DNA of 64,000 nt from Myxococcales bacterium (GTDB lineage Bacteria > Myxococcota_A > Polyangia > Polyangiales > DASUME01): NCBI GenBank assembly GCA_044507075.1, contig JBIQKA010000014.1, positions 4,388-68,387 of the forward strand. The letters run 5' to 3'. The position numbers and the translations under genes were made by a program. A model generated the notes under the pieces. It did no database searches. It worked only from the letters and a program-made list of their open reading frames with translations, and was not told the DNA's origin. Below, one piece after another: positions 1 through 64,000 of this stretch (positions are counted from its first letter, which is position 1; the number at the start of each line of letters is the position of its first letter).

Positions 1-994
1 ACAGGGCCTCGCTGCGCGTGAGGCGACGCTGGATGGCGCGCGCGAGGCGCTCCTCCAACCCCGAGAGGCGCTGCTCGGTGCGCCCGAGGAGCGCGCCCGG
101 ATGTTTGAGCTTGGCGCTCGCGCGCGCGAGCAGCAAACGCTCCTGCGCGATCCGCGTCTCGGCGCCGCGGCTGAGCCGTCGCACGCGGCTGTCGAGCTGC
201 TCCTGGAGATCTCGATGCTGAGGCACGCTGATCTCGGCGGCGTTGGAGGGCGTCGCCGCGCGCACGTCCGCCACCAGATCGGCGATGGTGGTGTCGATCT
301 CGTGACCGATGCCAGTGACCACGGGTACACGGCTTGCCGCGATCGCGCGTGCCACGTTCTCGTCGTTGAAGGCCCACAGGTCCTCCGCTCCCCCGCCGCC
401 GCGGGCGAGGATGATCACGTCGACCTCGGGCACGCGTTGCACCGCGCGCAGCGCGACCACGATGGAGCGCGGCGCCTCGCTGCCTTGCACCAGGCAAGGC
501 GAGACCACGATGCGCATCGGGAAGCGCTCCTGGGCCACGCGGATCACGTCGTGCATGGCGGCCCCTTGCTCGCTGGTGACCAGGCCGATGCAGCGGGGCA
601 AGAGCGGCAGCGCGCGCTTGCGCGCCGGGTCCAGCAAGCCTTCGGCCTTCAGCTTCTCGAGGAGCCTTCGATAATGCGCGTTGAGCACGCCCTCGCCGGC
701 GGGCAGCGCCGTGCGCGCCTGAAATTGGAACGCCCCACGCGGCTCGAACAGCGTCAGCGTGCCGCGCAGGCAGACGCGCGCGCCGTTCTCGAGCGTGGCG
801 CGGCTGCGCCGCACGTCGCTGCGGAACATCACGACCCGAAGCTGCGCGGCCTCCACTTCATCGTTGAGCGTGAAGTACAGATGGCCAGAGGCAGGTCGCG
901 AGAGATCCCCGATCTCGCCCACCACGCGCAGATCGCTCCAGGAGTGCTCGAGCTGCAGGCGCACCGCGCGGTTGAGCCCCCCGACCGTCAGCAT
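1..994 (-). CDS. xseA: exodeoxyribonuclease VII large subunit (C-terminal part runs off the window start)
   Basis: Not in the ORF track because there is no stop in the window. Manual reverse translation from ATG at 994 gives MLTVGGLNRAVRLQLEHSWSDLRVVGEIGDLSRPASGHLYFTLND..., the XseA OB-fold N-terminus. The frame stays open to position 1. Confidence 0.85.
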   Translation of the reverse strand, partial: MLTVGGLNRAVRLQLEHSWSDLRVVGEIGDLSRPASGHLYFTLNDEVEAAQLRVVMFRSDVRRSRATLENGARVCLRGTLTLFEPRGAFQFQARTALPAGEGVLNAHYRRLLEKLKAEGLLDPARKRALPLLPRCIGLVTSEQGAAMHDVIRVAQERFPMRIVVSPCLVQGSEAPRSIVVALRAVQRVPEVDVIILARGGGGAEDLWAFNDENVARAIAASRVPVVTGIGHEIDTTIADLVADVRAATPSNAAEISVPQHRDLQEQLDSRVRRLSRGAETRIAQERLLLARASAKLKHPGALLGRTEQRLSGLEERLARAIQRRLTRSEAL

Positions 995-1071
995 CTTTTC
1001 TTCGTCACGAAAGCGCACGGGCGGACAGAGCCTACTTCAGGGGACCCACGCGCGCCTCCTGCGAACGCTCC

Positions 1072-1995
1072 ATGCTGTGCTATCGCCTGCTCGTGCCCCA
1101 GGCAGTGCTCGGTCTCGGCAGCAACCTCGGCGCGCGGCGGGCGCTCCTGCGCTGCGCGAGCACGCTGCTCGCGGCTCAGCCCGGCCTCACCGTGCTCGCG
1201 CGCTCGGCGCTCTATGAGACGCCTCCGCTCGGCCCCCCACAGCCCGACTATCTCAACGCGGCCCTCCGGATCGCGTGGCGGGGCGGCCTCGAGGGGCTCT
1301 TGCGCGTTTGCCAACACGTGGAGCAACTGCTCGGCCGCGAGCGCCGCGAGCGCTGGGGCCCTCGCACGATCGACATCGATCTCTTGCACTGGTCGGAGGG
1401 CGCCGTTCACACGCCTTGGGTCGACGTACCCCACCTCGGGCTGCGCGAGCGTCCGTTCGCGCTGGCGCCGCTCCTGGACGTGCAGCCAGAGCTCGCGCGC
1501 GAGTATGGCCCGATCCTGTCGCGCCTCGGCGGCGCACCGACGCGCGCCAACCCCGGCTGGCTGGATCTCACGCGCGCTCCCACGAGGGATGATGGCTTGA
1601 CGCCGGCCGACGATTCGCCGCGCAGCCAGGTGCTCTGCTCTGCCACTGTGCCCACCGAGACGCCACAGGACGAACTCGCCTGCCTGGCCGTGAGTGCAGT
1701 GGGCGCGTGTGCGCGAGCGCCTCGCCCGGCACGCGCGAGCCTCTTCTTTGCCAGCTCCGAGCCACCGCTCAGAGATGGCACGAGCTTTCTCGTGGCCCGC
1801 GTCGCGGCGCTCGCGAAGCTCGGCTTTTGCGCGTGCGACGCGGCAATTACCGGCACAGACGAGGGCGGCACCCGCGGCTATGTGATCGGAGAACACCGCG
1901 CAGCACACGACGCGTGGGTCCTGCCGCGCGTGCTCGTTCAGCCCGCGAATGGGCTAACACGGACCCTGTGGGCTTTCGCCCCGACGGAGCCATGA
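1072..1995 (+). CDS. folK: 2-amino-4-hydroxy-6-hydroxymethyldihydropteridine pyrophosphokinase (HPPK) with ~145 aa C-terminal extension
   Basis: AVLGLGSNLG...LYETPPLGPPQPDYLNA...RWGPRTIDIDLL are HPPK signature blocks. The ORF continues about 145 aa beyond a normal HPPK. The start could instead be the GTG at 1093. Confidence 0.85.
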   Translation: MLCYRLLVPQAVLGLGSNLGARRALLRCASTLLAAQPGLTVLARSALYETPPLGPPQPDYLNAALRIAWRGGLEGLLRVCQHVEQLLGRERRERWGPRTIDIDLLHWSEGAVHTPWVDVPHLGLRERPFALAPLLDVQPELAREYGPILSRLGGAPTRANPGWLDLTRAPTRDDGLTPADDSPRSQVLCSATVPTETPQDELACLAVSAVGACARAPRPARASLFFASSEPPLRDGTSFLVARVAALAKLGFCACDAAITGTDEGGTRGYVIGEHRAAHDAWVLPRVLVQPANGLTRTLWAFAPTEP

Positions 1996-2084
1996 GATTC
2001 TGGTTTTGATTCAAAAAGATCCGTTACGATACGTGGGCTTGGCTCGCGGAGGACGCGGGGCAGGCAAGCTTCGGAGGAACCCGA

Positions 2085-3974
2085 ATGTCCGACACGCGCA
2101 AAGACAAGCGCGCACCTGTATCCCTCAAGGTCCGCTTCAAGAGTGCGACTGTTGACGAGTTCATCGAGCACTACTGCAAGGATGTCTCGCGCGGCGGAAT
2201 CTTCATCAAGTCGAGCCAACCGATGCCGGTGGGGACGCTGCTGAAGTTCCAGTTTCAGCTCAAGGACGAGTCTCAGCTGATCAAGGGCGTGGGCCGCGTA
2301 GTGTGGACGCGCAACGAAGATCGCGCCGGGCCCGATCGCCCGGCGGGCATGGGCATCAAGTTCATCAAGATGGACAACGAGAGTCGCGTGATGGTCGATC
2401 GCATCATCGCGGCTTCGGAGGGCTCTGCCGGCGCGTTCGAGGAAGGTCGCGAGACCGACGTGGCCGACAGCGTCACGCCTCCGCCTCCGTCCAACAACGA
2501 CTCGGGTTTCTTCCCGGACGTGGGGCCCGCGGAGTTGCCGCCGCCCGAGGATCGCACCGCGGTCCGCGAGGCGGCCGGCTTCTTGGCGCAGGCCTTCTCC
2601 GAGGTGGCCGACGAGGCCGCGGCCAAGGAGGCGGAGCAAAAGGCCGAAGAAGCCCGCGCCCGCCAGCAACAGATCGAGGCCCAGCGCCTGGCCGAGGCCG
2701 AACAGCAGCGCAAGGGCTCCGGTGACCCGCTGCCCTCGATGATCATCGATCCAGGGCTCAACGGACCGCCCAAGGCGCCCGCTGCCGAACCGGCTGACGC
2801 GGGCGAGGCGCCGGCAAGTGCGCTGCCGAAGCCCTCTCCCCTGCCCCCTCCGCCCAAGGTTCCGGAGCCTGTTGCCGCCCCGAAGCCGGCAGCTCCCGCA
2901 CCCGCTGCGGTGCCCGCTCCACAGGCCGTGGGCCCTGGCGCGGACTCCGGCTCCTCGCTGTCCCGGCCCCCGGCGGAGAAGAAGAGCCCGGTGCTCCCCA
3001 TCCTCGCGATCGTCGCGGTGCTCGCGGTCGCGGGCTTCGTGGCCATGCGCGGCGGCCCCCAGGCGGCCAACGAGCCCACGCCGGCCAGCGCCGTGGAGGC
3101 GTCCCCGGACACCCCCGCGCCGAGCGAGCCCTCTGCAGCCGCTCCCGCCCCCGAGGAGCAGGCGGCCCAGCCCAGCGCGCCCGAAGAGCCCGAGGAGCCG
3201 GCGGCACCCGAGGAGCCCGTCGAAACCGTCGCGATCCGCGTGTCGACGCAGCCCCCAGGGGCGGAGGTCTCCGTGGGGGGCGTGGTCAAGGGCGCATCGC
3301 CCGTGGTGCTGGACCTGGCCAAGGGAACCCCGACGACCATCGGCGTGAGCATGGCAGGGTACGCTTCGAACTCCGAGGAGATCACGCCGGAGAACGCGAA
3401 GACCGTGCGCTTCGCGCTCAAGGTGCTGCCCTTCGTCTTGCACGTGGAGACCACGCCGCCTGGCGCCACCGTGATCGTCTCGGGCAAGCGCGGCGTCGCG
3501 CCCGTGGACCTCACCTGGACCTCGCCACCCAAGACCGCCCTCAAGGCGACCGCCAAGCTCGCGGGTCATCAGAACGCCGAGGCCCAGGTGGCGCTCGAGT
3601 CTTTCTCGCAAGGTGAAGACGCCATGCGCGCGACCGTTCGCCTCACCCTCGAGCCGAACCCGGAGAAGCCGGTCGCCGCCCCGGCGACGACGGCCCCGGT
3701 CGCGGCCAAGCCCAAGGCACCCGTCGTCAAGTTGAAGACGGACGAGGACTCCGCGCCGAGCGAGGAGAGCGCCCCCGCGGCAGCGAAGCCCGCCGAACCC
3801 AAGCCTGAGCCGGCCCCGGCGCCCAAGGCCGAAGAGCCCAAGGCAGAGCCCAAGCCCGAAGCGCCCAAGGCCGAAGCGCCCAAGGCCGAAGAGCCCAAGG
3901 CAGAGCCCAAGCCCGAAGCGCCCAAGGCAGAGCCCAAGCCCGCCGAGCCGCTGCCCGACAACCCCTTCGGTTGA
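2085..3974 (+). CDS. PilZ domain (TIGR02266-type) / PEGA domain membrane protein with Pro/Ala/Glu/Lys-rich repeats
   Basis: N-terminus MSDTRKDKRAPVSLKVRFKSATVDEFIEHYCKDVSRGGIFIKS...GMGIKF. One TM segment (VLPILAIVAVLAVAGFVAM). Two PEGA-like modules (PPGAEVSVGGVVKGASPVVLDL; PPGATVIVSGKRGVAPVDL). KAEPKPEAP repeats at the C-terminus. Confidence 0.85.
   Translation: MSDTRKDKRAPVSLKVRFKSATVDEFIEHYCKDVSRGGIFIKSSQPMPVGTLLKFQFQLKDESQLIKGVGRVVWTRNEDRAGPDRPAGMGIKFIKMDNESRVMVDRIIAASEGSAGAFEEGRETDVADSVTPPPPSNNDSGFFPDVGPAELPPPEDRTAVREAAGFLAQAFSEVADEAAAKEAEQKAEEARARQQQIEAQRLAEAEQQRKGSGDPLPSMIIDPGLNGPPKAPAAEPADAGEAPASALPKPSPLPPPPKVPEPVAAPKPAAPAPAAVPAPQAVGPGADSGSSLSRPPAEKKSPVLPILAIVAVLAVAGFVAMRGGPQAANEPTPASAVEASPDTPAPSEPSAAAPAPEEQAAQPSAPEEPEEPAAPEEPVETVAIRVSTQPPGAEVSVGGVVKGASPVVLDLAKGTPTTIGVSMAGYASNSEEITPENAKTVRFALKVLPFVLHVETTPPGATVIVSGKRGVAPVDLTWTSPPKTALKATAKLAGHQNAEAQVALESFSQGEDAMRATVRLTLEPNPEKPVAAPATTAPVAAKPKAPVVKLKTDEDSAPSEESAPAAAKPAEPKPEPAPAPKAEEPKAEPKPEAPKAEAPKAEEPKAEPKPEAPKAEPKPAEPLPDNPFG
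3821..3934 (+). repeat. 57-nt tandem duplication inside the PilZ/PEGA gene (19-aa unit APKAEEPKAEPKPEAPKAE)
   Basis: The 50-nt string gcccaaggccgaagagcccaaggcagagcccaagcccgaagcgcccaagg occurs identically at 3821 and 3878, in frame. Confidence 0.9.
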
Positions 3975-3999
3975 ACGCGGTTTCAACGTGTCCCGCAAG

Positions 4000-4024
4000 A
4001 CGCCCGCCCTCGCGCGGGCGTTTT
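4000..4024. terminator. intrinsic-terminator-like hairpin between convergent genes
   Basis: ACGCCCGC-cctcgc-GCGGGCGT (8-bp GC stem) followed by TTTT. It lies between the PilZ-gene stop (3974) and the rhomboid stop (4048). Confidence 0.6.
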
Positions 4025-4047
4025 GCCTTGGGAGAAACGCGCTCGGT

Positions 4048-4746
4048 TCAGCGACGCTTGAGCGCGCGCGTGGACACGCGCGGCCCAAGGTAGGGTGCAG
4101 GTCGTCGGTTCCGCGCGCCCGACAAGAGCACGTAGCCGACCCCCGCCAAAAAGCCGCCCACGTGCGCAAAGAAAGCGACGCCGGCACGGCTCGGCGCCGC
4201 GAGCGCGCCGAAGCCCGAGAACACCTGAATCACGAACCAGACCAAGATGAAGAAGAAGGCGGGCACCTCGAACAAGAACAGGATCACCAAGGTGACCACG
4301 CGCGCGCGGGGGAACATCACGATGTAGGCACCGAGCACGCCCGAGACGGCCCCGGAAGCCCCCACCAGCGGCACCTGGCTCGAGGGATCGATGAGCCCGT
4401 GGGCGATCGCGGAGACGACGCCGGTCAACAGGTAGAACACGAGATAGCGGGTGTGTCCGAGGATGTCTTCGACGTTGTCCCCGAACACGTGCAGAAACCA
4501 CATGTTCGAGGCGAGATGCCCGAGTCCGCCGTGCATGAACATGCTGGTGAACGGGGTGGAGAGGCTGGGGCCGTAACCCGAGAAGAGATAGTCGGGGATG
4601 ACCGCGTGCTGGAGCACGAAGCGCTGCCCCTGCGCCGCGGTGAGCACCAGGAACTGGTAGACGAACACCGCGAGATTGGCCGCGATCAACAGGTAGGTCA
4701 CGAACGGGGCGTGTCGTGTGGGGTTGATGTCGCGCAGCGGGATCAC
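4048..4746 (-). CDS. rhomboid family intramembrane serine protease
   Basis: Multi-TM protein. Contains HGGLGHLASNMWFL (H..xxN), the catalytic GASGAVSGVLGAY (GxSG) and the distal AHVGGFLAG histidine. Confidence 0.85.
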   Translation of the reverse strand: MIPLRDINPTRHAPFVTYLLIAANLAVFVYQFLVLTAAQGQRFVLQHAVIPDYLFSGYGPSLSTPFTSMFMHGGLGHLASNMWFLHVFGDNVEDILGHTRYLVFYLLTGVVSAIAHGLIDPSSQVPLVGASGAVSGVLGAYIVMFPRARVVTLVILFLFEVPAFFFILVWFVIQVFSGFGALAAPSRAGVAFFAHVGGFLAGVGYVLLSGARNRRPAPYLGPRVSTRALKRR

Positions 4747-4830
4747 GCCGTGGACGTATCACAGACAGCGGAACAGCGCAGGGACGCAATCATCCCCAGA
4801 CCGGGTATTTGGTGCTAGACCGCGACGATC

Positions 4831-6753
4831 ATGCGAGCCGTCGATTTGCTCGGCCCCGAGGGCCCACTGGCGCGAGCCATCGAGGGCTACGAGCATCGGC
4901 CGCAGCAGCTCGCGATGGCCGAGATCGTCGAGCGCGCGCTCGCGGAGCGCGGGATCGCGATGGTCGAGGCGGGCACCGGCACCGGTAAGACCATGGCTTA
5001 CCTGGTGCCCGCGCTCCTGTCGGGCCGGAAGGTCGTGATCTCCACCGGCACCAAGACCCTTCAGGATCAGATCATGCAGCGGGACTTGCCGCTGCTCGAG
5101 AGCTACTTGGGCGTACCGGTCTCCGCGGTGCTCATGAAGGGGCTGAACAACTATCTGTGCCTGCGCCGCTACGAAGAGTTCGTGCACAGCCCGGACGCAG
5201 ACCTTCCACAGTTCGCGAGGCACTTGCCGCTGTTGCGCGCGTTTCGCGCGGGGACCCACAGCGGGGAGCGCTCCGACCTGAGCGCGGTGCCCGAGGACGC
5301 GCCGATCTGGAGCCAGGTCCAGAGCAGCTCCGAGACGCGCATCGGCGCGCGCTGCAGCCACCACGAACGTTGCTTCGTCACCAAGATGCGCCGCGCGGCC
5401 GAGGAAGCGCAGCTCGTGGTCGTCAACCATCACCTGTTCTTCGCGGACCTCGCGCTGCGCGACGCGCCGCAGGGCGGCGGCGCGCTGCCCGACTACGACG
5501 CGGTGATCTTCGACGAAGCCCACCAGATCGAGGACGTGGTCACGGAGTTCTTCGGCGTGCGCCTGAGCACCGCCCGGATCGAGACGTTGGTGCGCGACGC
5601 CGAGCGCGCCTTCCGCGCGGCCAAGGTGTTCGAAGCGAATCAAGATCTCGGGCCCGGAGTGCTCACGGCCGCCAGCCTGTTCTTCAGCAGCTTGCCGCGC
5701 GGGCGCGAGTCGGAGACCGGCCGACGCAGCTTGCCGCAACATGCGCTCGAGGCCTCCACGCGCGAGCACGTGTTTCGCCTGGATGGGGCGCTCGAGGCGC
5801 TCGAGTCCGCGGCCAAGCTTTCCGCGCCGGCGGCCGAGGCCATCGCGCAGGTGGCGCGTCGCACGCGGCGGGCCCGGGACGACTTGAACCTCATCTTCGA
5901 GGGCAAACAACGCCACGTGACCTGGGCCGAGACGCGCGGCCGCAGCGTGTCCATCGGGGCGAGCCCGGTGGAGGTGGGAGATCTCCTGCGGGAGCGCATC
6001 TTCGAGCGCGGCGGCGCCGCCGTGCTCACCAGCGCCACCTTGAGCACCGCCGGCGACTTCAGCTTCGTGAAGCGGCGCATCGGCATCGACTTCGAGATCG
6101 ACGAGCTGAGCCTCTCGTCCCCGTTCGACTACGCAAACCAAGCCGCCCTCTACATCCCGCGCGACGTGCCCGACCCACGCGACGCGCGCTACGTGGAGGC
6201 CGCCCGCAAGGAGATCCTGGATCTGATCGAGATCACGGGCGGGGGCGCGTTCGTGTTGTGCACGTCGCTGCGCATGATGCGCGAGCTCCACGCGGCCTGC
6301 GCGCCCGAGCTGCGTCGAGCCCCGCTGATGCAGGGCATGGCGCCCAAGGGGGAGCTGCTCGAGGCCTTCAAGGCCCAGGGGGACGGCGTGCTGTTCGCGA
6401 GCGCGAGCTTCTGGGAAGGGGTGGACGTCCCCGGCTCGGCGTTGCGTCTGGTCGTGATCGACAAGCTGCCCTTCGACGTGCCCAGCGATCCGCTGGTCGA
6501 GGCCCGCTGCAAGCGCATGGAGGAGCGCGGAGAGAACGCGTTCATGGGCTACCTCGTGCCCCAAGCGGCGCTCTCGTTGAAGCAGGGCTTCGGGCGCCTG
6601 ATCCGCACCCAGACCGACCGCGGCGTCGTGGCCGTGCTCGATCGTCGCCTCTCCACGAAGGGCTATGGGCGCGTCTTCTTGAAGAGCCTGCCCGAGGCGA
6701 GCCGCTGCTACTCGCTCGGCGAAGTGCGCGCCTTCTGGGAGGAGCCCACGTGA
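4831..6753 (+). CDS. dinG: ATP-dependent DNA helicase, DinG/Rad3-like
   Basis: Walker A AGTGTGKT, DEAH box VIFDEAHQIED, and C-terminal helicase motifs (SASFWEGVDVPG, GRLIRTQTDRGVVAVLD). Confidence 0.8.
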   Translation: MRAVDLLGPEGPLARAIEGYEHRPQQLAMAEIVERALAERGIAMVEAGTGTGKTMAYLVPALLSGRKVVISTGTKTLQDQIMQRDLPLLESYLGVPVSAVLMKGLNNYLCLRRYEEFVHSPDADLPQFARHLPLLRAFRAGTHSGERSDLSAVPEDAPIWSQVQSSSETRIGARCSHHERCFVTKMRRAAEEAQLVVVNHHLFFADLALRDAPQGGGALPDYDAVIFDEAHQIEDVVTEFFGVRLSTARIETLVRDAERAFRAAKVFEANQDLGPGVLTAASLFFSSLPRGRESETGRRSLPQHALEASTREHVFRLDGALEALESAAKLSAPAAEAIAQVARRTRRARDDLNLIFEGKQRHVTWAETRGRSVSIGASPVEVGDLLRERIFERGGAAVLTSATLSTAGDFSFVKRRIGIDFEIDELSLSSPFDYANQAALYIPRDVPDPRDARYVEAARKEILDLIEITGGGAFVLCTSLRMMRELHAACAPELRRAPLMQGMAPKGELLEAFKAQGDGVLFASASFWEGVDVPGSALRLVVIDKLPFDVPSDPLVEARCKRMEERGENAFMGYLVPQAALSLKQGFGRLIRTQTDRGVVAVLDRRLSTKGYGRVFLKSLPEASRCYSLGEVRAFWEEPT

Positions 6754-7586
6754 GCTCCCTCTTCGTCGCAGCCCCGCTGCTGCTCACACGGCTCGTATGG
6801 GGGCTCTCCCTCAGCGCGCTGATCGCGCTGTTCGCGCTGCGCCGCAAGTCGCTCTCCCCAAGCGGCGCATGGGGCGCGGTCTGTGTGGGCACGCTCATTT
6901 ACCTGGGCGGCGGGGGCGGTTGGTTTGGGGTGCTCGTGACCTTCTTCGCCACCTCCACCCTGCTCGGCAAGGTGGGCAAGCAGCAGAAGAGCGCGATCAA
7001 GCGCGCGTTCGAGAAGGACGATACGCGCGATCTTTCACAGGTGTTCTCCAACGGCGGCGTGGCGGCGCTCTGCGCGCTCTTCGCCTTGCTCTCCGGGGGC
7101 GGCCCGACCTGGTCGGGCGCGTTCGTGGCCGCGCTCGCCACCGCGAACGGCGATACCTGGGCGACAGAGCTCGGCGTGCTCTCGCGCGGGGAACCGTTTT
7201 CGTTGTTTACCTTGCGCCGCGTGCCCCGTGGCACCTCGGGGGCAGTGTCGCCCCTGGGGCTACTCGCGACCCTGCTCGGTGGGCTCGTCGTCGGACTTGC
7301 GGCGGCCCTGAACGCCCCCGCCTTCTCGCACGACGCCCCGACGCTGATCGCTGTGGGCGCGCTCTCGGGCCTGCTCGGGTCGCTCGTGGACAGCGCGCTC
7401 GGGGCCAGCATACAGAGCGGATTTCGCTGCGATACGTGCGGGCGCGACGCGGAGAGCCGAACACACGCGTGCGGTCGTCGCACACGTCATGTGCGCGGTT
7501 TCCTCTGGTTCAACAACGACGTAGTGAACTTGGCCGCCACCGGGACCGCGGCCCTCGCGAGCTGGTCCTTCTTTGCGCTGAGGTGA
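6749..7586 (+). CDS. DUF92 (TMEM19-like) integral membrane protein
   Basis: The GTG start overlaps the dinG stop (GTGA). Polytopic membrane protein with FSNGGVAALCA, ANGDTWATELG, TSGAVSPLG and NNDVVNLAAT blocks typical of DUF92. Confidence 0.65.
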
Positions 7587-7654
7587 ACCAGCCCGCGCGG
7601 GCGCCCGTCAGTGCATGACCTATCGGGCTTGCTAGATTGTAGGTAGGTCTGTCG

Positions 7655-8662
7655 ATGAAGTGGGTCCCAAAGCTCCGTAAGGTCAAGCCGGTGCCGCTCT
7701 CGGCGGCGGCTCTGTCCTTACTCTTGTCCGGCTACTTCGTGAGCGCGGGCTTCGGGCACCTGAATACCACGCCCCTGCAAGCGGAGGACGAAGCTCCCAA
7801 ACAGCCCACGAAGGCCGTCGAAAGCACGCCGCGGGCGAGCACGGAGCAGATCGCGCGGGCGATCCTGGAGCGCAACATCTTCGACTCCACCGTCGGCAGC
7901 ATGGCCTGGGAAGATCGGCCAACACACACCGAGGAGCCGAGCGAGGACACTGAAGAAGAGGACGACGAGAGCGACGAGCTCACCGAGGCGCCCCTCGCAG
8001 ACTGCACGGGCGACCTACGACTCCTCGCATCCGTCGTGCCCAAGGATCCGATGCGCGGGGTGGCCGTCATCCGCCGTGGGTCGGCGCCATCGGTGCAGAT
8101 CCTGGTCGGCACCACCGTGGAGAACGTCACGCTCCTCCTGCTCGCGCCGACGCACGCATACATTCGCGACGGCGACAAACCCGTGTGCCGGCTGCCGCTC
8201 TTCCCTGCCGTTTCGTCGTCCGCCCCTCCCCCGCCCGTGGCGAGCGAGCCGCCGCCGAAGAAACCCCCCCGGCGCAGCAAGAAGGCGCCGCTCTTCTCCG
8301 AGGAGGATCACGCCGCGGGCATCCAGGAGATCGGCCCGGATACGTACCGCGTGAGCCGCGACATGATCACGCGCGGCATGGCCGACGCGGCGGGCGTGGT
8401 GCGCGGGACCAAATTTCACCCCCAAACCGGCCCAGGAGGCGAGCGCAACGCGGGCGTCAAACTGCAGGGCGTGACCCCAAGCTCCACGCTGAGCAAGCTG
8501 GGCATGCGCGAAGGGGACGTCCTGCGCACCCTCAACGGCCTGAACCTCTCGACCCCCGATGGCATGCTCGGCGCGTATCAGCTCTTGCGCGAGCAGAAGA
8601 AGGTCACGCTCTCGGTGCTGCGCGATGGCCGCCCCAAGACCCTGACCTATCACTTCGAATGA
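7655..8662 (+). CDS. PDZ domain protein, GspC-like (N-terminal TM anchor, acidic linker, C-terminal PDZ)
   Basis: TM segment AAALSLLLSGYFVSAGF. C-terminal GVKLQGVTPSSTLSKLGMREGDVLRTLNGLNL is PDZ-like. No other gsp genes are nearby. Confidence 0.5.
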   Translation: MKWVPKLRKVKPVPLSAAALSLLLSGYFVSAGFGHLNTTPLQAEDEAPKQPTKAVESTPRASTEQIARAILERNIFDSTVGSMAWEDRPTHTEEPSEDTEEEDDESDELTEAPLADCTGDLRLLASVVPKDPMRGVAVIRRGSAPSVQILVGTTVENVTLLLLAPTHAYIRDGDKPVCRLPLFPAVSSSAPPPPVASEPPPKKPPRRSKKAPLFSEEDHAAGIQEIGPDTYRVSRDMITRGMADAAGVVRGTKFHPQTGPGGERNAGVKLQGVTPSSTLSKLGMREGDVLRTLNGLNLSTPDGMLGAYQLLREQKKVTLSVLRDGRPKTLTYHFE

Positions 8663-8716
8663 GCCGCGGGGCCCCGCGCCTCGCCCTTGCGACGCGCCTC
8701 GCGTTTGGTGGCTCGC

Positions 8717-8965
8717 TCAGCGCGGAGGGCGAAGGTCGGCGGGCAGCCCGTTCGTGGGCGGACGCTCGAGCGCAGGCCGCAGAGAGGACTTGCCCTCGAC
8801 AGGAGGTGGGCCCGCGTCGGCGCCGGCATCGGGGTCTTGACGCGAGGACTTCTCGTCCGAGCAAGCACCGGCGAACGACGAAAGGGCCAGCGCGCAGAGC
8901 GCGACCAGGACGCGCCGTTTGGCGCGCGAGGAGCTCCAGAAGGAGCGCGGGGAAGGTGTGCTCAT
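8717..8965 (-). CDS. small lipoprotein, unknown function
   Basis: ATG at 8965 is preceded by GGAGAGG. Signal peptide plus lipobox RRVLVALCALALSSFAGAC. Pro/Asp-rich mature part. Confidence 0.5.
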   Translation of the reverse strand: MSTPSPRSFWSSSRAKRRVLVALCALALSSFAGACSDEKSSRQDPDAGADAGPPPVEGKSSLRPALERPPTNGLPADLRPPR

Positions 8966-8982
8966 GGCCTCTCCTTCCCTGC

Positions 8983-9675
8983 TCAGTACTTGACCCAGAT
9001 CTCGGCCCCTGCCGTGATCGCGGTGAGCGGCGTAACCCCCTCCTCCGCGGCGATCTGGGCCTGCGTGGTCTCGTTCGAGCTGTAGGCGCTGTCGCCCACC
9101 CACACGATCTGCGCGTCATCGAAGACGCTGAGGTCGGTGAGGTCCTTGGGCGCCACGAGCTTGTTCCAGCCGAGCTTGCGGGCCGGCATGACCGTCACGT
9201 GCGGCGCCTCCTCGGCCTCGGCCGGCATGTTGGTCGGCGTGAGCGTCCAGTGCGACGGCTCCGTGTCCACGCCCTCCGCCGTGCGGCAGTACTGCACGGT
9301 GGGGAAGTACAGGGTCTCGAAGGGCGTCTCCGGCACCTTGATCCGGATCTTGAGCTCGTAGAATTGGTCGTCGCCGGGCCGATAGTCCTCCTTGGTGAAC
9401 ACCACGGAGGTGGGCACGCCGGCTTCGTTGGTCTTCACGTCCGCGTAGCCGAAAAAGTTCGGCAGGCCACGCGCCGACGTGACCTCGGCCGGCAGCGTGA
9501 TCTCGACCTTCACCGTGTCCGAGCCCGCACAGCCATGACCCACGTTGAAAGTGAGGATTTGGTTGCTGCCCGCGAACGCGGGGCCAGGGATCGAGACATG
9601 GGCGAGCGCGCTCGCGCTCGAGAACAGGACGGCCGCTGCGGCAACCGAGCTAGCCAGACCAAGCTTCTGGGACAT
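8983..9675 (-). CDS. YcnI family (DUF1775) periplasmic copper-binding protein
   Basis: Signal peptide ends ...SASALA. The mature N-terminus HVSIPGPAFAGSNQILTFNVGHGCAGSDTVKVEITLP matches the DUF1775 pattern (N-terminal His, HGC.GS.T). Confidence 0.65.
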   Translation of the reverse strand: MSQKLGLASSVAAAAVLFSSASALAHVSIPGPAFAGSNQILTFNVGHGCAGSDTVKVEITLPAEVTSARGLPNFFGYADVKTNEAGVPTSVVFTKEDYRPGDDQFYELKIRIKVPETPFETLYFPTVQYCRTAEGVDTEPSHWTLTPTNMPAEAEEAPHVTVMPARKLGWNKLVAPKDLTDLSVFDDAQIVWVGDSAYSSNETTQAQIAAEEGVTPLTAITAGAEIWVKY

Positions 9676-9845
9676 GGGTAAACTCCTTGAAACAGGTGTG
9701 GACAGACAAGCACATTGGGCGCGCTTTCAAATGCGGTCATTTGTCGCGGCGGCCCCTTCCACCTCTTGAACGCGCGAGCGCGGCCAATTGTCGCAGGGGG
9801 GCAGGTCACTTCCATGCGGCGCGAGGCGCGGAGTAGATTCTCGCC

Positions 9846-10268
9846 ATGAGCCGTCTTGGCGCACATTCTCATGGCATTTTGTGGCTATCGCTGTCCGGGC
9901 TGGTTGGCTGCGGGGACTCGGGCTGGCCAAAACAGCCCATTTCCATGGATGCCGGCAGCGGCTCCTCCGAAGGTGGCTCCGAAGGTCCCGCGGCCTGCGA
10001 CACGGTGCTGCCCACGAGCTGCCCGACTCCCCCGGTGACCTACGAGCAGCACGTGAAGCCCATCATCGAGGCGCGCTGCCTCCCGTGTCACCACGGCCGG
10101 GGCGAGGAGTGGCCGCTCACCGACTACCCGCACACCGCCGACTGGGCGAGCGAAATTCGCGCGGTGATCGCCGACTGCTCCATGCCGCCGCCCGAAGAGG
10201 GCATCGAGATGCCCACCAGTGAGCGACAGCTCATCCTGGAGTGGGTGCGCTGCGGCGTTCCCGAATAG
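9846..10268 (+). CDS. lipoprotein with a single CxxCH motif (PSCyt1/cytochrome c-like)
   Basis: Lipobox LSGLVGCG. HVKPIIEARCLPCHHG resembles the planctomycete-cytochrome-C type motif V.PI....C..CH. Confidence 0.5.
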   Translation: MSRLGAHSHGILWLSLSGLVGCGDSGWPKQPISMDAGSGSSEGGSEGPAACDTVLPTSCPTPPVTYEQHVKPIIEARCLPCHHGRGEEWPLTDYPHTADWASEIRAVIADCSMPPPEEGIEMPTSERQLILEWVRCGVPE

Positions 10269-10297
10269 CGGGCGTCGGCGGTGCCGGGGCCGTGCCC

Positions 10298-11278
10298 TCA
10301 GCTCGGTCGCGCGAGGTGCACCGCGAAGCGCTCTTTGGGGTCCATGAACGTCTGCACGCGCGCGAGGCCCGCCCCCGCGAACAGCGCCTCGAGCCGCTCG
10401 CGGTCGTACTTGTGGCTCGACTCCGTATGGATGCGCTCCCCTGCTGCGAAGGACACGCGCATGTCGAGCCCGTCGATCGCGACCTCCTGCGCCCGCGTGC
10501 TCTCGAGGTGCATCTCCATGCGCGAGCGCGCTTCGTTCCACACGGCCACGTGGCGAAACGACTCGAGGTCGAAGTGCCCGCCGAGCTCGCGGTTGATGCG
10601 CGCCAAGAGGTTCTTGTTGAAGGCCGCCGTGACGCCCTGCGCGTCGTCGTAGGCCGGCAGCAACACGTCCGCGCTCTTCTTGAGGTCGGCGCCCAAAAGC
10701 AGGAGCCCCGATTCGCCGAGCGCCGCGCGCACGTCCTGCAGGAGCGCGGTGGCCTGAAGATCGTCGTAGTTGCCGATCGAGCTCCCCAAAAACCACACGA
10801 ACAGCGAACCCGGGAGCTCGCTCGCCGCGCTCAGCGCCTCTTCGTGACGCGCGAGCAGGGGCCGCACGGTGAGCAAGGGCTCCTCCCTCGAAAGGCGCTG
10901 GGAGGCCTCCACCAGGGGATCGTAGGAGAGATCGGCGGGCACATACAGCGTGGGGCCCTGGCGCTCCGCGAGCGCGTGCAAGAGGATCTGGCTCTTGGTG
11001 GCGGTGCCCGCGCCCAGCTCTAGCACCTGGAGCGGGCGGGTGACGAGGGCGCGGGCGCGCGCGGCGATCTGGGCGGCATCGGTGTCGAAGATCGCGCGCT
11101 CTGCGCGCGTGAGGTAGTACTCGGGAAGCTCCGTGATCTTTTCGAACAGCGCTGAGCCACGCTCGTCGTAGAGCAGAAACGCGGGCAGCTTCTTCTCCGG
11201 CGAGGAGAGGCCGTCCCTCACGGCGGCTCCGATCCCTTCATGGGCTTCGTTGGCGAACACGAGAGGCTCCTTTTTCAT
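10298..11278 (-). CDS. egtD: L-histidine N-alpha-methyltransferase (ergothioneine biosynthesis)
   Basis: The start MKKEPLVF at 11278 overlaps the egtB stop (ATGA). Contains LLYDERGSALFEKITELPEYYLTRAE, ELGAGTATK, GSSIGNY, AYDDAQGVTAAFNKNLLARIN and HTESSHKY, the EgtD family blocks. Confidence 0.9.
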   Translation of the reverse strand: MKKEPLVFANEAHEGIGAAVRDGLSSPEKKLPAFLLYDERGSALFEKITELPEYYLTRAERAIFDTDAAQIAARARALVTRPLQVLELGAGTATKSQILLHALAERQGPTLYVPADLSYDPLVEASQRLSREEPLLTVRPLLARHEEALSAASELPGSLFVWFLGSSIGNYDDLQATALLQDVRAALGESGLLLLGADLKKSADVLLPAYDDAQGVTAAFNKNLLARINRELGGHFDLESFRHVAVWNEARSRMEMHLESTRAQEVAIDGLDMRVSFAAGERIHTESSHKYDRERLEALFAGAGLARVQTFMDPKERFAVHLARPS

Positions 11279-12579
11279 CGACCCCGGTGACCTTCGAGCG
11301 AGCGGGCGAGGCGCACGCCCGTGACCTGAAAGCGCGTTCGAGCAGGCCAGAAGTTGCGATAGCTCGCGCGCATGTGCGCCCTGGGCGTGAAGCAGGATCC
11401 GCCGCGCAGCACCAGCTGATTGACCATGAACTTGCCGTTGTACTCGCCCAGTGCCCCGGCGCTCGGCGTGTACCCGGGATAGGGCGCGTAGCTCGAGGAG
11501 GTCCACTCCCAGGCGTCGCCGAACAACTGCTGCGGGTGTGTGGCGCAGGTCTCGGCCGAAGGGAGCGGTCGCAGCGCACCGCTCTCGAGGAAGTTGCCCC
11601 GTACGGGCAGCTCACGCGCCGCGAGCTCCCACTCGGCTTCGGTGGGCAGACGCGCGCCGAGGTAGCGCGCGAGGGCGTCGGCTTCGTAGTAGCTCAGGTG
11701 CGCGATCGGCTCATCATCCTGGGCTTCACGCAGCCCGTCCAAGCCGAACACGCGCAGGGCACCTCCTCGATCACGATCGGCGTAGAGCGGCCCCGTGATC
11801 CCCTCGGCGCGCACCCAGCCAAAGCCCTCGGAGAGCCAGAGCGAAGGCTTCGCGTACCCCCCTTCGGCCTCGAACGCCTTCCACTCGCCCACCGTGACCA
11901 GGCGCTCCGAGAGCTCGAAGGGGTCGACCCACACGCGATGTCGCGGCTCTTCGTTATCGAAGCGAAAGCCCGCGCCCGCCTCCGCGCCGAGCTCGACCAG
12001 CCCGCCTTCGTAAGCGTGGAAACGGTTGGGCGCCGCGGGCTGAGTCGCCTCGGGTGCTGGGGTCCCGCGATATGCCGGATAAAACGGGTGCGCGGAGAAC
12101 GCGTGCAGGATGTCCGTCAAGATCAGCTCTTGATGTTGCTCCTCGTGGGCGAGCCCGAGCTCGACCAGGGGCGAAACCTCCAAGGCCTCCTCCGCGGAGA
12201 GGCCCGTGAGCCACTCCGTCATGCGCCCGTCGATCACTTGCCGATAGCGGGTCACTTCGTCGGCGGACGGACGCGACAAAAGCCCGCGCCTGGGCCGTGG
12301 GTGACGCGGACCGAGGCTCTCATAATAGCTGTTGAACAGGAATCGATAGTCCTCATCGAACACGCGATGGCCTCGCGGCGAAAGCACGAAGGTTTCGAAG
12401 AACCAGGTCGTGTGCGCGCGGTGCCATTTGGTGGGGCTACAGTCGGGCATCGATTGCAGCCCCTGATCTTCGCTCGACAGTGGGGCACAAATGCGCTCGG
12501 TCGCGCCGCGCACACCACGGTAACGCTCGAGAAGCTCGATTGTTCGCCGAGAGGAAGTCACCGAGCTCAATTTACGCAA
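11275..12579 (-). CDS. egtB: hercynine oxygenase / sulfoxide synthase EgtB (DinB_2 + FGE-sulfatase domains)
   Basis: SPTKWHRAHTTWFFETF and LAHEEQHQELILTDI form the DinB-like iron site. The C-terminal RLPTEAEWE...VLRGGSCFT is FGE-sulfatase-like. Confidence 0.9.
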   Translation of the reverse strand: MRKLSSVTSSRRTIELLERYRGVRGATERICAPLSSEDQGLQSMPDCSPTKWHRAHTTWFFETFVLSPRGHRVFDEDYRFLFNSYYESLGPRHPRPRRGLLSRPSADEVTRYRQVIDGRMTEWLTGLSAEEALEVSPLVELGLAHEEQHQELILTDILHAFSAHPFYPAYRGTPAPEATQPAAPNRFHAYEGGLVELGAEAGAGFRFDNEEPRHRVWVDPFELSERLVTVGEWKAFEAEGGYAKPSLWLSEGFGWVRAEGITGPLYADRDRGGALRVFGLDGLREAQDDEPIAHLSYYEADALARYLGARLPTEAEWELAARELPVRGNFLESGALRPLPSAETCATHPQQLFGDAWEWTSSSYAPYPGYTPSAGALGEYNGKFMVNQLVLRGGSCFTPRAHMRASYRNFWPARTRFQVTGVRLARSLEGHRGR

Positions 12580-12644
12580 GGGATGTGCCCGAGCGCGAGG
12601 TGATTGTGCTCCGGGTGACGTCCGGAGGTGCTAGATGCAAAGGA

Positions 12645-14051
12645 GTGTTCGCGCGCTTGCCATGGCTTCCTCTGGTGTGCGCTGCCGCCTGCCATCACGT
12701 CGGGGAGGTCAAGCCGGTCCCCGTCAGCGTGCAAGCGAGCTCACGGTGCAAGGGCGACGCCCCGCTGCCGCGTTCGCTCGCTGCCCTCCCAGGCGCGCGC
12801 GCGTCGTGGGTTCCCGATCCCGCGGACGGCGCGCTGCTGTACGTGCTCACCGTCGGGCGAGCGAGCTCCGCGCCACCGCTCGTGATCTTCCACGGCATCG
12901 GCGACAATGGCGTCGAGGATTTTTTTCCTGCCTTGCCCGTGCTCGGCCGTGCGCGGCAAGTGATCGCGCTCGACCTGCCGGGCTTTGGGCGCTCCTCCTA
13001 TCACAGCGACGATCTGGGGCCCGACCGATTGATCCGCGCGATGGAGGCCGCGCTGCGCGCCTGTGACGCGGACGCGCGCGCCGTGGACGTGCTCGGTCAC
13101 TCGAGCGGCGCGCTGCTCGCACTCTTGTTCGCGGGCAAGCACTCGGATTGGGTGCGGCACGTGGTGATGGCCGCGCCGATCGGCATCTTGCGGCCCGAGG
13201 TGCTGCTGCCCGCCCAGCTCGCCACGCAGCTCACCGACATGCACGACGATCATCCGGTGGCGGCACGGGCCTTCTTGACCCTGGCCGACATCGCGGTCCA
13301 GCTAACGCGGGCGTTGACCCCGTCTTCGCAGGCCCTGGCCGACAGCGGGCTGATCGGCCGCCGCCCCGGCGTGCTCGTGGCGACCTCGCTGCTCGACTAC
13401 AACTTCGGCGAGCCCCTCGCGAAGGTCCACACCCCCACCTTGGTGCTGGTAGGCAAGCGCGACCGGGTCGCGCCGCCGCGGGTTGCGCGCGTGCTCGAGG
13501 GGACTTTGCCCGAAGTGCGCCTCGAATACGTGGCCGGTGCTGGGCACGTGATCATGGAAGACCGACCCGACCAGTTCGCAGCCAGCGTGGAGCGCTTTCT
13601 AAGGCAGCCGTGGATCAAGCCCCACCCTCCCGAGCACGAGGCCGAGGGCCGCATCGCGGTCTGCCGCAAGCAGAGCAACATGGTGATCCGGGGGCGCTAC
13701 GAGGAGGTGGTGCTGGACGATTGCCACCACGCCTGGCTCGATCGCGTCTCGGCCGGCCGCGTCACCGTTTACCGCAGCGAGGCGCGCTTGGACCAGCTCG
13801 AGGTGCGGGAGGGCTTCACTGCACAGGACTCGCGGCTCATCTTCACGGCGGGAACGCTGCGCGGGCGCACCGCGCTCGCGCTCGACAACTCGCAGATCGA
13901 CATGGCCGGCACCACGCTCGAAGGGAGCGAGTTCGCGATCGTCTCCCGGGGCAAGAACCGACTCGCGCTCTCCGTCACCACGCTGCGCAGCCCCAACACG
14001 GACCGCGTCGTGCACCGGCTGTTCGAGCTCCACGACGGCGACGTCCGCTGA
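12645..14051 (+). CDS. alpha/beta hydrolase with lipoprotein-like signal and ~150 aa C-terminal extension
   Basis: LVIFHGIGDNG, DLPGFGRS, nucleophile elbow GHSSGA, and C-terminal GAGHVIMEDRP. The start is uncertain: the track ORF begins inside egtB, so I chose the in-frame GTG at 12645 (VFARLPWLPLVCAAAC). Confidence 0.7.
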   Translation: MFARLPWLPLVCAAACHHVGEVKPVPVSVQASSRCKGDAPLPRSLAALPGARASWVPDPADGALLYVLTVGRASSAPPLVIFHGIGDNGVEDFFPALPVLGRARQVIALDLPGFGRSSYHSDDLGPDRLIRAMEAALRACDADARAVDVLGHSSGALLALLFAGKHSDWVRHVVMAAPIGILRPEVLLPAQLATQLTDMHDDHPVAARAFLTLADIAVQLTRALTPSSQALADSGLIGRRPGVLVATSLLDYNFGEPLAKVHTPTLVLVGKRDRVAPPRVARVLEGTLPEVRLEYVAGAGHVIMEDRPDQFAASVERFLRQPWIKPHPPEHEAEGRIAVCRKQSNMVIRGRYEEVVLDDCHHAWLDRVSAGRVTVYRSEARLDQLEVREGFTAQDSRLIFTAGTLRGRTALALDNSQIDMAGTTLEGSEFAIVSRGKNRLALSVTTLRSPNTDRVVHRLFELHDGDVR

Positions 14052-14202
14052 CCCGCGGTCCTTTCGCCCGACCGTGCCGCTGTTTCGCGCGACCCTTCAC
14101 ACTTCTTCACACCCTCCCCCTCGGTCGAGCAACGCTCCCGTCGTAGGGTCCGGGTTGAATAGGCGGTCGCCCCACCCCATTCTCGAGCTAGCCTTGCCGA
14201 AA

Positions 14203-14220
14203 GCGTGCCGCCCGGCACGC
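14203..14220. promoter_or_regulatory. 18-bp palindrome 23 nt upstream of the TelA-family gene (candidate operator)
   Basis: GCGTGCCG-CC-CGGCACGC, with perfect 8-bp arms. Confidence 0.3.
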
Positions 14221-14242
14221 GAGCCAGACCACGAGGAGCACG

Positions 14243-15421
14243 ATGGCCAGCGATGATCTCGTTCTGACGCCCCCCGAGCCCGTTGCCGCCGTAACGCCGA
14301 GCAAAGCGACCGGTCTCGTCCCACTCAACGAGGGTCAGAAGTCCCAGCTCGCAACCCGCGCGGAGTCCTTCATCGACGAGCTGATCCAGCTCGACGCCAA
14401 CAGCCCGGAGTTTGGCAAGAAGGTGGAGCAGCTCACGAGCATGGGTCGGCGCGAGATCGCCGAGGCGGCAGGCCATTCCAATCGCTTCCTGGAGCGCCCG
14501 GTGAAAGCGATGGGCTCCGAGGGCAAGGTGGGCGCGGACCTGGCCGCGCTGCGGCGCACGGTGGAAGACCTCGATCCCGGCAAGCAAGGCAACCTGCTCG
14601 CGCCCAAGAAGCTGTTCGGGCTCGTGCCGTTCGGCAACAAGATGCGCGACTACTTCGACGGCTACAAGTCCGCGCAGTCGCACATCGCGGCCATCCTCAC
14701 GCGGCTTTCGAGCGGCAAGGACGAGCTGCTCAAGGACAACGCCGCGATCGACGTGGAGCGCCAGTCGCTGTGGGCCGCCATGGGGCGGCTGGAGCAGATG
14801 ATCCACATCGGCAAGTCGCTGGATCAAATGCTGGAGGCCAAGGCGGCCGATCTCGAGCATACGGATCCGACCAAGGCCAAGGCGCTACGCGAGGGCGCGC
14901 TCTTCTACGTGCGCCAGCGCCTGAACGACCTGCTCACGCAGATGGCGGTCTCCGTGCAGGGTTATTTGGCCCTCGACCTGGTCAAGAAGAACAACGTGGA
15001 GCTGATCAAGGGGGTCGACCGGGCCTCCACGACGACCGTGGCGGCGCTGCGCACCGCGGTCACGGTGGCGCAGGCGCTCACCAACCAGAAGCTCGTGCTC
15101 AACCAGATCACGGCGCTCAACACGACCACGGCCAACATCATCGAGTCCACCAGCGCGATGCTCCAGGATCAGTCGCGCACCATCCACGAGCAGGCAGCGT
15201 CGTCCACCATCCCGATCGAGACGCTCCAGAAGGCCTTCCAGAACATCTACTCCACCATGGACGCCATCGACTCCTTCAAGGAGAAGGCGCTCAGCAGCAT
15301 GAAGACCACGGTGGAGGCCCTGAGCAGCGAGGTCGAGAAGTCCCGGGGTTACATCGCGCGCGCAGAGGGCGCCGCGCAGGCGCATGGCGAGCATGCCGAG
15401 CCCTTCCGGCTGACCGAGTGA
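14243..15421 (+). CDS. toxic anion resistance protein, TelA/KlaA/YaaN family
   Basis: Full-length helical protein. ...SPEFGKKVEQLTSMGRREI..., LDPGKQGNLL, FDGYKSAQSHI..., LLKDNAAID..., ALDLVKKNNVELIKGVDRASTTT are typical of TelA. Confidence 0.8.
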   Translation: MASDDLVLTPPEPVAAVTPSKATGLVPLNEGQKSQLATRAESFIDELIQLDANSPEFGKKVEQLTSMGRREIAEAAGHSNRFLERPVKAMGSEGKVGADLAALRRTVEDLDPGKQGNLLAPKKLFGLVPFGNKMRDYFDGYKSAQSHIAAILTRLSSGKDELLKDNAAIDVERQSLWAAMGRLEQMIHIGKSLDQMLEAKAADLEHTDPTKAKALREGALFYVRQRLNDLLTQMAVSVQGYLALDLVKKNNVELIKGVDRASTTTVAALRTAVTVAQALTNQKLVLNQITALNTTTANIIESTSAMLQDQSRTIHEQAASSTIPIETLQKAFQNIYSTMDAIDSFKEKALSSMKTTVEALSSEVEKSRGYIARAEGAAQAHGEHAEPFRLTE

Positions 15422-15422
15422 A

Positions 15423-16151
15423 ATGGCGAATATCGATCGCATCATCGAGCAAGCGACCGCCCTGGTAAAGCAGCTCTCCGAGGAAGCCCACGAGCGCACC
15501 CGACGAAAGCGTCGCCGGGTCCATCGGCTCCTTCAGCGCTTCATCCGGCTCCTCGCCTGGATGGCGCTCTCCACGTTCTTGATCGTAGTCGGGATGATCA
15601 GCACGGGCTTCTTGCTCGGAGCCCGCGGGCTCACCATCCAGGCCCTGCTCACCCTGCTCCTGATCTTGCCCAGCACTTGGGCGGCCATCCTCTACTTCGG
15701 CCTCAGGAGGAGGCCTCCCCCGCGCGCCCTGCCGAGCGCCGACATCAAGCAGCTCCCTGCGCGCACCGAGGCCTGGCTCGATGAGCAACGCTGGACGCTG
15801 CCCCAAGCCGCACAAGCGAGCCTGGGCAACATCCTCGCGCGCCTCGAGGGCATCCACGCGCAGGTGCAAGCCCTGGATCCCGAATCGCCCAAGGCCTTCG
15901 AGGTGCGGCGGCTGATCGGCGAGGAGCTGCCGGAGCTGGTCGAAGGCTACCAGAAGGTCCCGCGCGCGCTGCGCGATCGGCCGAGCCACGGCGGGCAGAG
16001 CCCCGACCGCCACCTGCTCGACGGCCTCACCACGATCGAAGAGGAGATGAACCGGCTGGAGGGCGACCTGTCGGAACAAAACTTGCGCGCCCTGGCCACC
16101 CAGCAGCGCTACCTGGAGCTCAAGTACAAGCGTGACCGCAAGCTCGAGTAG
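15423..16151 (+). CDS. XpaC-like (5-bromo-4-chloroindolyl phosphate hydrolysis protein family) membrane protein
   Basis: Starts 2 nt after the TelA stop. Two TM helices follow a basic N-terminus, then a helical C-terminal domain. The TelA-like + XpaC-like pairing recalls B. subtilis xpaC-yaaN (from memory). Confidence 0.45.
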   Translation: MANIDRIIEQATALVKQLSEEAHERTRRKRRRVHRLLQRFIRLLAWMALSTFLIVVGMISTGFLLGARGLTIQALLTLLLILPSTWAAILYFGLRRRPPPRALPSADIKQLPARTEAWLDEQRWTLPQAAQASLGNILARLEGIHAQVQALDPESPKAFEVRRLIGEELPELVEGYQKVPRALRDRPSHGGQSPDRHLLDGLTTIEEEMNRLEGDLSEQNLRALATQQRYLELKYKRDRKLE

Positions 16152-16177
16152 CCGCCAGCGCGCTATGCTGCGCGCGG

Positions 16178-16948
16178 ATGTCGTTGCCCGAGTTCTCACC
16201 CCCCGTCACCGCCCCGTCAGCGCTGCTCACCACGCTGCGCCAGCAGGGCTACGCCGTCGCCGATCGCGCCTGGGTGCTGGGACTCGCAGAAGCCCGCGAA
16301 CACGAGCTCGATGACCTCGAGCGCGAGTGGGAGGGCATGCCGCGTGATCCTTATCTGAAGGACGGGGGGCAGTACCGCCGTCGTCGTCACGCCTCCTTCG
16401 TCATAGGTCCCAGGGGCAGCGAACGCGTCGCCCACCGCGCGCACTTTCAATCCTCGGCGTACAACGCGCTGCACGGCGGCATGCTGCGCTGGTTCGAGCC
16501 GATGGGCCTCGCCCTCGTCGAGCATCACGCGTTCGTTCAGCTGCTGACCGGGCTCGGGCGCCTGTTCGACGAACTGCGCCCGGCCGCCGATCCGCGCTGG
16601 TTCGTGGAGGCGCACCAATTCCGCATCGACACGGAAGATGGCATCGGGCGCCCCACCCCGGAGGGCGCCCACCGCGACGGTGTGGACTTCGTGGCACTCT
16701 TCTTGATCGCCCGTCGCGGGATCCAGGGCGGCGAGACGCGTGTCTTCGACGCCTATCGCCCCGAGGGCCTGCGCTTCACACTCATCCAACCCTGGTCGGT
16801 GCTCATGCTCGATGACGCGCGTGTGGTCCACGAGACCACGCCGATCCGGCCCTACCCGCCCGCGGAGGCGGGGTCAGGGGCGCCCCAGGACCCGCACCGC
16901 GACACCCTCGTGCTCACCTTCCGACGCGAAAGCTTCCAGGATCCGTAA
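16178..16948 (+). CDS. 2OG-Fe(II) dioxygenase family protein (PF10014-like)
   Basis: DGGQYRRRRHASF, the facial triad PEGAHRDGVDFV (HxD), and the distal VVHETTPI. Confidence 0.6.
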   Translation: MSLPEFSPPVTAPSALLTTLRQQGYAVADRAWVLGLAEAREHELDDLEREWEGMPRDPYLKDGGQYRRRRHASFVIGPRGSERVAHRAHFQSSAYNALHGGMLRWFEPMGLALVEHHAFVQLLTGLGRLFDELRPAADPRWFVEAHQFRIDTEDGIGRPTPEGAHRDGVDFVALFLIARRGIQGGETRVFDAYRPEGLRFTLIQPWSVLMLDDARVVHETTPIRPYPPAEAGSGAPQDPHRDTLVLTFRRESFQDP

Positions 16949-16996
16949 GAGCCGGGGGTCCCTACTTTTCTACGTCCGGTTTGCCTGGGTCGTACG

Positions 16997-17019
16997 CGTG
17001 CCCGTGCACGCCGGGCACG
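16997..17019. terminator. GC-rich hairpin between convergent genes (no T-tract)
   Basis: CGTGCCCG-tgcacgc-CGGGCACG, between the dioxygenase stop (16948) and the WS/DGAT stop (17056). Confidence 0.3.
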
Positions 17020-17055
17020 TACGAGCCAGAAGGGAACGGAAGGACAGCCCATCCC

Positions 17056-18459
17056 TCAGGCGTCGAGGAACGACCACCTGGCGCTGCTCTCCGCCGGCAC
17101 GGGTCTGCCCCCGAGCCCCGCGGCGCGCTCGAACTCCGCGATGCCGCGCTCGATGTGATCGAGCAGGCGCTGCATGGACGGCAGCGTTCGCCGGCAACCC
17201 ACGACCCCGAACTGCAGGGAGTCGCCGTAGCTGGTGAAGGTGATGTTGAGCGCGTTGTGATCGTGCACGATCGACGCGGGGTACATCCCATCGAGGCGGG
17301 CGCCGTTCAGGTAAAGCGGGTTCTCGGGGCCCGGCACGTTGGAGATCACCACGTTGAACGACATCCACTTGGGCCGCAGGCCGGTGAAGAGCGTGTAGAT
17401 GACCGGCGCGAGCACCATGGCGCTGAAGGTGGTGGCCTCCTCGTGGCTCATCTGGCGATAACGCTCCTTGGCTTCGTCCACCGAGTGCTTGATCACGCGC
17501 AGACGATCGACCGGATCGGCCAGGTGCGTGCCGAGGTTGGTCAGGATGACCGCGAACTGATTGCCGCCCGCGCTGTCGTCTCGGCGGATGGACATGGGCA
17601 CCATGGCCACCAGGGGCCTGTCGGGCAGCGCGTTCTGGCTCAGCAGATAACCGCGCAGGGCGCTGCTGCAGATACCCAGCGCCACGTCGTTCACGGTCGC
17701 ACCGAACACCCTGGCGATCGCCTTCACGCGCGACAGCGCGTACGACTGGGCCGCCACGCGCCGTGAGCCGGTGATCTTCTCACTCAACTTGCAGTGCGGC
17801 GCCGAATAGAGCGATACGTGCTCGGGGTTGCGTTGCGCTTTCAGAAAGACCTTGAGCGCCTCACGCATCGCGGCGGGGGTCGCCGAGAGATACTTGAAGG
17901 CGGTGTCCATGTAGAAGCCGACGTCGGCCTCCGCATCGCGGATCCGCCGCTTTCGCGGCAGCGCCCAGAAGGGCGGCATGTTGCGCTCGTCGGGATCGGG
18001 CGAGAGAGCCTGCATGCCCAAGCGCATCACCGAGATGCCATCCATCAGGCCGTGATGGACCTTGGTGTACATCGCGAAGCGCTTGTGCGAGAGCCCCTCG
18101 ATGACGTGCGTCTCCCAGAGCGGGCGCTCGCGATCGAGCAGGATCGAGTGCTCCGCGGAGACCAGGCTCAACAGCTCACGGACGCGCCCGGGCTGCGGCA
18201 GCGCGCCGTGGCGCAGGTGCAGATCGAGATCGAGCTCGGCGTCTTCCTGCCAGAACGGCACCCCGAAGCGCGAGACGAGCCGCTTGTTGAAGGGCGCCGA
18301 TGGGTGGCGGAAGGCCCGCATCTGCTCGACCAGATCGAGCACGAATTTGGGCCCCGCGCCCTCGGGCAGCGTGAACAGCTGCAGTCCTCCCACGTGCATC
18401 GGCTGCTGCCTGCGCTCGATGAACAAAAACAACTGATCACTCGGCTCCACCGCCTTCAT
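17056..18459 (-). CDS. wax ester synthase/diacylglycerol acyltransferase (WS/DGAT)
   Basis: MHVGGL near the N-terminus, the catalytic HHGLMDG (HHxxxDG), and the C-terminal NVPGP...LYLNGA block. Confidence 0.9.
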   Translation of the reverse strand: MKAVEPSDQLFLFIERRQQPMHVGGLQLFTLPEGAGPKFVLDLVEQMRAFRHPSAPFNKRLVSRFGVPFWQEDAELDLDLHLRHGALPQPGRVRELLSLVSAEHSILLDRERPLWETHVIEGLSHKRFAMYTKVHHGLMDGISVMRLGMQALSPDPDERNMPPFWALPRKRRIRDAEADVGFYMDTAFKYLSATPAAMREALKVFLKAQRNPEHVSLYSAPHCKLSEKITGSRRVAAQSYALSRVKAIARVFGATVNDVALGICSSALRGYLLSQNALPDRPLVAMVPMSIRRDDSAGGNQFAVILTNLGTHLADPVDRLRVIKHSVDEAKERYRQMSHEEATTFSAMVLAPVIYTLFTGLRPKWMSFNVVISNVPGPENPLYLNGARLDGMYPASIVHDHNALNITFTSYGDSLQFGVVGCRRTLPSMQRLLDHIERGIAEFERAAGLGGRPVPAESSARWSFLDA

Positions 18460-18687
18460 GCAACCCCCCTGTGAGACACGAGCGAGGCAGGTTTGAACCG
18501 CGCCGAAGGCGCTGACAACCCTTGTTTTTCAGGGTGCCCCGAGATGGGAGCGGGTCATGCGCGAAAGCGACGAAACCGAAAGTAGCCTTGCGTACCGTGG
18601 GCGAGCTGCTTGCAGCGCGGGTGGGGCACAGGCGATGGCTATCCCTCGAATGGAAGCCGGATCACGAGCGCCAACGTTCGCGCAAGC

Positions 18688-19101
18688 TCAGAGTTGGAGC
18701 GTGATCATGCAAGTGACCGCGATGTCCGCGACCGGCATGTTCGAGTACAGATGCGAGTGGCGGCGTAGCGCGGCGTTGACGCACTGCCGAAGTTTGTCGG
18801 CGGAGGACAAGACCGTGCCCATGTCCCCGGCTGCGGCCGCGACCTTGGCCTTCTGCTGCTCGGAGGTGAGGAGCCATTGGGAGGCGGTGGCCAGCTGGTT
18901 CTGCGTGCTGCCTTCGAGCCATTGGCGAACGCTTGCACGCTGCAGGGTGCCGCCTTCGTACCAGGCTGCGCCGACCTTCGAAGCAGATTGCTCGCTGGTA
19001 GGCGCGGCGCTGGTGTCCTCGGCGCGTGAGGGCGCCGCGTGGGTAAAGGAAACCATTGCGGCCAGCGCGAGCGCTGGCCCCATGCGACGGGAAAAGCTCA
19101 T
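18688..19101 (-). CDS. secreted hypothetical protein
   Basis: Signal peptide MGPALALAAMVSFTHAAPSRA. Codon third positions are less GC-biased than in neighbours. No family recognised. Confidence 0.5.
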   Translation of the reverse strand: MSFSRRMGPALALAAMVSFTHAAPSRAEDTSAAPTSEQSASKVGAAWYEGGTLQRASVRQWLEGSTQNQLATASQWLLTSEQQKAKVAAAAGDMGTVLSSADKLRQCVNAALRRHSHLYSNMPVADIAVTCMITLQL

Positions 19102-19455
19102 GCTGGAAATTCAATCAGCGTCAAAAGTTCTTTGCAAGCTGCAAGCAGAGATGCACCTGGCGAGCACGAACAGCTGTGATCGCACGAACCTTCTGCTTGA
19201 CGAGAAGCGGTGTGCTGCGCGCGGCGCACAGCCCAAAAGGTTCAACCGCCTTGCACCTTCCAGCTGCCTCCCGCGCGCGCTCATTGACCGAGGCCCGTGC
19301 CGTTTGAACCGCCGAGACCACCGGCCTGGCCGCGGGATTGACAGCAGCGGCCTCCCCAGCGATAGGTAGGTCAACGCTGACACTACGCGCGCTGCACCTT
19401 CTTCTCTTTACGGCGCGCGTTTGGCCCGCTGTCCTGAATTTTAGGAAACCTTACC

Positions 19456-20517
19456 ATGTCGTCCCTACGCTCCCTTGCTTGTGCGACCTCCCTCCTGCTG
19501 CTCGTCCCGGCCTGCGCCGAGGACCCCACCGCGCCGATCCGCCAGAACCTGGACCCGTCCACTCGGGGCGACGGGGATAGCGACGACGAAGGCGATGGAG
19601 ACGACGCGGAGGACGGCGACGGGGACGGCGATGAGACCGGCGATGGCGATGGAACCGGCGACGGCGATGGCGACGCTGACGGCGACGGCGACGGCGACGG
19701 AGATGGCGGCGCTGGCGGCGACGGAGATGGCGATGCTGGCGGCGACGGCGACGGAGATGGCGACGCTGGCGGCGACGGCGACGGCGATGGCGATGGCGAC
19801 GCCCCCGTCAACACCAAGTTCCTGAATGGCAAGCTGTGTCACCTGGACGGTAATCAGGTGGGGATCATCGGCGACTCCTACATTCACCTCTCGGGGGCGT
19901 TCACGCGCAACCTGCAGGAGCACGCGCGCAAGGCGGGCGCCCTCAAGGACGGCGAGTACTATCTCGACCACGCGCTGAGCGGCGCGTCCCTCAACGGCTT
20001 CCCGAACATCCCCTCCCAGTGGCCCGACGTGAAGCGCGCGGCCGAGCTGCGCGGCAGCAAGGGCGTGAAGCTGGTGATCGGCACGGGCGGCGGCAACGAC
20101 GTGCTCGTCAACAACCGCCAGTGCCTCGGGTTCAAGACGGAAGCGGACATCACCGATCAGTGCAAGCAGGTGGTCGCCGATGCGGTCAAGACCGGCATCG
20201 AGCTGTTCGACCAGGGCGCCAAGGACGGCGTCGAAGCGATCATCTACTTCTTCTACCCGCACCTGCCCGAGGGCAGCCTGTTCAACGGGGACCACCCGAA
20301 CACGATCCTCGACTACGCCTACCCGCACGTGAAGAAGATGTGCGACGACCAGCAGAAGCCGAAGTGCTTCTTTATCGACACGCGCCCTGCCTTCGAGGGC
20401 AAGCAGGCCACGGCCATTACCTGGGAGGACGGGATCCACCCGACCGCCGAGGGCTCGCAGATCATCGCCGACCTGGTGTGGGGCGTGATGCAAGACAAGT
20501 GCATTGCCTCGGAGTGA
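19456..20517 (+). CDS. SGNH/GDSL hydrolase lipoprotein with long Asp/Gly-rich tether
   Basis: Lipobox LLLVPACA. About 75 aa of GDGD repeats. SGNH blocks IIGDSYIH (I), GTGGGNDVL (III) and DGIHPT (V). Confidence 0.8.
   Translation: MSSLRSLACATSLLLLVPACAEDPTAPIRQNLDPSTRGDGDSDDEGDGDDAEDGDGDGDETGDGDGTGDGDGDADGDGDGDGDGGAGGDGDGDAGGDGDGDGDAGGDGDGDGDGDAPVNTKFLNGKLCHLDGNQVGIIGDSYIHLSGAFTRNLQEHARKAGALKDGEYYLDHALSGASLNGFPNIPSQWPDVKRAAELRGSKGVKLVIGTGGGNDVLVNNRQCLGFKTEADITDQCKQVVADAVKTGIELFDQGAKDGVEAIIYFFYPHLPEGSLFNGDHPNTILDYAYPHVKKMCDDQQKPKCFFIDTRPAFEGKQATAITWEDGIHPTAEGSQIIADLVWGVMQDKCIASE
19568..19800 (+). repeat. in-frame GAC/GGC (Asp-Gly) microsatellite-like coding repeat
   Basis: gacggcgacggcgatggcgac-type hexamer iterations encode DGDGDGD... 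Confidence 0.9.
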
Positions 20518-20541
20518 TTCTTACCGCGCTTCACGCGCTGT

Positions 20542-21264
20542 TCAGAGCTTCGACTCCGCCTCGTCGATGGTGTCATCGAGCCGAGAGAGGCGCTTTTTGA
20601 TCTGTGACCTGGCGCGATTCAGGTTCTCCGCCTTGACCGTCTCGAGCGCGTCGATGTCCGCCTCAATGGCTGCGCGCTGCTGAGGAACGTCCGCGAGCGA
20701 ATCGCTGGCCGCGGCCCGCACCTGCGGGTCGGCGGTCTCCGCCTTGGTCCGCACCGCGCTTGCGCGCTCGTCGAGCTCGACCAGCTCCTCTCGCGAGTCC
20801 TTGACGAGCTCGTTGCGCCGCTCGCTCAGCCTCGCCTCGGCCTTGCTCACGCGCCGGGTGTCCTCGCTCCGTTGCTCACTCCGCTTCCTGCTCTGCTTGG
20901 CCTGCTCCTCGCGCTGCTCCTGGGTGAGCTCCGCACGCTCCTCTGCCTGCTCGGTGCCAACCTCCGTGCGCTCTTCTTGGAGCTCTGCCTGCTCTTCGCG
21001 GAGGTCTTGCGCGGTCTGTCCGGGTTGAGCCATCTCCTCGCGGGTCTTGGCTTCCTCCCGCTCTAGGTCCTGCTTTTCGCGCGCGAACTCCTGCTCCAAT
21101 CTCTGCTGCTCTTCTTGCTGCTCGGCCTTTAGCTCTGCTTCCTTTTCGGCCGCCGTCTGCGCGTGCTCCGCTTGCTTCTCCTCCGCGCGCTCCAGCTGCT
21201 GTGCGCTATTGCAGCCCAGCAGGCCAGAACACAGCGCAAGGGCCGTGAGGTGCGTGGTCTTCAT
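20542..21264 (-). CDS. Glu/Gln/Arg-rich coiled-coil lipoprotein
   Basis: ATG at 21264 is preceded by GGGAGGAG. Lipobox LALCSGLLGCN. The rest is heptad-like EEQQRLEQEFAREKQDLEREEAK... Confidence 0.65.
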   Translation of the reverse strand: MKTTHLTALALCSGLLGCNSAQQLERAEEKQAEHAQTAAEKEAELKAEQQEEQQRLEQEFAREKQDLEREEAKTREEMAQPGQTAQDLREEQAELQEERTEVGTEQAEERAELTQEQREEQAKQSRKRSEQRSEDTRRVSKAEARLSERRNELVKDSREELVELDERASAVRTKAETADPQVRAAASDSLADVPQQRAAIEADIDALETVKAENLNRARSQIKKRLSRLDDTIDEAESKL

Positions 21265-21410
21265 GGTCTTCTCCTCCCGCACTGCATGTGGGCTCCGAAG
21301 GAGTGCTCGCTATGCGCCCGTGACAACTAAGTACATCATCGGAGCAGGCGGCACGGGGCGATCCGCCCGAGCCCGCGGGGTCGCCCCGTGATAGACGGAG
21401 CTGTGTCCCG

Positions 21411-21866
21411 ATGAGCTCCCTACCCTACGATCTCGAACACGTACGCTCCATGTTGCGCTCCTATCAAGCCCTGCTCGGGCGCCCGCTCGCAGACCGTGGA
21501 GATCTGGAGCGCACGGCCCGCTTCCTCTACGAGGACGCACCGTTCTGCCTCCTGGCCCACAGCGCCGAGCCGGAGCCGCGCTTCGTCTACGCAAACCTGA
21601 CGGCGCTGCGCTGCTTCGAATACACGCGGGAGGAGCTCCTCGGGCTCCCTTCGCGGCTCTCGGCCGAGCCCGAGCGCCGCGAAGAGCGGCAGCGGTTCGT
21701 CCATGAGGTCCACGCGCGCGGCTATGCGGAGGGATACCGTGGCTTGCGCATCGCCAAGTCAGGTCGAAGGTTCTGGATCGAAGACGTGACGATGTGGAAT
21801 CTCGTCGACGGGCGCGGGGTACTGTGTGGCCAGGCCGCCACCTACGGCCGAATCACGCCGGCCTGA
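21411..21866 (+). CDS. MEKHLA domain protein (PAS-like)
   Basis: PRFVYANLTALRCFEYTREELLGLPSRLSAEP..ERQRFV..V...GY...YRGLRIAKSGRRFWIEDVTMWNLVD..G...GQAA fits the MEKHLA consensus. Confidence 0.75.
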   Translation: MSSLPYDLEHVRSMLRSYQALLGRPLADRGDLERTARFLYEDAPFCLLAHSAEPEPRFVYANLTALRCFEYTREELLGLPSRLSAEPERREERQRFVHEVHARGYAEGYRGLRIAKSGRRFWIEDVTMWNLVDGRGVLCGQAATYGRITPA

Positions 21867-21890
21867 CAGTCAGCTCTCGCAAGTGGACCC

Positions 21891-22754
21891 GTGCTAACCC
21901 TAGCGTGGATGGAGGACCGAATGATCTTTGATCCCTGTCGCCCTGCGCTTACATCCTGGCTTTCGCTCCTGTTGGCCGCCTGGGCCCTGGGCTGCGCGGG
22001 CCCGCGCGCGCGTGTGCCTTCCGGGGGCGCGGTTCTGCCGAGTGCGCCCGACAAGCTCGTCGACTTGAGCCACCCTTTTGATCGCGACACCGTGTACTGG
22101 CCGACCGAGCGCTCCGGGTTCGAGCTCACGAGCGAGCACCATGGGCAGACCCCCGGTGGCTACTTCTACGCAGCCAATTCCTTCACCGCGCCCGAACACG
22201 GCGGGACACATCTGGATGCGCCGATCCACTTCGCGGCAGGCAAGCAGACCACCGAGCAGATCCCGCTTGAGCGCCTGATCGCGCCCGCTGTGGTGCTCGA
22301 TCTCTCCGAACGCGCACGGACGGACCGCGACACGCAGCTGTCGGTCGCCGACGTGGAGAATTTCGAGCGCACGCACGGCGCGATCACGCCGGGGACCATC
22401 GTGCTCGTCCGCAGCGACTGGTCGCGCCGCTGGCCGGACCGCCTCGCGTACCTCGGGAGCGATCGCGTGGGGGACGCCTCGGACCTCCACTTCCCGGGTA
22501 TTTCGGCGGAGGCCGCGCGGGCGTTGGTGCAACGCAAGGTGGCGGCGGTGGGGATCGACACGGCCAGCATCGATCACGGTCCTTCACGCGAGTTCTGGGC
22601 CCATCGCATCCTCATGGAGGCTGACATCCCAGCCTTCGAGAACCTCACGGAACTCGCACGCTTGCCGCCGCGCGGCGCGCTCATGATCGCGCTGCCGATG
22701 TCGATTCGGGGAGGCTCGGGCGGGCCGCTCCGGGCGATCGCGGTGCTGCCGTGA
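21891..22754 (+). CDS. putative cyclase / arylformamidase family protein (secreted or lipoprotein)
   Basis: EHGGTHLDAPIHF matches the HxGTHxDxPxH metal motif. Signal LSLLLAAWALGCAG. The start could be 21891 (GTG), 21909 or 21921 (ATG). Confidence 0.75.
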   Translation: MLTLAWMEDRMIFDPCRPALTSWLSLLLAAWALGCAGPRARVPSGGAVLPSAPDKLVDLSHPFDRDTVYWPTERSGFELTSEHHGQTPGGYFYAANSFTAPEHGGTHLDAPIHFAAGKQTTEQIPLERLIAPAVVLDLSERARTDRDTQLSVADVENFERTHGAITPGTIVLVRSDWSRRWPDRLAYLGSDRVGDASDLHFPGISAEAARALVQRKVAAVGIDTASIDHGPSREFWAHRILMEADIPAFENLTELARLPPRGALMIALPMSIRGGSGGPLRAIAVLP

Positions 22755-22922
22755 ACAGCGGAGGGCCTTACGGGGAAGGAGGTCCTCGGTGAGCTCCAGT
22801 GTACGGTGAGGTAATTTCTGACGGTCGCGCCAGGCAAATATCCACCTGATGACTTGATTTGCCCGTGGGGGTGGACCGAAACTTGTAGGGTGAGCGGGGG
22901 GGAGCGAGCGAGTCGGACACAG

Positions 22923-23522
22923 ATGGCCGCCGAGGCGGGCGTGACCAGTACCGTCTTCGACGATGAGCCCTCGTCCGGCGTACGCCACACTTCGTTGCCC
23001 GCGACGGGACCAGTCTCCACCACACACACGGGGACGCGCTCGCTCCTGCTGGACGAACGCGAAGCCGAGGCCGACACCTGGCATGGGGCCCGCTACGTGG
23101 AGCTCACCATGGACGGGCAGGCCCTGTATGCCTCCGAGGGATCCCAGAGCTGGCTTACGAACCAGCGCCTGACCGCCCTCGGCGGCGTCGTGCGCAAGGC
23201 AGGTGGGGCTCAACGCACGCAGGCCCGCGTCGACGATGTCGACATCCAGCTCGTGCGCATGTACCACCGGACGGGTAGCCATTACCTGGCCGTGCTGACG
23301 CGCGCCGCCCCCAAACGCACCGCCGTCCGGCTGTCCGAGATGCAACGCCGCGTGGCCGGGCTCGCCGCCCAGGGCAACACCGCCCAACAGGTCAGCGCGC
23401 AGCTGGGGGTCTCCGTGAACACGGTGAAATTTCATCTGAAGCGCGTTTACGAGATCTTGAACGTGAGCAATCGGGTAGAGCTGAGTCGCGCACTCGAGGA
23501 GTCAGTCTACCCGTTCGGGTAG
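22923..23522 (+). CDS. LuxR-family transcriptional regulator (C-terminal HTH)
   Basis: LSEMQRRVAGLAAQGNTAQQVSAQLGVSVNTVKFHLKRVYEILNVSNRVEL is a GerE/LuxR HTH. The N-terminal ~140 aa are unassigned. The start is uncertain (the ORF opens at 22854). Confidence 0.7.
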   Translation: MAAEAGVTSTVFDDEPSSGVRHTSLPATGPVSTTHTGTRSLLLDEREAEADTWHGARYVELTMDGQALYASEGSQSWLTNQRLTALGGVVRKAGGAQRTQARVDDVDIQLVRMYHRTGSHYLAVLTRAAPKRTAVRLSEMQRRVAGLAAQGNTAQQVSAQLGVSVNTVKFHLKRVYEILNVSNRVELSRALEESVYPFG

Positions 23523-23759
23523 GCCTCGGACATGCGGTCGGCCGATCGCGAGTAACCCCCCACCCTACGCAGCGCGTCGGCTTGCGCGACGCCAATCCAG
23601 GGGGACCGCACAGACAGAGCACGGGCACGCGTACTTACGGGACGTCAATCCCCGCTGCGGAGGCGAAGCCTCGGGTTGCCTCCATCCTGGGCACGCCTCG
23701 CCGCTACGCGCGGTCGGGCCCAGCCCAGGACCCCTCGCGTTGGCCCGCACCCGGCGGGC

Positions 23760-23775
23760 GGGCAAACGGGTTGCA
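23760..23775 (+). promoter_or_regulatory. sigma-54-like -24/-12 element
   Basis: gGGCAA-acggg-TTGCA against the consensus TGGCAC-N5-TTGCA, with correct GG-to-GC spacing. It lies about 30 nt upstream of the ATG at 23806. Confidence 0.3.
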
Positions 23776-23805
23776 AAGAGCGCACTCGTACGACCAGAGT
23801 GTCAG

Positions 23806-24072
23806 ATGTCGCTCAAGTACGTCTACCTCGTGATCGCCGCCACGAGCCTGTGCGCGGCGGCCACCACCAAGCTCCTCTCGGGCTCGGCCCAGGCCGCCGA
23901 GCCCCCGCAGAGGATGCGTTGGGAGTACCTGTGCAAGAGCGAACTCGCCGCTTCTCCGCGCGGGATGGCGGCGGACGTGCAGCGGGTGGCCAACGAGTTG
24001 GGACCACATGGCTGGGAGCTCGTGAGCGATGTGGGCACCCATGTATTTTGCTTCAAACGCCCGCTGCGCTGA
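23806..24072 (+). CDS. small secreted protein (DUF4177-like GWEL motif)
   Basis: Signal MSLKYVYLVIAATSLCAAA...AQA. Mature part contains WEYLC...VANELGPHGWELVS. GC3 is high in this frame. Confidence 0.55.
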   Translation: MSLKYVYLVIAATSLCAAATTKLLSGSAQAAEPPQRMRWEYLCKSELAASPRGMAADVQRVANELGPHGWELVSDVGTHVFCFKRPLR

Positions 24073-24137
24073 CGTGTCAAACGCGGGCCTCGGGCGCCGC
24101 GCGCGTTTCGCGAGGGGATCTCGCAAGGGACCAACCC

Positions 24138-24338
24138 GTGGACTTGATCGACATCTTGGGACCGCGGCTCTTACGGGGCCGCATGGGCGCGCAAGGGCGC
24201 TTCTCCTTCACGCGTGCGCTGCGGCTCTTGCACGCGCTGCGCGCGAGGCGCGAGGTTCCGCAGCCGCGGGGCCGCTATGTGCTGAGCCTGGGCTTCGATG
24301 TCCGGACCCAGATCCGGTGCGACATCGAGCGCCCCTGA
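24138..24338 (+). CDS. possible small basic protein (66 aa)
   Basis: GTG start with AAGGGA 8 nt upstream. Codon third positions are almost all G/C in this frame. No recognisable family. Confidence 0.3.
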   Translation: MDLIDILGPRLLRGRMGAQGRFSFTRALRLLHALRARREVPQPRGRYVLSLGFDVRTQIRCDIERP

Positions 24339-24380
24339 CGTAGGTCGGCGCGTGGCCACGCCACGCGTGCCGTCGACGAC

Positions 24381-24893
24381 TCACCAGCCCGCGAGCCAGA
24401 GCCGCAGCCGGAGGCCGAGCGAGGTCGTGTAGCCTACTTCGCTGGTCGTGATGCGCCCGCTGGGCGAGACGAAAAAGCTCGTCGGATACGCGTGTACGCC
24501 ATAGCTGCGTGAGAGCACGCCGTCCGGATCGTTCACCACCGGAAAGCTCAGGCCACGCTCCCGCATGTAACGTTCGACCTCCGCACCCGGGCCCGAGCGC
24601 ACGGCGACCGACACGACATCGACGCGGTGCGAGAGCGCCTCGATGCTGCTCTCCTCCAGGCGACAGACCCCACACCAGGTGGCCCAGAAGTGCAGCAATC
24701 GGGGCCGCTCGTGCGGGCCGCCCAGCGTGACCTCCGTGCCGTCGAGCAGACGGGCCGCGCGCACGGGCGCCTGCCCCCCGGGGTGATCGCGCGTCTTGTA
24801 CGCGTGCACCCCGATCAGCAACGCGAGCAAGAGCGCGACCTCAAAGGCGTGTCGACGCGCCGTTCGCCCCACGCGAGCGAGCACGGCGCGCAC
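24381..24893 (-). CDS. TlpA/ResA-like membrane-anchored thiol:disulfide oxidoreductase
   Basis: N-terminal TM VALLLALLIGV, thioredoxin motif FWATWCGVC, and cis-Pro region AYPTSFFV. The GTG start directly abuts the upstream gene stop (TGAGTG). Confidence 0.8.
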   Translation of the reverse strand: MRAVLARVGRTARRHAFEVALLLALLIGVHAYKTRDHPGGQAPVRAARLLDGTEVTLGGPHERPRLLHFWATWCGVCRLEESSIEALSHRVDVVSVAVRSGPGAEVERYMRERGLSFPVVNDPDGVLSRSYGVHAYPTSFFVSPSGRITTSEVGYTTSLGLRLRLWLAGW

Positions 24894-26018
24894 TCATTCC
24901 TCCCGCAGCGCGAGCTGACTCGCGCCGCCCGTGATCTGAATGTCGTAGCGATCGGCGCTCGCCTCGTAGTCGGGTGACTCCCAGCGCGTGGTGCCGCCGA
25001 CCGCTCCCAGCTCGAGCTTGTCGATGCTCAGGTGGCTGACGCCGCCGCTCACCTGGACGCGCATCGGGGTCTGCTTGGGGCGCATGAGCTTGAGCTGGCT
25101 GGAGCCACCCGTGACGCGCACAAAGACCGTGCCCACGGGCGCGGGCAAGTGCAGGGTCACCTGGCTCGCACCGCCGCGCAGCTCGAAGCTCCTGAGCCGG
25201 AGCGCCTGCATGTTGGCCACGACCTTGCTCGCGCCACCACGGAAGACGAGCTGCCACGCGAGCTGCTCGTTGAGGTCGACCTGCAATGACTGCCTGCGTA
25301 AGGTCAGCGCGCGCAACGCGGAGTGGTTGGACTCCAGGAACACCTGGCCGCGCTCGACGCGCACGCGCGGCGCGGGCCCCTCGAAGCGGGCGCGATAGAG
25401 CAAGTTGCCGCGCAGGCTCCCGAGCGTGAAATTGGAGGCTCCGCGGGTGAGCTCGAAGCGCCCATCCTCGCCGCTGGGGAGCGGATGCGAGAGCTCCTCG
25501 AAGCCATCCGGCGCCGCCTCCCCCGACGCTTCCTGGCCACGCAGCCTTTCCGCCTGCACGCGGTAGATCTCGCTGACACGACGCATGTACGCCCAAACGA
25601 TGTCGAGCTCTTCGGCGCTGTGGTCCGCGCATAGCTCGCGAAACGAATCGAAGATGGGCTCGAACAGATCTGCCGTGGCCGCGACGCGCTCGGGCACGAG
25701 CTTGATGTTCACCTGTCTTCGATCTTCTGCGCCCTTCTCCCGTCGCACATAGCCAGCGCGCTCGAGCCGATCGACGACGCCCGTGATGGCGCCCGTGGTG
25801 AGGCCCGTGAGCTCGGAGAGCTTGCCGGCAGTGACGGGCCCCTCCTGCGCGTAACGGTCGACGAGTTCGAGGCAGCGGTGATCGCTCGGCGTGAGCCCGA
25901 GCCGCGCCGCCAACGCCTCCTGAAACTGCACCGTTCGGGCTGCCATCTCACGAGTCACGTTCGTTCCCTCTTTGAGGTGAGCTGCGAGCTCCTCGCTGGA
26001 CAGGCTCCGCTCCTCCAC
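24894..26018 (-). CDS. MarR-family wHTH fused to a LiaF-C/toast-rack-like beta-repeat domain
   Basis: The N-terminal LELVDRYAQEGPVTAGKLSELTGLTTGAITGVVDRLERAGYVRREK...DRRQV is MarR-like. The C-terminal half has five strand repeats: RGGASKVV, RGGASQVTL, TGGSSQLKL, SGGVSHLSI, TGGASQLAL. No TM segment. Confidence 0.65.
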   Translation of the reverse strand: MEERSLSSEELAAHLKEGTNVTREMAARTVQFQEALAARLGLTPSDHRCLELVDRYAQEGPVTAGKLSELTGLTTGAITGVVDRLERAGYVRREKGAEDRRQVNIKLVPERVAATADLFEPIFDSFRELCADHSAEELDIVWAYMRRVSEIYRVQAERLRGQEASGEAAPDGFEELSHPLPSGEDGRFELTRGASNFTLGSLRGNLLYRARFEGPAPRVRVERGQVFLESNHSALRALTLRRQSLQVDLNEQLAWQLVFRGGASKVVANMQALRLRSFELRGGASQVTLHLPAPVGTVFVRVTGGSSQLKLMRPKQTPMRVQVSGGVSHLSIDKLELGAVGGTTRWESPDYEASADRYDIQITGGASQLALREE

Positions 26019-26035
26019 GACTTCCCCCCTACTAA

Positions 26036-26164
26036 CCGACTGTATTAACAGCGCAATTTAGAAACCCACGCGACGCGACACTATTTCACGCCAGGACCAC
26101 GGGTTCAAAGCATTCTTGACCTATAAAGAATATTATCTTAGAAGCTAAACAAATCGTCAACCGG
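26036..26164. promoter_or_regulatory. A/T-rich divergent promoter region (MarR-fusion/TlpA operon versus ECF sigma)
   Basis: This is the most A/T-rich stretch in the window. It contains TTGACC (26116-26121) and small dyads: CTGT-atta-ACAG, TTCTT-n8-AAGAA and AAGAATATTATCTT. Confidence 0.4.
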
Positions 26165-26767
26165 GTGGCCCCCATGTCGATGCAAGTTGAAATCCCAGCG
26201 CCCCTCGTTCATGCCCCCATGCTCGGAGCGAGCCAGGGTCCGCCCGCAAGCGCGGGCTCTGAGCTCATCACCCGCCAGGTGATCGAGTGCCACAGCCCGG
26301 CCCTGCTCGCCTTCGCGCAGCGCATGTTGTTCCGGATGGAGGACGCCGAGGACGTCGTGCAGGAGACCTGGCTCAGCGCGCTCAAGAGCGCCTCCTCCTT
26401 CGAGGGGCGCTCGAGCTTGCGCACCTGGCTCACCGGCATCCTCCGGCGTCGCATCTTCGATCGTTACCAGGCGCGCAGCCGGTTCGAGCCGCTGCTCGCG
26501 GAGCTCAGCACCGAGGAGCAGCAGGAGCCCGATCCGCACGACCTGCACGAGGCCGCCTGCCACGCGGCCACGGCGATCTCGGCGCTGCGCGAGCAGGAGC
26601 GCACCGCGGTGCTCTTGTGTGACGTCCACGAATGGGAGCGCGACGAGGCCGCCGAGCACATGCAGATCTCGCGAGGCCATTTGCGCGTGGTGTTGCACCG
26701 CGCGCGTCACCGCATCGCGCAGCAGCTCAGCCTGCACGGCGTAACGGAGCAGGTGCTGTCTCGCTGA
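26165..26767 (+). CDS. ECF-type RNA polymerase sigma-70 factor
   Basis: Region 2: DAEDVVQETWLSALKS...LRTWLTGILRRRIFD. Region 4: LREQERTAVLLCDVHEWERDEAAEHMQISRGHLRVVLHRARHRI. Confidence 0.85.
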   Translation: MAPMSMQVEIPAPLVHAPMLGASQGPPASAGSELITRQVIECHSPALLAFAQRMLFRMEDAEDVVQETWLSALKSASSFEGRSSLRTWLTGILRRRIFDRYQARSRFEPLLAELSTEEQQEPDPHDLHEAACHAATAISALREQERTAVLLCDVHEWERDEAAEHMQISRGHLRVVLHRARHRIAQQLSLHGVTEQVLSR

Positions 26768-26772
26768 CCGGG

Positions 26773-27588
26773 CTACTCCCGGTGGCCCAGGCCCAGCCAG
26801 GCTGGCATCTCGATGCGCACGGGGCCCGTAAATTGCGCGCGCAGGCGTCGCTCGATACCGGCCGCCACGGGCTCGAAGGTCGCGCTGCCCAGCTTGTGCT
26901 CGAGCAGCACGAGCGGCGCCAGCGAGCGGCGCATGACGCGCCAGAACTCGCCGATGTCGGGTGACTCCTCCACGTGCACGCGCTCCTCGACGGTCACGCG
27001 CGAAAACCCCGCGGCGCTCATCTCGGCGCGGAACTCCTCCGGATCGGAGAGCGGCCCCTTGCCGTCGCCAAAGGGCAGGTTCGGAAGCTCCTGGGCGAGC
27101 GCCTGAAAAACGGCGACCAGCGTGGGAACACGGAGCAGGGGCTGCCAGCTCGAGACCACCGCGCGCCCGCCCGGCTTGAGCACGCGCCAAAGCTCACGAA
27201 AGCCCCGCGCGCGGTCAGGGAAGAAGATCAACCCGAACATCGAAAACGCGGCGTCGAACTCACCATCTCGGTGGGGCAACGCTTGCCCGTCCCCTTCGCG
27301 CGCCGACACGTTGCGCAGGCCGAGCTTCTCGACCCGTTGCTCGAGCTGCCGGAGCATGTCGGCGGCGAAGTCGATTCCGTGCACCTCGCTTCCGAGCTGT
27401 GCGGCTTGCACCACCAGCGATCCGGGGCCCGCGCAGACATCGAGCACGCGCTCGCCCGCCTTTACGCCCGCGAGCCGCAGCGCATCGGCCGAGTACTTCG
27501 CGAACTGGTCGAAGGACTCCTCGGCGTATCCGGTGGAGACCAGATTCCAAACGAGAGGGGTGGCCAGGGGCGAAGGAGCGCTTGTCAT
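26773..27588 (-). CDS. class I SAM-dependent methyltransferase
   Basis: Start MTSAPSP at 27588. Motif I VLDVCAGPGSL, then FDAAFSMFGLIFF and LKPGGRAVV. Confidence 0.8.
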   Translation of the reverse strand: MTSAPSPLATPLVWNLVSTGYAEESFDQFAKYSADALRLAGVKAGERVLDVCAGPGSLVVQAAQLGSEVHGIDFAADMLRQLEQRVEKLGLRNVSAREGDGQALPHRDGEFDAAFSMFGLIFFPDRARGFRELWRVLKPGGRAVVSSWQPLLRVPTLVAVFQALAQELPNLPFGDGKGPLSDPEEFRAEMSAAGFSRVTVEERVHVEESPDIGEFWRVMRRSLAPLVLLEHKLGSATFEPVAAGIERRLRAQFTGPVRIEMPAWLGLGHRE

Positions 27589-27720
27589 GCGGAAGACTAT
27601 AGATCTTCGGCGCCCGGCGGTCATCGGCGACAGCACCTGCGCACGCGTGCTCGATGGCCCAGCCCGGTCTATACGGTGGCCCGCCGGGCGTGACTTGCTG
27701 CGCCCGAGGAAGGTCATCGC

Positions 27721-28587
27721 ATGCTTCGTTCCGCCGTCTGCACCTCCGCTCTCTCTGTGCTCATGCTCACTGGCTGTGTAAAGCGCACGGACTACGACGC
27801 GTTGCAGGTCAAGTCGGCCCACGAACGCGGCGCGCTGGAGGCTCAGCTGGAGCAGCAGAAGAAGGAGAACCTCTCGCTCGCCGAGGCGCTCACGCAGGAG
27901 CAAGAGAAGCTCGCGCAAGCCAACGCGGAGATCGAGCGCCTCAACGGCGAGCTGTCAGCGGCTCAAAAGCAGCTCGAGGAGCAGCAGAACCAGCTCGCCG
28001 AGATGGTCAAGAACAGCTCCAACCTCAAGAGCTCCATCGAGGAGATGCAGGCGGCGCTGGCCGTGCTGCGCGAGCAGAAGAAGCAGAGCGAGGAGCGGGT
28101 CGCCGAGTTCAAGAAGCTGCTCGACAGCTTCAAGACGCTGATCGACGCGGGCAAGCTCAAGGTGAAGGTCGTGCGCGGGCGCATGGTCGTCGAGCTCCCG
28201 TCGGACGTGCTGTTCGCGAGCGGATCGGTCGACCTCTCCACGAGCGGCAAGACCAGCGTGTCCGAGGTGGGCGCCATCTTCGTGACCATGAAGGGCCGCG
28301 AATTTCAGGTAGAGGGGCACACCGACGATCAGCCGATCAAGACCGATCGCTTCCCCAGCAACTGGGAGCTCGCGGCGGGGCGTGCGATCGCGGTCGCGCA
28401 GATCCTGATCAAGTCGGGCCTGCCGCCCAAGCGCGTGAGCGCGGCGAGCTTCGGCGAGTTCCGGCCGGTGGCCAGCAACAAGAAGCCCGAGACGCGAGCC
28501 CAGAACCGCCGCATCGAGATCGTGCTCGTACCCGACCTCTCCAAGGTCCCAGGCTTCGAGGAGCTCGAAGCCATCGGCAAGCGCTAG
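27721..28587 (+). CDS. OmpA/MotB-domain lipoprotein with N-terminal coiled coil
   Basis: Lipobox VLMLTGCV. About 110 aa of coiled coil. OmpA-like C-terminus FASGSVDL...VEGHTDDQPI...SNWELAAGRA...NRRIEIVL. Confidence 0.85.
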   Translation: MLRSAVCTSALSVLMLTGCVKRTDYDALQVKSAHERGALEAQLEQQKKENLSLAEALTQEQEKLAQANAEIERLNGELSAAQKQLEEQQNQLAEMVKNSSNLKSSIEEMQAALAVLREQKKQSEERVAEFKKLLDSFKTLIDAGKLKVKVVRGRMVVELPSDVLFASGSVDLSTSGKTSVSEVGAIFVTMKGREFQVEGHTDDQPIKTDRFPSNWELAAGRAIAVAQILIKSGLPPKRVSAASFGEFRPVASNKKPETRAQNRRIEIVLVPDLSKVPGFEELEAIGKR

Positions 28588-28615
28588 CCTCGCGCTCTTG
28601 CGGGTTGGGCGCCGT

Positions 28616-29170
28616 TCAGAAGCCGAGACCAGACTGGAAGAGCACCGTCAGGCTCGGCTTCATCTCCGACCCGTTGTCGCGCATGAAAAAGGGCAGGTCG
28701 AGCTCGATGAAGTAGGCCAGTCCCTTCCCGAGGGCGAAGGGCTTCACGATGATGGGCACCAGGCCGATGTTGCGGGGCGCACCGACCTCCGTCGCGACGC
28801 GCAGGCCCGCCGAGAGCGGGCCGAACGAGTACACGACCCCCGGGTCCACCACGAAGGTGGTCGCCGTGGTGCCGCCCTTCCACTGATTGAACGCGATGAA
28901 CTCGAAATCGATCGACCAGCGGTCGTTCAGGCGCACCGTGATGCCGGGCGTGATACCCACGTTCACGAAGTCCTGCCCGATGAAGGTGTTCTCGGGCGAG
29001 CCGATGGTGAGGACGGGGAGCGCGAAGCCGAGGTGTCCGCCTACACGGCGGGTGGCTCCCTCGGACTCCGAATCGGCGCGCGCAGAGGCATGGACCGCGA
29101 GCGCCATCACGAACGAACAAATCAATAGAGCGAACTGACGAATCCTACGCGACTGAAAAGCAGACATCAT
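28616..29170 (-). CDS. small outer-membrane beta-barrel protein
   Basis: Signal ...FVMALAVHASARA. Alternating hydrophobic strands. C-terminal LFQSGLGF ends in Phe. Confidence 0.5.
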   Translation of the reverse strand: MMSAFQSRRIRQFALLICSFVMALAVHASARADSESEGATRRVGGHLGFALPVLTIGSPENTFIGQDFVNVGITPGITVRLNDRWSIDFEFIAFNQWKGGTTATTFVVDPGVVYSFGPLSAGLRVATEVGAPRNIGLVPIIVKPFALGKGLAYFIELDLPFFMRDNGSEMKPSLTVLFQSGLGF

Positions 29171-29219
29171 CTCGTTCTTCCCGCTTCCCTCTGCCTCGTA
29201 CGGGCCCGCACGAAGCCGT

Positions 29220-29265
29220 CTTTCGAAAAGGTTGCAGGTAGATTGAATCGCAATCCGTTCGAAAG
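29220..29265. promoter_or_regulatory. imperfect inverted repeat upstream of the beta-barrel gene
   Basis: CTTTCGAAAAGGTTGC-n14-GCAATCCGTTCGAAAG (13 of 16 positions pair), in an A/T-richer spacer. Confidence 0.3.
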
Positions 29266-29312
29266 TTTCTAGCCTCCCCCAGCGCTGGGTCGGTGATTTG
29301 AACGCAGGAAAC

Positions 29313-29789
29313 CTACATGTGCGGCCCCCTTGTGCGTGGGAAGGAGCGTCGGCGTGCCCCCACCACGATGGCGAGCACCAGCAGCCACCATGCCGACTGC
29401 GGATGATCGAGGCCTTCGCTCAAGGCGCAGCCGGACGCTGCTGGCTTATCGCTCGACCCACCGGGTACGCCGCGGTCCTCCCTCGGTTCGTCGTCGACCT
29501 CTTGCCCCCCCTCCTCTCCCTCGTGTTCATCGTCGGCCGCGGCGCCCCCATCCCTGCGGCTCGAGGTCCCACCATCCCCTTCTTCGTCATCCTCGTTCGA
29601 GCCCACTTCCACGAACTGCCAGTACTGCTGGGCGATGTTGCCGAGGTATGGGTACTGCTTCACCTCGGCGCCCGCCGTCGCCTCGACCGCATCGATCAGG
29701 CGGGCGGTCTCTCGGTTTGCGATCTGGTGGTAGCCGGGGTCGGCGCCTATCCCGGTGGTGATGCGCCAGTTCCAGTTGTCGTGGACCAC
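29313..29789 (-). CDS. acidic hypothetical protein with MYXO-CTERM-like tail (Cys + TM + RRR), no detectable signal peptide
   Basis: The C-terminus is SGCALSEGLDHPQSAWWLLVLAIVVGARRR. GTG start. The in-frame upstream sequence reaches a stop without any signal peptide. Confidence 0.4.
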   Translation of the reverse strand: MVHDNWNWRITTGIGADPGYHQIANRETARLIDAVEATAGAEVKQYPYLGNIAQQYWQFVEVGSNEDDEEGDGGTSSRRDGGAAADDEHEGEEGGQEVDDEPREDRGVPGGSSDKPAASGCALSEGLDHPQSAWWLLVLAIVVGARRRSFPRTRGPHM

Positions 29790-29919
29790 GATCGACTCGG
29801 GCCCGATCGGCGAAGATGCGTTCCCCCTCTCCTTGTCGTCCCCGCCAACGCGCGCGACCTCGGATCGAGAGCGTGCTGGGGTATCGTCGCAGCGTCCGTT
29901 CAGCGCATGGGCGCGTGGA

Positions 29920-31542
29920 TCAGAGCCCGAAGATCGGGTCGTCTGCGCTCACGTTCGGCTTGCCGCGCTTGTTCTCGACCACGCGATCCATCAGTTCGTC
30001 GAGGCTCTCATCAGCGCGCGAGGGAGCCGCTTCCTTCTTGGTCGGAGCGACCGAGACGGCCGCGGCCGGGCTCGGCTTGGCTTCCTTCTCGGGCTTCACG
30101 GGATGGTCGACACGCGCGGACGCGCCCTCCTCTTCGACCTTGGGCGCTTCTGGCCCACGGGCCGTGCGCTCCGCTTCGATGGATTCGCCCTGAACGACTT
30201 TGGCCGCGCTCCCCTTCACGGGGGCCGGCTCGACGGGCAAGGTTGTCTTGGCCGCACGCACGCGCGAGGCGACCTTGGGCTGCCTTGCGCGGGTGGGCTT
30301 GACCTTGCGCGCAGGGGTCGCGCGCAACGTGACGACGGGCGCGTCCGGCTCCACGTCGACCGCGCGATCTGCGCGCTCTTGCGGGCTCGGCTCGGGCTCG
30401 GCCGCCGCCGCCGCCGCGGGTTGAGCCGAAAGCTCAGCCGCGAACACCGGGGGCTCAGGAAGCGCAGGCTCGGGCTCGCTGGGCGCAAGCGCCGCGGAAG
30501 GCGGCTGCCAGGGTTCGACCTTCGGCTCCGGCACGGTCGCGGCCTGCACCAGGTCCGACGCCATGGGCGTCGCGATGATGGTCGCGGCACGCGCGGATTT
30601 CGAGCGCCGCGCGGCCTCGGCCGGCCCAGCGTTGCCCCGATACCAGAGGCCCGCCACGATCCCGAACATCACGCACGCCGCGGCGAACAGCGCGGGGCGC
30701 GCGAGCGGGCGGCGCCGCAGCGCGTGCTCCGCCGAGCGCAGATCAAGGTCGAGCGTGTCTTCGCGGGCCGAGAACGGATGCGCGTGGGACGCCGCCGCGT
30801 GCCGGGGCGAAGGCGAGAGCGTCGCGAGCCTACGCGCCTCGTGCGAGGCGCTCAGCACCCGCGCCACCATGCCCAGCAAGGCCATCGAGACCGAGCTCAA
30901 GGCGAGCATGGCCAAGAACAGGCGACTCTCGGGCGTCAGGCTCCAGATGGCCTGGCTGAGTTGCGCTCGCCCCGAGGCCGCCCACACCGCGGCGACCAAG
31001 CTCACGGAGGGCACCACGGTCAACGACCAACCGAAGAGCTGCGCTGCCGCGCGCGACTCCTGCACCAGCGAACCGCCCATCACACTGAGCGCGAGCGCGA
31101 ACACACACAGAGGCTCGCTGCGACCGAGCGGGAGCTTGGCGTCCAGGCCGATCATGACGCAGGCCGCGAAGGCCGCGAGCGCCGGTGCGACACACGCGTA
31201 GGGGTGGCGACGGATGTCCTTGCTCAGCTTCGCCAACACGCCCAGGAGCGCCGCGGCGCCGCCCAGCGCGAGTCCCGCGCCGGAGGCCGCCGGGACCCAG
31301 TGGGCCAGCGACTGCCATCGGGCTTCGCCCGCTAGCACGCGCAAGCGCTCCGAGACGAGCGGGGCGGAGAGGAGCAACACGTAGCTCGTGCCCAGGAGGA
31401 GCAGCGACACCGCGAACATGCCCCCCGGAAAGCGCGTTCGCGTCTCGTGGGCGAGGCGAGCTTCGCCGGCCATCTGCTGCGTCCAGGCTTGGTCCAAGGG
31501 GCCTCCCATTTGTCCGCGCCTCGCGCGGGCTCCGTTCGCCAC
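29920..31542 (-). CDS. polytopic membrane protein with long Pro/Ala/Glu/Lys-rich C-terminal tail
   Basis: About 7 hydrophobic helices in the first 300 aa, then a low-complexity tail (PEPKVEPWQPP..., KPEKEAKPSPAAA). The start is uncertain (several in-frame Met). Confidence 0.5.
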   Translation of the reverse strand: MANGARARRGQMGGPLDQAWTQQMAGEARLAHETRTRFPGGMFAVSLLLLGTSYVLLLSAPLVSERLRVLAGEARWQSLAHWVPAASGAGLALGGAAALLGVLAKLSKDIRRHPYACVAPALAAFAACVMIGLDAKLPLGRSEPLCVFALALSVMGGSLVQESRAAAQLFGWSLTVVPSVSLVAAVWAASGRAQLSQAIWSLTPESRLFLAMLALSSVSMALLGMVARVLSASHEARRLATLSPSPRHAAASHAHPFSAREDTLDLDLRSAEHALRRRPLARPALFAAACVMFGIVAGLWYRGNAGPAEAARRSKSARAATIIATPMASDLVQAATVPEPKVEPWQPPSAALAPSEPEPALPEPPVFAAELSAQPAAAAAAEPEPSPQERADRAVDVEPDAPVVTLRATPARKVKPTRARQPKVASRVRAAKTTLPVEPAPVKGSAAKVVQGESIEAERTARGPEAPKVEEEGASARVDHPVKPEKEAKPSPAAAVSVAPTKKEAAPSRADESLDELMDRVVENKRGKPNVSADDPIFGL

Positions 31543-31675
31543 CTTCAGGGGTAGGGAAACCTCAAATCAAGCGCTATTTCTCGGGGGTCATGCTCCTGCG
31601 CCGAGATACCGTCCCGGCTGATATTTTGCACGTGAGTGGAGCTGTGCCTGACGGGGAGGCCAGGACACACGTCCC

Positions 31676-32881
31676 ATGCCGCGATGGCGGCTTGCCCTGG
31701 AATTGGGAGGTGCGTGCGACGCGGAGCGACCTTTCGACGATACGCCGCGTGTCTACTTGCGTGGGGTGAGAGCGGAGCAGAAAGCAAGCATTCCGAAGCT
31801 CGTTTGGACGGTCAGCCTCAACGTCTTGGTGGTCGCGGGCATCCTGTTCACGATCTATCAAACGCGTCAGATCGTGGGCTGGATGCTGATCGCCTTGCTC
31901 CTTTCGCTCGCGCTCGACCCGACGGTCGAGTTCTTGGAGCAAAGGGGGCTGCGGCGCGGCCCCGCCATCGCTGGCATCTTCCTCGCCATGGGCGGTGTGT
32001 TCGCGCTCCTGTTCTGGACCGTGATGCCGATGCTCATCCACCAGGGCCAAAGCCTCATCAACGCCGCCCCCAATCTGCTGGAGAACCTGCGCCACGATCC
32101 GGCGCTGCGCTGGGCGGACAGCAGGTTTCATCTGCTCGATTCCATCCAGGAGGAGTGGGCAGAGTACGCGCGGGCCGCGGCGTTGCCGCTGCTCAAGATG
32201 GCGCAAGGCCTGTTCAGCGGCGTGCTCGGCACGATCACGACCCTCGTGCTCACCGTGTTCATGCTAGCGGCCGGCCAGCAGCTGTTCCACGGCGCCCTCG
32301 AATGGATCCATCCCGAGCAGCGCGAGCGTTACGTGATGCTGACGGGCAAGATCCGGCGCTCGGTCGGCAAGTACGTCATCGGCACGCTGCTCATCGCGTG
32401 CCTCGGGGGCGTCGTCTCCGGTACCACCCTGGCGATCCTGGGGGTTCCGTACTTTCTCCCGCTCGGCCTGATCATGATCTTGCTGGGTGTGGTCCCCTTC
32501 ATCGGCGCGATCCTGGGCGGCACCTTGATGGTCGGGGCCACCTTCCTCACCTCGGGCCTCAAGGCGGGCGGCATCGCGCTCGCGGTGTTCATCGCCTACC
32601 AACAGTGTGAGAACCATCTGCTCCAGCCCGTCGTGCAGCGGAGGACCATCGAGATGAACCCGCTGCTGATCGTCATCGTGATGCTGTTCGGGACGGGTCT
32701 CGCGGGGATCGTCGGGGCCTTGCTCTCGCTGCCGATCGCGGCCGCCATTCAGGTCGTGCTCCAGGATGTGCTCGAGCGCAGGCGCGCGCGGAGGCAGGAC
32801 TTCGAAGACCAAGCGCCGCGCGAAGCGCGGGAGGCCCCGGTCGTTTGGGCGCACGGAAAGCTGCAGCGGCGAGAGATCTGA
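31676..32881 (+). CDS. AI-2E family transporter (PerM/UPF0118)
   Basis: Polytopic. LALDPTVEFLE, ...LGVPYFLPLGLIMILLGVVPFIGAILGG...YQQCENHLLQPVVQRRTIEMNPLLIVIV are family-typical blocks. The start may be downstream (GTG at 31766). Confidence 0.8.
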   Translation: MPRWRLALELGGACDAERPFDDTPRVYLRGVRAEQKASIPKLVWTVSLNVLVVAGILFTIYQTRQIVGWMLIALLLSLALDPTVEFLEQRGLRRGPAIAGIFLAMGGVFALLFWTVMPMLIHQGQSLINAAPNLLENLRHDPALRWADSRFHLLDSIQEEWAEYARAAALPLLKMAQGLFSGVLGTITTLVLTVFMLAAGQQLFHGALEWIHPEQRERYVMLTGKIRRSVGKYVIGTLLIACLGGVVSGTTLAILGVPYFLPLGLIMILLGVVPFIGAILGGTLMVGATFLTSGLKAGGIALAVFIAYQQCENHLLQPVVQRRTIEMNPLLIVIVMLFGTGLAGIVGALLSLPIAAAIQVVLQDVLERRRARRQDFEDQAPREAREAPVVWAHGKLQRREI

Positions 32882-32928
32882 AAGGCCCCTTTGAGGAGCG
32901 GGCTCGGAGCACGCAGCGGGCGAGCACC

Positions 32929-34485
32929 TCAAAACCGTCGGGCGCCGGCCACCACGGGCACGGATGCGACCTGACGCTCCTCGTTCTGCTCGCCGGCGCT
33001 CGCAACGTAGAGGGTGAACTCGGAGCCCTTGCCGAGCGCGCTGCGCACCCTGAGGCCACCGCCATGCGCGCGCACGATGCCGAGCGCGGCGGACAGGCCG
33101 AGCCCACGACCCGTGAACTTGGTCGTGAGGAACGGCTCGAAGATCCGAGGTAGGATCTCTGCGTCCATGCCGACCCCGGTGTCCGTCACCTGGATGGCCA
33201 CGAGCGGCACGCCAAAGTCCTCTGGCGCGAGCACAACGTCGCTGAGCGCGAGCTCGGCGCCGCTCGGGCGATAGACCCGGACGCGCACCTCGCCAAACGC
33301 GGCATGGATGGACTCCACCGCGTTCAGGATCAGGGCGAGTAACACCTGCTGGATCTGGGCGCTGTCCGCCTGGATGCTCACGTCCTCCTCGAGGTCGACG
33401 ACCAACATCACGTTCTTCGACAGCGAAGCGCGCACCAAGTCACAGGTGCGTTCAAGCACCTTGCGCACCTCCACCGGCGCCACGTTCGCCTCCCCCCGCT
33501 CCGCGTACGCCAACATCTGCGTGCACAGCTGGGCCGCTCGCTCACACGAGCCCAGCACCTTCGAGAGGAGCGGTTGCACGCCGTGGTCCGCGTCGAGACG
33601 CTGTTGCACGAGGGAGGTCATCCCCATGATCTCGGTGAGCAGGTTGTTGAAGTCGTGCGCCACGCCACCCGCCAACAGCCCGAGGCTCTCGAGCCGCTGG
33701 GATTGCTGCAGCTTGCGTTCGATGGCGAGTCGACTCTCCTCCGCGCGCTTGCGTTCGGTGACGTCGCGCGAACAGCTGAGCAGCGCATCACGGCTTCCGT
33801 CGGGGCCGATCAAGGGCACGACGCGCGAGGCGTAGGACCGCACTTCTCCCGTCGCGGACTCGAAGTCGAACTCCTTCTTTCCCTCTTGCCCGGTTTCGAA
33901 GACCGATCTGTAGGTGTCCTGAAAATAGCGCGTGATCTCCTCGGGCATGCCGAGCTCGCGATGGTCTTTCCCCTCGAAGTCCGCGGGGGTGAGGCCGGTG
34001 GCGGCCACGACGGCGTCATTCACGAACGTATGTCTGTACGCACGATCGATGATCGCGATGATGTCCGGCGACTCGCGCACGATCTGCTCGAATCGCCAAT
34101 CCGGCTCGCACCCGAGCCACGTCCCGACCAACAGCTCACCGTGGGACCGTAGCGCGAACCTGCCCCGCAACGTGTGCGGCGAACCGCTCGCGACCACCGC
34201 GAACACGACCTGCGCTTCTCGGGACAGTGGGGCGAGGCAGGTTTCAAGGGAGCCTGCGCTCGGTTCGAAGCCGAAGTCCGCGTGTGTCCGCAAATCAACG
34301 ATACCCGCCTGTTCGAGCAAGGCGCGCGAGGCCGCGCAGACCCTCAGTCGCGCGCCGCATCGCTGCAGCAGCGCGACGGGATGGGCCACGCATTCGAGGG
34401 GGATCTGCGTCGGCTCCGAACTTCGGTACATCGCTTCGACTGTGCCAAAGCAGTGCGCCGCGTGTCGATGACGCAAGGTATCCAT
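32929..34485 (-). CDS. cytoplasmic PAS-domain sensor histidine kinase
   Basis: PAS region (ESPDIIAIIDRAYRHTFVND...), H-box GGVAHDFNNLLTEI, N-box LALILNAVES, and G-boxes DTGVGMD and GRGLGLSA. Confidence 0.85.
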   Translation of the reverse strand: MDTLRHRHAAHCFGTVEAMYRSSEPTQIPLECVAHPVALLQRCGARLRVCAASRALLEQAGIVDLRTHADFGFEPSAGSLETCLAPLSREAQVVFAVVASGSPHTLRGRFALRSHGELLVGTWLGCEPDWRFEQIVRESPDIIAIIDRAYRHTFVNDAVVAATGLTPADFEGKDHRELGMPEEITRYFQDTYRSVFETGQEGKKEFDFESATGEVRSYASRVVPLIGPDGSRDALLSCSRDVTERKRAEESRLAIERKLQQSQRLESLGLLAGGVAHDFNNLLTEIMGMTSLVQQRLDADHGVQPLLSKVLGSCERAAQLCTQMLAYAERGEANVAPVEVRKVLERTCDLVRASLSKNVMLVVDLEEDVSIQADSAQIQQVLLALILNAVESIHAAFGEVRVRVYRPSGAELALSDVVLAPEDFGVPLVAIQVTDTGVGMDAEILPRIFEPFLTTKFTGRGLGLSAALGIVRAHGGGLRVRSALGKGSEFTLYVASAGEQNEERQVASVPVVAGARRF

Positions 34486-34821
34486 ATTCGAGCGCGCTGC
34501 CCCATGAACGCGCCGCGCGGGCTAGCTCAAAAACGGTGACACAGGCGCCATGCGCTTCCGGGCACGGCGACCGGGGCGTGCTTGCTATCGACGTGGAAAA
34601 ACGCCTCACGCGCACGTGCACAGCGTGAGCTCTCTCATCGCTCCGATCGTTCGCCGTGTCGTCTGTTGCCAAGATCCGAATGCCGTCGGCACAACCCCGC
34701 ACGATCTCTGCACTCGCAAGATCGCTTGCGGGCACGCCCATGCGGCATGCCCACAGTCGCCAAACGGCGCCGCTGTGCGCCGTGTGTTTCGGCGGCCCAC
34801 AACCTGCAACGACGGCCCGGC

Positions 34822-35409
34822 ATGAAACGCCTGACCTTGCCGACAATCTTGGCCGTGTTGTCGTTCATCCTCGCAGCGCAGGCTCACGCTCGCCCTCCGA
34901 GCGAGCTGCGTGAGCAGCTCGACGAAGCCACCAAGCTCACCCTCGCGCGGGCGATGGTCGGCGAGGCTGACTGGCATGAACCGGATCACGTCGCGATCGC
35001 ATTCGTACTCGCCAAGCGCTGGCCCCTGTACCGCGTGCGTCACCCAGAGGCGAGCTTTCAGGATTACATCGCGCTCTACTCGTCCGCGGTGAAACGTGAC
35101 GTTGGCGCCCGCGCGAAATGGTTGCACTCCCTGCCCTGGGGCCCGATCGAAGGCCCGCACAGCAAGCGTTGGGATCGGGTGCGCGCGCTGGTGGAGCGTT
35201 TCAGTGAGGGCAAACTGAGAGACCCGTGCCCCGGTGCGATGCACTGGGGCGGTGCGATGGATCGCCCTGGCGCGGGCATGAAGCCCGTGAGCTGCGGCTT
35301 CACGCGCAACATTTTCTACGGGTTCCGCGCGCCTGCCGCGAGCTCCGCGTCGAGCAAGGGCACCGCGAAGGCAGCCGAGCGGACCTCTGTCCTGCTGGCC
35401 GACAACTGA
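34822..35409 (+). CDS. secreted protein, cell-wall hydrolase (SleB/Hydrolase_2)-like
   Basis: Signal MKRLTLPTILAVLSFILAAQAHA. LARAMVGEADW...HVAIAFVLAKRW resembles the LAR..y.EA...AVa.V..NR pattern. This is a weak call. Confidence 0.4.
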   Translation: MKRLTLPTILAVLSFILAAQAHARPPSELREQLDEATKLTLARAMVGEADWHEPDHVAIAFVLAKRWPLYRVRHPEASFQDYIALYSSAVKRDVGARAKWLHSLPWGPIEGPHSKRWDRVRALVERFSEGKLRDPCPGAMHWGGAMDRPGAGMKPVSCGFTRNIFYGFRAPAASSASSKGTAKAAERTSVLLADN

Positions 35410-35606
35410 CGCGCCCCGCTTCACCCCAAACCGTGCGCGTCGTCACGGCGCGTCGAAGGCATCCGGCGCCCGCGCACCGCGTCGGACACCCGCGCCACCG
35501 ACAGCGTCACACATCGTGACGCGAGGCCGGCGCGGGTTCGCGGCCGCGCCCCGTGGAACGCAGGCGCGGACCGACAAACATGCGTGGTACACTGAGCGAC
35601 TGGCGC

Positions 35607-36641
35607 ATGGGGGCAAGGACACCATCCAGTTCGTGCAGACGCTCTGCTCGCGTACGCGGGTCGAACGTGCTGCTCGCGCTGGTGTCCGGGTGCGGGTTCA
35701 TCGGCTTCGAGGGGAAGCCAGCGACGAACGACGCGGGCGGAGCCCAGGACATGCCGGCCGACGCCTCGAGTGAAATGGACTCAGGCGATTCGCGCCGCGA
35801 GGACGGCTCGCTACCAGACGCGACGGTCCTGGATGCGATGGCGCGAGGCGACGCCGAGAGCGACGCCGCGGCGCACGCTGAGGACGCCGCGCACGACGCG
35901 TACGTAGATCCGGATCCGCCCGCGACCCAGGTGACCGACTACTGCGCGGCCATCCCCAGACTCCAGCGTGCGCCGGTGATCGACGGCGTCGTGGACTCTC
36001 AGCTCAACGTCCTGCCGCTGATGCCCGTGGGCTGGACCTCGTCGAGCCCCGGTGTCGCGCTGCCGGCTCACACCACGGCCAGCTACGCCCTCGCCTGGCT
36101 TCCAGAGGGACTCTACGCGTTCGTGCGCGTGGTGGATCTCAGTCGCTTGCCCCCCCCGCCCGCCGCACAGCCGTGGCACGGGGACGGCGTGGAGATCTAC
36201 TTCGACAGCGACGGCCAGTTCCCCATGATCCCGAAGTACGACAACCCAGGCACCGTTCAGATCATCGTGCCGGCACCTGTGGACAGCACCACCCCCTCCA
36301 CGCGCAGCATGCGCTTTCGCGACGCATCCCCGCTGACACCATGGGCGAGCCTTCGGTTCACGGTTTTTCCCACGGCAGACGGCTACGTGTTCGAGGGCCT
36401 CGTCGAAGCGGATGCCGTGGATGAATCGTCCCTCGCGCTCTCGTCGGGGAACAGCGTGGGCGTGAACTTGAGCATCAACGTATCGGCGTCGGACGAGCAG
36501 GTGAGCGATCCGGATGCGGGGTTGACGCTCGAGGGGTTGCGGCTCGGTCAGTACTTCCTGCGCACCATCGTCTCGGACGACTGCGGCGGCCTGCCCTTTT
36601 GCAACTCGGGCGCGTTCTGCTCACCGACCCTGATCGAGTGA
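35607..36641 (+). CDS. lipoprotein with CBM9/DOMON-like carbohydrate-binding domain
   Basis: Lipobox LLALVSGCG. Acidic tether. RAPVIDGVVDSQLN...GW and WHGDGVEIYFDSD match CBM9-like motifs. The ORF opens at 35553; the start chosen is at MGARTP. Confidence 0.55.
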   Translation: MGARTPSSSCRRSARVRGSNVLLALVSGCGFIGFEGKPATNDAGGAQDMPADASSEMDSGDSRREDGSLPDATVLDAMARGDAESDAAAHAEDAAHDAYVDPDPPATQVTDYCAAIPRLQRAPVIDGVVDSQLNVLPLMPVGWTSSSPGVALPAHTTASYALAWLPEGLYAFVRVVDLSRLPPPPAAQPWHGDGVEIYFDSDGQFPMIPKYDNPGTVQIIVPAPVDSTTPSTRSMRFRDASPLTPWASLRFTVFPTADGYVFEGLVEADAVDESSLALSSGNSVGVNLSINVSASDEQVSDPDAGLTLEGLRLGQYFLRTIVSDDCGGLPFCNSGAFCSPTLIE

Positions 36642-36673
36642 GGCGCAGAACGCGGGGCAAGCGACTTGCCCAT

Positions 36674-37090
36674 CTACTTGCACATGCCGTTTTCGCAGGC
36701 CCTGTGGCCGCAACCAAACAAGCTGCAGTCGTTGATGTAGTCGGTGCATGGCCGCATGCACATGTCGGTTCCGCTGTCGCCGTCGCCGCTATCGCCGTCG
36801 CCGCTGTCGCCGTCGCCGCTATCGCCGTCGCCCCAGTAATCGCCGTCTCCGTCCCCATCGCCGTCGCCGCTATCGCCGTCGCCCCAGTAATCGCCGTCGC
36901 CGTCGCCGTCTCCCTCGTCGCCGTCTCCGTCCCCATCGCCGTCGCCACTGTCGCCGTCACCGGTATCGCCGTCACCGGTGTCGCCCATCTGGTCGTCGTC
37001 AGGCTGCGCGGGCTTGGCGCACGCGATAAGGGCAGCGAGTAGCACGGCGAAGCCGAGCCCAGGTCGGGAGGTAGAACGAAGCGAGATCAT
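36674..37090 (-). CDS. mini-lipoprotein: Asp/Gly repeat tether + ~30 aa seven-Cys C-terminal module
   Basis: ATG at 37090 is preceded by GGGAGG. Lipobox LLAALIACA. DGDSGDGD repeats with two DYWGDGDSGDGDGDGDG units. The C-terminus is DMCMRPCTDYINDCSLFGCGHRACENGMCK. Confidence 0.6.
   Translation of the reverse strand: MISLRSTSRPGLGFAVLLAALIACAKPAQPDDDQMGDTGDGDTGDGDSGDGDGDGDGDEGDGDGDGDYWGDGDSGDGDGDGDGDYWGDGDSGDGDSGDGDSGDGDSGTDMCMRPCTDYINDCSLFGCGHRACENGMCK
36771..36985 (-). repeat. in-frame Asp/Gly coding repeat including a 51-nt tandem unit
   Basis: cgtcgccgctatcgccgtcgccccagtaatcgccgtc occurs at 36811 and 36862, flanked by gtcgcc/atcgcc hexamer iterations. Confidence 0.9.
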
Positions 37091-37271
37091 CGCCTCCCAT
37101 CGTCCTGGATTCGCGCGGCGTCGTCGCTGACATTGCTCCCTTTTCTTTTTACCCCTTACACCGGACGCCTCCTGCCGCGGGCCGCCTTCAGGAGCAGCGC
37201 GCGTATCATAAGCGCTACTCACCTGGGCGACGCCCCCCGGGATGGCCAGAGATTGCTATATCGAAGCGACC

Positions 37272-37781
37272 ATGCTCTACGACGTCACCATCACGCAGTT
37301 CTCCAAGATGCTTCAGAACCTCAACGCCATCCTGGACAAGGGCCAGGCGCACGCGGACGCCAAGAAGTACGACAGTGAGGTCTTGCTGCAGTCTCGGCTT
37401 GCGCCCGATCAGTTCGCGCTCTTGAAGCAAATCCAGATCGCCTGCGACACCGCCAAGAACGGAGCCGCACGCCTCACGGGCAAGGAGCCGCCCGTGCACG
37501 AAGACAACGAAAAGACGCTGGCCGACGCCAAGGCACGCATCACGAAGGCCCTCGAATACCTTGCAAGTTTCAGCGCCGCCGACTTCGCTGGCTCCGAGCT
37601 GCGGCGCATCACCCAACCCCGCTGGGCAGGAAAGACGTTGAGCGGCCAGGAGTTCGCGCTTCAACACATGATGCCGAACTTCTACTTCCACGTGACGACC
37701 GCCTACTCCATCCTGCGTCACAGCGGGGTCGAGCTGGGCAAAAAGGACTACCTCGGGCCGATGCCCTACCGCGAGGGCTGA
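37272..37781 (+). CDS. DUF1993 family protein
   Basis: MLYDVTITQFSKMLQNLNAILDKG...RLAPDQFALLKQIQIACD...MPNFYFHVTTAYSILRHSGVELGKKDYLG is the typical DUF1993 pattern. Confidence 0.7.
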   Translation: MLYDVTITQFSKMLQNLNAILDKGQAHADAKKYDSEVLLQSRLAPDQFALLKQIQIACDTAKNGAARLTGKEPPVHEDNEKTLADAKARITKALEYLASFSAADFAGSELRRITQPRWAGKTLSGQEFALQHMMPNFYFHVTTAYSILRHSGVELGKKDYLGPMPYREG

Positions 37782-37874
37782 ACGCGGGCGCTTCTTCCCG
37801 CGGCCACGTTTCCCCCAGGCCGCGCTCCACGTTTCCCCGGGCCGCACTCAATCTAGGGCATATAATCCAGCAAG

Positions 37875-40178
37875 ATGCTCTCGAGAGAAGAGTTTGCGTG
37901 CATCTTCCGCGATCAACTCGAGGTGCGCCTCGTGGTCGATCCCGGGGGCACGGTCATCCAAGCCACCACTGGATACTTGCACGCGAGCGGCTTGAAAGCC
38001 GAGGCGGTCCTCGGTCGAGAGATGTGGTCGTGTCCTCCCTTTGCGGGCGATGCGCATCTCGCGGCACAGGCGCGAAGCCTGATGGAGACCAGCCTTCGCC
38101 TCCGCCTGCCCCAGGCCGTTTCACTCACGCGCGATGAAGGCACGCCCGGTCGCTGGGGCCACCTGGAAGCCTTGCCCGTCTGCGTGGAGGGCGCGCGCGT
38201 GCGATTTCAAGTGCTCACGCTGCAGCCCCACCGAGCCGCGAGCCTCGAAGAGGCCGCGCGAGCGCGCAGGCTCAGCAAGCTGATCGAGCACAGCTACGAC
38301 GCGCTCGCGCTGTTCGACAACCGGGGAAACGCCCTCTACGCGAGCCCGTCCTTCCGTCACCTGCTCGGGCTCGACTCGGCCGCGGCCCATCCCCCCGTCA
38401 CGTTCTCCCACATGCATCCGGACGACCTGGTCGATTTCGCGGCCAAGCTGAGCGACCTCTACCTTCGTCCTGGCGGCTCCTTTCTCACGCGCATCCGCGT
38501 GCCCGATGGCGAAGGCGGCTTTCGCGTCGTGGAGCTACGCAACCGCAACTTGCTCGATGATCCCGACGTAGCCGCGCTCGTCTCCCACGCGCGCGACATC
38601 ACCGATGACGTCGCGCTCCACGATGAGCTCAGACGCGCGCAAGAGCGGGTGACGCTCGCGCTCTCGGCCGCGCACGCGTTGAGTTGGGACATCGATCTCA
38701 TCGGAGGCAAACACCACTTCTCCGAGGACCTGCGGGGTTACTTTGGGATCACGGAGGAGGCCCTCGAGCAGGAGGGCCCGATCGCCGCGGTCCACCCGGA
38801 CTCGCGCGAGGAGTTCGTGCGGCTCAGCCGGATCAGCAGGCAAGGCCTCGGCGACCTGAACACCGAGTTCCGGGGCCGTGATCGGGATGGCGAGGAGCGC
38901 TGGTACGCCTCCTTCGGGCGCGCCCTCCGCGATGAAGAAGGCAAGCCGATCCGCCTCGCCGGCGTCACCTGGGACATCACCGAGCAACGCAAGCTCCGGC
39001 TCGAACGGGCGGTTTTGGACCAGCGGATGCGGGAAAGTCAAAAGCTCGAGAGTCTGGGCGTCCTCGCGGGCGGCATCGCGCACGACTTCAACAACCTGCT
39101 GACGGCCATCCTGGGCCACGCGTGCCTGGCGCGCGCCCACCCTGCCGCGGCCGCCGTGCGGCATCACCTCGAGAACATCGAGGAGGCCTCCCAGCGGGCA
39201 TCGGACCTCTGCCGCCAGATGCTGGCCTACGCGGGCAAGGCCAAGTTCGTGCTCGGTGTCACCAACCTCAACCGCCTGATCGAAGACACCGTCCATCTGC
39301 TCAAGGTGTCCATCAGCAAGAAGGTTCAACTCACCTTCACGCTCGCCGACGATCTGCCGAACATCGTCGGCGACGCCACGCAACTCAGGCAGGTGTTGAT
39401 GAACCTGGTGTTGAACGCGTCCGAGGCGGTGGGGGATGCGAGCGGTACCATCGCCATTCGAACCGGCGTGATGTCGCACGAAGACATCAAGCTCACCGAA
39501 CTGTCGTCGGGCCATCTCGAACCGGGCGACTACGCGTTCCTCGAAGTCGAGGACTCCGGCATCGGCATGCCGGAAGAGACCCGCGCGCGCATCTTCGATC
39601 CCTTCTTCTCGACCAAGTTCACCGGGCGTGGCCTGGGGCTCTCCGCGGTGTTGGGGATCGTGCGAGGCCACCAGGGCGCGTTGCAGGTCAGGAGCACGCC
39701 GGGCCAAGGCTCATGTTTTACCATGCTGATCCCGGTCGCCCCGAACGCGGCGCTGGAGAACGTGCTCCCTGCTCCGATGGAGGGGCCGCCGCGCTACGAA
39801 GGAACCGTGTTGCTGGCGGAGGACGAGCCGGCCGTCCGTACGGTCACCAAACACATGCTCGAGCACCTCGGCTTCAGCGTCCTCACCGTGAGTGACGGCC
39901 AGGCCGCGATCGCGGCCTATCGGGAGCACATCGCCGCGCTGAGCCTCGTGTTGATGGATCTCACGATGCCTCGCCTCGACGGTCGCGAGGCGCTCTCCGT
40001 GATGCGGTCCTACGGCGCGCGGCTGCCGCACGTGATCCTCATGAGTGGCCACTCGGAGCAGGACGTCATGGCGCACTTCTCGGACGTGGCTGCCGTGAGC
40101 TTCTTGCAGAAACCCTTCACGCCAGAGCGTCTGCACGAGGAGATCGCGCGTGCCTGGCAAGGGCCTCGCACCGCGTGA
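37875..40178 (+). CDS. hybrid sensor histidine kinase/response regulator with multiple PAS domains
   Basis: Three PAS-like segments, H-box GGIAHDFNNLLTAILGH, N-box LMNLVLNASEA, DSGIGMP, GRGLGLSAV, and a C-terminal receiver VLLAEDEPAVR...LVLMDLTMPRLDG. Confidence 0.9.
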   Translation: MLSREEFACIFRDQLEVRLVVDPGGTVIQATTGYLHASGLKAEAVLGREMWSCPPFAGDAHLAAQARSLMETSLRLRLPQAVSLTRDEGTPGRWGHLEALPVCVEGARVRFQVLTLQPHRAASLEEAARARRLSKLIEHSYDALALFDNRGNALYASPSFRHLLGLDSAAAHPPVTFSHMHPDDLVDFAAKLSDLYLRPGGSFLTRIRVPDGEGGFRVVELRNRNLLDDPDVAALVSHARDITDDVALHDELRRAQERVTLALSAAHALSWDIDLIGGKHHFSEDLRGYFGITEEALEQEGPIAAVHPDSREEFVRLSRISRQGLGDLNTEFRGRDRDGEERWYASFGRALRDEEGKPIRLAGVTWDITEQRKLRLERAVLDQRMRESQKLESLGVLAGGIAHDFNNLLTAILGHACLARAHPAAAAVRHHLENIEEASQRASDLCRQMLAYAGKAKFVLGVTNLNRLIEDTVHLLKVSISKKVQLTFTLADDLPNIVGDATQLRQVLMNLVLNASEAVGDASGTIAIRTGVMSHEDIKLTELSSGHLEPGDYAFLEVEDSGIGMPEETRARIFDPFFSTKFTGRGLGLSAVLGIVRGHQGALQVRSTPGQGSCFTMLIPVAPNAALENVLPAPMEGPPRYEGTVLLAEDEPAVRTVTKHMLEHLGFSVLTVSDGQAAIAAYREHIAALSLVLMDLTMPRLDGREALSVMRSYGARLPHVILMSGHSEQDVMAHFSDVAAVSFLQKPFTPERLHEEIARAWQGPRTA

Positions 40179-40771
40179 GCAGGCTCGGGTGTCTCCTTTT
40201 CGCCTGGGCATGGGTCTTCGCCCTGCCCGCCTCCGATGTCCGAGCAGCCCCCATTCGGCTGCCGCTCGTCGTGCACATGGCGAGCGAAGGCGGGCGCGAT
40301 GTCGCGCCTCGAGAATTCGTCGAGACGCAGCTTCGGCGCGCCAACGAGATCTTCGCCCCCTACGGCGTGGCCTTCGAGCTCCGCGCGCTCGTGCGTACGA
40401 GTTCGCCGCCGCGGATGGAGAGCCGGGCCGACCGGAGCGCGCTCGCGCGGCACGAAATGGCCGGGGTCATCGATTGCTTCGTGGTGGCCTCACTGCGCGA
40501 CGTGGACGAGCCCGGTCGCATGCGGCAAGGCGTGCACTGGCACTCCGAGACGCGGCCGGGCGCCCATTACCTGATCCTGTCCGCGATCTCCGGGCCCGAC
40601 GTGCTGGCGCACGAACTCGGTCACTATCTCGGTAACCCGCGCCACAGCGACACGCCCGGGAACCTGATGAGCTACCAGCGCGGCGCCGTCCTGCCCTTCC
40701 TCGATGAGGTCCAACAGCGCAGGATGCGGCGGGCCATCCGGGCCTATCGCCGGAGCGGCGAGCTCGAGTGA
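40175..40771 (+). CDS. secreted zinc metalloprotease-like protein (HExxH)
   Basis: The GTG start overlaps the kinase stop (GTGA). Signal LLFAWAWVFALPASDVRA. Zinc motif VLAHELGHYLGNPRHSD followed by NLMSY (a Met-turn candidate). Confidence 0.55.
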   Translation: MSRLGCLLFAWAWVFALPASDVRAAPIRLPLVVHMASEGGRDVAPREFVETQLRRANEIFAPYGVAFELRALVRTSSPPRMESRADRSALARHEMAGVIDCFVVASLRDVDEPGRMRQGVHWHSETRPGAHYLILSAISGPDVLAHELGHYLGNPRHSDTPGNLMSYQRGAVLPFLDEVQQRRMRRAIRAYRRSGELE

Positions 40772-40787
40772 GCCTAAAGCCACGCCC

Positions 40788-41534
40788 TCACTTGGGCTCC
40801 ACCCCGTAGCGCTGGGCGAGCGCGCGCATCTCCCGGACCAGCGCGTACCAATCGGCGCCGGGGCGTTGGAGAAAGCCCCGGTTGATCGCCGCGTAGGCAC
40901 GCGCGCGTTCCCGTAGGGGCCCGAGGCATCCCGCTTGCTCCTGGTTGAACTTGGTGCCGGCGTAACAGGCCGGGAGATAGGCCGCGTAGCGCCGTTCGTC
41001 GTAGGCGCGCAGCTCCGGCAAGCTCATGGAGAGGCTCACCTGAGCGAGCCCCAGTTCGGCGGCGGGGGCGGGCTCGTTCTCCACCATGAACGTGAAATAG
41101 TCCGGGCGCCCACGGGCGCTGAGCGGACCGTTGGCCTCCGCGTAGATGCGCGCGACCCCCCGCTGGGGAGAGAAGATCTCGAGCCGGAAGGCCTCCGTGT
41201 CGCTGAGCGTGCAGTAGACGTTCACCACGATCACGCGCTGATTGCGGAACACGCAGGCGCGGGCGCGCTCGGCGCTGTGCCACTCGCCCGTGCCGAGGTA
41301 CTCCAGGGGCCCGGATCGCACGTCACCCAGGGCGTCCTCGGCCGAGTAAAGATCGTGAACCGGCGCAGGCTCGGGTGCAGGCGCCATCGGCGTGGGAGGA
41401 GCTCTCAAAGCCTCCGGAGGACGGTGCACCGCGCACGCGGACGCCGCCAACATGACCGCACAGATCGAGTGTCGCGCCACGGGGTTCGACCTCACGGGCG
41501 CAGCATAGCTCGGAACGAAGCGCTCGCGCAGCAC
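40788..41534 (-). CDS. hypothetical lipoprotein
   Basis: Lipobox AVMLAASACA, then a Pro-rich linker. No family recognised. Confidence 0.5.
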   Translation of the reverse strand: MLRERFVPSYAAPVRSNPVARHSICAVMLAASACAVHRPPEALRAPPTPMAPAPEPAPVHDLYSAEDALGDVRSGPLEYLGTGEWHSAERARACVFRNQRVIVVNVYCTLSDTEAFRLEIFSPQRGVARIYAEANGPLSARGRPDYFTFMVENEPAPAAELGLAQVSLSMSLPELRAYDERRYAAYLPACYAGTKFNQEQAGCLGPLRERARAYAAINRGFLQRPGADWYALVREMRALAQRYGVEPK

Positions 41535-41557
41535 GCGCTTGGTGCGTCTGGGACTTC

Positions 41558-42190
41558 ATGCCACCATCGGGGGAGCAAATGGGTCAGCTCTCTGAGCAGT
41601 CGAAGGCGCAACTGAGCAAGGCGGTAGCTGAAATCGAGCGATCGAGCGCCGCCGAAGTCGTGATCGCCGTACGCCCTCACGCCACCCCCATGCTCGCCCC
41701 CTGCGCCCTCGCGGGCCTGTCGTTCGGGCTCGCGGGGCTGGCCTTCCTCATGTTCAGCCCCTGGCCCTTCTCCCACCTTTCGATCTGGCTCGACACCGCG
41801 CTGCTCGCGCTGCTCGGGGCCTTCGTCTGTCGCCGCTTTGCGCGCGTGCGCAGGTGGTGCACGCCCCGCTCGCTCGCCCAGGAGTCCGTAAAGCGCGCGG
41901 CCCAGGCCGAGTTCGTGCAGTGCCGGGTGTTCGAGACACGCGAGCGCACTGGAATCCTCATCTACGTGGCCCAAACCGAGCGCCTCGCGAAGGTCCTGCC
42001 CGATCGGGGCGTGAGCGAGCGGGTGGACCAGGCTGAGTGGCACGCCGCCGTGGAGCGCATCGCCCAATCGGTCGCGAAGAGCGACGAAGGCTCTGAGCTC
42101 GCCAGCGCCGTCATGGGGCTCGCGCCGCTCCTCGGCGCAGCGCTGCCTCCGCGGGAGGATGATTTCAACGAGCTCGAGGATCTGGCATGA
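41558..42190 (+). CDS. TPM-domain membrane protein (COG3762-like)
   Basis: AVAEIERSSAAEVVIAVRP, then two TM helices, then FETRERTGILIYVAQTERLAKVLPDRGV. This is a TPM/DUF477 fold split by TM helices. Confidence 0.6.
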   Translation: MPPSGEQMGQLSEQSKAQLSKAVAEIERSSAAEVVIAVRPHATPMLAPCALAGLSFGLAGLAFLMFSPWPFSHLSIWLDTALLALLGAFVCRRFARVRRWCTPRSLAQESVKRAAQAEFVQCRVFETRERTGILIYVAQTERLAKVLPDRGVSERVDQAEWHAAVERIAQSVAKSDEGSELASAVMGLAPLLGAALPPREDDFNELEDLA

Positions 42191-43677
42191 GCAAGCTGCG
42201 CGCGCTCCTGGTCCTCATGGGCCTGTTGGCCCCCGTGGCCCACGCCCTGGCCCGTCCCGGGGGCGGTCAGACCTTCGGCTCGGACGACTTTCCCGCGGGA
42301 GGGGGAGATGGCGGCGGAGGCGACGGCGGAGCCGAGCTCATCATCTTCTTGCTCCGGCTGGTGATCGCGGTCCCGGAGCTCGGCGTCCCGGTCCTCTTGG
42401 TGGTGATCGTCGTCTGGTGGCGGAGCCAACGCGATCAACCGCAAAGCTGGACCTCACAACACGCATCCCGGGCGGGGAACGTCGCGCCCCGACAGCCTCG
42501 CCGCCCGAGCCCCAAGGCGGCGCTGCAGACGCTCTATGAGCTCGACCCCGACTTCTCACGGGTGATCTTCGACGACTTCTGCTTCCGGCTCTACGCCGCG
42601 AGCTACGGCGCGCGCGCCGATTCGCGCGCCATGTCCGCGCTCACGCCGTACCTCAGCGAACAAGTGCGGGCGAAGCTCATGGCCGAACCCCCGCGGGGAG
42701 TGGCGGGAACCCAGGTGGTCGTGGGCGCCATGGGGCTCTCCAATTTCGCGCTCGTGCCCGCGCACGGAGAGCAGCCGGCCCTCAGCTCACTCACGGTGAC
42801 GTATGAGGCCAACGTCAGCTTCGGCTCGCGCACCACCTACCGACGCGAGCGCTGGATCCTCAAGCGCCCCACGGACGCGCGCACCAAGCCCCCCGACGAG
42901 ACCGCCCGGCTCGGCTGCCCTAATTGCGGCGCGCCCTTCTCCTCCTCCGACGGGCGCCGCTGCGCGTACTGCGACCAGGTGGTCGCCGACGGCCGATTCG
43001 CCTGGCAGGTGGTCGAACGACAGCTGCTCTCGGTGGAGGCGCGTCCGCCTTCGCTCACGAGCAACGTCCGGGAGCAGGGCACCGATCGGCCAACCGTGCG
43101 CGATGCGGATGTGGAACGCGACTTGGCCGCGCTCGAGGCTGACGACCCCGCCGTGACCCGCGATGCGCTCCAGGCCCGAGTTCGCTACCTGTACGACGAG
43201 CTCAACGGCGCCTACAGCTCCGGCAACGTGCCCGCCCTGCGCGCGCTCACCTCGGACGGCATGTTCGACTATCTGCGCTACTGGCTCGACGCCTACGGCG
43301 CGCAGAACCTGCACAACGCCCTCGAGGGCATGCGCATCACGCGCCTCGAGTTCGTGAAGGTGGTCCGAGACAAGCACTTCCACGCGGTCACCGTGCGTCT
43401 GTGGGGGACGGGGCGCGACTACACGCGGAACGTCACGACCGGCCAGATCGTCTCTGGTTCGGCCACCGCCGAGCGTGTTTACTCCGAGTATTGGACCCTG
43501 ATACGCGGCGCACAGACGCGGGGCCCGTCGCACAATCAGGGGACGTGCCCGAGCTGCGCCGCTCCGCTTACCATCTCCATGGCCGGGACCTGTAGCCACT
43601 GCGGAAGTCACCTGACCCGCGGCGAATTCGACTGGGTCCTGAGCAAGATCGAACAAGACGACGTGTACGAGGGTTGA
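42187..43677 (+). CDS. membrane protein with two Tim44-like domains, each followed by a zinc ribbon
   Basis: The ATGA overlaps the upstream gene. Signal plus a Gly-rich stretch plus a TM helix. Zinc ribbons CPNCGAP..CAYCDQ and CPSCAAP..CSHCGSH. The Tim44-like block VTVRLWGTGRDYTRNVTTGQIVSGS...EYWTLIRG. Confidence 0.55.
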   Translation: MSKLRALLVLMGLLAPVAHALARPGGGQTFGSDDFPAGGGDGGGGDGGAELIIFLLRLVIAVPELGVPVLLVVIVVWWRSQRDQPQSWTSQHASRAGNVAPRQPRRPSPKAALQTLYELDPDFSRVIFDDFCFRLYAASYGARADSRAMSALTPYLSEQVRAKLMAEPPRGVAGTQVVVGAMGLSNFALVPAHGEQPALSSLTVTYEANVSFGSRTTYRRERWILKRPTDARTKPPDETARLGCPNCGAPFSSSDGRRCAYCDQVVADGRFAWQVVERQLLSVEARPPSLTSNVREQGTDRPTVRDADVERDLAALEADDPAVTRDALQARVRYLYDELNGAYSSGNVPALRALTSDGMFDYLRYWLDAYGAQNLHNALEGMRITRLEFVKVVRDKHFHAVTVRLWGTGRDYTRNVTTGQIVSGSATAERVYSEYWTLIRGAQTRGPSHNQGTCPSCAAPLTISMAGTCSHCGSHLTRGEFDWVLSKIEQDDVYEG

Positions 43678-43698
43678 GGGAACGAAAGGCAAGGCACG

Positions 43699-44820
43699 AT
43701 GGGAATTCTGAACTCGTTGCGCAACGAGCTGGTCGACATCGTCGAGTGGGTCGACGACAGCAAACACACCCTGGTCTGGCGCTTCCCGCGCTATCAGAAC
43801 GAGATCAAGAACGGCGCCCAGCTGATCGTCCGCCCGGGCCAGGAAGCCATCTTCGTGGACCAGGGCAAGATCGCGGACGTGTTCCAGCCGGGACGCTACG
43901 AGCTCAAGACCGCGAACATCCCCATCCTCTCCACGTTGCGCGGCTGGAAACACGGCTTCGATAGCCCCTTCAAGTGCGAGGTCTACTTCGTCTCTACCCG
44001 CACGCTCACCGACCTCAAGTGGGGCACGCCCAACCCCATCATGATGCGCGACGCCGAGTTCGGCCCCATCCGCCTGCGCGCCTTCGGCAACTACACCCTG
44101 CGCGCGATCGACGCCAAGGCGCTCTTGCGCGAGCTCGTGGGCACCGACGGCATCTTCGAGGCCGAAGAGGTCACCGAGCTGTTGCGCTCGGTGATCGCGT
44201 CGACCTTCGCGGAGGTGCTCGGCAAGGCCCAGATCGGCGCGCTCGACCTGGCCGCCAAATACACCGAGCTCGCTGAGGCGCTGCGCAAGGAGGTCTGCTC
44301 GCGCATCGACGACGAGTACGGCCTCGACGTCCCGGCGCTGCAGATCGTGAACATCGCCCTCCCGGAGTCCGTGGAGAAGGCGATCGACACGCGCAGCCAG
44401 ATGGGCGTCATCGGCGATCTCAACCGCTACCAGCAGTTCCAGGTGGCCAACGCCATCACGCAGGCAGCACAAAACCCGGGTGGCGGCGCTGCGAGCGAGG
44501 GTCTCGGGCTCGGCATCGGGTTCGCGATGGCCAATCAGATGGCGCGCGGGCTCGGGGGCGCTGGCTTTGGCGCAGCCCCCATGCCCCCACCCCCGCCGGC
44601 CAGCGTGGCGTGGCACGTGACTGCCAATGGACAATCCATGGGCCCCTTCTCCACCGAGCAGCTCGCGCAAGCGATCCAACAGGGACAGGTCACGGCGAGC
44701 ACGCTGGTATGGAGCGCGGGCATGGCGGGCTGGACCGCCGCGTCGCAGGTCCCCCAGCTCGCGAGCTTTTTTGGCCCGCCTCCACCGCCACCGGCACCGC
44801 CTCCGCCACCCGCTCCCTGA
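43699..44820 (+). CDS. SPFH/Band-7 domain protein (COG4260, YdjI-like) with C-terminal GYF_2 domain and poly-Pro tail
   Basis: N-terminus GILNSLRNELVDIVEW...LVWRFP...IKNGAQLIVRPGQEAIFV. C-terminus WHVTANGQSMGPFSTEQLAQAIQQGQVTASTLVWSAGMAGWTAASQVPQL matches the GYF_2 consensus. Confidence 0.8.
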   Translation: MGILNSLRNELVDIVEWVDDSKHTLVWRFPRYQNEIKNGAQLIVRPGQEAIFVDQGKIADVFQPGRYELKTANIPILSTLRGWKHGFDSPFKCEVYFVSTRTLTDLKWGTPNPIMMRDAEFGPIRLRAFGNYTLRAIDAKALLRELVGTDGIFEAEEVTELLRSVIASTFAEVLGKAQIGALDLAAKYTELAEALRKEVCSRIDDEYGLDVPALQIVNIALPESVEKAIDTRSQMGVIGDLNRYQQFQVANAITQAAQNPGGGAASEGLGLGIGFAMANQMARGLGGAGFGAAPMPPPPPASVAWHVTANGQSMGPFSTEQLAQAIQQGQVTASTLVWSAGMAGWTAASQVPQLASFFGPPPPPPAPPPPPAP

Positions 44821-44855
44821 GCGGGCTTGCTGAACGAGGGGCGCGGGTGAGGTCG

Positions 44856-45221
44856 CTACAGCCCCGCCTCCAGCGCCATCTGAGTCGGATCGGCAGGGTC
44901 GAGCCATACCTGGACCTGCTGCCCGGGCTGAAAACGCGGCAGATGGACGGCGGAGATGCAATCCTCGATCTCGCCGCGTACCTTCTGTCCACCGAGCTCG
45001 ACCTCGACGGTGACCAGCACGACAGGATCCTGGTTGAAGCGGTCCCCGGTATCCACCAGGGAAACCACGCTCCCGGTGTGCACGTTGCCATGCTCGCGAA
45101 TGCTGGCTGCGCGCATATCCTTGTAAAGAGGTGGGCCGAGCACGACGGCGAGCAGACCGATGACCAGGGCGGCGACCCAGACGGTGCCTGCGCTCGATTT
45201 GGCCTCCGAGGTGGAAGTCAT
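44856..45221 (-). CDS. DUF3592-like single-pass membrane protein
   Basis: Start MTSTSE at 45221 (ATGA overlap with the upstream gene). TM VWVAALVIGLLAVVLG, then HTGSVVSL...VQVWLDPADP. Confidence 0.5.
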   Translation of the reverse strand: MTSTSEAKSSAGTVWVAALVIGLLAVVLGPPLYKDMRAASIREHGNVHTGSVVSLVDTGDRFNQDPVVLVTVEVELGGQKVRGEIEDCISAVHLPRFQPGQQVQVWLDPADPTQMALEAGL

Positions 45222-45664
45222 ACCATCGCTTTTCGGGCGCGTGCGGTGGCTTCCTGCAGCGCGCGCTCGTAGGCCGCGGGCTCCGAGAGCGGCAGGATCA
45301 TGTTGCCGATCAGCGGATTGACGAGGTTGATGCCCATGCGCACCAGACTCGAACGGAACAGGATGGGCACCTGATGGTAGTGACCGCGCTGGCGTCGGAA
45401 CCAATCGGTCCAGGTCTTGCGAAACTCGGTCGCATACCCCTGTAGCTCATGCGCGTCGACGCACAGGGAGACCTTGTGTCCTTCCCGGATCCGCTGATCG
45501 AGCAGCTCACAGATCGGCGCGACGAAGTCGGCATGGGCCAGACCCACGTAGCGGATGTCGAGTACGCCCAACACGACCTCGCGCACTTGGGCGCTCCCGG
45601 CGCGCGCCTCCAAGCTGAACCCAGACGCTCCCAGGGGCGCTCTCTTGATCTTGTCTGTATGCAT
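45218..45664 (-). CDS. hypothetical cytoplasmic protein (possibly STAS/SpoIIAA-like)
   Basis: Coding-like frame, translationally coupled to the downstream gene. The family assignment is only a guess. Confidence 0.4.
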   Translation of the reverse strand: MHTDKIKRAPLGASGFSLEARAGSAQVREVVLGVLDIRYVGLAHADFVAPICELLDQRIREGHKVSLCVDAHELQGYATEFRKTWTDWFRRQRGHYHQVPILFRSSLVRMGINLVNPLIGNMILPLSEPAAYERALQEATARARKAMV

Positions 45665-45729
45665 CGCCCGGGGATTATACAGCTTGCGTCCCTCAAGCGG
45701 GCCAGCTGTCGCTCGTCACCGAAACGCCG

Positions 45730-48279
45730 TCATCCCCCGCAGATCGCCCCGCCGCTCATGCCGAAGCCGAGGCTGTCGCACAGGCCAGGGGCGCCGGTGT
45801 CGATCCCCGCGGTATCGAGTGCACCCATCAACATGCCGTAGCCGCCGTAGGGCGAGAGCGCGCCGCCGAGCGCGTCGTCGAGGATGCCGCAGCCCATCTC
45901 CGCCGCGGGGTTCGTGAAGTCGCCGGCATCGAAGCCGCCGCCCTCGCCCGAGATCACGAGCGTGGCGATGGTCACCATGCGCACCTCCCACTTGGCGAGC
46001 GCCACCCAGCCCCCGACCGAAGCTCCTGCGAGCCCCCCAACCAGGCCCAGGCCGCTGATCATGCGGTTGGCGGCGTCGAACGCCTCGCACGTCTCCGCGG
46101 CACCGCCGCTCCCGTCGGCCAGGATGCCGATCACGGTGCCGGTGGTCTCGTCGATCGCCCAGAACGGCCCGGGCGCGACGGGCACCAGCAGCTGGTACGA
46201 TTGGTTGAAGGGCTGCTCGAGCGCGGCCCACTGCAGGCGCTGATCGGCGGTGAGGTCAGGCTGCGCGCGGGCCCCCCCCGGGTTCACCAGCGTGAGCGGC
46301 GCGCCATCCAGCGCCTCGAGCGTGCTCTCGCCGGTCATCAGCTCCGCTTCCATCACGGCCAGGCTCGCCGTGGAGCGCAAGGTGCGCACGAAGGCGTCGC
46401 GGGGATCGGCGCTCGCCGTCGCGAAGCGCGCGAGCGGGAACAGATCGAGCTCACGGCGGAACGGGGCGCCCAGGCGCGCGCGCTGCACCAGCGTGGCCAC
46501 GCGCAGACCGTCCTCGAACGTGAGCGCCGTGGTCGGATCGCCCTGAAACAGCGGCGGCTGGGCCAAGGGCAGTTTGCCGGGGGTGACGCTGAAGCCCTTG
46601 GCGAGCTCGGCGATCACGCTGTCCGAGTCCTGGCTCTCCACGGCCTCCCATAGCGGCTCGAGCGAGAGCTTGTCGGCGATCCAGTCGTCGAGCAGCATGC
46701 TGGGTGAGGGCGGCGCCGCCTCCACGGCGATCGAGATCCGACCGAGCAACACCGCGCGCACATCTTCCAGCATGTCGCGGGTCACCTCGAGGTCCGCGGT
46801 GGTGGAGCCGCGGTCCTCGGCCAACTGCACCGCGTTCGCCTCGCGGAACTCTGCGGGCACGCTGGTGGACACATCGAACAGGAGCACCACCCTCGGAGGG
46901 GGCGCCTGGTTCTGGACCACCTGAAACGACACCGGCTCTCCGCCCTCGGTGATCGTGAAGGCGTCGGAGGAGAGCGCAGGCACGGAGGAGCCGCCGCTGT
47001 CCACGGCGCTCACGCGCAGGGTGACGTGGGGAAAGGCCGAGGCTTGCGCGCTGGCCGAGATCCGATCCACGCGCGCGACCTGGGTCGGATCGGTCATGGT
47101 CGGGGCCAGCGGGTGACCGTTGACGCTCAGCACGCCCGAGGCTTCGTCCACGGTGTAGTGGTCGCCCTGCACGGTGACCACGTCCCCGCTGATCGCGAGC
47201 GCGTCGCGCTCCTCCTGGGTCATGTCCGGCCCAGCCACGGCGAGCAGCGGCACGAACGAGGTCACGTCCTCGGCGCGCATGCGCAAGAGGGACTCGGTCC
47301 GAACCGGCGGGACGAAGGAGAGGTGGATCTTGCGGCCCACGACCTCTTCGCTCTCGTAGGTGCGCTCCAGCAACGTAAAGCGCTCGAAGGGCGCGTCGGC
47401 GCGCGCAGCCTGCAAGCGCACATACACGTTGGCGGCGGCGTAGGGCCCCGAGGTCGGCGTGGTGCCACCAGTGACGCACCCAGTGCCAAATGGCGCGCTC
47501 TTCGCGAGCGGGTTGGCGAGCACCCACTCTCCTTCCAACTTGACGCGCACGAGGGGGATGTCCTTAAGCGTGAAGTCGAAGGGGGAGGAGAGCTCCGCGG
47601 GCAGCTTGTCGAGCAAGCGCTGTGAGAGCGCCTCCGCGCGCGCGCCCGTCGGATCGATGAGCGTGCGGGGCGCCGGGGGCTTTCCTCCGAGCGCCCTGCG
47701 CCAGCGCGTGTTCTGCGCTTCGCTGAAGGAAATCGGCTCCGGCGCGGGACGCGCGCCGAGCAACATGGTTTCGCCTGTGAGGCAGTCAGGGTCGGCCGCG
47801 CCGCGCACGACCTCCGCCTCGAAGCCCGCGCGCCGGTAGAGCGACACGAGCAGCTCCGCCTTCTCCCGCGGTGTGCCCGCGCCGCCGCGCAGGGTGCCCC
47901 GCAATCCCCAGCGCTGACGATTCAAGACGCCGTCGAAGCCGGATGTGCTGGGCGGATAGGTCGCGATCTGGTCGCGCACGAACAGGTAGAGCTGCTCGGG
48001 ATCGCCCTGCTTCACCAGGGCCTCCGCGCGCGCCACGCGATGATCGGGCTGCATGCGCAACGCCGATTGCACTTCGCGCCAGGCGTCGAAGGGGCTCAGG
48101 ACCTCGGCATCGGGCGCGCCCGCATCAGCGAGTGGTTCACTCGCGGCATCTTCTCCTGCATCGCTGACCACGCCCCCATCCCCATCCTCCGAGGCGCGCC
48201 GCTCGTTTCCACAACCGCTCCCCAGGATCGCGTACATGCTCAGAACTACGAAGAAAGCGCGCAACGCGTCGACCGACAT
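45730..48279 (-). CDS. large (849 aa) lipoprotein, unknown function
   Basis: ATG at 48279 is preceded by GGAGG. Lipobox MYAILGSGCG. Weak transglutaminase-like stretch (REKAELLVSLYRRAGFEAEVVRG, no Cys). VWA/MIDAS-like VVLLFDVSTSV. Gly-rich C-terminus ending GGAICGG. Confidence 0.6.
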   Translation of the reverse strand: MSVDALRAFFVVLSMYAILGSGCGNERRASEDGDGGVVSDAGEDAASEPLADAGAPDAEVLSPFDAWREVQSALRMQPDHRVARAEALVKQGDPEQLYLFVRDQIATYPPSTSGFDGVLNRQRWGLRGTLRGGAGTPREKAELLVSLYRRAGFEAEVVRGAADPDCLTGETMLLGARPAPEPISFSEAQNTRWRRALGGKPPAPRTLIDPTGARAEALSQRLLDKLPAELSSPFDFTLKDIPLVRVKLEGEWVLANPLAKSAPFGTGCVTGGTTPTSGPYAAANVYVRLQAARADAPFERFTLLERTYESEEVVGRKIHLSFVPPVRTESLLRMRAEDVTSFVPLLAVAGPDMTQEERDALAISGDVVTVQGDHYTVDEASGVLSVNGHPLAPTMTDPTQVARVDRISASAQASAFPHVTLRVSAVDSGGSSVPALSSDAFTITEGGEPVSFQVVQNQAPPPRVVLLFDVSTSVPAEFREANAVQLAEDRGSTTADLEVTRDMLEDVRAVLLGRISIAVEAAPPSPSMLLDDWIADKLSLEPLWEAVESQDSDSVIAELAKGFSVTPGKLPLAQPPLFQGDPTTALTFEDGLRVATLVQRARLGAPFRRELDLFPLARFATASADPRDAFVRTLRSTASLAVMEAELMTGESTLEALDGAPLTLVNPGGARAQPDLTADQRLQWAALEQPFNQSYQLLVPVAPGPFWAIDETTGTVIGILADGSGGAAETCEAFDAANRMISGLGLVGGLAGASVGGWVALAKWEVRMVTIATLVISGEGGGFDAGDFTNPAAEMGCGILDDALGGALSPYGGYGMLMGALDTAGIDTGAPGLCDSLGFGMSGGAICGG

Positions 48280-48551
48280 CTGGGATACCTCCAAGAACTG
48301 CCCAAACCTCGCAGACTCCTTCGCGCCCATCAAGCTCGGTGGTGCAGGGCACAGAAGGCCTCGTCCTCGCCCTCCTCTGGGCGCCCGGGCGCTCGAAGGC
48401 GGGGCACGTCGCCTCCCGAACATCTCGCCGACATCTTACGGACACGCACCATCCGCGCGTTCCTCGCGAGGGGCGATCCGCCGCGCGATCGACCCACCAC
48501 GTCCCTGGGACCACGCTCCGCTAAGCCGCGAGGACTTCACGGTTTTTCCTT

Positions 48552-48578
48552 GTCTTACGATTTTTCGAATCGTATGAA
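48552..48578. promoter_or_regulatory. candidate NikR operator (autoregulatory) directly upstream of nikR
   Basis: GTCTTAC-N13-GTATGAA. The larger dyad is TCTTACGATT-tttcg-AATCGTATGA (10-bp arms, 1 mismatch). It ends 9 nt before the nikR ATG. Confidence 0.6.
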
Positions 48579-48586
48579 GCCGCTCC

Positions 48587-48997
48587 ATGAGCGACCTCGA
48601 GCGCGTCAGCGTGACGATCGAGCGGGAGCTGCTGGAGCGCTTCGACCGCTCGATCGAGCAATCGCAGCATCAGAATCGCTCGGAGGCAGTGCGCGATCTG
48701 ATCCGCAGCCGCCTGATCGAAGAAGAGGTGGAGAAGAGCTCAGGCCACCTGATGGGCACGGTGACGCTCGTCTACGACCACACGCAACGCGAGCTCGCCG
48801 ATCGGCTACTCGCCGCGGGCCATCACCACGAACACGTCACGCTCAGCACGCTCCACGTGCACATAGACAGCGTGCATTGCCTCGAGGTCACCGTGCTGCG
48901 GGGCGAGGCGCGAGAGCTCAAACGAGTGGCTGCGCATCTGCTCGGCATGAAGGGAGTCAAGCATGGCAAGCTGGTCCTCACGTCGCTCACGCCGTGA
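48587..48997 (+). CDS. nikR: nickel-responsive transcriptional regulator NikR
   Basis: RHH N-terminus RVSVTIERELLERFD...NRSEAVRDLIR. The C-terminal Ni site HHHEH...LHVHIDSVHC has the HxH-x5-C spacing of E. coli NikR H87/H89/C95. Confidence 0.9.
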   Translation: MSDLERVSVTIERELLERFDRSIEQSQHQNRSEAVRDLIRSRLIEEEVEKSSGHLMGTVTLVYDHTQRELADRLLAAGHHHEHVTLSTLHVHIDSVHCLEVTVLRGEARELKRVAAHLLGMKGVKHGKLVLTSLTP

Positions 48998-49790
48998 GCT
49001 CGAGAGGCTCGCAGGCTTGGCGTGGCTCACGTGCGCCATCTCCTGCGCGGACGCCGAGGAAGCCCGGCGCGTGGAGCTCCCCGTGGTGGTGGACGGCTCG
49101 TGCATGGAGCCGGTGGCCACGAACCTCGGCTATACGGTGCAGGTTCAAGAGGCGCAGCTCGCCGTGAGCGATCTGCAGTTCAGCATCGCGGGCGAGGTGC
49201 ACACCTCCTCGCGCGCGCCTCTCCGCGCGCTGTTTCTCTCCACCGCGCGCGCCCATCCCGGGCACTATACGGGCGGCGAAGTCACGGGCGAGCTCCTCGG
49301 CCGCTTCGTGCTCGACTGGACTTTCGGCCATGGCATCGAGCTCGGCAGGGCCACGCTGCTCGAGGGGCGCTACGACAGCGCCAACATGACGCTCGAGCGT
49401 GCGCAAGCGAGCGACCTGGCCGCCGATAGCCCGTTGCTCGGCCACAGCGCGTGGATCCGCGGGACGGCTGCCAGGGACGGCGCACAGATCCCGTTCGTGG
49501 CCTTGCTAGATGCCCCGCGCGGGCGGCAGATCGTGGGCTTTCCCTTCGATCTCCAGGTGAGCGCCGACACCGACGTCCGGTTGGGCCTGAAGCTATGCAC
49601 CGTCGACCCGCTCGAGCAGGACACCCTCTTCGACGACATCGACTTCGCGACGCTGACCCTGGAGAGCTCCGGGAGCTTCGTTGGGCAAGTCGTGCTCGAG
49701 GAGGCCAGCACGGCCCCGAACCTTTCGGCCTACCAGCGCCTCAAGCGCACGCTGCAGAGCCACGATCACTTCGTCGTTCATCCCCTTTGA
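48963..49790 (+). CDS. lipoprotein LP1, unknown family, His-rich C-terminus
   Basis: The ATG overlaps the nikR 3' end by 35 nt. Signal plus lipobox RRSRRELERLAGLAWLTCAISCA. Contains AHPGHYTGGE and ends QSHDHFVVHPL. Confidence 0.6.
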   Translation: MASWSSRRSRRELERLAGLAWLTCAISCADAEEARRVELPVVVDGSCMEPVATNLGYTVQVQEAQLAVSDLQFSIAGEVHTSSRAPLRALFLSTARAHPGHYTGGEVTGELLGRFVLDWTFGHGIELGRATLLEGRYDSANMTLERAQASDLAADSPLLGHSAWIRGTAARDGAQIPFVALLDAPRGRQIVGFPFDLQVSADTDVRLGLKLCTVDPLEQDTLFDDIDFATLTLESSGSFVGQVVLEEASTAPNLSAYQRLKRTLQSHDHFVVHPL

Positions 49791-49821
49791 AGCGCACGAC
49801 AAGACCAGGAGCACAAGGATC

Positions 49822-50550
49822 ATGAGCGCACCTCGACATGGATGGGTAGCCCTCGGCGTTCTCGCGATCGCCGCCTGCGGGAACGACACGCAGACGGGGG
49901 GCACGGGCACGCTGAAGGTCACGAGCTACGGCGAGGCCTTCATCGAAGAGGGGATCCCCGCCTCGGAGATGGCGGATGGCTGGTCCGTCGCGTTCAGCAA
50001 GTTCGAGGTCCGCATCACGGACGTGAGCGTGAACGGGCTCACGCTCGCGAATCCGCCGGCGGTCGACCTGGTGCAGCCCTCCGCGGGTCAAGGGCAGGAG
50101 CTCGGCAGCCTGGAGGTTCCGTCGGGAAGCTACAGCGACGCGCGCTTCGTCGTCCGCTCGGTTCACGTGGTGGGCAACGCCCAAAAGCACGACACGAAGA
50201 AGGACTTCGATTGGACCTTTTCGGCGCCCATCTCCTACCAGGCTTGCGAGACGACCAACGAGGTCCCCAGGAACGGGGTCGGCGTCTTTGAGATCACGAT
50301 TCACGCCGATCACTTGTTCTACGATAGTTTGGTCAGCGAGGACCCCGCGCTCGGCTTCGATGCGCTCGCCGCGGCCGACACGAACGGCGACGGGGTGGTC
50401 CATCAGGAGGAGCTCACCGCAGCAGACGTCGGCGGGTTCGATACCGGCAACGAGGACATCGCAAACCTCTGGGAGTGGCTGAGCGCGCTGGTGGCCACCC
50501 TCGGCCACGTGGACGGCGAAGGACACTGCCACGCCGAAGCCGCGATGTGA
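49822..50550 (+). CDS. lipoprotein LP2, unknown family, EF-hand-like loop and His/Cys C-terminus
   Basis: Lipobox GVLAIAACGN. Contains DTNGDGVVHQEEL and the C-terminal LGHVDGEGHCHAEAAM. The stop overlaps the receptor start. Confidence 0.65.
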   Translation: MSAPRHGWVALGVLAIAACGNDTQTGGTGTLKVTSYGEAFIEEGIPASEMADGWSVAFSKFEVRITDVSVNGLTLANPPAVDLVQPSAGQGQELGSLEVPSGSYSDARFVVRSVHVVGNAQKHDTKKDFDWTFSAPISYQACETTNEVPRNGVGVFEITIHADHLFYDSLVSEDPALGFDALAAADTNGDGVVHQEELTAADVGGFDTGNEDIANLWEWLSALVATLGHVDGEGHCHAEAAM

Positions 50551-52691
50551 GCGCATCCCGGCACGCGTCCTCGCGCGCGGGTAGGCGCCGCGCGCGCTTT
50601 CTCCCGGCGCTGCTCGGGCTCACGTTGCTCTCTGGGCGAGCCAGGGCGCACGAAGGGGATCCGCCCGCGGCTCCGGCGCGGGCGGAGGAGCGCCCCACGC
50701 CGCCGGCGAGCTTCGAGACCACGCGGCCCACCGCCTACGAAGCGCATGCCGTCGTCACCCGCCAGCGCGCAAAGCCCGCCTCGAGCGCGCACGTGCACCA
50801 GGCCGACGTGGCCTCCGTGCCCATCCGAACCGCGGAGGACGCGCTACGCCTGGTGCCGGGGTTGGTCCTCGTCCAGCACGGCAGCGAAGGCAAGGGGCAA
50901 CAGTACTTCTTGCGTGGCTTCGACGCGGTGCACGGGGCGGACATCGAGCTCACGGTGGAGGACATCCCGATCAACGAGTGGTCGAACATCCACGCCCAGG
51001 GTTACTTGGACGTGGGGTTCGTGATCCCCGAGCTCATCCAAACGCTCGAGGTCGTGAAGGGCCCCTTTTCGCTCGAGCAAGGCGCCTTCGCGATGGCCGG
51101 CAGCGCGCGCTACTGGCTCGGCATCTCCCCCGCCGAGCGCGGCGCGCGGGCCAGCTACACGGTGGGCACCACGGGGCGGCAACGCGTCTTGTTGACCTAC
51201 GCTCCGAAGGACGGTGACGGCAGCGAGTTCGTGGCGGCCGAGGTCGTGAACGACCCATCGTTCGGCCAAAACCGTGAGGCGCGCCGCGCGAACGTGATGG
51301 GGCGGGTGAACCTGATGAACTCCGAGAAGCGGGGCCGTCTTTCGCTCCTGCTCTCCGGTTACGCCGCCAACTTCGGGCTGCCCGGCACGCTGCGCATCGC
51401 CGACGTCGCGCGCGGACGCATGGACTTTTACGACGCCTACTTCCTCGACGGCACCGGCTCCTCGCTGCGCACGCTCGGCGCGCTCCACTACCACCGCGAG
51501 GACGCCCGGACCCGGATCAAAGGGGTGCTCTACGGAGGACTGCGCAGGCTCTCCCTGTTCGACAACTTCACCGGCGACCTCGTCGATCCCGTGCACGGGG
51601 ACTACCGTGATCAGCGCCAGCGCGCCCAGAGCTTCGGAACCCACCTGTTCGTGGACCACGCGCTTGGGCCCGAACTCGGCCTGCTCGCGGGCGCGGGCCT
51701 CACGGGCGACAGGCTGGATCAAAAGGAGCTACGCACCGACGAAGAGGGTGAGCTCGTGGCGCTGCGGCGCGGCCTCGAGGGCGTGCAGCTGCTCGCCTTC
51801 GCGCAGCTTGGGCTGCGTTACCAGCCGACCCGCCTGGTCACCCTGGAAGCAGGCGCGCGCGGCGACCTGGCTCACGCCAATGTGCGCGACGTGCTGCACA
51901 CCCAACGACGCCAGCAGGGAACCGAGGTCGCCTGGTCACCGCGCGCGATGGCCACCGTGCGCGCGCACCCGTTCGTGAAGTTGATGGCCTCCTATGGTCG
52001 CGGCATGCGTCCTCCGGAGGCACGCGCGCTCACCCGCTTCCGGCCGGCCATGCTCGGGATCTCCGAAGAGGACGCCGGCACGGCGCGCTCGCGTTTCACG
52101 CAGTCCCACACCATGGAGCTCGGCGCCAGGGTGCGCGCCGATGCGCGCCTCTCCGGGAGCGCTGCGGGCTTCGCCACGCTGATCGAGCGGGAGTCTCTGT
52201 TCGATCACGTCTCGGGCACGAACTTGGAGCTCAATGGCACCCGCCGCGTGGGCGCCGAGGCGTTGGTCACGGGCCAACCCTGGCCCTTCTTGACCCTCAG
52301 CGGCGATATCACCGGCGTCGACGCACGCTTTCGCGCCTCGGGGAACCGCGTTCCGTTCGCCCCTTGGCTCACGGGCGGCCTTCGTGCCGTGCTGACGCAT
52401 CCATCCGGCACCCGCGCAGGCCTGCGCTTCGTCGCGGTGGCCCCGCGGCCCCTCCCCCACGGCGCACGTGGAGAGCCGCTCTTTTTGCTCGACGCCACGG
52501 CCGGCTACCGCTTTCGCTGGCTCGACGTGTGCCTCGCCCTCGAGAATCTGCTCTTTCGCCAGCTACGCGAGGGCGAGTACCACTTCGCGAGTCACTGGTT
52601 TAGGGACGAGCCGCGGAGCGCCATCCCCACCACGCAGGTCATCGCAGGCCCCCCTTTCAACGCGCGCCTCACGCTCTCGGTGTTTCTGTAG
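50547..52691 (+). CDS. TonB-dependent outer-membrane receptor
   Basis: The GTG overlaps the LP2 stop. Signal ...LLSGRARA. Plug domain IRTAEDALRLVPGLVLVQHGSEGKGQQYFLRGFD...EVVKGPFS. Long beta-barrel region. The last residue is Leu, not Phe. Confidence 0.85.
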   Translation: MSASRHASSRAGRRRARFLPALLGLTLLSGRARAHEGDPPAAPARAEERPTPPASFETTRPTAYEAHAVVTRQRAKPASSAHVHQADVASVPIRTAEDALRLVPGLVLVQHGSEGKGQQYFLRGFDAVHGADIELTVEDIPINEWSNIHAQGYLDVGFVIPELIQTLEVVKGPFSLEQGAFAMAGSARYWLGISPAERGARASYTVGTTGRQRVLLTYAPKDGDGSEFVAAEVVNDPSFGQNREARRANVMGRVNLMNSEKRGRLSLLLSGYAANFGLPGTLRIADVARGRMDFYDAYFLDGTGSSLRTLGALHYHREDARTRIKGVLYGGLRRLSLFDNFTGDLVDPVHGDYRDQRQRAQSFGTHLFVDHALGPELGLLAGAGLTGDRLDQKELRTDEEGELVALRRGLEGVQLLAFAQLGLRYQPTRLVTLEAGARGDLAHANVRDVLHTQRRQQGTEVAWSPRAMATVRAHPFVKLMASYGRGMRPPEARALTRFRPAMLGISEEDAGTARSRFTQSHTMELGARVRADARLSGSAAGFATLIERESLFDHVSGTNLELNGTRRVGAEALVTGQPWPFLTLSGDITGVDARFRASGNRVPFAPWLTGGLRAVLTHPSGTRAGLRFVAVAPRPLPHGARGEPLFLLDATAGYRFRWLDVCLALENLLFRQLREGEYHFASHWFRDEPRSAIPTTQVIAGPPFNARLTLSVFL

Positions 52692-53511
52692 CCGGTGGCG
52701 CAGCGCTCGGCGTCGGGCGCACCACGCGGCTAGACACCGCGAACACGACGAACAACACCATCACCACCGCGAGACCGAACCCGAGCTCTCGGCCTTCCGT
52801 CCAGCCCTCCGCAGCCGGCCACAGGTACCTGGCGGCCCCCAACATCGCCACCAACAAAGACAGCGCGCCGACCGCCCCGCTCATCCAGCGCGAGGCGATG
52901 CGCGCCCGCTCGTCGGCCCGCTTGAGAAGGCTCGCGATCCAGAGCCCGTTTACCGAGTCGATCAGCACCATCCCGAGCGCGAAAGCGAGCGCGAGACCGA
53001 GCGCCCCGCCGCCGCCGCCCACGCGGCTGGCGCTCAGCGCGAACAGGGAGGCCAGGCTCATCGTGTCGAAGGAGAGCGCAAAAAGCGCCCCAAGGAGCGC
53101 GGGGGCGCCCGGGTGGCAGCTATGGGTCACGCGCTGGAACCAACCGGCACGGAGCCCCACCATGGGCACGCCCTCGCCGCGCGGGGTTTCCCAGACCGCA
53201 CGCAGATTCAAGATGCCGAGCGCCGAAAGCGCAGCCATCGAGATCGCCACACCCAGATCTTCGAACCAGCTCGGCACGAGAAAGGAGCTCGAGAGCGCCC
53301 CGGCCAGGATGGCGACCAGGCTCACCACCGCACCGTGACCGGCCGAGAACAGGAGCCCGCACCAGCGCGCGCTGCTTGGACGATGTCCGATCGTGCGAAC
53401 ACGGGTCAACCCATCGATGGCGACGAGGTGATCGGCGTCGAGTCCGTGTTTGACTCCCATCACGAACGCGAGCGCAAGCAACGCAAGCCAGTCGTTCATT
53501 CCGTTGGTCAT
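52669..53511 (-). CDS. NiCoT family high-affinity nickel/cobalt permease (HoxN/NixA/UreH type)
   Basis: TM2 signature KHGLDADHLVAIDG (HxxxxDH). Also LFSAGHG, LSFDTMS and GMVLIDSVNG blocks. The 3' end overlaps the receptor 3' end by 23 nt. Confidence 0.85.
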   Translation of the reverse strand: MTNGMNDWLALLALAFVMGVKHGLDADHLVAIDGLTRVRTIGHRPSSARWCGLLFSAGHGAVVSLVAILAGALSSSFLVPSWFEDLGVAISMAALSALGILNLRAVWETPRGEGVPMVGLRAGWFQRVTHSCHPGAPALLGALFALSFDTMSLASLFALSASRVGGGGGALGLALAFALGMVLIDSVNGLWIASLLKRADERARIASRWMSGAVGALSLLVAMLGAARYLWPAAEGWTEGRELGFGLAVVMVLFVVFAVSSRVVRPTPSAAPPATETPRA

Positions 53512-53590
53512 GCATCCCTCGATGAACTCCGGGCCCTGGGCGCGAGGACGCTCCCCGCCGCGCGCCTCTTCGCTCGACTCTCCCTCCGTC

Positions 53591-53617
53591 GTCTTACGGT
53601 TTCCACGTTCATCTTAC
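53591..53617. promoter_or_regulatory. direct repeat of the nikR-operator half-site upstream of the NiCoT gene
   Basis: GTCTTAC-N13-ATCTTAC. It has the same 7-mer and the same 13-nt spacing as the nikR site, but in direct orientation. It lies 80-106 nt upstream of the permease start. Confidence 0.4.
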
Positions 53618-53962
53618 CGGTCGCGCCTTTCGTGCGGCCCGCGCGTGCGTCATGTTCCCTCCTCTTTGCATCACCAGCGCGCGCGTAAATCCGCATCGAT
53701 CGCGGAAAGCCCGTAGACCATCCACCCCACAGGTCGGACGGTCAGAATGCATTTGCGACACCTACCGCTCCCGAAGCGTGCGCTCGTTCTCCTCCGCGCG
53801 CCCGAACACGAAGCGCGACGCACGTCTCTTCTTTTCGCTCTTTGCTGATGCCTGCGCTCAGACGCCGTAGTACGGTCTGTGGGTCGCCGCGCTCATGGAA
53901 GCGCGCAGCGACGAGAGCCCTCGCCTGAGCGCGCCCACGGGCGCGAGCACAGGAGGTTGTCC

Positions 53963-54880
53963 ATGGCAGAGCGCGTCGCCGCGAGCGAAGGCACCGTCGT
54001 CGACTTCATCCGCTCCACGCTGCGTGGCGTTGGGCAGATCGTCTTTCAAGGCCATGCGGGCACCGGCCTCTTCTTTCTCGTGGGCATCGGCTTCACGTCG
54101 CGCATCCTCTTGCTCGGCGCCGTGCTCGGAGCGCTCGTCTCCACGCTCACGGCGCGTCTACTCCGTTACGATGCGCAGGAGATCACCCAGGGGTTGTTCG
54201 GCTTCAACGCCACGCTCGCGGGCATCGCGCTCCCGTTCTATTTGGATCCCGGCTCGTGGATCACCTGGGCGCTCGTCGTCGTGGGCGCTGTGCTCGCCAC
54301 CGTGCTCACCCGCCTGCTCCGCCAGCACCTGTCCTGGCCCAGCTACACGGCGGGCTTCGTCATCTCCACCTGGCTCCTGCTCCTCTTGATCCACGGAATC
54401 GAGGGAACGGCCATCGATCACAAGCCGGAACCTTCGGGTTCGCTCCACGCGCCCAACAGCTTCGTGTCCGCCTTCCTGGCCGGAGAAGCCGAGATCATGT
54501 TCGGCTCGAGCACATTCACGGGGATCATGTTCCTGCTGGGGATCGCCCTCAGCAACCGCAAACACGCCCTGCTCACGCTGCTCGGCACCGTGGTGGGGAC
54601 GGGCCTCGCCTACTACCACAACGACCCCGCAAACACGATCCGCCTCGGAATCTATGGCTACAACGCCGCGCTGGCCGCGGTGGGCATCGTCCTATGGCGC
54701 GAGTCGCTCCTACTCTCGATCTTGGCCGCGGTGGTCTCGGTGCCGATGACCGAGTTCTTCCCCAAGGTGCTCGGCATTCCTCCGCTCACTGCCCCATTCG
54801 TGGCCGCCTGTTGGTTCGTGATCGCCGTCGGCGGCCTGGACCGCTACTTCAGCCACGTCGCCGGAGCGCACCATGCCTAG
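53963..54880 (+). CDS. urea transporter (UT/Yut family)
   Basis: ATG is preceded by AGGAGG. LRGVGQIVFQ...GLFFLVGI, GLFGFNATLAGIAL, GIYGYNAALAAVG and PPLTAPFV blocks are typical of UT channels. Confidence 0.85.
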   Translation: MAERVAASEGTVVDFIRSTLRGVGQIVFQGHAGTGLFFLVGIGFTSRILLLGAVLGALVSTLTARLLRYDAQEITQGLFGFNATLAGIALPFYLDPGSWITWALVVVGAVLATVLTRLLRQHLSWPSYTAGFVISTWLLLLLIHGIEGTAIDHKPEPSGSLHAPNSFVSAFLAGEAEIMFGSSTFTGIMFLLGIALSNRKHALLTLLGTVVGTGLAYYHNDPANTIRLGIYGYNAALAAVGIVLWRESLLLSILAAVVSVPMTEFFPKVLGIPPLTAPFVAACWFVIAVGGLDRYFSHVAGAHHA

Positions 54881-55050
54881 AGCGCATTTCACAAGTCCCC
54901 GCACCGCCTCGCGGGCGGCGCGGCGTCTGATCCGCCGACCTCGGACACTGCGACAATACCCCAGCATTGCCTCGGTCCGAGGTCGACGGATCCGACGCCG
55001 CGGCGCTCCACGATCCGGCGCGGGGATCTATGAAATGCGCTCTAGGGCAT
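54873..55050. repeat. ~178-nt imperfect palindrome filling the urea transporter-ureA spacer
   Basis: The outer arms CCTAGAGCGCATTTCA (54876-54891) and TGAAATGCGCTCTAGG (55031-55046) are perfectly complementary, and 4 more bp pair with a 1-nt bulge. Inner complementary segments: TCCCCGC/GCGGGGA, CGCGGCGTC/GACGCCGCG, GATCCG.CGACCTCGGAC/GTCCGAGGTCG.CGGATC. Confidence 0.85.
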
Positions 55051-55075
55051 CCGGCCCTGCACATGAGGAATCACC

Positions 55076-55378
55076 ATGCACCTGACGCCACGTGAGATCG
55101 AGAAGATAATGGTGTACTCGCTGGCCGAGATCGCGCTCAAGCGCAGGGCCAAGGGGATCAAGCTGAATCACCCGGAGGCGATGGCCGTGATCTGCGCGGC
55201 CGCCATGGATGGCGCGCGCGAGGGTCGCACCGTGGAAGAGGTGATGGCCTCGTCCGCTCAGGTCTTGAAGCTGAGCGACGTGATGGAGGGCGTGGCCGAC
55301 ATGATCCCCTTCGTGCAACTCGAGGCCGTGTTCACGGATGGCAGCCGCCTGATCACCGTCCACCAACCGATCCGCTGA
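55076..55378 (+). CDS. ureA: urease subunit gamma
   Basis: [35 protein letters not shown]...FPDGSRL-type full-length match (100 aa). Confidence 0.95.
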
Positions 55379-55408
55379 CTTCGCAACGCGCGAGCATAGG
55401 AGCACACC

Positions 55409-55822
55409 ATGACCAAGAAGGATGGCGAGGCACGGGTGCCGGTCGGGGGCCTGCTGCTGCGAGAAGAGGAGATCGAGCTCAACGCGGGGCGCGAGGTCGT
55501 CACCCTCAAGGCCCGCAACACCGGTGATCGTCCGATCCAGGTCGGGTCCCACTATCACTTCTTCGAGGTCAACCGTTTCCTCGAGTTCGACCGCGCGCGC
55601 GCGTTCGGGATGCGCATGGACATCCCCGCCACCACGGCGGTGCGGTTCGAACCCGGCGATGAAAAGACCATCAACCTCGTGCCCTACGGCGGCAAGCGCT
55701 ACGCGTACGGCTTCAACAACCTCGTGGACGGTTGGGTGGGTGGTTCGCCCACGACCTACCGCCCCAACTTCACGGAGGCGATGAAGCGCGCCGAGGAGCG
55801 CGGCTTCAAGTCCAAGAAGTAG
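55409..55822 (+). CDS. ureB: urease subunit beta
   Basis: [46 protein letters not shown]...LVPYGG. Confidence 0.95.
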
Positions 55823-55904
55823 TTCCGTCCAGGATGACTGGTTGTTCAGCTCGCGGGCGCAGCTGCCCGCCCCGAACGTTCGCCAGCACGGAGGCGAGGT
55901 TTCC

Positions 55905-57623
55905 ATGTCCAAGATCTCACGCAGGCAATACGCAGACCTCTACGGCCCCACCACGGGAGACAAGATCCGCCTCGGCAACACGGACCTCTACGTCGAGATC
56001 GAGCGCGACCTTCGCGTCTACGGTGACGAGGCCGTGTACGGCGGCGGCAAGACCATGCGCGACGGGGGAGGCATCGAAAACCGCCTGACCTCGGCAGCGG
56101 GCGCGCCGGACCTACTGATCACCAACGTCACGATCATCGACCCCTACCTCGGCGTCATCAAGGCCGACGTCGGCATGAAGGATGGAAAGATCGCAGGGGT
56201 CGGCAAGGCGGGGAACCCCAACACCATGGAGGGCGTGACGCCGGGCCTGGCAGTGGGGCCCGCGACCGACGCGATCTCCGGGGAACACATGATCCTCACG
56301 CCGGCAGGCATGGACGCGCACGTGCACTACATCTCACCCCAGCAGGTGTACGCCGCGCTCTCGAATGGCATCACCACGCTGTGGGGAGGCGGCGTTGGCC
56401 CCACCGACGGCACCAATGGCACCACCATCACCTCGGGCCCACAAAACCTCGCCTGGATGCTCCAGGCCGCGGAGGGCCTGCCGATCAACTTCGGCTTCTT
56501 GGGCAAAGGCAACTCGAGCGGCAAGGGCCCCTTGGTGGAGCAGCTCATCGGGGGCGCCGCCGGCTTCAAAGTTCACGAGGACTGGGGCACCACACCGAGC
56601 GCAATTCGCAGCGCGCTCTCCGTCGCAGACGAATACGACGTCCAGGTGTGCATCCATACCGATACGCTGAACGAGGCCGGCTACGTGGAGGACACCGTCG
56701 CCGCCATGGACGGGAGAACCATCCACACTTACCACTCGGAGGGCGCGGGCGGCGGCCACGCGCCGGACATCCTGCGCGTGTGCGCGGAGCCCAACGTCCT
56801 GCCGAGTTCGACCAATCCGACGCTGCCCTTCGGGGTCAATTCGATGGCCGAGCTCTTCGACATGATCATGGTCTGTCACAACCTGAACCCGAAGGTCCGC
56901 TCCGACGTGGAGTTTGCCGAGAGCCGCGTACGCGCGGAGACCATCGCCGCCGAGAGCGTTTTGCACGACATGGGCCTCATCTCCATCATCTCGAGCGACT
57001 CCCAGGCCATGGGTCGGGTCGGCGAGACGTTCATGCGCGCCATTCAGACGGCTGACACCATGAAGAAGGCACGAGGGAAGCTGCCCGAAGACGCTCCCGA
57101 CAACGACAACTTTCGGGTCCTGCGCTTTCTTTCGAAGGTCACCATCAACCCCGCCATCGCGCAGGGCATCGGGCACGTGTTGGGATCCATCACGCCCGGC
57201 AAGCTCGCCGACCTCGTGCTCTGGGAGCCCGCGTTTTTTGGCGCCAAACCCAAGATGGTGATCAAGGGTGGTCTGATCAATTGGGCGAGCACGGGCGACC
57301 CGAACGCGTCCCTGCCGACCCCGCAGCCCGTGATGTATCGCCCCATGTTCGGAGGCTTCGGCTTAGCCATGCCCTCCACCTGCGTGAGCTTCGTGTCGCG
57401 GGCCGCCTACGACAACGGCATCAAGGAGAAGCTCGGCTTGCAGCGCAAGGTGATCCCAGTGCTTGGCACGCGCACGCTCGGCAAGCAGAACATGGTGCGC
57501 AACACGACCCTCGCGAAGATCGAGGTCGATTCGCAGACCTTCGCGGTGAAGGTCGACGGCGTGCACGCCACGGTGCCGCCCGCGAAGTCGCTCTCGTTGG
57601 GCCAACTCTATTTCTTTAGCTGA
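55905..57623 (+). CDS. ureC: urease subunit alpha
   Basis: Start [28 protein letters not shown] with GGAGG upstream. Contains [37 protein letters not shown] and MVCHNL. Confidence 0.95.
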
Positions 57624-57702
57624 TCCCATTCAGCTCATCTGTGCGCTTCCCTCGCGGGAGGACGCGGCCGATGTCATCTCGCTGTAGCTCGCTGTCTCGC
57701 TC

Positions 57703-57721
57703 GCGGGTCGAACCGACCCGC
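57703..57721 (+). other. GC-rich hairpin in the ureC-porin spacer
   Basis: GCGGGTCG-aac-CGACCCGC (8-bp stem), with no T-tract. Confidence 0.25.
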
Positions 57722-57777
57722 TCCGACCGCAGTACTGGGCGTAGGTCATCGACCCCCTCACTCCCTCGGCACGCGAG

Positions 57778-59526
57778 GTGGAAGGCTCCATGTTCACCCT
57801 GGAACTGGCTGACGATCGCCAATCAACGCACACGACCTCGCATACGCCATCTGGCCACGGAGCGTGGCGCTCACGGCTGCGGCTCGCCTCGGCGATGCTG
57901 TGGATCGCCGGCTCGTCCGTCGCGCACGCCCAGGAACTTCCTCCACCACCTCCCACGCTCGAGGTGGTCCCCGTCGTTCCCGCGCCGGCCCCTGAAACTC
58001 CTCCCGGGCCGCCTGCCCCCTCCACGGCCGAGTTGGAGGCCGAGATCGCGCGGTTACGTCAGCAGAGCGACGCATCCCGAGCGGAGCTGCACCGGCTCGA
58101 ACAGGAGCTCGGCGCACTGCGTGCGCGCCAGGAGGTCCATGAGACCTCCACCGCGCGCGCGCAAAAGCCGCCCCCCGGCACCGTGAGCGGCGTGCCCACC
58201 CGCTACCATTCCGGCGCCTTTGGCCCAAGCACGCCCGTCGCGCCCGACGCCGACCACCAACCCATCGTCCAGGCGCGCTACGGGTACAATGGCGATGCGA
58301 CGGGGCCGCTCGGCGGCGGCGGCCATTTCAAGGCCGCTACTGCGGACGACGAATTCAGCGTCGCAGTGACCGCCCAGATCACCGTGGACGGCACGTTCTT
58401 CAACCACAACAAGATGCCCACGGACGAGCAGGGCTTCAACATCCCGTTCGCCCGCCTCTATCTGTACGGAAACGTCACCAAGATGGTGAGCTATCAGGTG
58501 GGCGTGCAGGGCTTCTTGGGCACGTTCAACCTGCTCGACGCGTTCTTCAGCTGGCACCTCTACAAGAACCTGACCCTGCGCTTCGGCAAGGGCCTCACAC
58601 CGCCGCTCTACGAGTACTTCTCGTTCAACCCGGCGCTCGAACCGGTGATCACGAACTCGCCACTCTTTCAGTTGGCTGCCAAGCGCCCGATCGGCGTCAT
58701 GCTCACAGGCACGCTGGCCAAGGAGCGCCTCGGGTTCTGGGCGGGGGTGAGCAACAGCGGAACGAGCCTGTTCGGCAACCTCGACAACAACGTCGACTTC
58801 AACACCCACGTCGAATTCAACCCCTTCCGGGGAGAGCGCTGGAAGAACGGCTTTCTGGAGGGCCTCGGCCTGGGCGCCGGCTTCTCGGTCGGCAAGCAAC
58901 GCTACGCGCTCGATCAAACGAGCATCGCCTTCACCAACAATGGCGAGGCCACCACCAACCCGAGCTTCGTCACCGTGGTGGGCATCCCCTGGTACGTCTA
59001 CAACGATGACGTGCGGACCGATGGTCAGCGCTTCCGCCTGGCGCCGCACCTTTACTACTTCGGCCGGGTGAGCCTGCTCGGCGAGTACATGTTTCATCGC
59101 CGCGACCTCACGAACGGCACCCGCGGCGGCATGTCGACGCAGCACGCGTATTACGTCAACGGTTCGGTCTGGCTCACCGGCGAGCGCGACTTCAAGGGCA
59201 CCGCCTTTCAGGCCTATGCCACCGTGGACCCCAGACGCCCCCTCGCGCGTGGAAGCCGGGGTCCAGGAGCGTTTCAGCTCGCGGGACAATGGTCCCAGTT
59301 CTTTGCCGGGGACCGCGACATCGAGCGCGGCTTGGTGGATGACACGCGCTCGACGACGCGCATGGACAACGTGATGGCGGGCCTCAACTGGTGGCCCAAT
59401 AAGCACGTCCGCATTACCGTGAACTACGTAAAGACCTGGTTCGACGAGGCGATCCCGATCCGCAGCCGTGGACCGAATCTGTCCTCGTATCAGACGGCGT
59501 GGTTCCGCTTTGCCCTGTTCCTCTGA
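57778..59526 (+). CDS. OprO/OprP-like (Porin_O_P family) outer-membrane porin with N-terminal coiled coil
   Basis: Signal ...AMLWIAGSSVAHA. Coiled coil AELEAEIARLRQQSDASRAELHRLEQELGALRARQ. Barrel blocks FNIPFARLYLYGNV, LLDAFFSWHLYKNLTLRFGKGLTPPLYEYF, RPIGVMLTG, GFWAGVSNSG. The start is uncertain. Confidence 0.7.
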   Translation: MEGSMFTLELADDRQSTHTTSHTPSGHGAWRSRLRLASAMLWIAGSSVAHAQELPPPPPTLEVVPVVPAPAPETPPGPPAPSTAELEAEIARLRQQSDASRAELHRLEQELGALRARQEVHETSTARAQKPPPGTVSGVPTRYHSGAFGPSTPVAPDADHQPIVQARYGYNGDATGPLGGGGHFKAATADDEFSVAVTAQITVDGTFFNHNKMPTDEQGFNIPFARLYLYGNVTKMVSYQVGVQGFLGTFNLLDAFFSWHLYKNLTLRFGKGLTPPLYEYFSFNPALEPVITNSPLFQLAAKRPIGVMLTGTLAKERLGFWAGVSNSGTSLFGNLDNNVDFNTHVEFNPFRGERWKNGFLEGLGLGAGFSVGKQRYALDQTSIAFTNNGEATTNPSFVTVVGIPWYVYNDDVRTDGQRFRLAPHLYYFGRVSLLGEYMFHRRDLTNGTRGGMSTQHAYYVNGSVWLTGERDFKGTAFQAYATVDPRRPLARGSRGPGAFQLAGQWSQFFAGDRDIERGLVDDTRSTTRMDNVMAGLNWWPNKHVRITVNYVKTWFDEAIPIRSRGPNLSSYQTAWFRFALFL

Positions 59527-59580
59527 GGGAGGACCGCGGCGAGCATCGGCTGTGCGCCCTCGAACACAAGGAAGAATGAG

Positions 59581-60213
59581 ATGAAGAAGATCACGCGCAT
59601 CGGAGTGGGCGGCCCCGTGGGCTCCGGCAAGACGGCTGTCATCGAGGCGATCACGCCGCTCTTGCTCGACCTCGGCGTCCGCGTCCTGATCGTGACCAAC
59701 GACGTGGTCACCACCGAGGACGCCAAGCACGTTCGGCGCACGTTGAAGGGGGTGTTGGTGGAGGAGCGCATCCTCGGCGTGGAGACGGGAGCGTGCCCGC
59801 ACACTGCGGTGCGCGAGGATCCGAGCATGAACCTGGCGGCCGTGGAGGACATGGAGAGGCGTTTTCCGGACAGCGACCTCGTACTCATCGAGAGCGGCGG
59901 CGACAACCTCACCCTCACCTTCAGCCCCGCGCTCGTCGACTACTTCATCTATGTGATCGACGTGGCCGCGGGCGACAAGATCCCACGCAAGAACGGCCCG
60001 GGCATCTCACAGTCCGACATCCTCGTGATCAACAAGACCGACCTCGCTCCCTACGTGGGCGCGAGCCTCGACGTCATGCGTGACGACTCCAAGATGATGC
60101 GAGGCACCAAGCCCTTCGTATTCACGAATTGCAAGGCCGGCGAAGGGATCTCCGAGCTGGTCGCGCTGATCCGTCAAGAGGTGCTGTTCGACCTCAAGCT
60201 CAAGTCCGCCTGA
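59581..60213 (+). CDS. ureG: urease accessory GTPase UreG
   Basis: P-loop [22 protein letters not shown] (CPH nickel site), ESGGDNL and NKTDLAP. Confidence 0.95.
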
Positions 60214-60227
60214 AGAAGCGCTCCGTC

Positions 60228-61136
60228 ATGCAAGCGACCGCCCCGGAACTGCTCCCCTACCTTGCGGAGCCGCCGCAGCTACCGAGCGGCGCGCCTGGGA
60301 AGAACGGGTATCTGAAGCTCGGCTTCGAGCGACAGGGCGAGCGCACCATCTTGCGCGAACTGGAGCGCCGCGTTCCGCTCCTGGTGCAGCAGGCGCTCTA
60401 CTGGGACGAGGAGTTTTTGGGCCTTCCCTGCGTGGCGATCATCTCGAACGCGGGCGGCATCGTGCAGGGCGATCGCTACACCATCGAGATCGAGCTGGGG
60501 GCTGAGGCGCAAGCCCATGTCACCACCCAGGCGGCCACCAAGATCCACGTGATGGATCACAACTATGCCGCGCAGACGCAGCACGTCCGGCTCGGCGAGG
60601 GTGCCTACCTCGAGTACCTGCCCGATCCGATGATCCCCCATCGCCATACGCGCTTTCTCATGCACACCACGCTGACCATGGCGCCCAACGCCACCCTGTT
60701 CTACGCGGAGATCCTGTCGGCGGGCCGCAAGCACCACGGGGAGGGCGAGCTCTACCAGTTCGATCTCTTCTCGTCGCTGGTGCGCGCGGAGCGGGAGGAC
60801 GGGCGAGAGCTCTTCGTCGAAAAATTCGTGGTCGAGCCGGGCCAGAGCCCGGTGCGTCAGCTGGGCGTGGTCGGGCCGTACGACGTGTTCGCCAATGCGC
60901 TGTTGCTCACACCGAGAGCATACGCCGACGCTATCTTCGAGGAGCTGGGCGCGGGCTTCGACGCGCGCGCAGAGCTCGCGAGCGGCGCAAGTCGCCTCCC
61001 CAACGACGCCGGGCTCGTGTTCAAGGTGCTGGGTATGGAGACCGAGCCCGTGCGCGCGAGGCTGCGCGAATTTTGGTCCCTCGTCCGCACCCACGTCACC
61101 GGCAAGGGCTTGATGAAGGAGCCCCCATGGCGCTGA
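60228..61136 (+). CDS. ureD: urease accessory protein UreD (UreH)
   Basis: Start MQATAPE at 60228. G.L.L.FER.G.RT, SNAGGIVQGDRY.IEI and TTQAATKI blocks typical of UreD. Confidence 0.8.
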   Translation: MQATAPELLPYLAEPPQLPSGAPGKNGYLKLGFERQGERTILRELERRVPLLVQQALYWDEEFLGLPCVAIISNAGGIVQGDRYTIEIELGAEAQAHVTTQAATKIHVMDHNYAAQTQHVRLGEGAYLEYLPDPMIPHRHTRFLMHTTLTMAPNATLFYAEILSAGRKHHGEGELYQFDLFSSLVRAEREDGRELFVEKFVVEPGQSPVRQLGVVGPYDVFANALLLTPRAYADAIFEELGAGFDARAELASGASRLPNDAGLVFKVLGMETEPVRARLREFWSLVRTHVTGKGLMKEPPWR

Positions 61137-61179
61137 GGGCGCGGACCCTCCTCGCACATTCATCCGAAGGAGCCAGCCC

Positions 61180-61839
61180 ATGATTCTGATCGAAGCGATA
61201 CTCGGCAACCTGCGCTGCGAGGAATGGAAAGAGAAGCTCGAGGGCGCCACGCTGGACGAGCTGAGCCTCGACCAGTGGCAGGCACAAAAGACGCGCCTGC
61301 GCACGACCACGCGCGACGGTCACGAGATCGCGCTCTCGCTCGACCGCAGGAGCCACCTGCACGATGGCGACATCCTGCACTGGAGTCCCAAGGACAGGCG
61401 CGCGATCGTCGTGCGTATCCAGCTCCAGGATGTGATGGTCGTCCACCTCGACCAGGTCGACAAAGCGCCCGCGAGCACGCTCGCTCAAACCTGCGTGGAG
61501 CTCGGGCACGCCCTGGGCAACCAGCACTGGCCCGCCGTGGTCAAAGACAGCAAGATCTACGTGCCGCTCACGGTCGATCGCAAGGTCATGGCGTCGGTGA
61601 TGAAGACCCATGCCTTCGAGGGCATCCACTATGAGTTCGTGGACGGCGCCGAGGTGATCCCCTTCCTCGCACCGCACGAGGCGCGCCGGCTGTTCGGCGG
61701 CGCCGACTCCACACCGCACAGCCACGTTCATGGCGATCCCATGCACGCGCACGAGGGGATGAGCGAGCCCCATGCCCATCCGGGCGGCCACGAACCGCAC
61801 ACCCACGCGGCTTCTTCGCCTGCCCAGGCGGGACGCTAG
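61180..61839 (+). CDS. ureE: urease accessory metallochaperone UreE with His-rich tail
   Basis: LGHALGNQHWPAV (GNRH-type motif). C-terminal HSHVHGDPMHAHEGMSEPHAHPGGHEPHTH. Confidence 0.85.
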   Translation: MILIEAILGNLRCEEWKEKLEGATLDELSLDQWQAQKTRLRTTTRDGHEIALSLDRRSHLHDGDILHWSPKDRRAIVVRIQLQDVMVVHLDQVDKAPASTLAQTCVELGHALGNQHWPAVVKDSKIYVPLTVDRKVMASVMKTHAFEGIHYEFVDGAEVIPFLAPHEARRLFGGADSTPHSHVHGDPMHAHEGMSEPHAHPGGHEPHTHAASSPAQAGR

Positions 61840-62553
61840 ATGAAGACGCGCGCAGCGCCGGGTGTCGCGAGCATCCTCGAGTTGATGCGGGTCTTGCAGT
61901 TCGGCGACTCCGTGGTGCCCGTGGGCTCGTTCTCGTTCTCCAACGGCCTCGAATCGGCGGTGCAGCAGGGGATCGTCCACGATCTGGTCACGCTCGAGAC
62001 CCTCGTAGAAACCGCCCTCGCGCAGGCGGCGCTGAGCGATGGCATCGCGCTCCTGCACGCGCACCGCGCGGCCTTGCGGGGGGAGCTGTCCGCGATCATC
62101 CAGGCCGACTTCGCCGTGCACAATCGCAAGCTCAATGAGGAGATGCGGCTGATGACGGTGCGCATGGGACGCAAGCTCGCCGAGCTCGCCGCCCACGTGT
62201 TCGAAGCGCCGATGGTCGCCGGGTGGCTACACGCCATCCGGGCGGGCGAGACGCCCGGCAGCTACCCGATCGCGCAAGCCCTCGTGTTCGCGGACGCCGA
62301 GCTCAGCGAGCACGACGCGTTCGCGGTGCATCAATATGGCCTCGCCTCGATGATGCTGGGCGCAGCGCTGCGGCTGATGCGCCTGAGCCACCTCGACGCC
62401 CAGCGCATCTTGTTCGCGGTCAACGGCGCGGCCGGCGAACATTACGCGCGGATCGCAGGTGCAAGCCTCGAGGACATGGCCAGCTTCGCCCCCATGCTCG
62501 ACATCCTGGCCAGCGTGCACGTGAAGTCCCACGTGCGGATGTTCATGAACTAG
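61840..62553 (+). CDS. ureF: urease accessory protein UreF
   Basis: The ATG immediately follows the ureE stop. LQFGDSVVPVGSFSFSNGLESAV... is the typical UreF N-terminal block. Confidence 0.85.
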   Translation: MKTRAAPGVASILELMRVLQFGDSVVPVGSFSFSNGLESAVQQGIVHDLVTLETLVETALAQAALSDGIALLHAHRAALRGELSAIIQADFAVHNRKLNEEMRLMTVRMGRKLAELAAHVFEAPMVAGWLHAIRAGETPGSYPIAQALVFADAELSEHDAFAVHQYGLASMMLGAALRLMRLSHLDAQRILFAVNGAAGEHYARIAGASLEDMASFAPMLDILASVHVKSHVRMFMN

Positions 62554-62811
62554 CTGCGCGCCCTCCGATCTGGCGCGGACCTCGGCCCGCGAACGCTCGC
62601 GCTCGCGAGCCCTCCAAATGGATCGTTCCAAAATGGGAACTTCTGCGATGGGCGGCGGCCAACCCGAGGCAAGCTAGCCCACGATTCCTCACCGACCTCC
62701 GCGGCGAGTTGGTGAAGGGGGCTACCGAACGCGACTATCCAACCGGCTCAAACCCTCGAGCTTCGAGAGCACGGTTGGAGATAGGCGACAGATCGTGATA
62801 TGTAGGCGCGG

Positions 62812-63372
62812 ATGACAACGACGCGCACTGTAACTTTTGAGTACGAGGCTCCTCCGAGCGAAGTGGCGGCCCTCCTCCAGGACCCGATCTTCCTGCGTCA
62901 CCGCTCGGAGAGCGCCGGCGAGACCAACATCGACGTGCGCGTCGAGCCGGAGAGCAACGGGACCCGCGTCACGGTGTCGCGCGAGAAGAACGTGGATGTG
63001 CCCGCGTTCGCCAAGCCCATCCTCGGCTCTGCGCGCAAGGCCGTCGAGCGCACCCTGTGGCGTCCCTCGGGAGACAGCTGGCAGGCCGAGTACACCATCG
63101 AGGTGGGCGGAGTTCCGGTGAAGGCGCAGGGCAAGAGCACGCTCGCGCCGAGCCCGGGCGGCTGCAAGTACACCTCGACCTTCGAGATCACCGCCAAGAT
63201 CCCGCTGGTGGGCAGGAAGATCGAGGAGTTCGTGGCCGAGGGCCTGGTGGAGCAGCTGCTGCAGAACGCACAGCGCAACGCCGAAGGCCTGGCCCGCAGC
63301 GCCCCGCGCGGCACGCAGTCCCTCATCGAAGGGCTCGCCCCCGCGTCCGACAAGGCCGTCAACCACGGCTGA
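62812..63372 (+). CDS. DUF2505 / SRPBCC-like protein
   Basis: FEYEAPPSEVAALLQDP.F...R......VPAFAKPILG...W....TFEITAKIPLVGRKIEEFV matches the DUF2505 pattern. Confidence 0.6.
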   Translation: MTTTRTVTFEYEAPPSEVAALLQDPIFLRHRSESAGETNIDVRVEPESNGTRVTVSREKNVDVPAFAKPILGSARKAVERTLWRPSGDSWQAEYTIEVGGVPVKAQGKSTLAPSPGGCKYTSTFEITAKIPLVGRKIEEFVAEGLVEQLLQNAQRNAEGLARSAPRGTQSLIEGLAPASDKAVNHG

Positions 63373-63462
63373 AGCGAGCCCGCGCGGCGCCCGCCGCCCG
63401 GCTTTCGCAACTGAGTCGCCGCGCGCGGCCGAGAGCGGAGCTGTCCTGCAGACGTCGGCCCG

Positions 63463-64000
63463 CTAGCTCAGGCGCAGGGCGAGCTTGCCGAGGAAGTGCT
63501 GCTTGAGCCCCTCTTGCGCGGCCACCGCGTCTTGCAGCGCGTAGCTGCGGGTCACGTTGACCTCGAACGGCTCCTGCCTCGCCATGCGCTCGAATCGCTC
63601 GAGGATGTCGGCGTCGGGCAGGGCGTCGTAGCGCACGATCGCGAGGTTGGCGCGCTTTGCAGGCTCGGGCTCGACGCCGCTCGGGTACGCCACTTGTCCG
63701 CCCTCACGCATCGCGGCGAGCACCTGCTCGACCACCTCGCCGCCGGTGGTAAGGAGCGCCTTGCTGAAGCCATCGGGCGCGAAGGCGCGCGCTGCTGCGA
63801 GCACGTCGTCCCTGTGGCCATCCACCACGGTGTCGGCGCCGAGCCGGCGCGTCAGCGCCACGCCGTCCGCGCCAGAGGCCACCGCAAAGACGCGGGCGCC
63901 CTTGCGCTTTCCGATCTGGATGGCGATATGACCGACGCCGCCGCTCGCGCCCACCACGGCCAGGGTGTCGCCCTCGGAGACCTCGAGCACGTCTTCCAGT
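63463..64000 (-). CDS. zinc-type alcohol dehydrogenase/quinone oxidoreductase (MDR) family, N-terminus beyond window end
   Basis: Rossmann motif VVGASGGVGHIAIQIGKRKGARVFAV. The frame is open to the window end. Confidence 0.75.
   Translation of the reverse strand, partial: LEDVLEVSEGDTLAVVGASGGVGHIAIQIGKRKGARVFAVASGADGVALTRRLGADTVVDGHRDDVLAAARAFAPDGFSKALLTTGGEVVEQVLAAMREGGQVAYPSGVEPEPAKRANLAIVRYDALPDADILERFERMARQEPFEVNVTRSYALQDAVAAQEGLKQHFLGKLALRLS

Follow-up and report, generated by a model that had tools for sequence, protein, structure and literature searches.

The urease operon of the Myxococcales bacterium studied here contains an outer-membrane porin gene whose product we judge, with moderate confidence from its genomic associations, to be a dedicated urea channel feeding an inner-membrane UT channel and the urease. 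The porin and its orthologues form an undescribed subfamily within an already known kind of system. This subfamily is native to Planctomycetota and is genomically tied to urease there. All coordinates refer to the window, the whole 64,000-nucleotide stretch of DNA that was analysed.

The urease operon and its porin gene

The operon is a co-directional string on the + strand with the order UT urea channel, ureABC, porin, ureGDEF. Its first gene (53879-54880, +) encodes a UT/Yut-family inner-membrane urea channel (Pfam UT PF03253, E 1.8e-60), which also matches TIGR03441 urea_trans_yut with E 1.5e-51, below that model's cut-off. The structural genes ureA (55076-55378, +; Pfam Urease_gamma), ureB (55409-55822, +; Pfam Urease_beta) and ureC (55842-57623, +; Urease_alpha and Amidohydro_1; NF009834 urease alpha, 1072 bits) follow, the true start of ureC probably lying about 20 codons further in. 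Beyond the porin lie ureG (59581-60213, +), ureD (ORF 60129-61136, +), ureE (61180-61839, +) and ureF (61840-62553, +), each assigned by Pfam/NCBIfam. Ahead of the string, a TonB-dependent receptor (50475-52691, +; Plug and TonB_dep_Rec_b-barrel) and a NicO/NiCoT nickel permease (52669-53511, minus strand; NicO PF03824, E 4e-12) constitute a separate outer- and inner-membrane nickel route.

The porin gene (57778-59526, +) was called as an open reading frame of 582 aa with a GTG start at 57778. An in-frame ATG at 57790, downstream of a GGAAGG Shine-Dalgarno-like motif, offers an alternative start that yields 578 aa, the form held in the protein-database record (P0002). The product matches Pfam Porin_O_P (PF07396) with E 7.9e-14 and 52.1 bits, above the gathering score of 20.9, over residues 196-552 (profile positions 2-343 of 370). 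Porin_O_P was the only family returned by the Pfam scan, the NCBIfam scan returned none, and no FmdC/SAP model was matched. A profile of the porin searched against the PDB finds OprO and OprP (E 1.4e-9). Together with the Pfam and NCBIfam assignments of the neighbouring genes, these results confirm an outer-membrane porin gene in the ureC-ureG interval of a urease operon, as an earlier note on this DNA had claimed, and both motifs quoted there, FARLYLYGNV and LRFGKGLTPPLYEYF, are found in the protein. A 582-aa ORF on the minus strand (58054-59802) was set aside as a high-GC shadow frame.

As previously described, a gap of 154 nt separates ureC from the porin gene, and one of 54 nt separates the porin gene from ureG. 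Given its position inside the operon, the porin probably shares a transcript with ureABC and ureGDEF; no terminator-like site was found in the spacers on either side of it. The ureC-porin spacer (57624-57777, +) is conserved about as well as coding sequence, with 84% over 57599-57696 in comparison with L047, a metagenome contig of 83% nucleotide identity to the window. It holds a hairpin at 57703-57721 with an 8-bp stem (GCGGGTCG-AAC-CGACCCGC; dG -15.4 kcal/mol, z -1.79). This structure had been reported correctly, but the differential expression suggested on its account is unsupported, and a role as attenuator or terminator was rejected: the hairpin lacks a U-tract, an equally good fold arose in 12 of 200 shuffles (whole-spacer z = -0.86), and L047 does not keep it.

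Predicted architecture of the porin

The protein begins with a long N-region and signal peptide (aa 1-51; 57778-57930, +), with the h-region ASAMLWIAGSSVAHA and a probable cleavage site between AHA and Q52. In the family alignment, Q52 is nearly invariant at the signal-peptide ends of homologues. At the other end, the C-terminus reads RFALFL, the last residue being Leu rather than the Phe of the RFAMFF that most homologues carry. The signal peptide, which had been proposed earlier and is borne out by its h-region and cleavage motif, and the C-terminal β-signal mark the porin as a secreted outer-membrane protein.

Between Pro-rich and Gly-rich linkers, the AF2 model contains one long, coiled-coil-like helix (aa 83-123; 58024-58146, +; pLDDT about 65-77) that is conserved in the family alignment and agrees with the N-terminal coiled coil of the earlier note. 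On the model, this helix is presumed to be a periplasmic trimer stalk. Paralogues without urease linkage align to the family profile from position 16-20, N-terminal region included, so the stalk is probably not specific to urease.

The β-barrel domain (aa about 160-582; 58255-59523, +; DSSP of the AF2 model) has about 16 strands within aa 194-581, as counted on the DSSP string rather than on coordinates, which resembles the 16 of OprP. Confidence of the model is moderate overall (mean pLDDT 67.8) and about 80 in the barrel. Foldseek places OprP first (2o4v, E 7.3e-17, TM 0.69 on target), fills ranks 1-3 with OprP and OprO (E about 1e-16, TM 0.65-0.69 normalised to target) and also matches the attachment porin OmpM1. 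The best-conserved segment of the protein is a loop rich in aromatic and amide residues (aa 272-304, TPPLYEYFSFNPALEPVITNSPLFQLAAKRP), with per-segment conservation of 0.85-0.92 compared with 0.66-0.81 for the strands. Highest conservation in a loop rather than in the strands is typical of a substrate-specific constriction, and we presume that this segment is the constriction loop. Conserved loops also occur at aa 378-395 and 466-497.

Linkage to urease and UT genes in relatives

An alignment-based scan of GTDB species genomes recovered 39 related loci; a single-protein query found none. In 26 of these loci the available flank includes one or more ure or UT genes, and in 21 it includes four or more; 8 of the 13 loci without such a gene are on contigs under 8 kb. 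Apart from those in the window and L047, the orthologues are planctomycete, from Isosphaeraceae, Kuenenia, Planctomycetaceae and Pirellulales; Singulisphaera acidiphila DSM 18658 carries one of those in Isosphaeraceae.

The porin and UT are accompanied by two urease types in at least three gene arrangements. The Isosphaeraceae porin is divergent from UT-ureABCEFGD; in Kuenenia, Planctomycetaceae and Pirellulales, ureCBA-UT is divergent from ureEFGD-porin; and the window and L047 share UT-ureABC-porin-ureGDEF, with an identical G-D-E-F order after the porin. Linkage of the porin survives a change of urease type, the porin still being nearby at loci L022, L024, L026, L035, L038 and L042, where UreC is about 47-55% identical to that of the window. 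In most Isosphaeraceae loci the porin directly abuts UT; L020 carries a UT and porin pair, and L022 two UTs and two porins. In L026 and L035, where about 3 kb separate ureA from the porin, Pfam recognised no transporter in the intervening DNA.

A survey of 121 Isosphaeraceae genomes found the porin in 33, of which 30 also have ureC (odds ratio 15.9, a descriptive value only, as kin are not independent). Of the 37 porin copies in these genomes, 27 are found no more than 4 kb from ureC and the remaining 10 are not next to urease. The subfamily comprises about 20 clusters at 50% identity with E 1e-80 or better among 1.84 billion representatives. As synteny recurs in many genomes, we regard the linkage of porin and urease as functional and not as a matter of chance.

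The surroundings of two copies away from urease offer no indication of a substrate. A paralogue elsewhere in the host genome (contig C201, 58% identity) is neighboured by an esterase, a histidine kinase and a GGDEF protein. In Singulisphaera, a urease-unlinked copy (L011) is followed by a weak putative carbonic anhydrase match at the Pfam cut-off.

Residues associated with anion selectivity

In OprP, the periplasmic lysine cluster comprises K13, K15, K25, K30, K74 and others, and the phosphate site, in the central barrel, includes D94, K121, S124, S125 and R133. The arginine ladder reportedly consists of R34, R59, R60, R133, R218, R220, R226 and R242 (Moraes et al. 2007). The window porin is only 16% identical to OprP, and the residue comparison covers one alignable N-terminal pore segment, with K13, K15 and the remaining ladder positions outside the alignment. 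Of the six anion-selecting Arg/Lys residues of OprP that fall in this segment, five have been replaced and one is kept. At ladder positions, R34 corresponds to a nearly invariant Q200 and R59 to A225, while R60 is kept as R226; in the lysine cluster, K25 is replaced by D, K30 by A (consensus N) and K74 by S. The central barrel, including the region of D94, K121, S124, S125 and R133, has no detectable sequence similarity to OprP. Across the family, the net charge of the barrel is about neutral. The earlier designation as an anion-selective type therefore holds for the OprO/OprP fold but not for the residues, as most of the alignable OprP selectivity positions carry other residues.

Comparison with known systems

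[quoted passage not shown] The window porin differs from them in an extra 110-aa N-terminal Pro-rich linker and coiled coil, in the replacement of most alignable ladder and cluster positions, and in its context of urease and UT rather than the Pho regulon. OmpM1 of Veillonella parvula (PDB 8byt) resembles the predicted architecture of the window porin, as its trimeric barrel of 16 strands is preceded, on the N-terminal side, by a coiled-coil stalk in the periplasm. However, OmpM1 bears an SLH domain at the stalk tip, whereas the window porin has only a Pro-rich stretch before the helix.

Two porins of the SAP family, one of them putative, provide functional precedents. FmdC of Methylophilus methylotrophus is a porin inducible by urea and amides (Mills 1997, via PMC5877670, PMC10781810). 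It belongs to the outer membrane (SAP family, TCDB 1.B.16), its gene stands with others for urea/amide catabolism and uptake in fmdCABDEF, and it has been proposed to admit urea at low concentration. As in the SAP family, the window porin gene is genomically linked to genes for urea uptake and hydrolysis. The partner genes of fmdC encode a formamidase and an uptake system of the ABC type, in contrast to the UT channel and urease of the window. To our knowledge, no N-terminal coiled coil has been reported for FmdC.

In the comammox bacterium Nitrospira inopinata, the putative SAP porin NITINOP_3364 adjoins, and is co-regulated with, the ure/ut operon; its transcription follows that of ut, and this has been read as control of urea uptake at the outer and the inner membrane alike (bioRxiv 10.1101/2023.08.04.551995). 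Compared by gene context, NITINOP_3364 and the window porin both lie beside urease and urea-transporter genes, and both are biochemically uncharacterised. NITINOP_3364 belongs to a different phylum and is adjacent to the operon, whereas the window porin lies inside it. These precedents overturn the earlier statement that no porin was known as a member of a urease cluster; our literature search found no description of a planctomycete urease-linked porin.

Proposed function and alternative roles

We propose that the porin is a trimeric OprP-fold channel re-purposed for urea, and perhaps also for further amides that are small and uncharged. In this scheme the porin would admit urea through the outer membrane, the UT channel, whose gene lies four genes upstream, would pass it across the inner membrane, and the cytoplasmic urease, whose genes surround that of the porin, would hydrolyse it. 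The N-terminal coiled coils would probably join into a three-helix stalk in the periplasm, stabilising or anchoring the trimer. For this model we infer the substrate, the trimeric state, the function of the stalk and the co-transcription, whereas the family and fold, the kept synteny, the phylogenetic nesting and the loss of several OprP selectivity residues are shown. Among the three substrates suggested in the earlier note (urea, a nickel complex, or bicarbonate/carbamate products), urea is clearly favoured because the porin travels with UT, whereas the window provides for nickel separately, with a TonB-dependent receptor and a NicO permease. Against a urea channel stands the small size of urea, which at 60 Da ought to get through general porins and does not clearly call for a pore of its own. 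The 10 Isosphaeraceae copies and the C201 paralogue that lie away from urease also weigh against it, as do the moderate confidence of the model and the lack of an alignment to OprP around the phosphate site.

In soils and waters, urea ranks among the main forms in which nitrogen is exchanged, and its passage across the outer membrane is usually ignored or attributed to general porins. This small and well-delimited subfamily tracks urease and UT through rearrangements, a change of urease type and transfer between phyla, which argues for selection on outer-membrane urea passage, at least in planctomycetes. The planctomycetes concerned include MAGs labelled Kuenenia (anammox). The subfamily is a candidate for the first biochemical or structural description of a urea-selective outer-membrane channel and, if it does conduct urea, would exemplify the conversion of an anion-porin scaffold to a neutral solute.

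An unlikely alternative is a channel for urease products or other solutes, with NH4+/NH3 or HCO3-/carbamate leaving, or guanidine, biuret or short amides entering. The anion-porin fold, the carbonic anhydrase match following L011 and the amides that FmdC reportedly serves besides urea are consistent with such a role. However, release of NH3 or CO2 needs no specific pore, the porin is tightly paired with a urea-specific inner-membrane channel, and anion-selecting residues are lost at the testable positions.

Entry of Ni2+ or a small Ni chelate for urease loading appears quite improbable, although urease needs Ni and the Kuenenia-type layout places the porin after the Ni-insertion genes ureEFGD. 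Outer-membrane Ni importers also exist beside ureases, as with FrpB4 of H. pylori. Against this role, a nickel route is already encoded nearby in the window, the immediate neighbour of the Isosphaeraceae porin is UT and no Ni gene, and the alignment reveals no His- or Cys-rich motif among family-invariant residues.

We would likewise give little credence to a mainly structural protein, an outer-membrane tether or general diffusion pore of the OmpM/SLH-porin kind with no substrate tie to urease. The stalk region shared with urease-unlinked paralogues and the Foldseek match to OmpM1 fit this role, but it leaves the tracking of urease by this orthologue group unexplained, and Pfam finds no SLH or other peptidoglycan-binding domain in the porin.

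The proposed urea channel could in principle extend further, with the Pro-rich tip of the stalk crossing the periplasm to dock on the UT trimer (the solved bacterial UT is a trimer) as a trans-envelope conduit that would channel scarce urea straight to urease. We consider this very unlikely; urease-unlinked paralogues apparently share the stalk region, which makes generic trimerisation or anchoring the likelier function.

That the protein is an ordinary phosphate-selective OprO/OprP porin, in the operon by chance, is highly improbable despite the Pfam family name and the annotation of many homologues as 'phosphate-selective porin OprO/OprP', as synteny with urease across three layouts and several orders largely refutes it, no pst or pho gene occurs among the neighbours examined, and R34, R59, K25, K30 and K74 of the distantly related OprP are replaced; on subfamily members this annotation is probably wrong.

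Origin of the porin gene in this host

Contamination of the MAG was rejected as the source of the gene, as the composition of the contig is genome-typical and both flanks match same-genus genomes. In the phylogeny, the window porin nests inside the Isosphaeraceae clade, while the flanks on both sides match the host's own genus with 74-77% nucleotide matches, and the flanking genes look Polyangiales-like. This combination points to horizontal acquisition of the porin gene by the host.

Porin gene within the urease gene string

Nine genes form a single co-directional string on the + strand (53879-62553), comprising the Yut-family urea channel UT (53879-54880), ureA (55076-55378), ureB (55409-55822), ureC (55842-57623), the porin (57778-59526), ureG (59581-60213), ureD (60129-61136), ureE (61180-61839) and ureF (61840-62553). 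The ure and UT genes were assigned by Pfam and NCBIfam, and the porin by Pfam Porin_O_P (52.1 bits, gathering score 20.9), with no NCBIfam model matching its ORF. The porin ORF reported in an earlier note between ureC and ureG is real, its gaps of 154 and 54 nt are correct, and the Porin_O_P search proposed there is positive. An ATG at 57790 is the likelier start codon, since it is preceded by GGAAGG, gives the 578-aa product found in the protein database and is retained in the closest relative.

Conserved linkage to urease and UT

The closest homologue, P0003 (75% identity), is encoded on a 9.9-kb soil metagenome contig that shares the window's gene order, ureC-porin-ureG-ureD-ureE-ureF, and is 83% identical to it in nucleotide sequence across 7 kb. 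All remaining homologues, down to ~35% identity, are planctomycete, from Singulisphaera, Paludisphaera, Tundrisphaera, Aquisphaera, Tautonia and MAGs labelled Kuenenia, Planctomycetaceae and Pirellulales. When the flanks of 39 loci from GTDB species genomes were searched with the window's nine proteins, one or more ure or UT genes were present in 26 and at least four in 21; 8 of the 13 loci with none sit on contigs shorter than 8 kb. The layout differs between groups, with the porin divergent from UT-ureABCEFGD in Isosphaeraceae, and ureCBA-UT divergent from ureEFGD-porin in Kuenenia/Planctomycetaceae/Pirellulales. At loci L022, L024, L026, L035, L038 and L042, the urease beside the porin is of another type, its UreC sharing only ~47-55% identity with that of the window; L022 carries two UT genes and two porins.

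Across 121 Isosphaeraceae genomes, using a profile that splits orthologues (E <1e-140) from paralogues (E ~1e-50 to 1e-70), the porin occurs in 33, and 30 of these have ureC. Homologous urease operons, which the earlier note had allowed might never contain the porin, do contain it: a ureC N-terminal domain is found within 4 kb of 27 of the 37 porin copies, and a porin adjoins 27 of 82 ureC copies, counts that are descriptive because related genomes are not independent. Linkage that persists across three different gene orders and with two types of urease is a classic signature of functional coupling, and indicates that the porin's place in the operon is not an accidental insertion. The urease-linked subfamily is small: in a search of 1.84 billion representatives, the number of 50%-identity clusters reaching E 1e-80 is ~20, rising to 198 for a threshold of E 1e-30 and 4120 for E 0.001.

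Other arrangements were also observed. Singulisphaera acidiphila (L054, C1:1606000-1625000) has a second urease cluster with two tandem UT genes, ureC, ureF and ureG; after it come another kind of outer-membrane barrel (BBP2/OmpL-like, 453 aa) and, 5 kb beyond, a paralogous Porin_O_P protein (611 aa). The presence of outer-membrane barrels close to urease clusters thus seems to be a recurrent feature in Isosphaeraceae. A porin copy of Singulisphaera sp. PoT (L011) is not urease-linked and is followed by a small ORF (11705-12295) with a borderline match to Pro_CA_2, a putative carbonic anhydrase (30.4 bits, cut-off 30).

Architecture and pore residues

The porin begins with a long N-terminal region and signal peptide ending at AHA|Q52, as judged from the sequence and family alignment, followed by a Pro-rich linker, one long predicted helix (residues 83-123), a Gly/Pro-rich linker and a barrel from approximately residue 160 to the C-terminus. 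The AlphaFold2 model, built from an alignment of 29 sequences, has a mean pLDDT of 67.8, with the barrel at ~80 and the linkers disordered. Counting strands, as the earlier note had proposed, gives ~16 between residues 194 and 581. Foldseek against the PDB places OprP (2o4v; E 7.3e-17, TM 0.69 on target) and OprO above general porins, and these two are also the sole matches of the porin profile among PDB sequences (E 1.4e-9).

The HMMER alignment to OprP covers the first and last strands only, and OprP numbering was read off the first segment. Of the arginine-ladder residues of OprP, R34 is replaced by an almost invariant Q200 and R59 by A225, while R60 is retained as the invariant R226. In the lysine cluster, K25 becomes D, K30 becomes A (family consensus N) and K74 becomes S. 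The central barrel, the location of the phosphate site in OprP, has no detectable similarity in this alignment. Conservation in the porin family peaks at 85-92% column identity in a loop, not a strand (residues 272-304, TPPLYEYFSFNPALEPVITNSPLFQLAAKRP), followed by loops 466-497 and 385-395. Aromatic, prolyl and amide side chains abound in these loops and Arg/Lys are scarce, and the net charge of the barrel is near zero across the family. Such features would fit a channel specific to a small uncharged polar solute.

Substrate and precedents

From genomic context only, we infer urea as the substrate, and a urea entry pore is the best explanation, which we hold as moderately probable. Urea is favoured because the urea-specific UT channel is the porin's constant companion, because the association outlasts a change of urease type, and because the window has a separate nickel route through both membranes. 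Uptake of other amides and release of products are possible roles. A role in nickel uptake is also possible, but the window already encodes a TonB-dependent receptor (Plug and barrel, 50475-52691) and an oppositely oriented NicO/NiCoT nickel permease (52669-53511), both directly upstream of UT. An ORF overlapping NicO (52468-53688, +) has no Pfam match and is probably a shadow frame.

Urea entry is thus favoured among the substrates that the earlier note had proposed, whereas its premise that no porin was known in urease clusters fails. FmdC, a Methylophilus methylotrophus urea/amide porin, is described as encoded in fmdCABDEF (Mills 1997, as cited in PMC5877670 and PMC10781810), and fmdC-like porins are also present in comammox Nitrospira (bioRxiv 10.1101/138586; PMC7078480). 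Our literature search brought up no publication about a Porin_O_P porin linked to urease in planctomycetes. The window porin would seem to fill the role proposed for FmdC/SAP porins. It belongs to a stalked, so far uncharacterised Porin_O_P subfamily, which is what is new here, the concept of a urease-cluster porin already having precedent. The whole subfamily is likely mis-annotated in databases, and the porin is well suited to experimental testing as a candidate outer-membrane channel selective for urea.

Origin and paralogues

The window's contig is native to its genome: it is typical in GC content and tetranucleotide usage, and same-genus genomes contain 74-77% nucleotide matches to both flanks (an SPFH gene near 44 kb and the final 0.5 kb). 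The best named relative of the SPFH protein is from a 'Polyangiales bacterium' MAG. The urease and porin segment matches only the paralogous other urease of same-genus genomes (67-68%), and searches of the 9 further genomes available for the genus and of 200 from the order detected no porin orthologue. In a maximum-likelihood tree of the barrel domain, the window porin, P0003 and a second copy from the window's genome form one clade (100% support) inside an Isosphaeraceae clade (99% support). In the simplest history, the porin would have been transferred from an Isosphaeraceae-like planctomycete and then duplicated, and a rearrangement would have placed it inside the operon, giving the accessory order G-D-E-F. 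In being embedded within the urease operon, after a probable cross-phylum transfer, the window porin is unusual. The UreC tree, whose sampling is biased by the choice of loci, places the window enzyme within the UT-associated urease type of planctomycete clusters and does not single out a donor.

The second copy (C201:36608-38218; L048 8501-10225) is 58% identical and sister to the window porin. Its full ORF has no Pfam match in hmmscan but scores 40 bits in the genome-wide family search. Genes for an esterase, a histidine kinase and a GGDEF response regulator surround it, and urea genes are absent from the vicinity. The genome's second urease (C157:43500-47700, L049; ureA, ureB, ureC and ureG) shares 56-61% identity with its counterparts in the window, is of a type common to other genomes of the genus, and has no adjoining porin or UT by tblastn.

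Spacers and regulation

Neither the ureC-porin nor the porin-ureG spacer contains a terminator-like site, and the porin is likely co-transcribed with the urease genes. The hairpin at 57703-57721 noted earlier exists (dG -15.4 kcal/mol) but is unremarkable: no U-tract accompanies it, 12 of 200 shuffled sequences fold equally well, and the homologous spacer of L047, the metagenome contig with the window's gene order, does not form it. The whole ureC-porin spacer has a folding z of -0.86. An internal promoter or RNA element ahead of the porin is possible, because the first 100 nt of this spacer (57599-57696) are 84% identical to L047, the level of coding sequence, compared with only 52% for the porin-ureG spacer.

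The UT-ureA spacer (54876-55046) holds a ~170-bp nested palindrome, a multi-copy element with more than 25 copies (87-96% identity) over many contigs of the genome. This dispersal, and the ~77% match of each copy to its own reverse complement, suggest a mobile palindrome of the MITE/REP kind, not a regulatory structure specific to urease.
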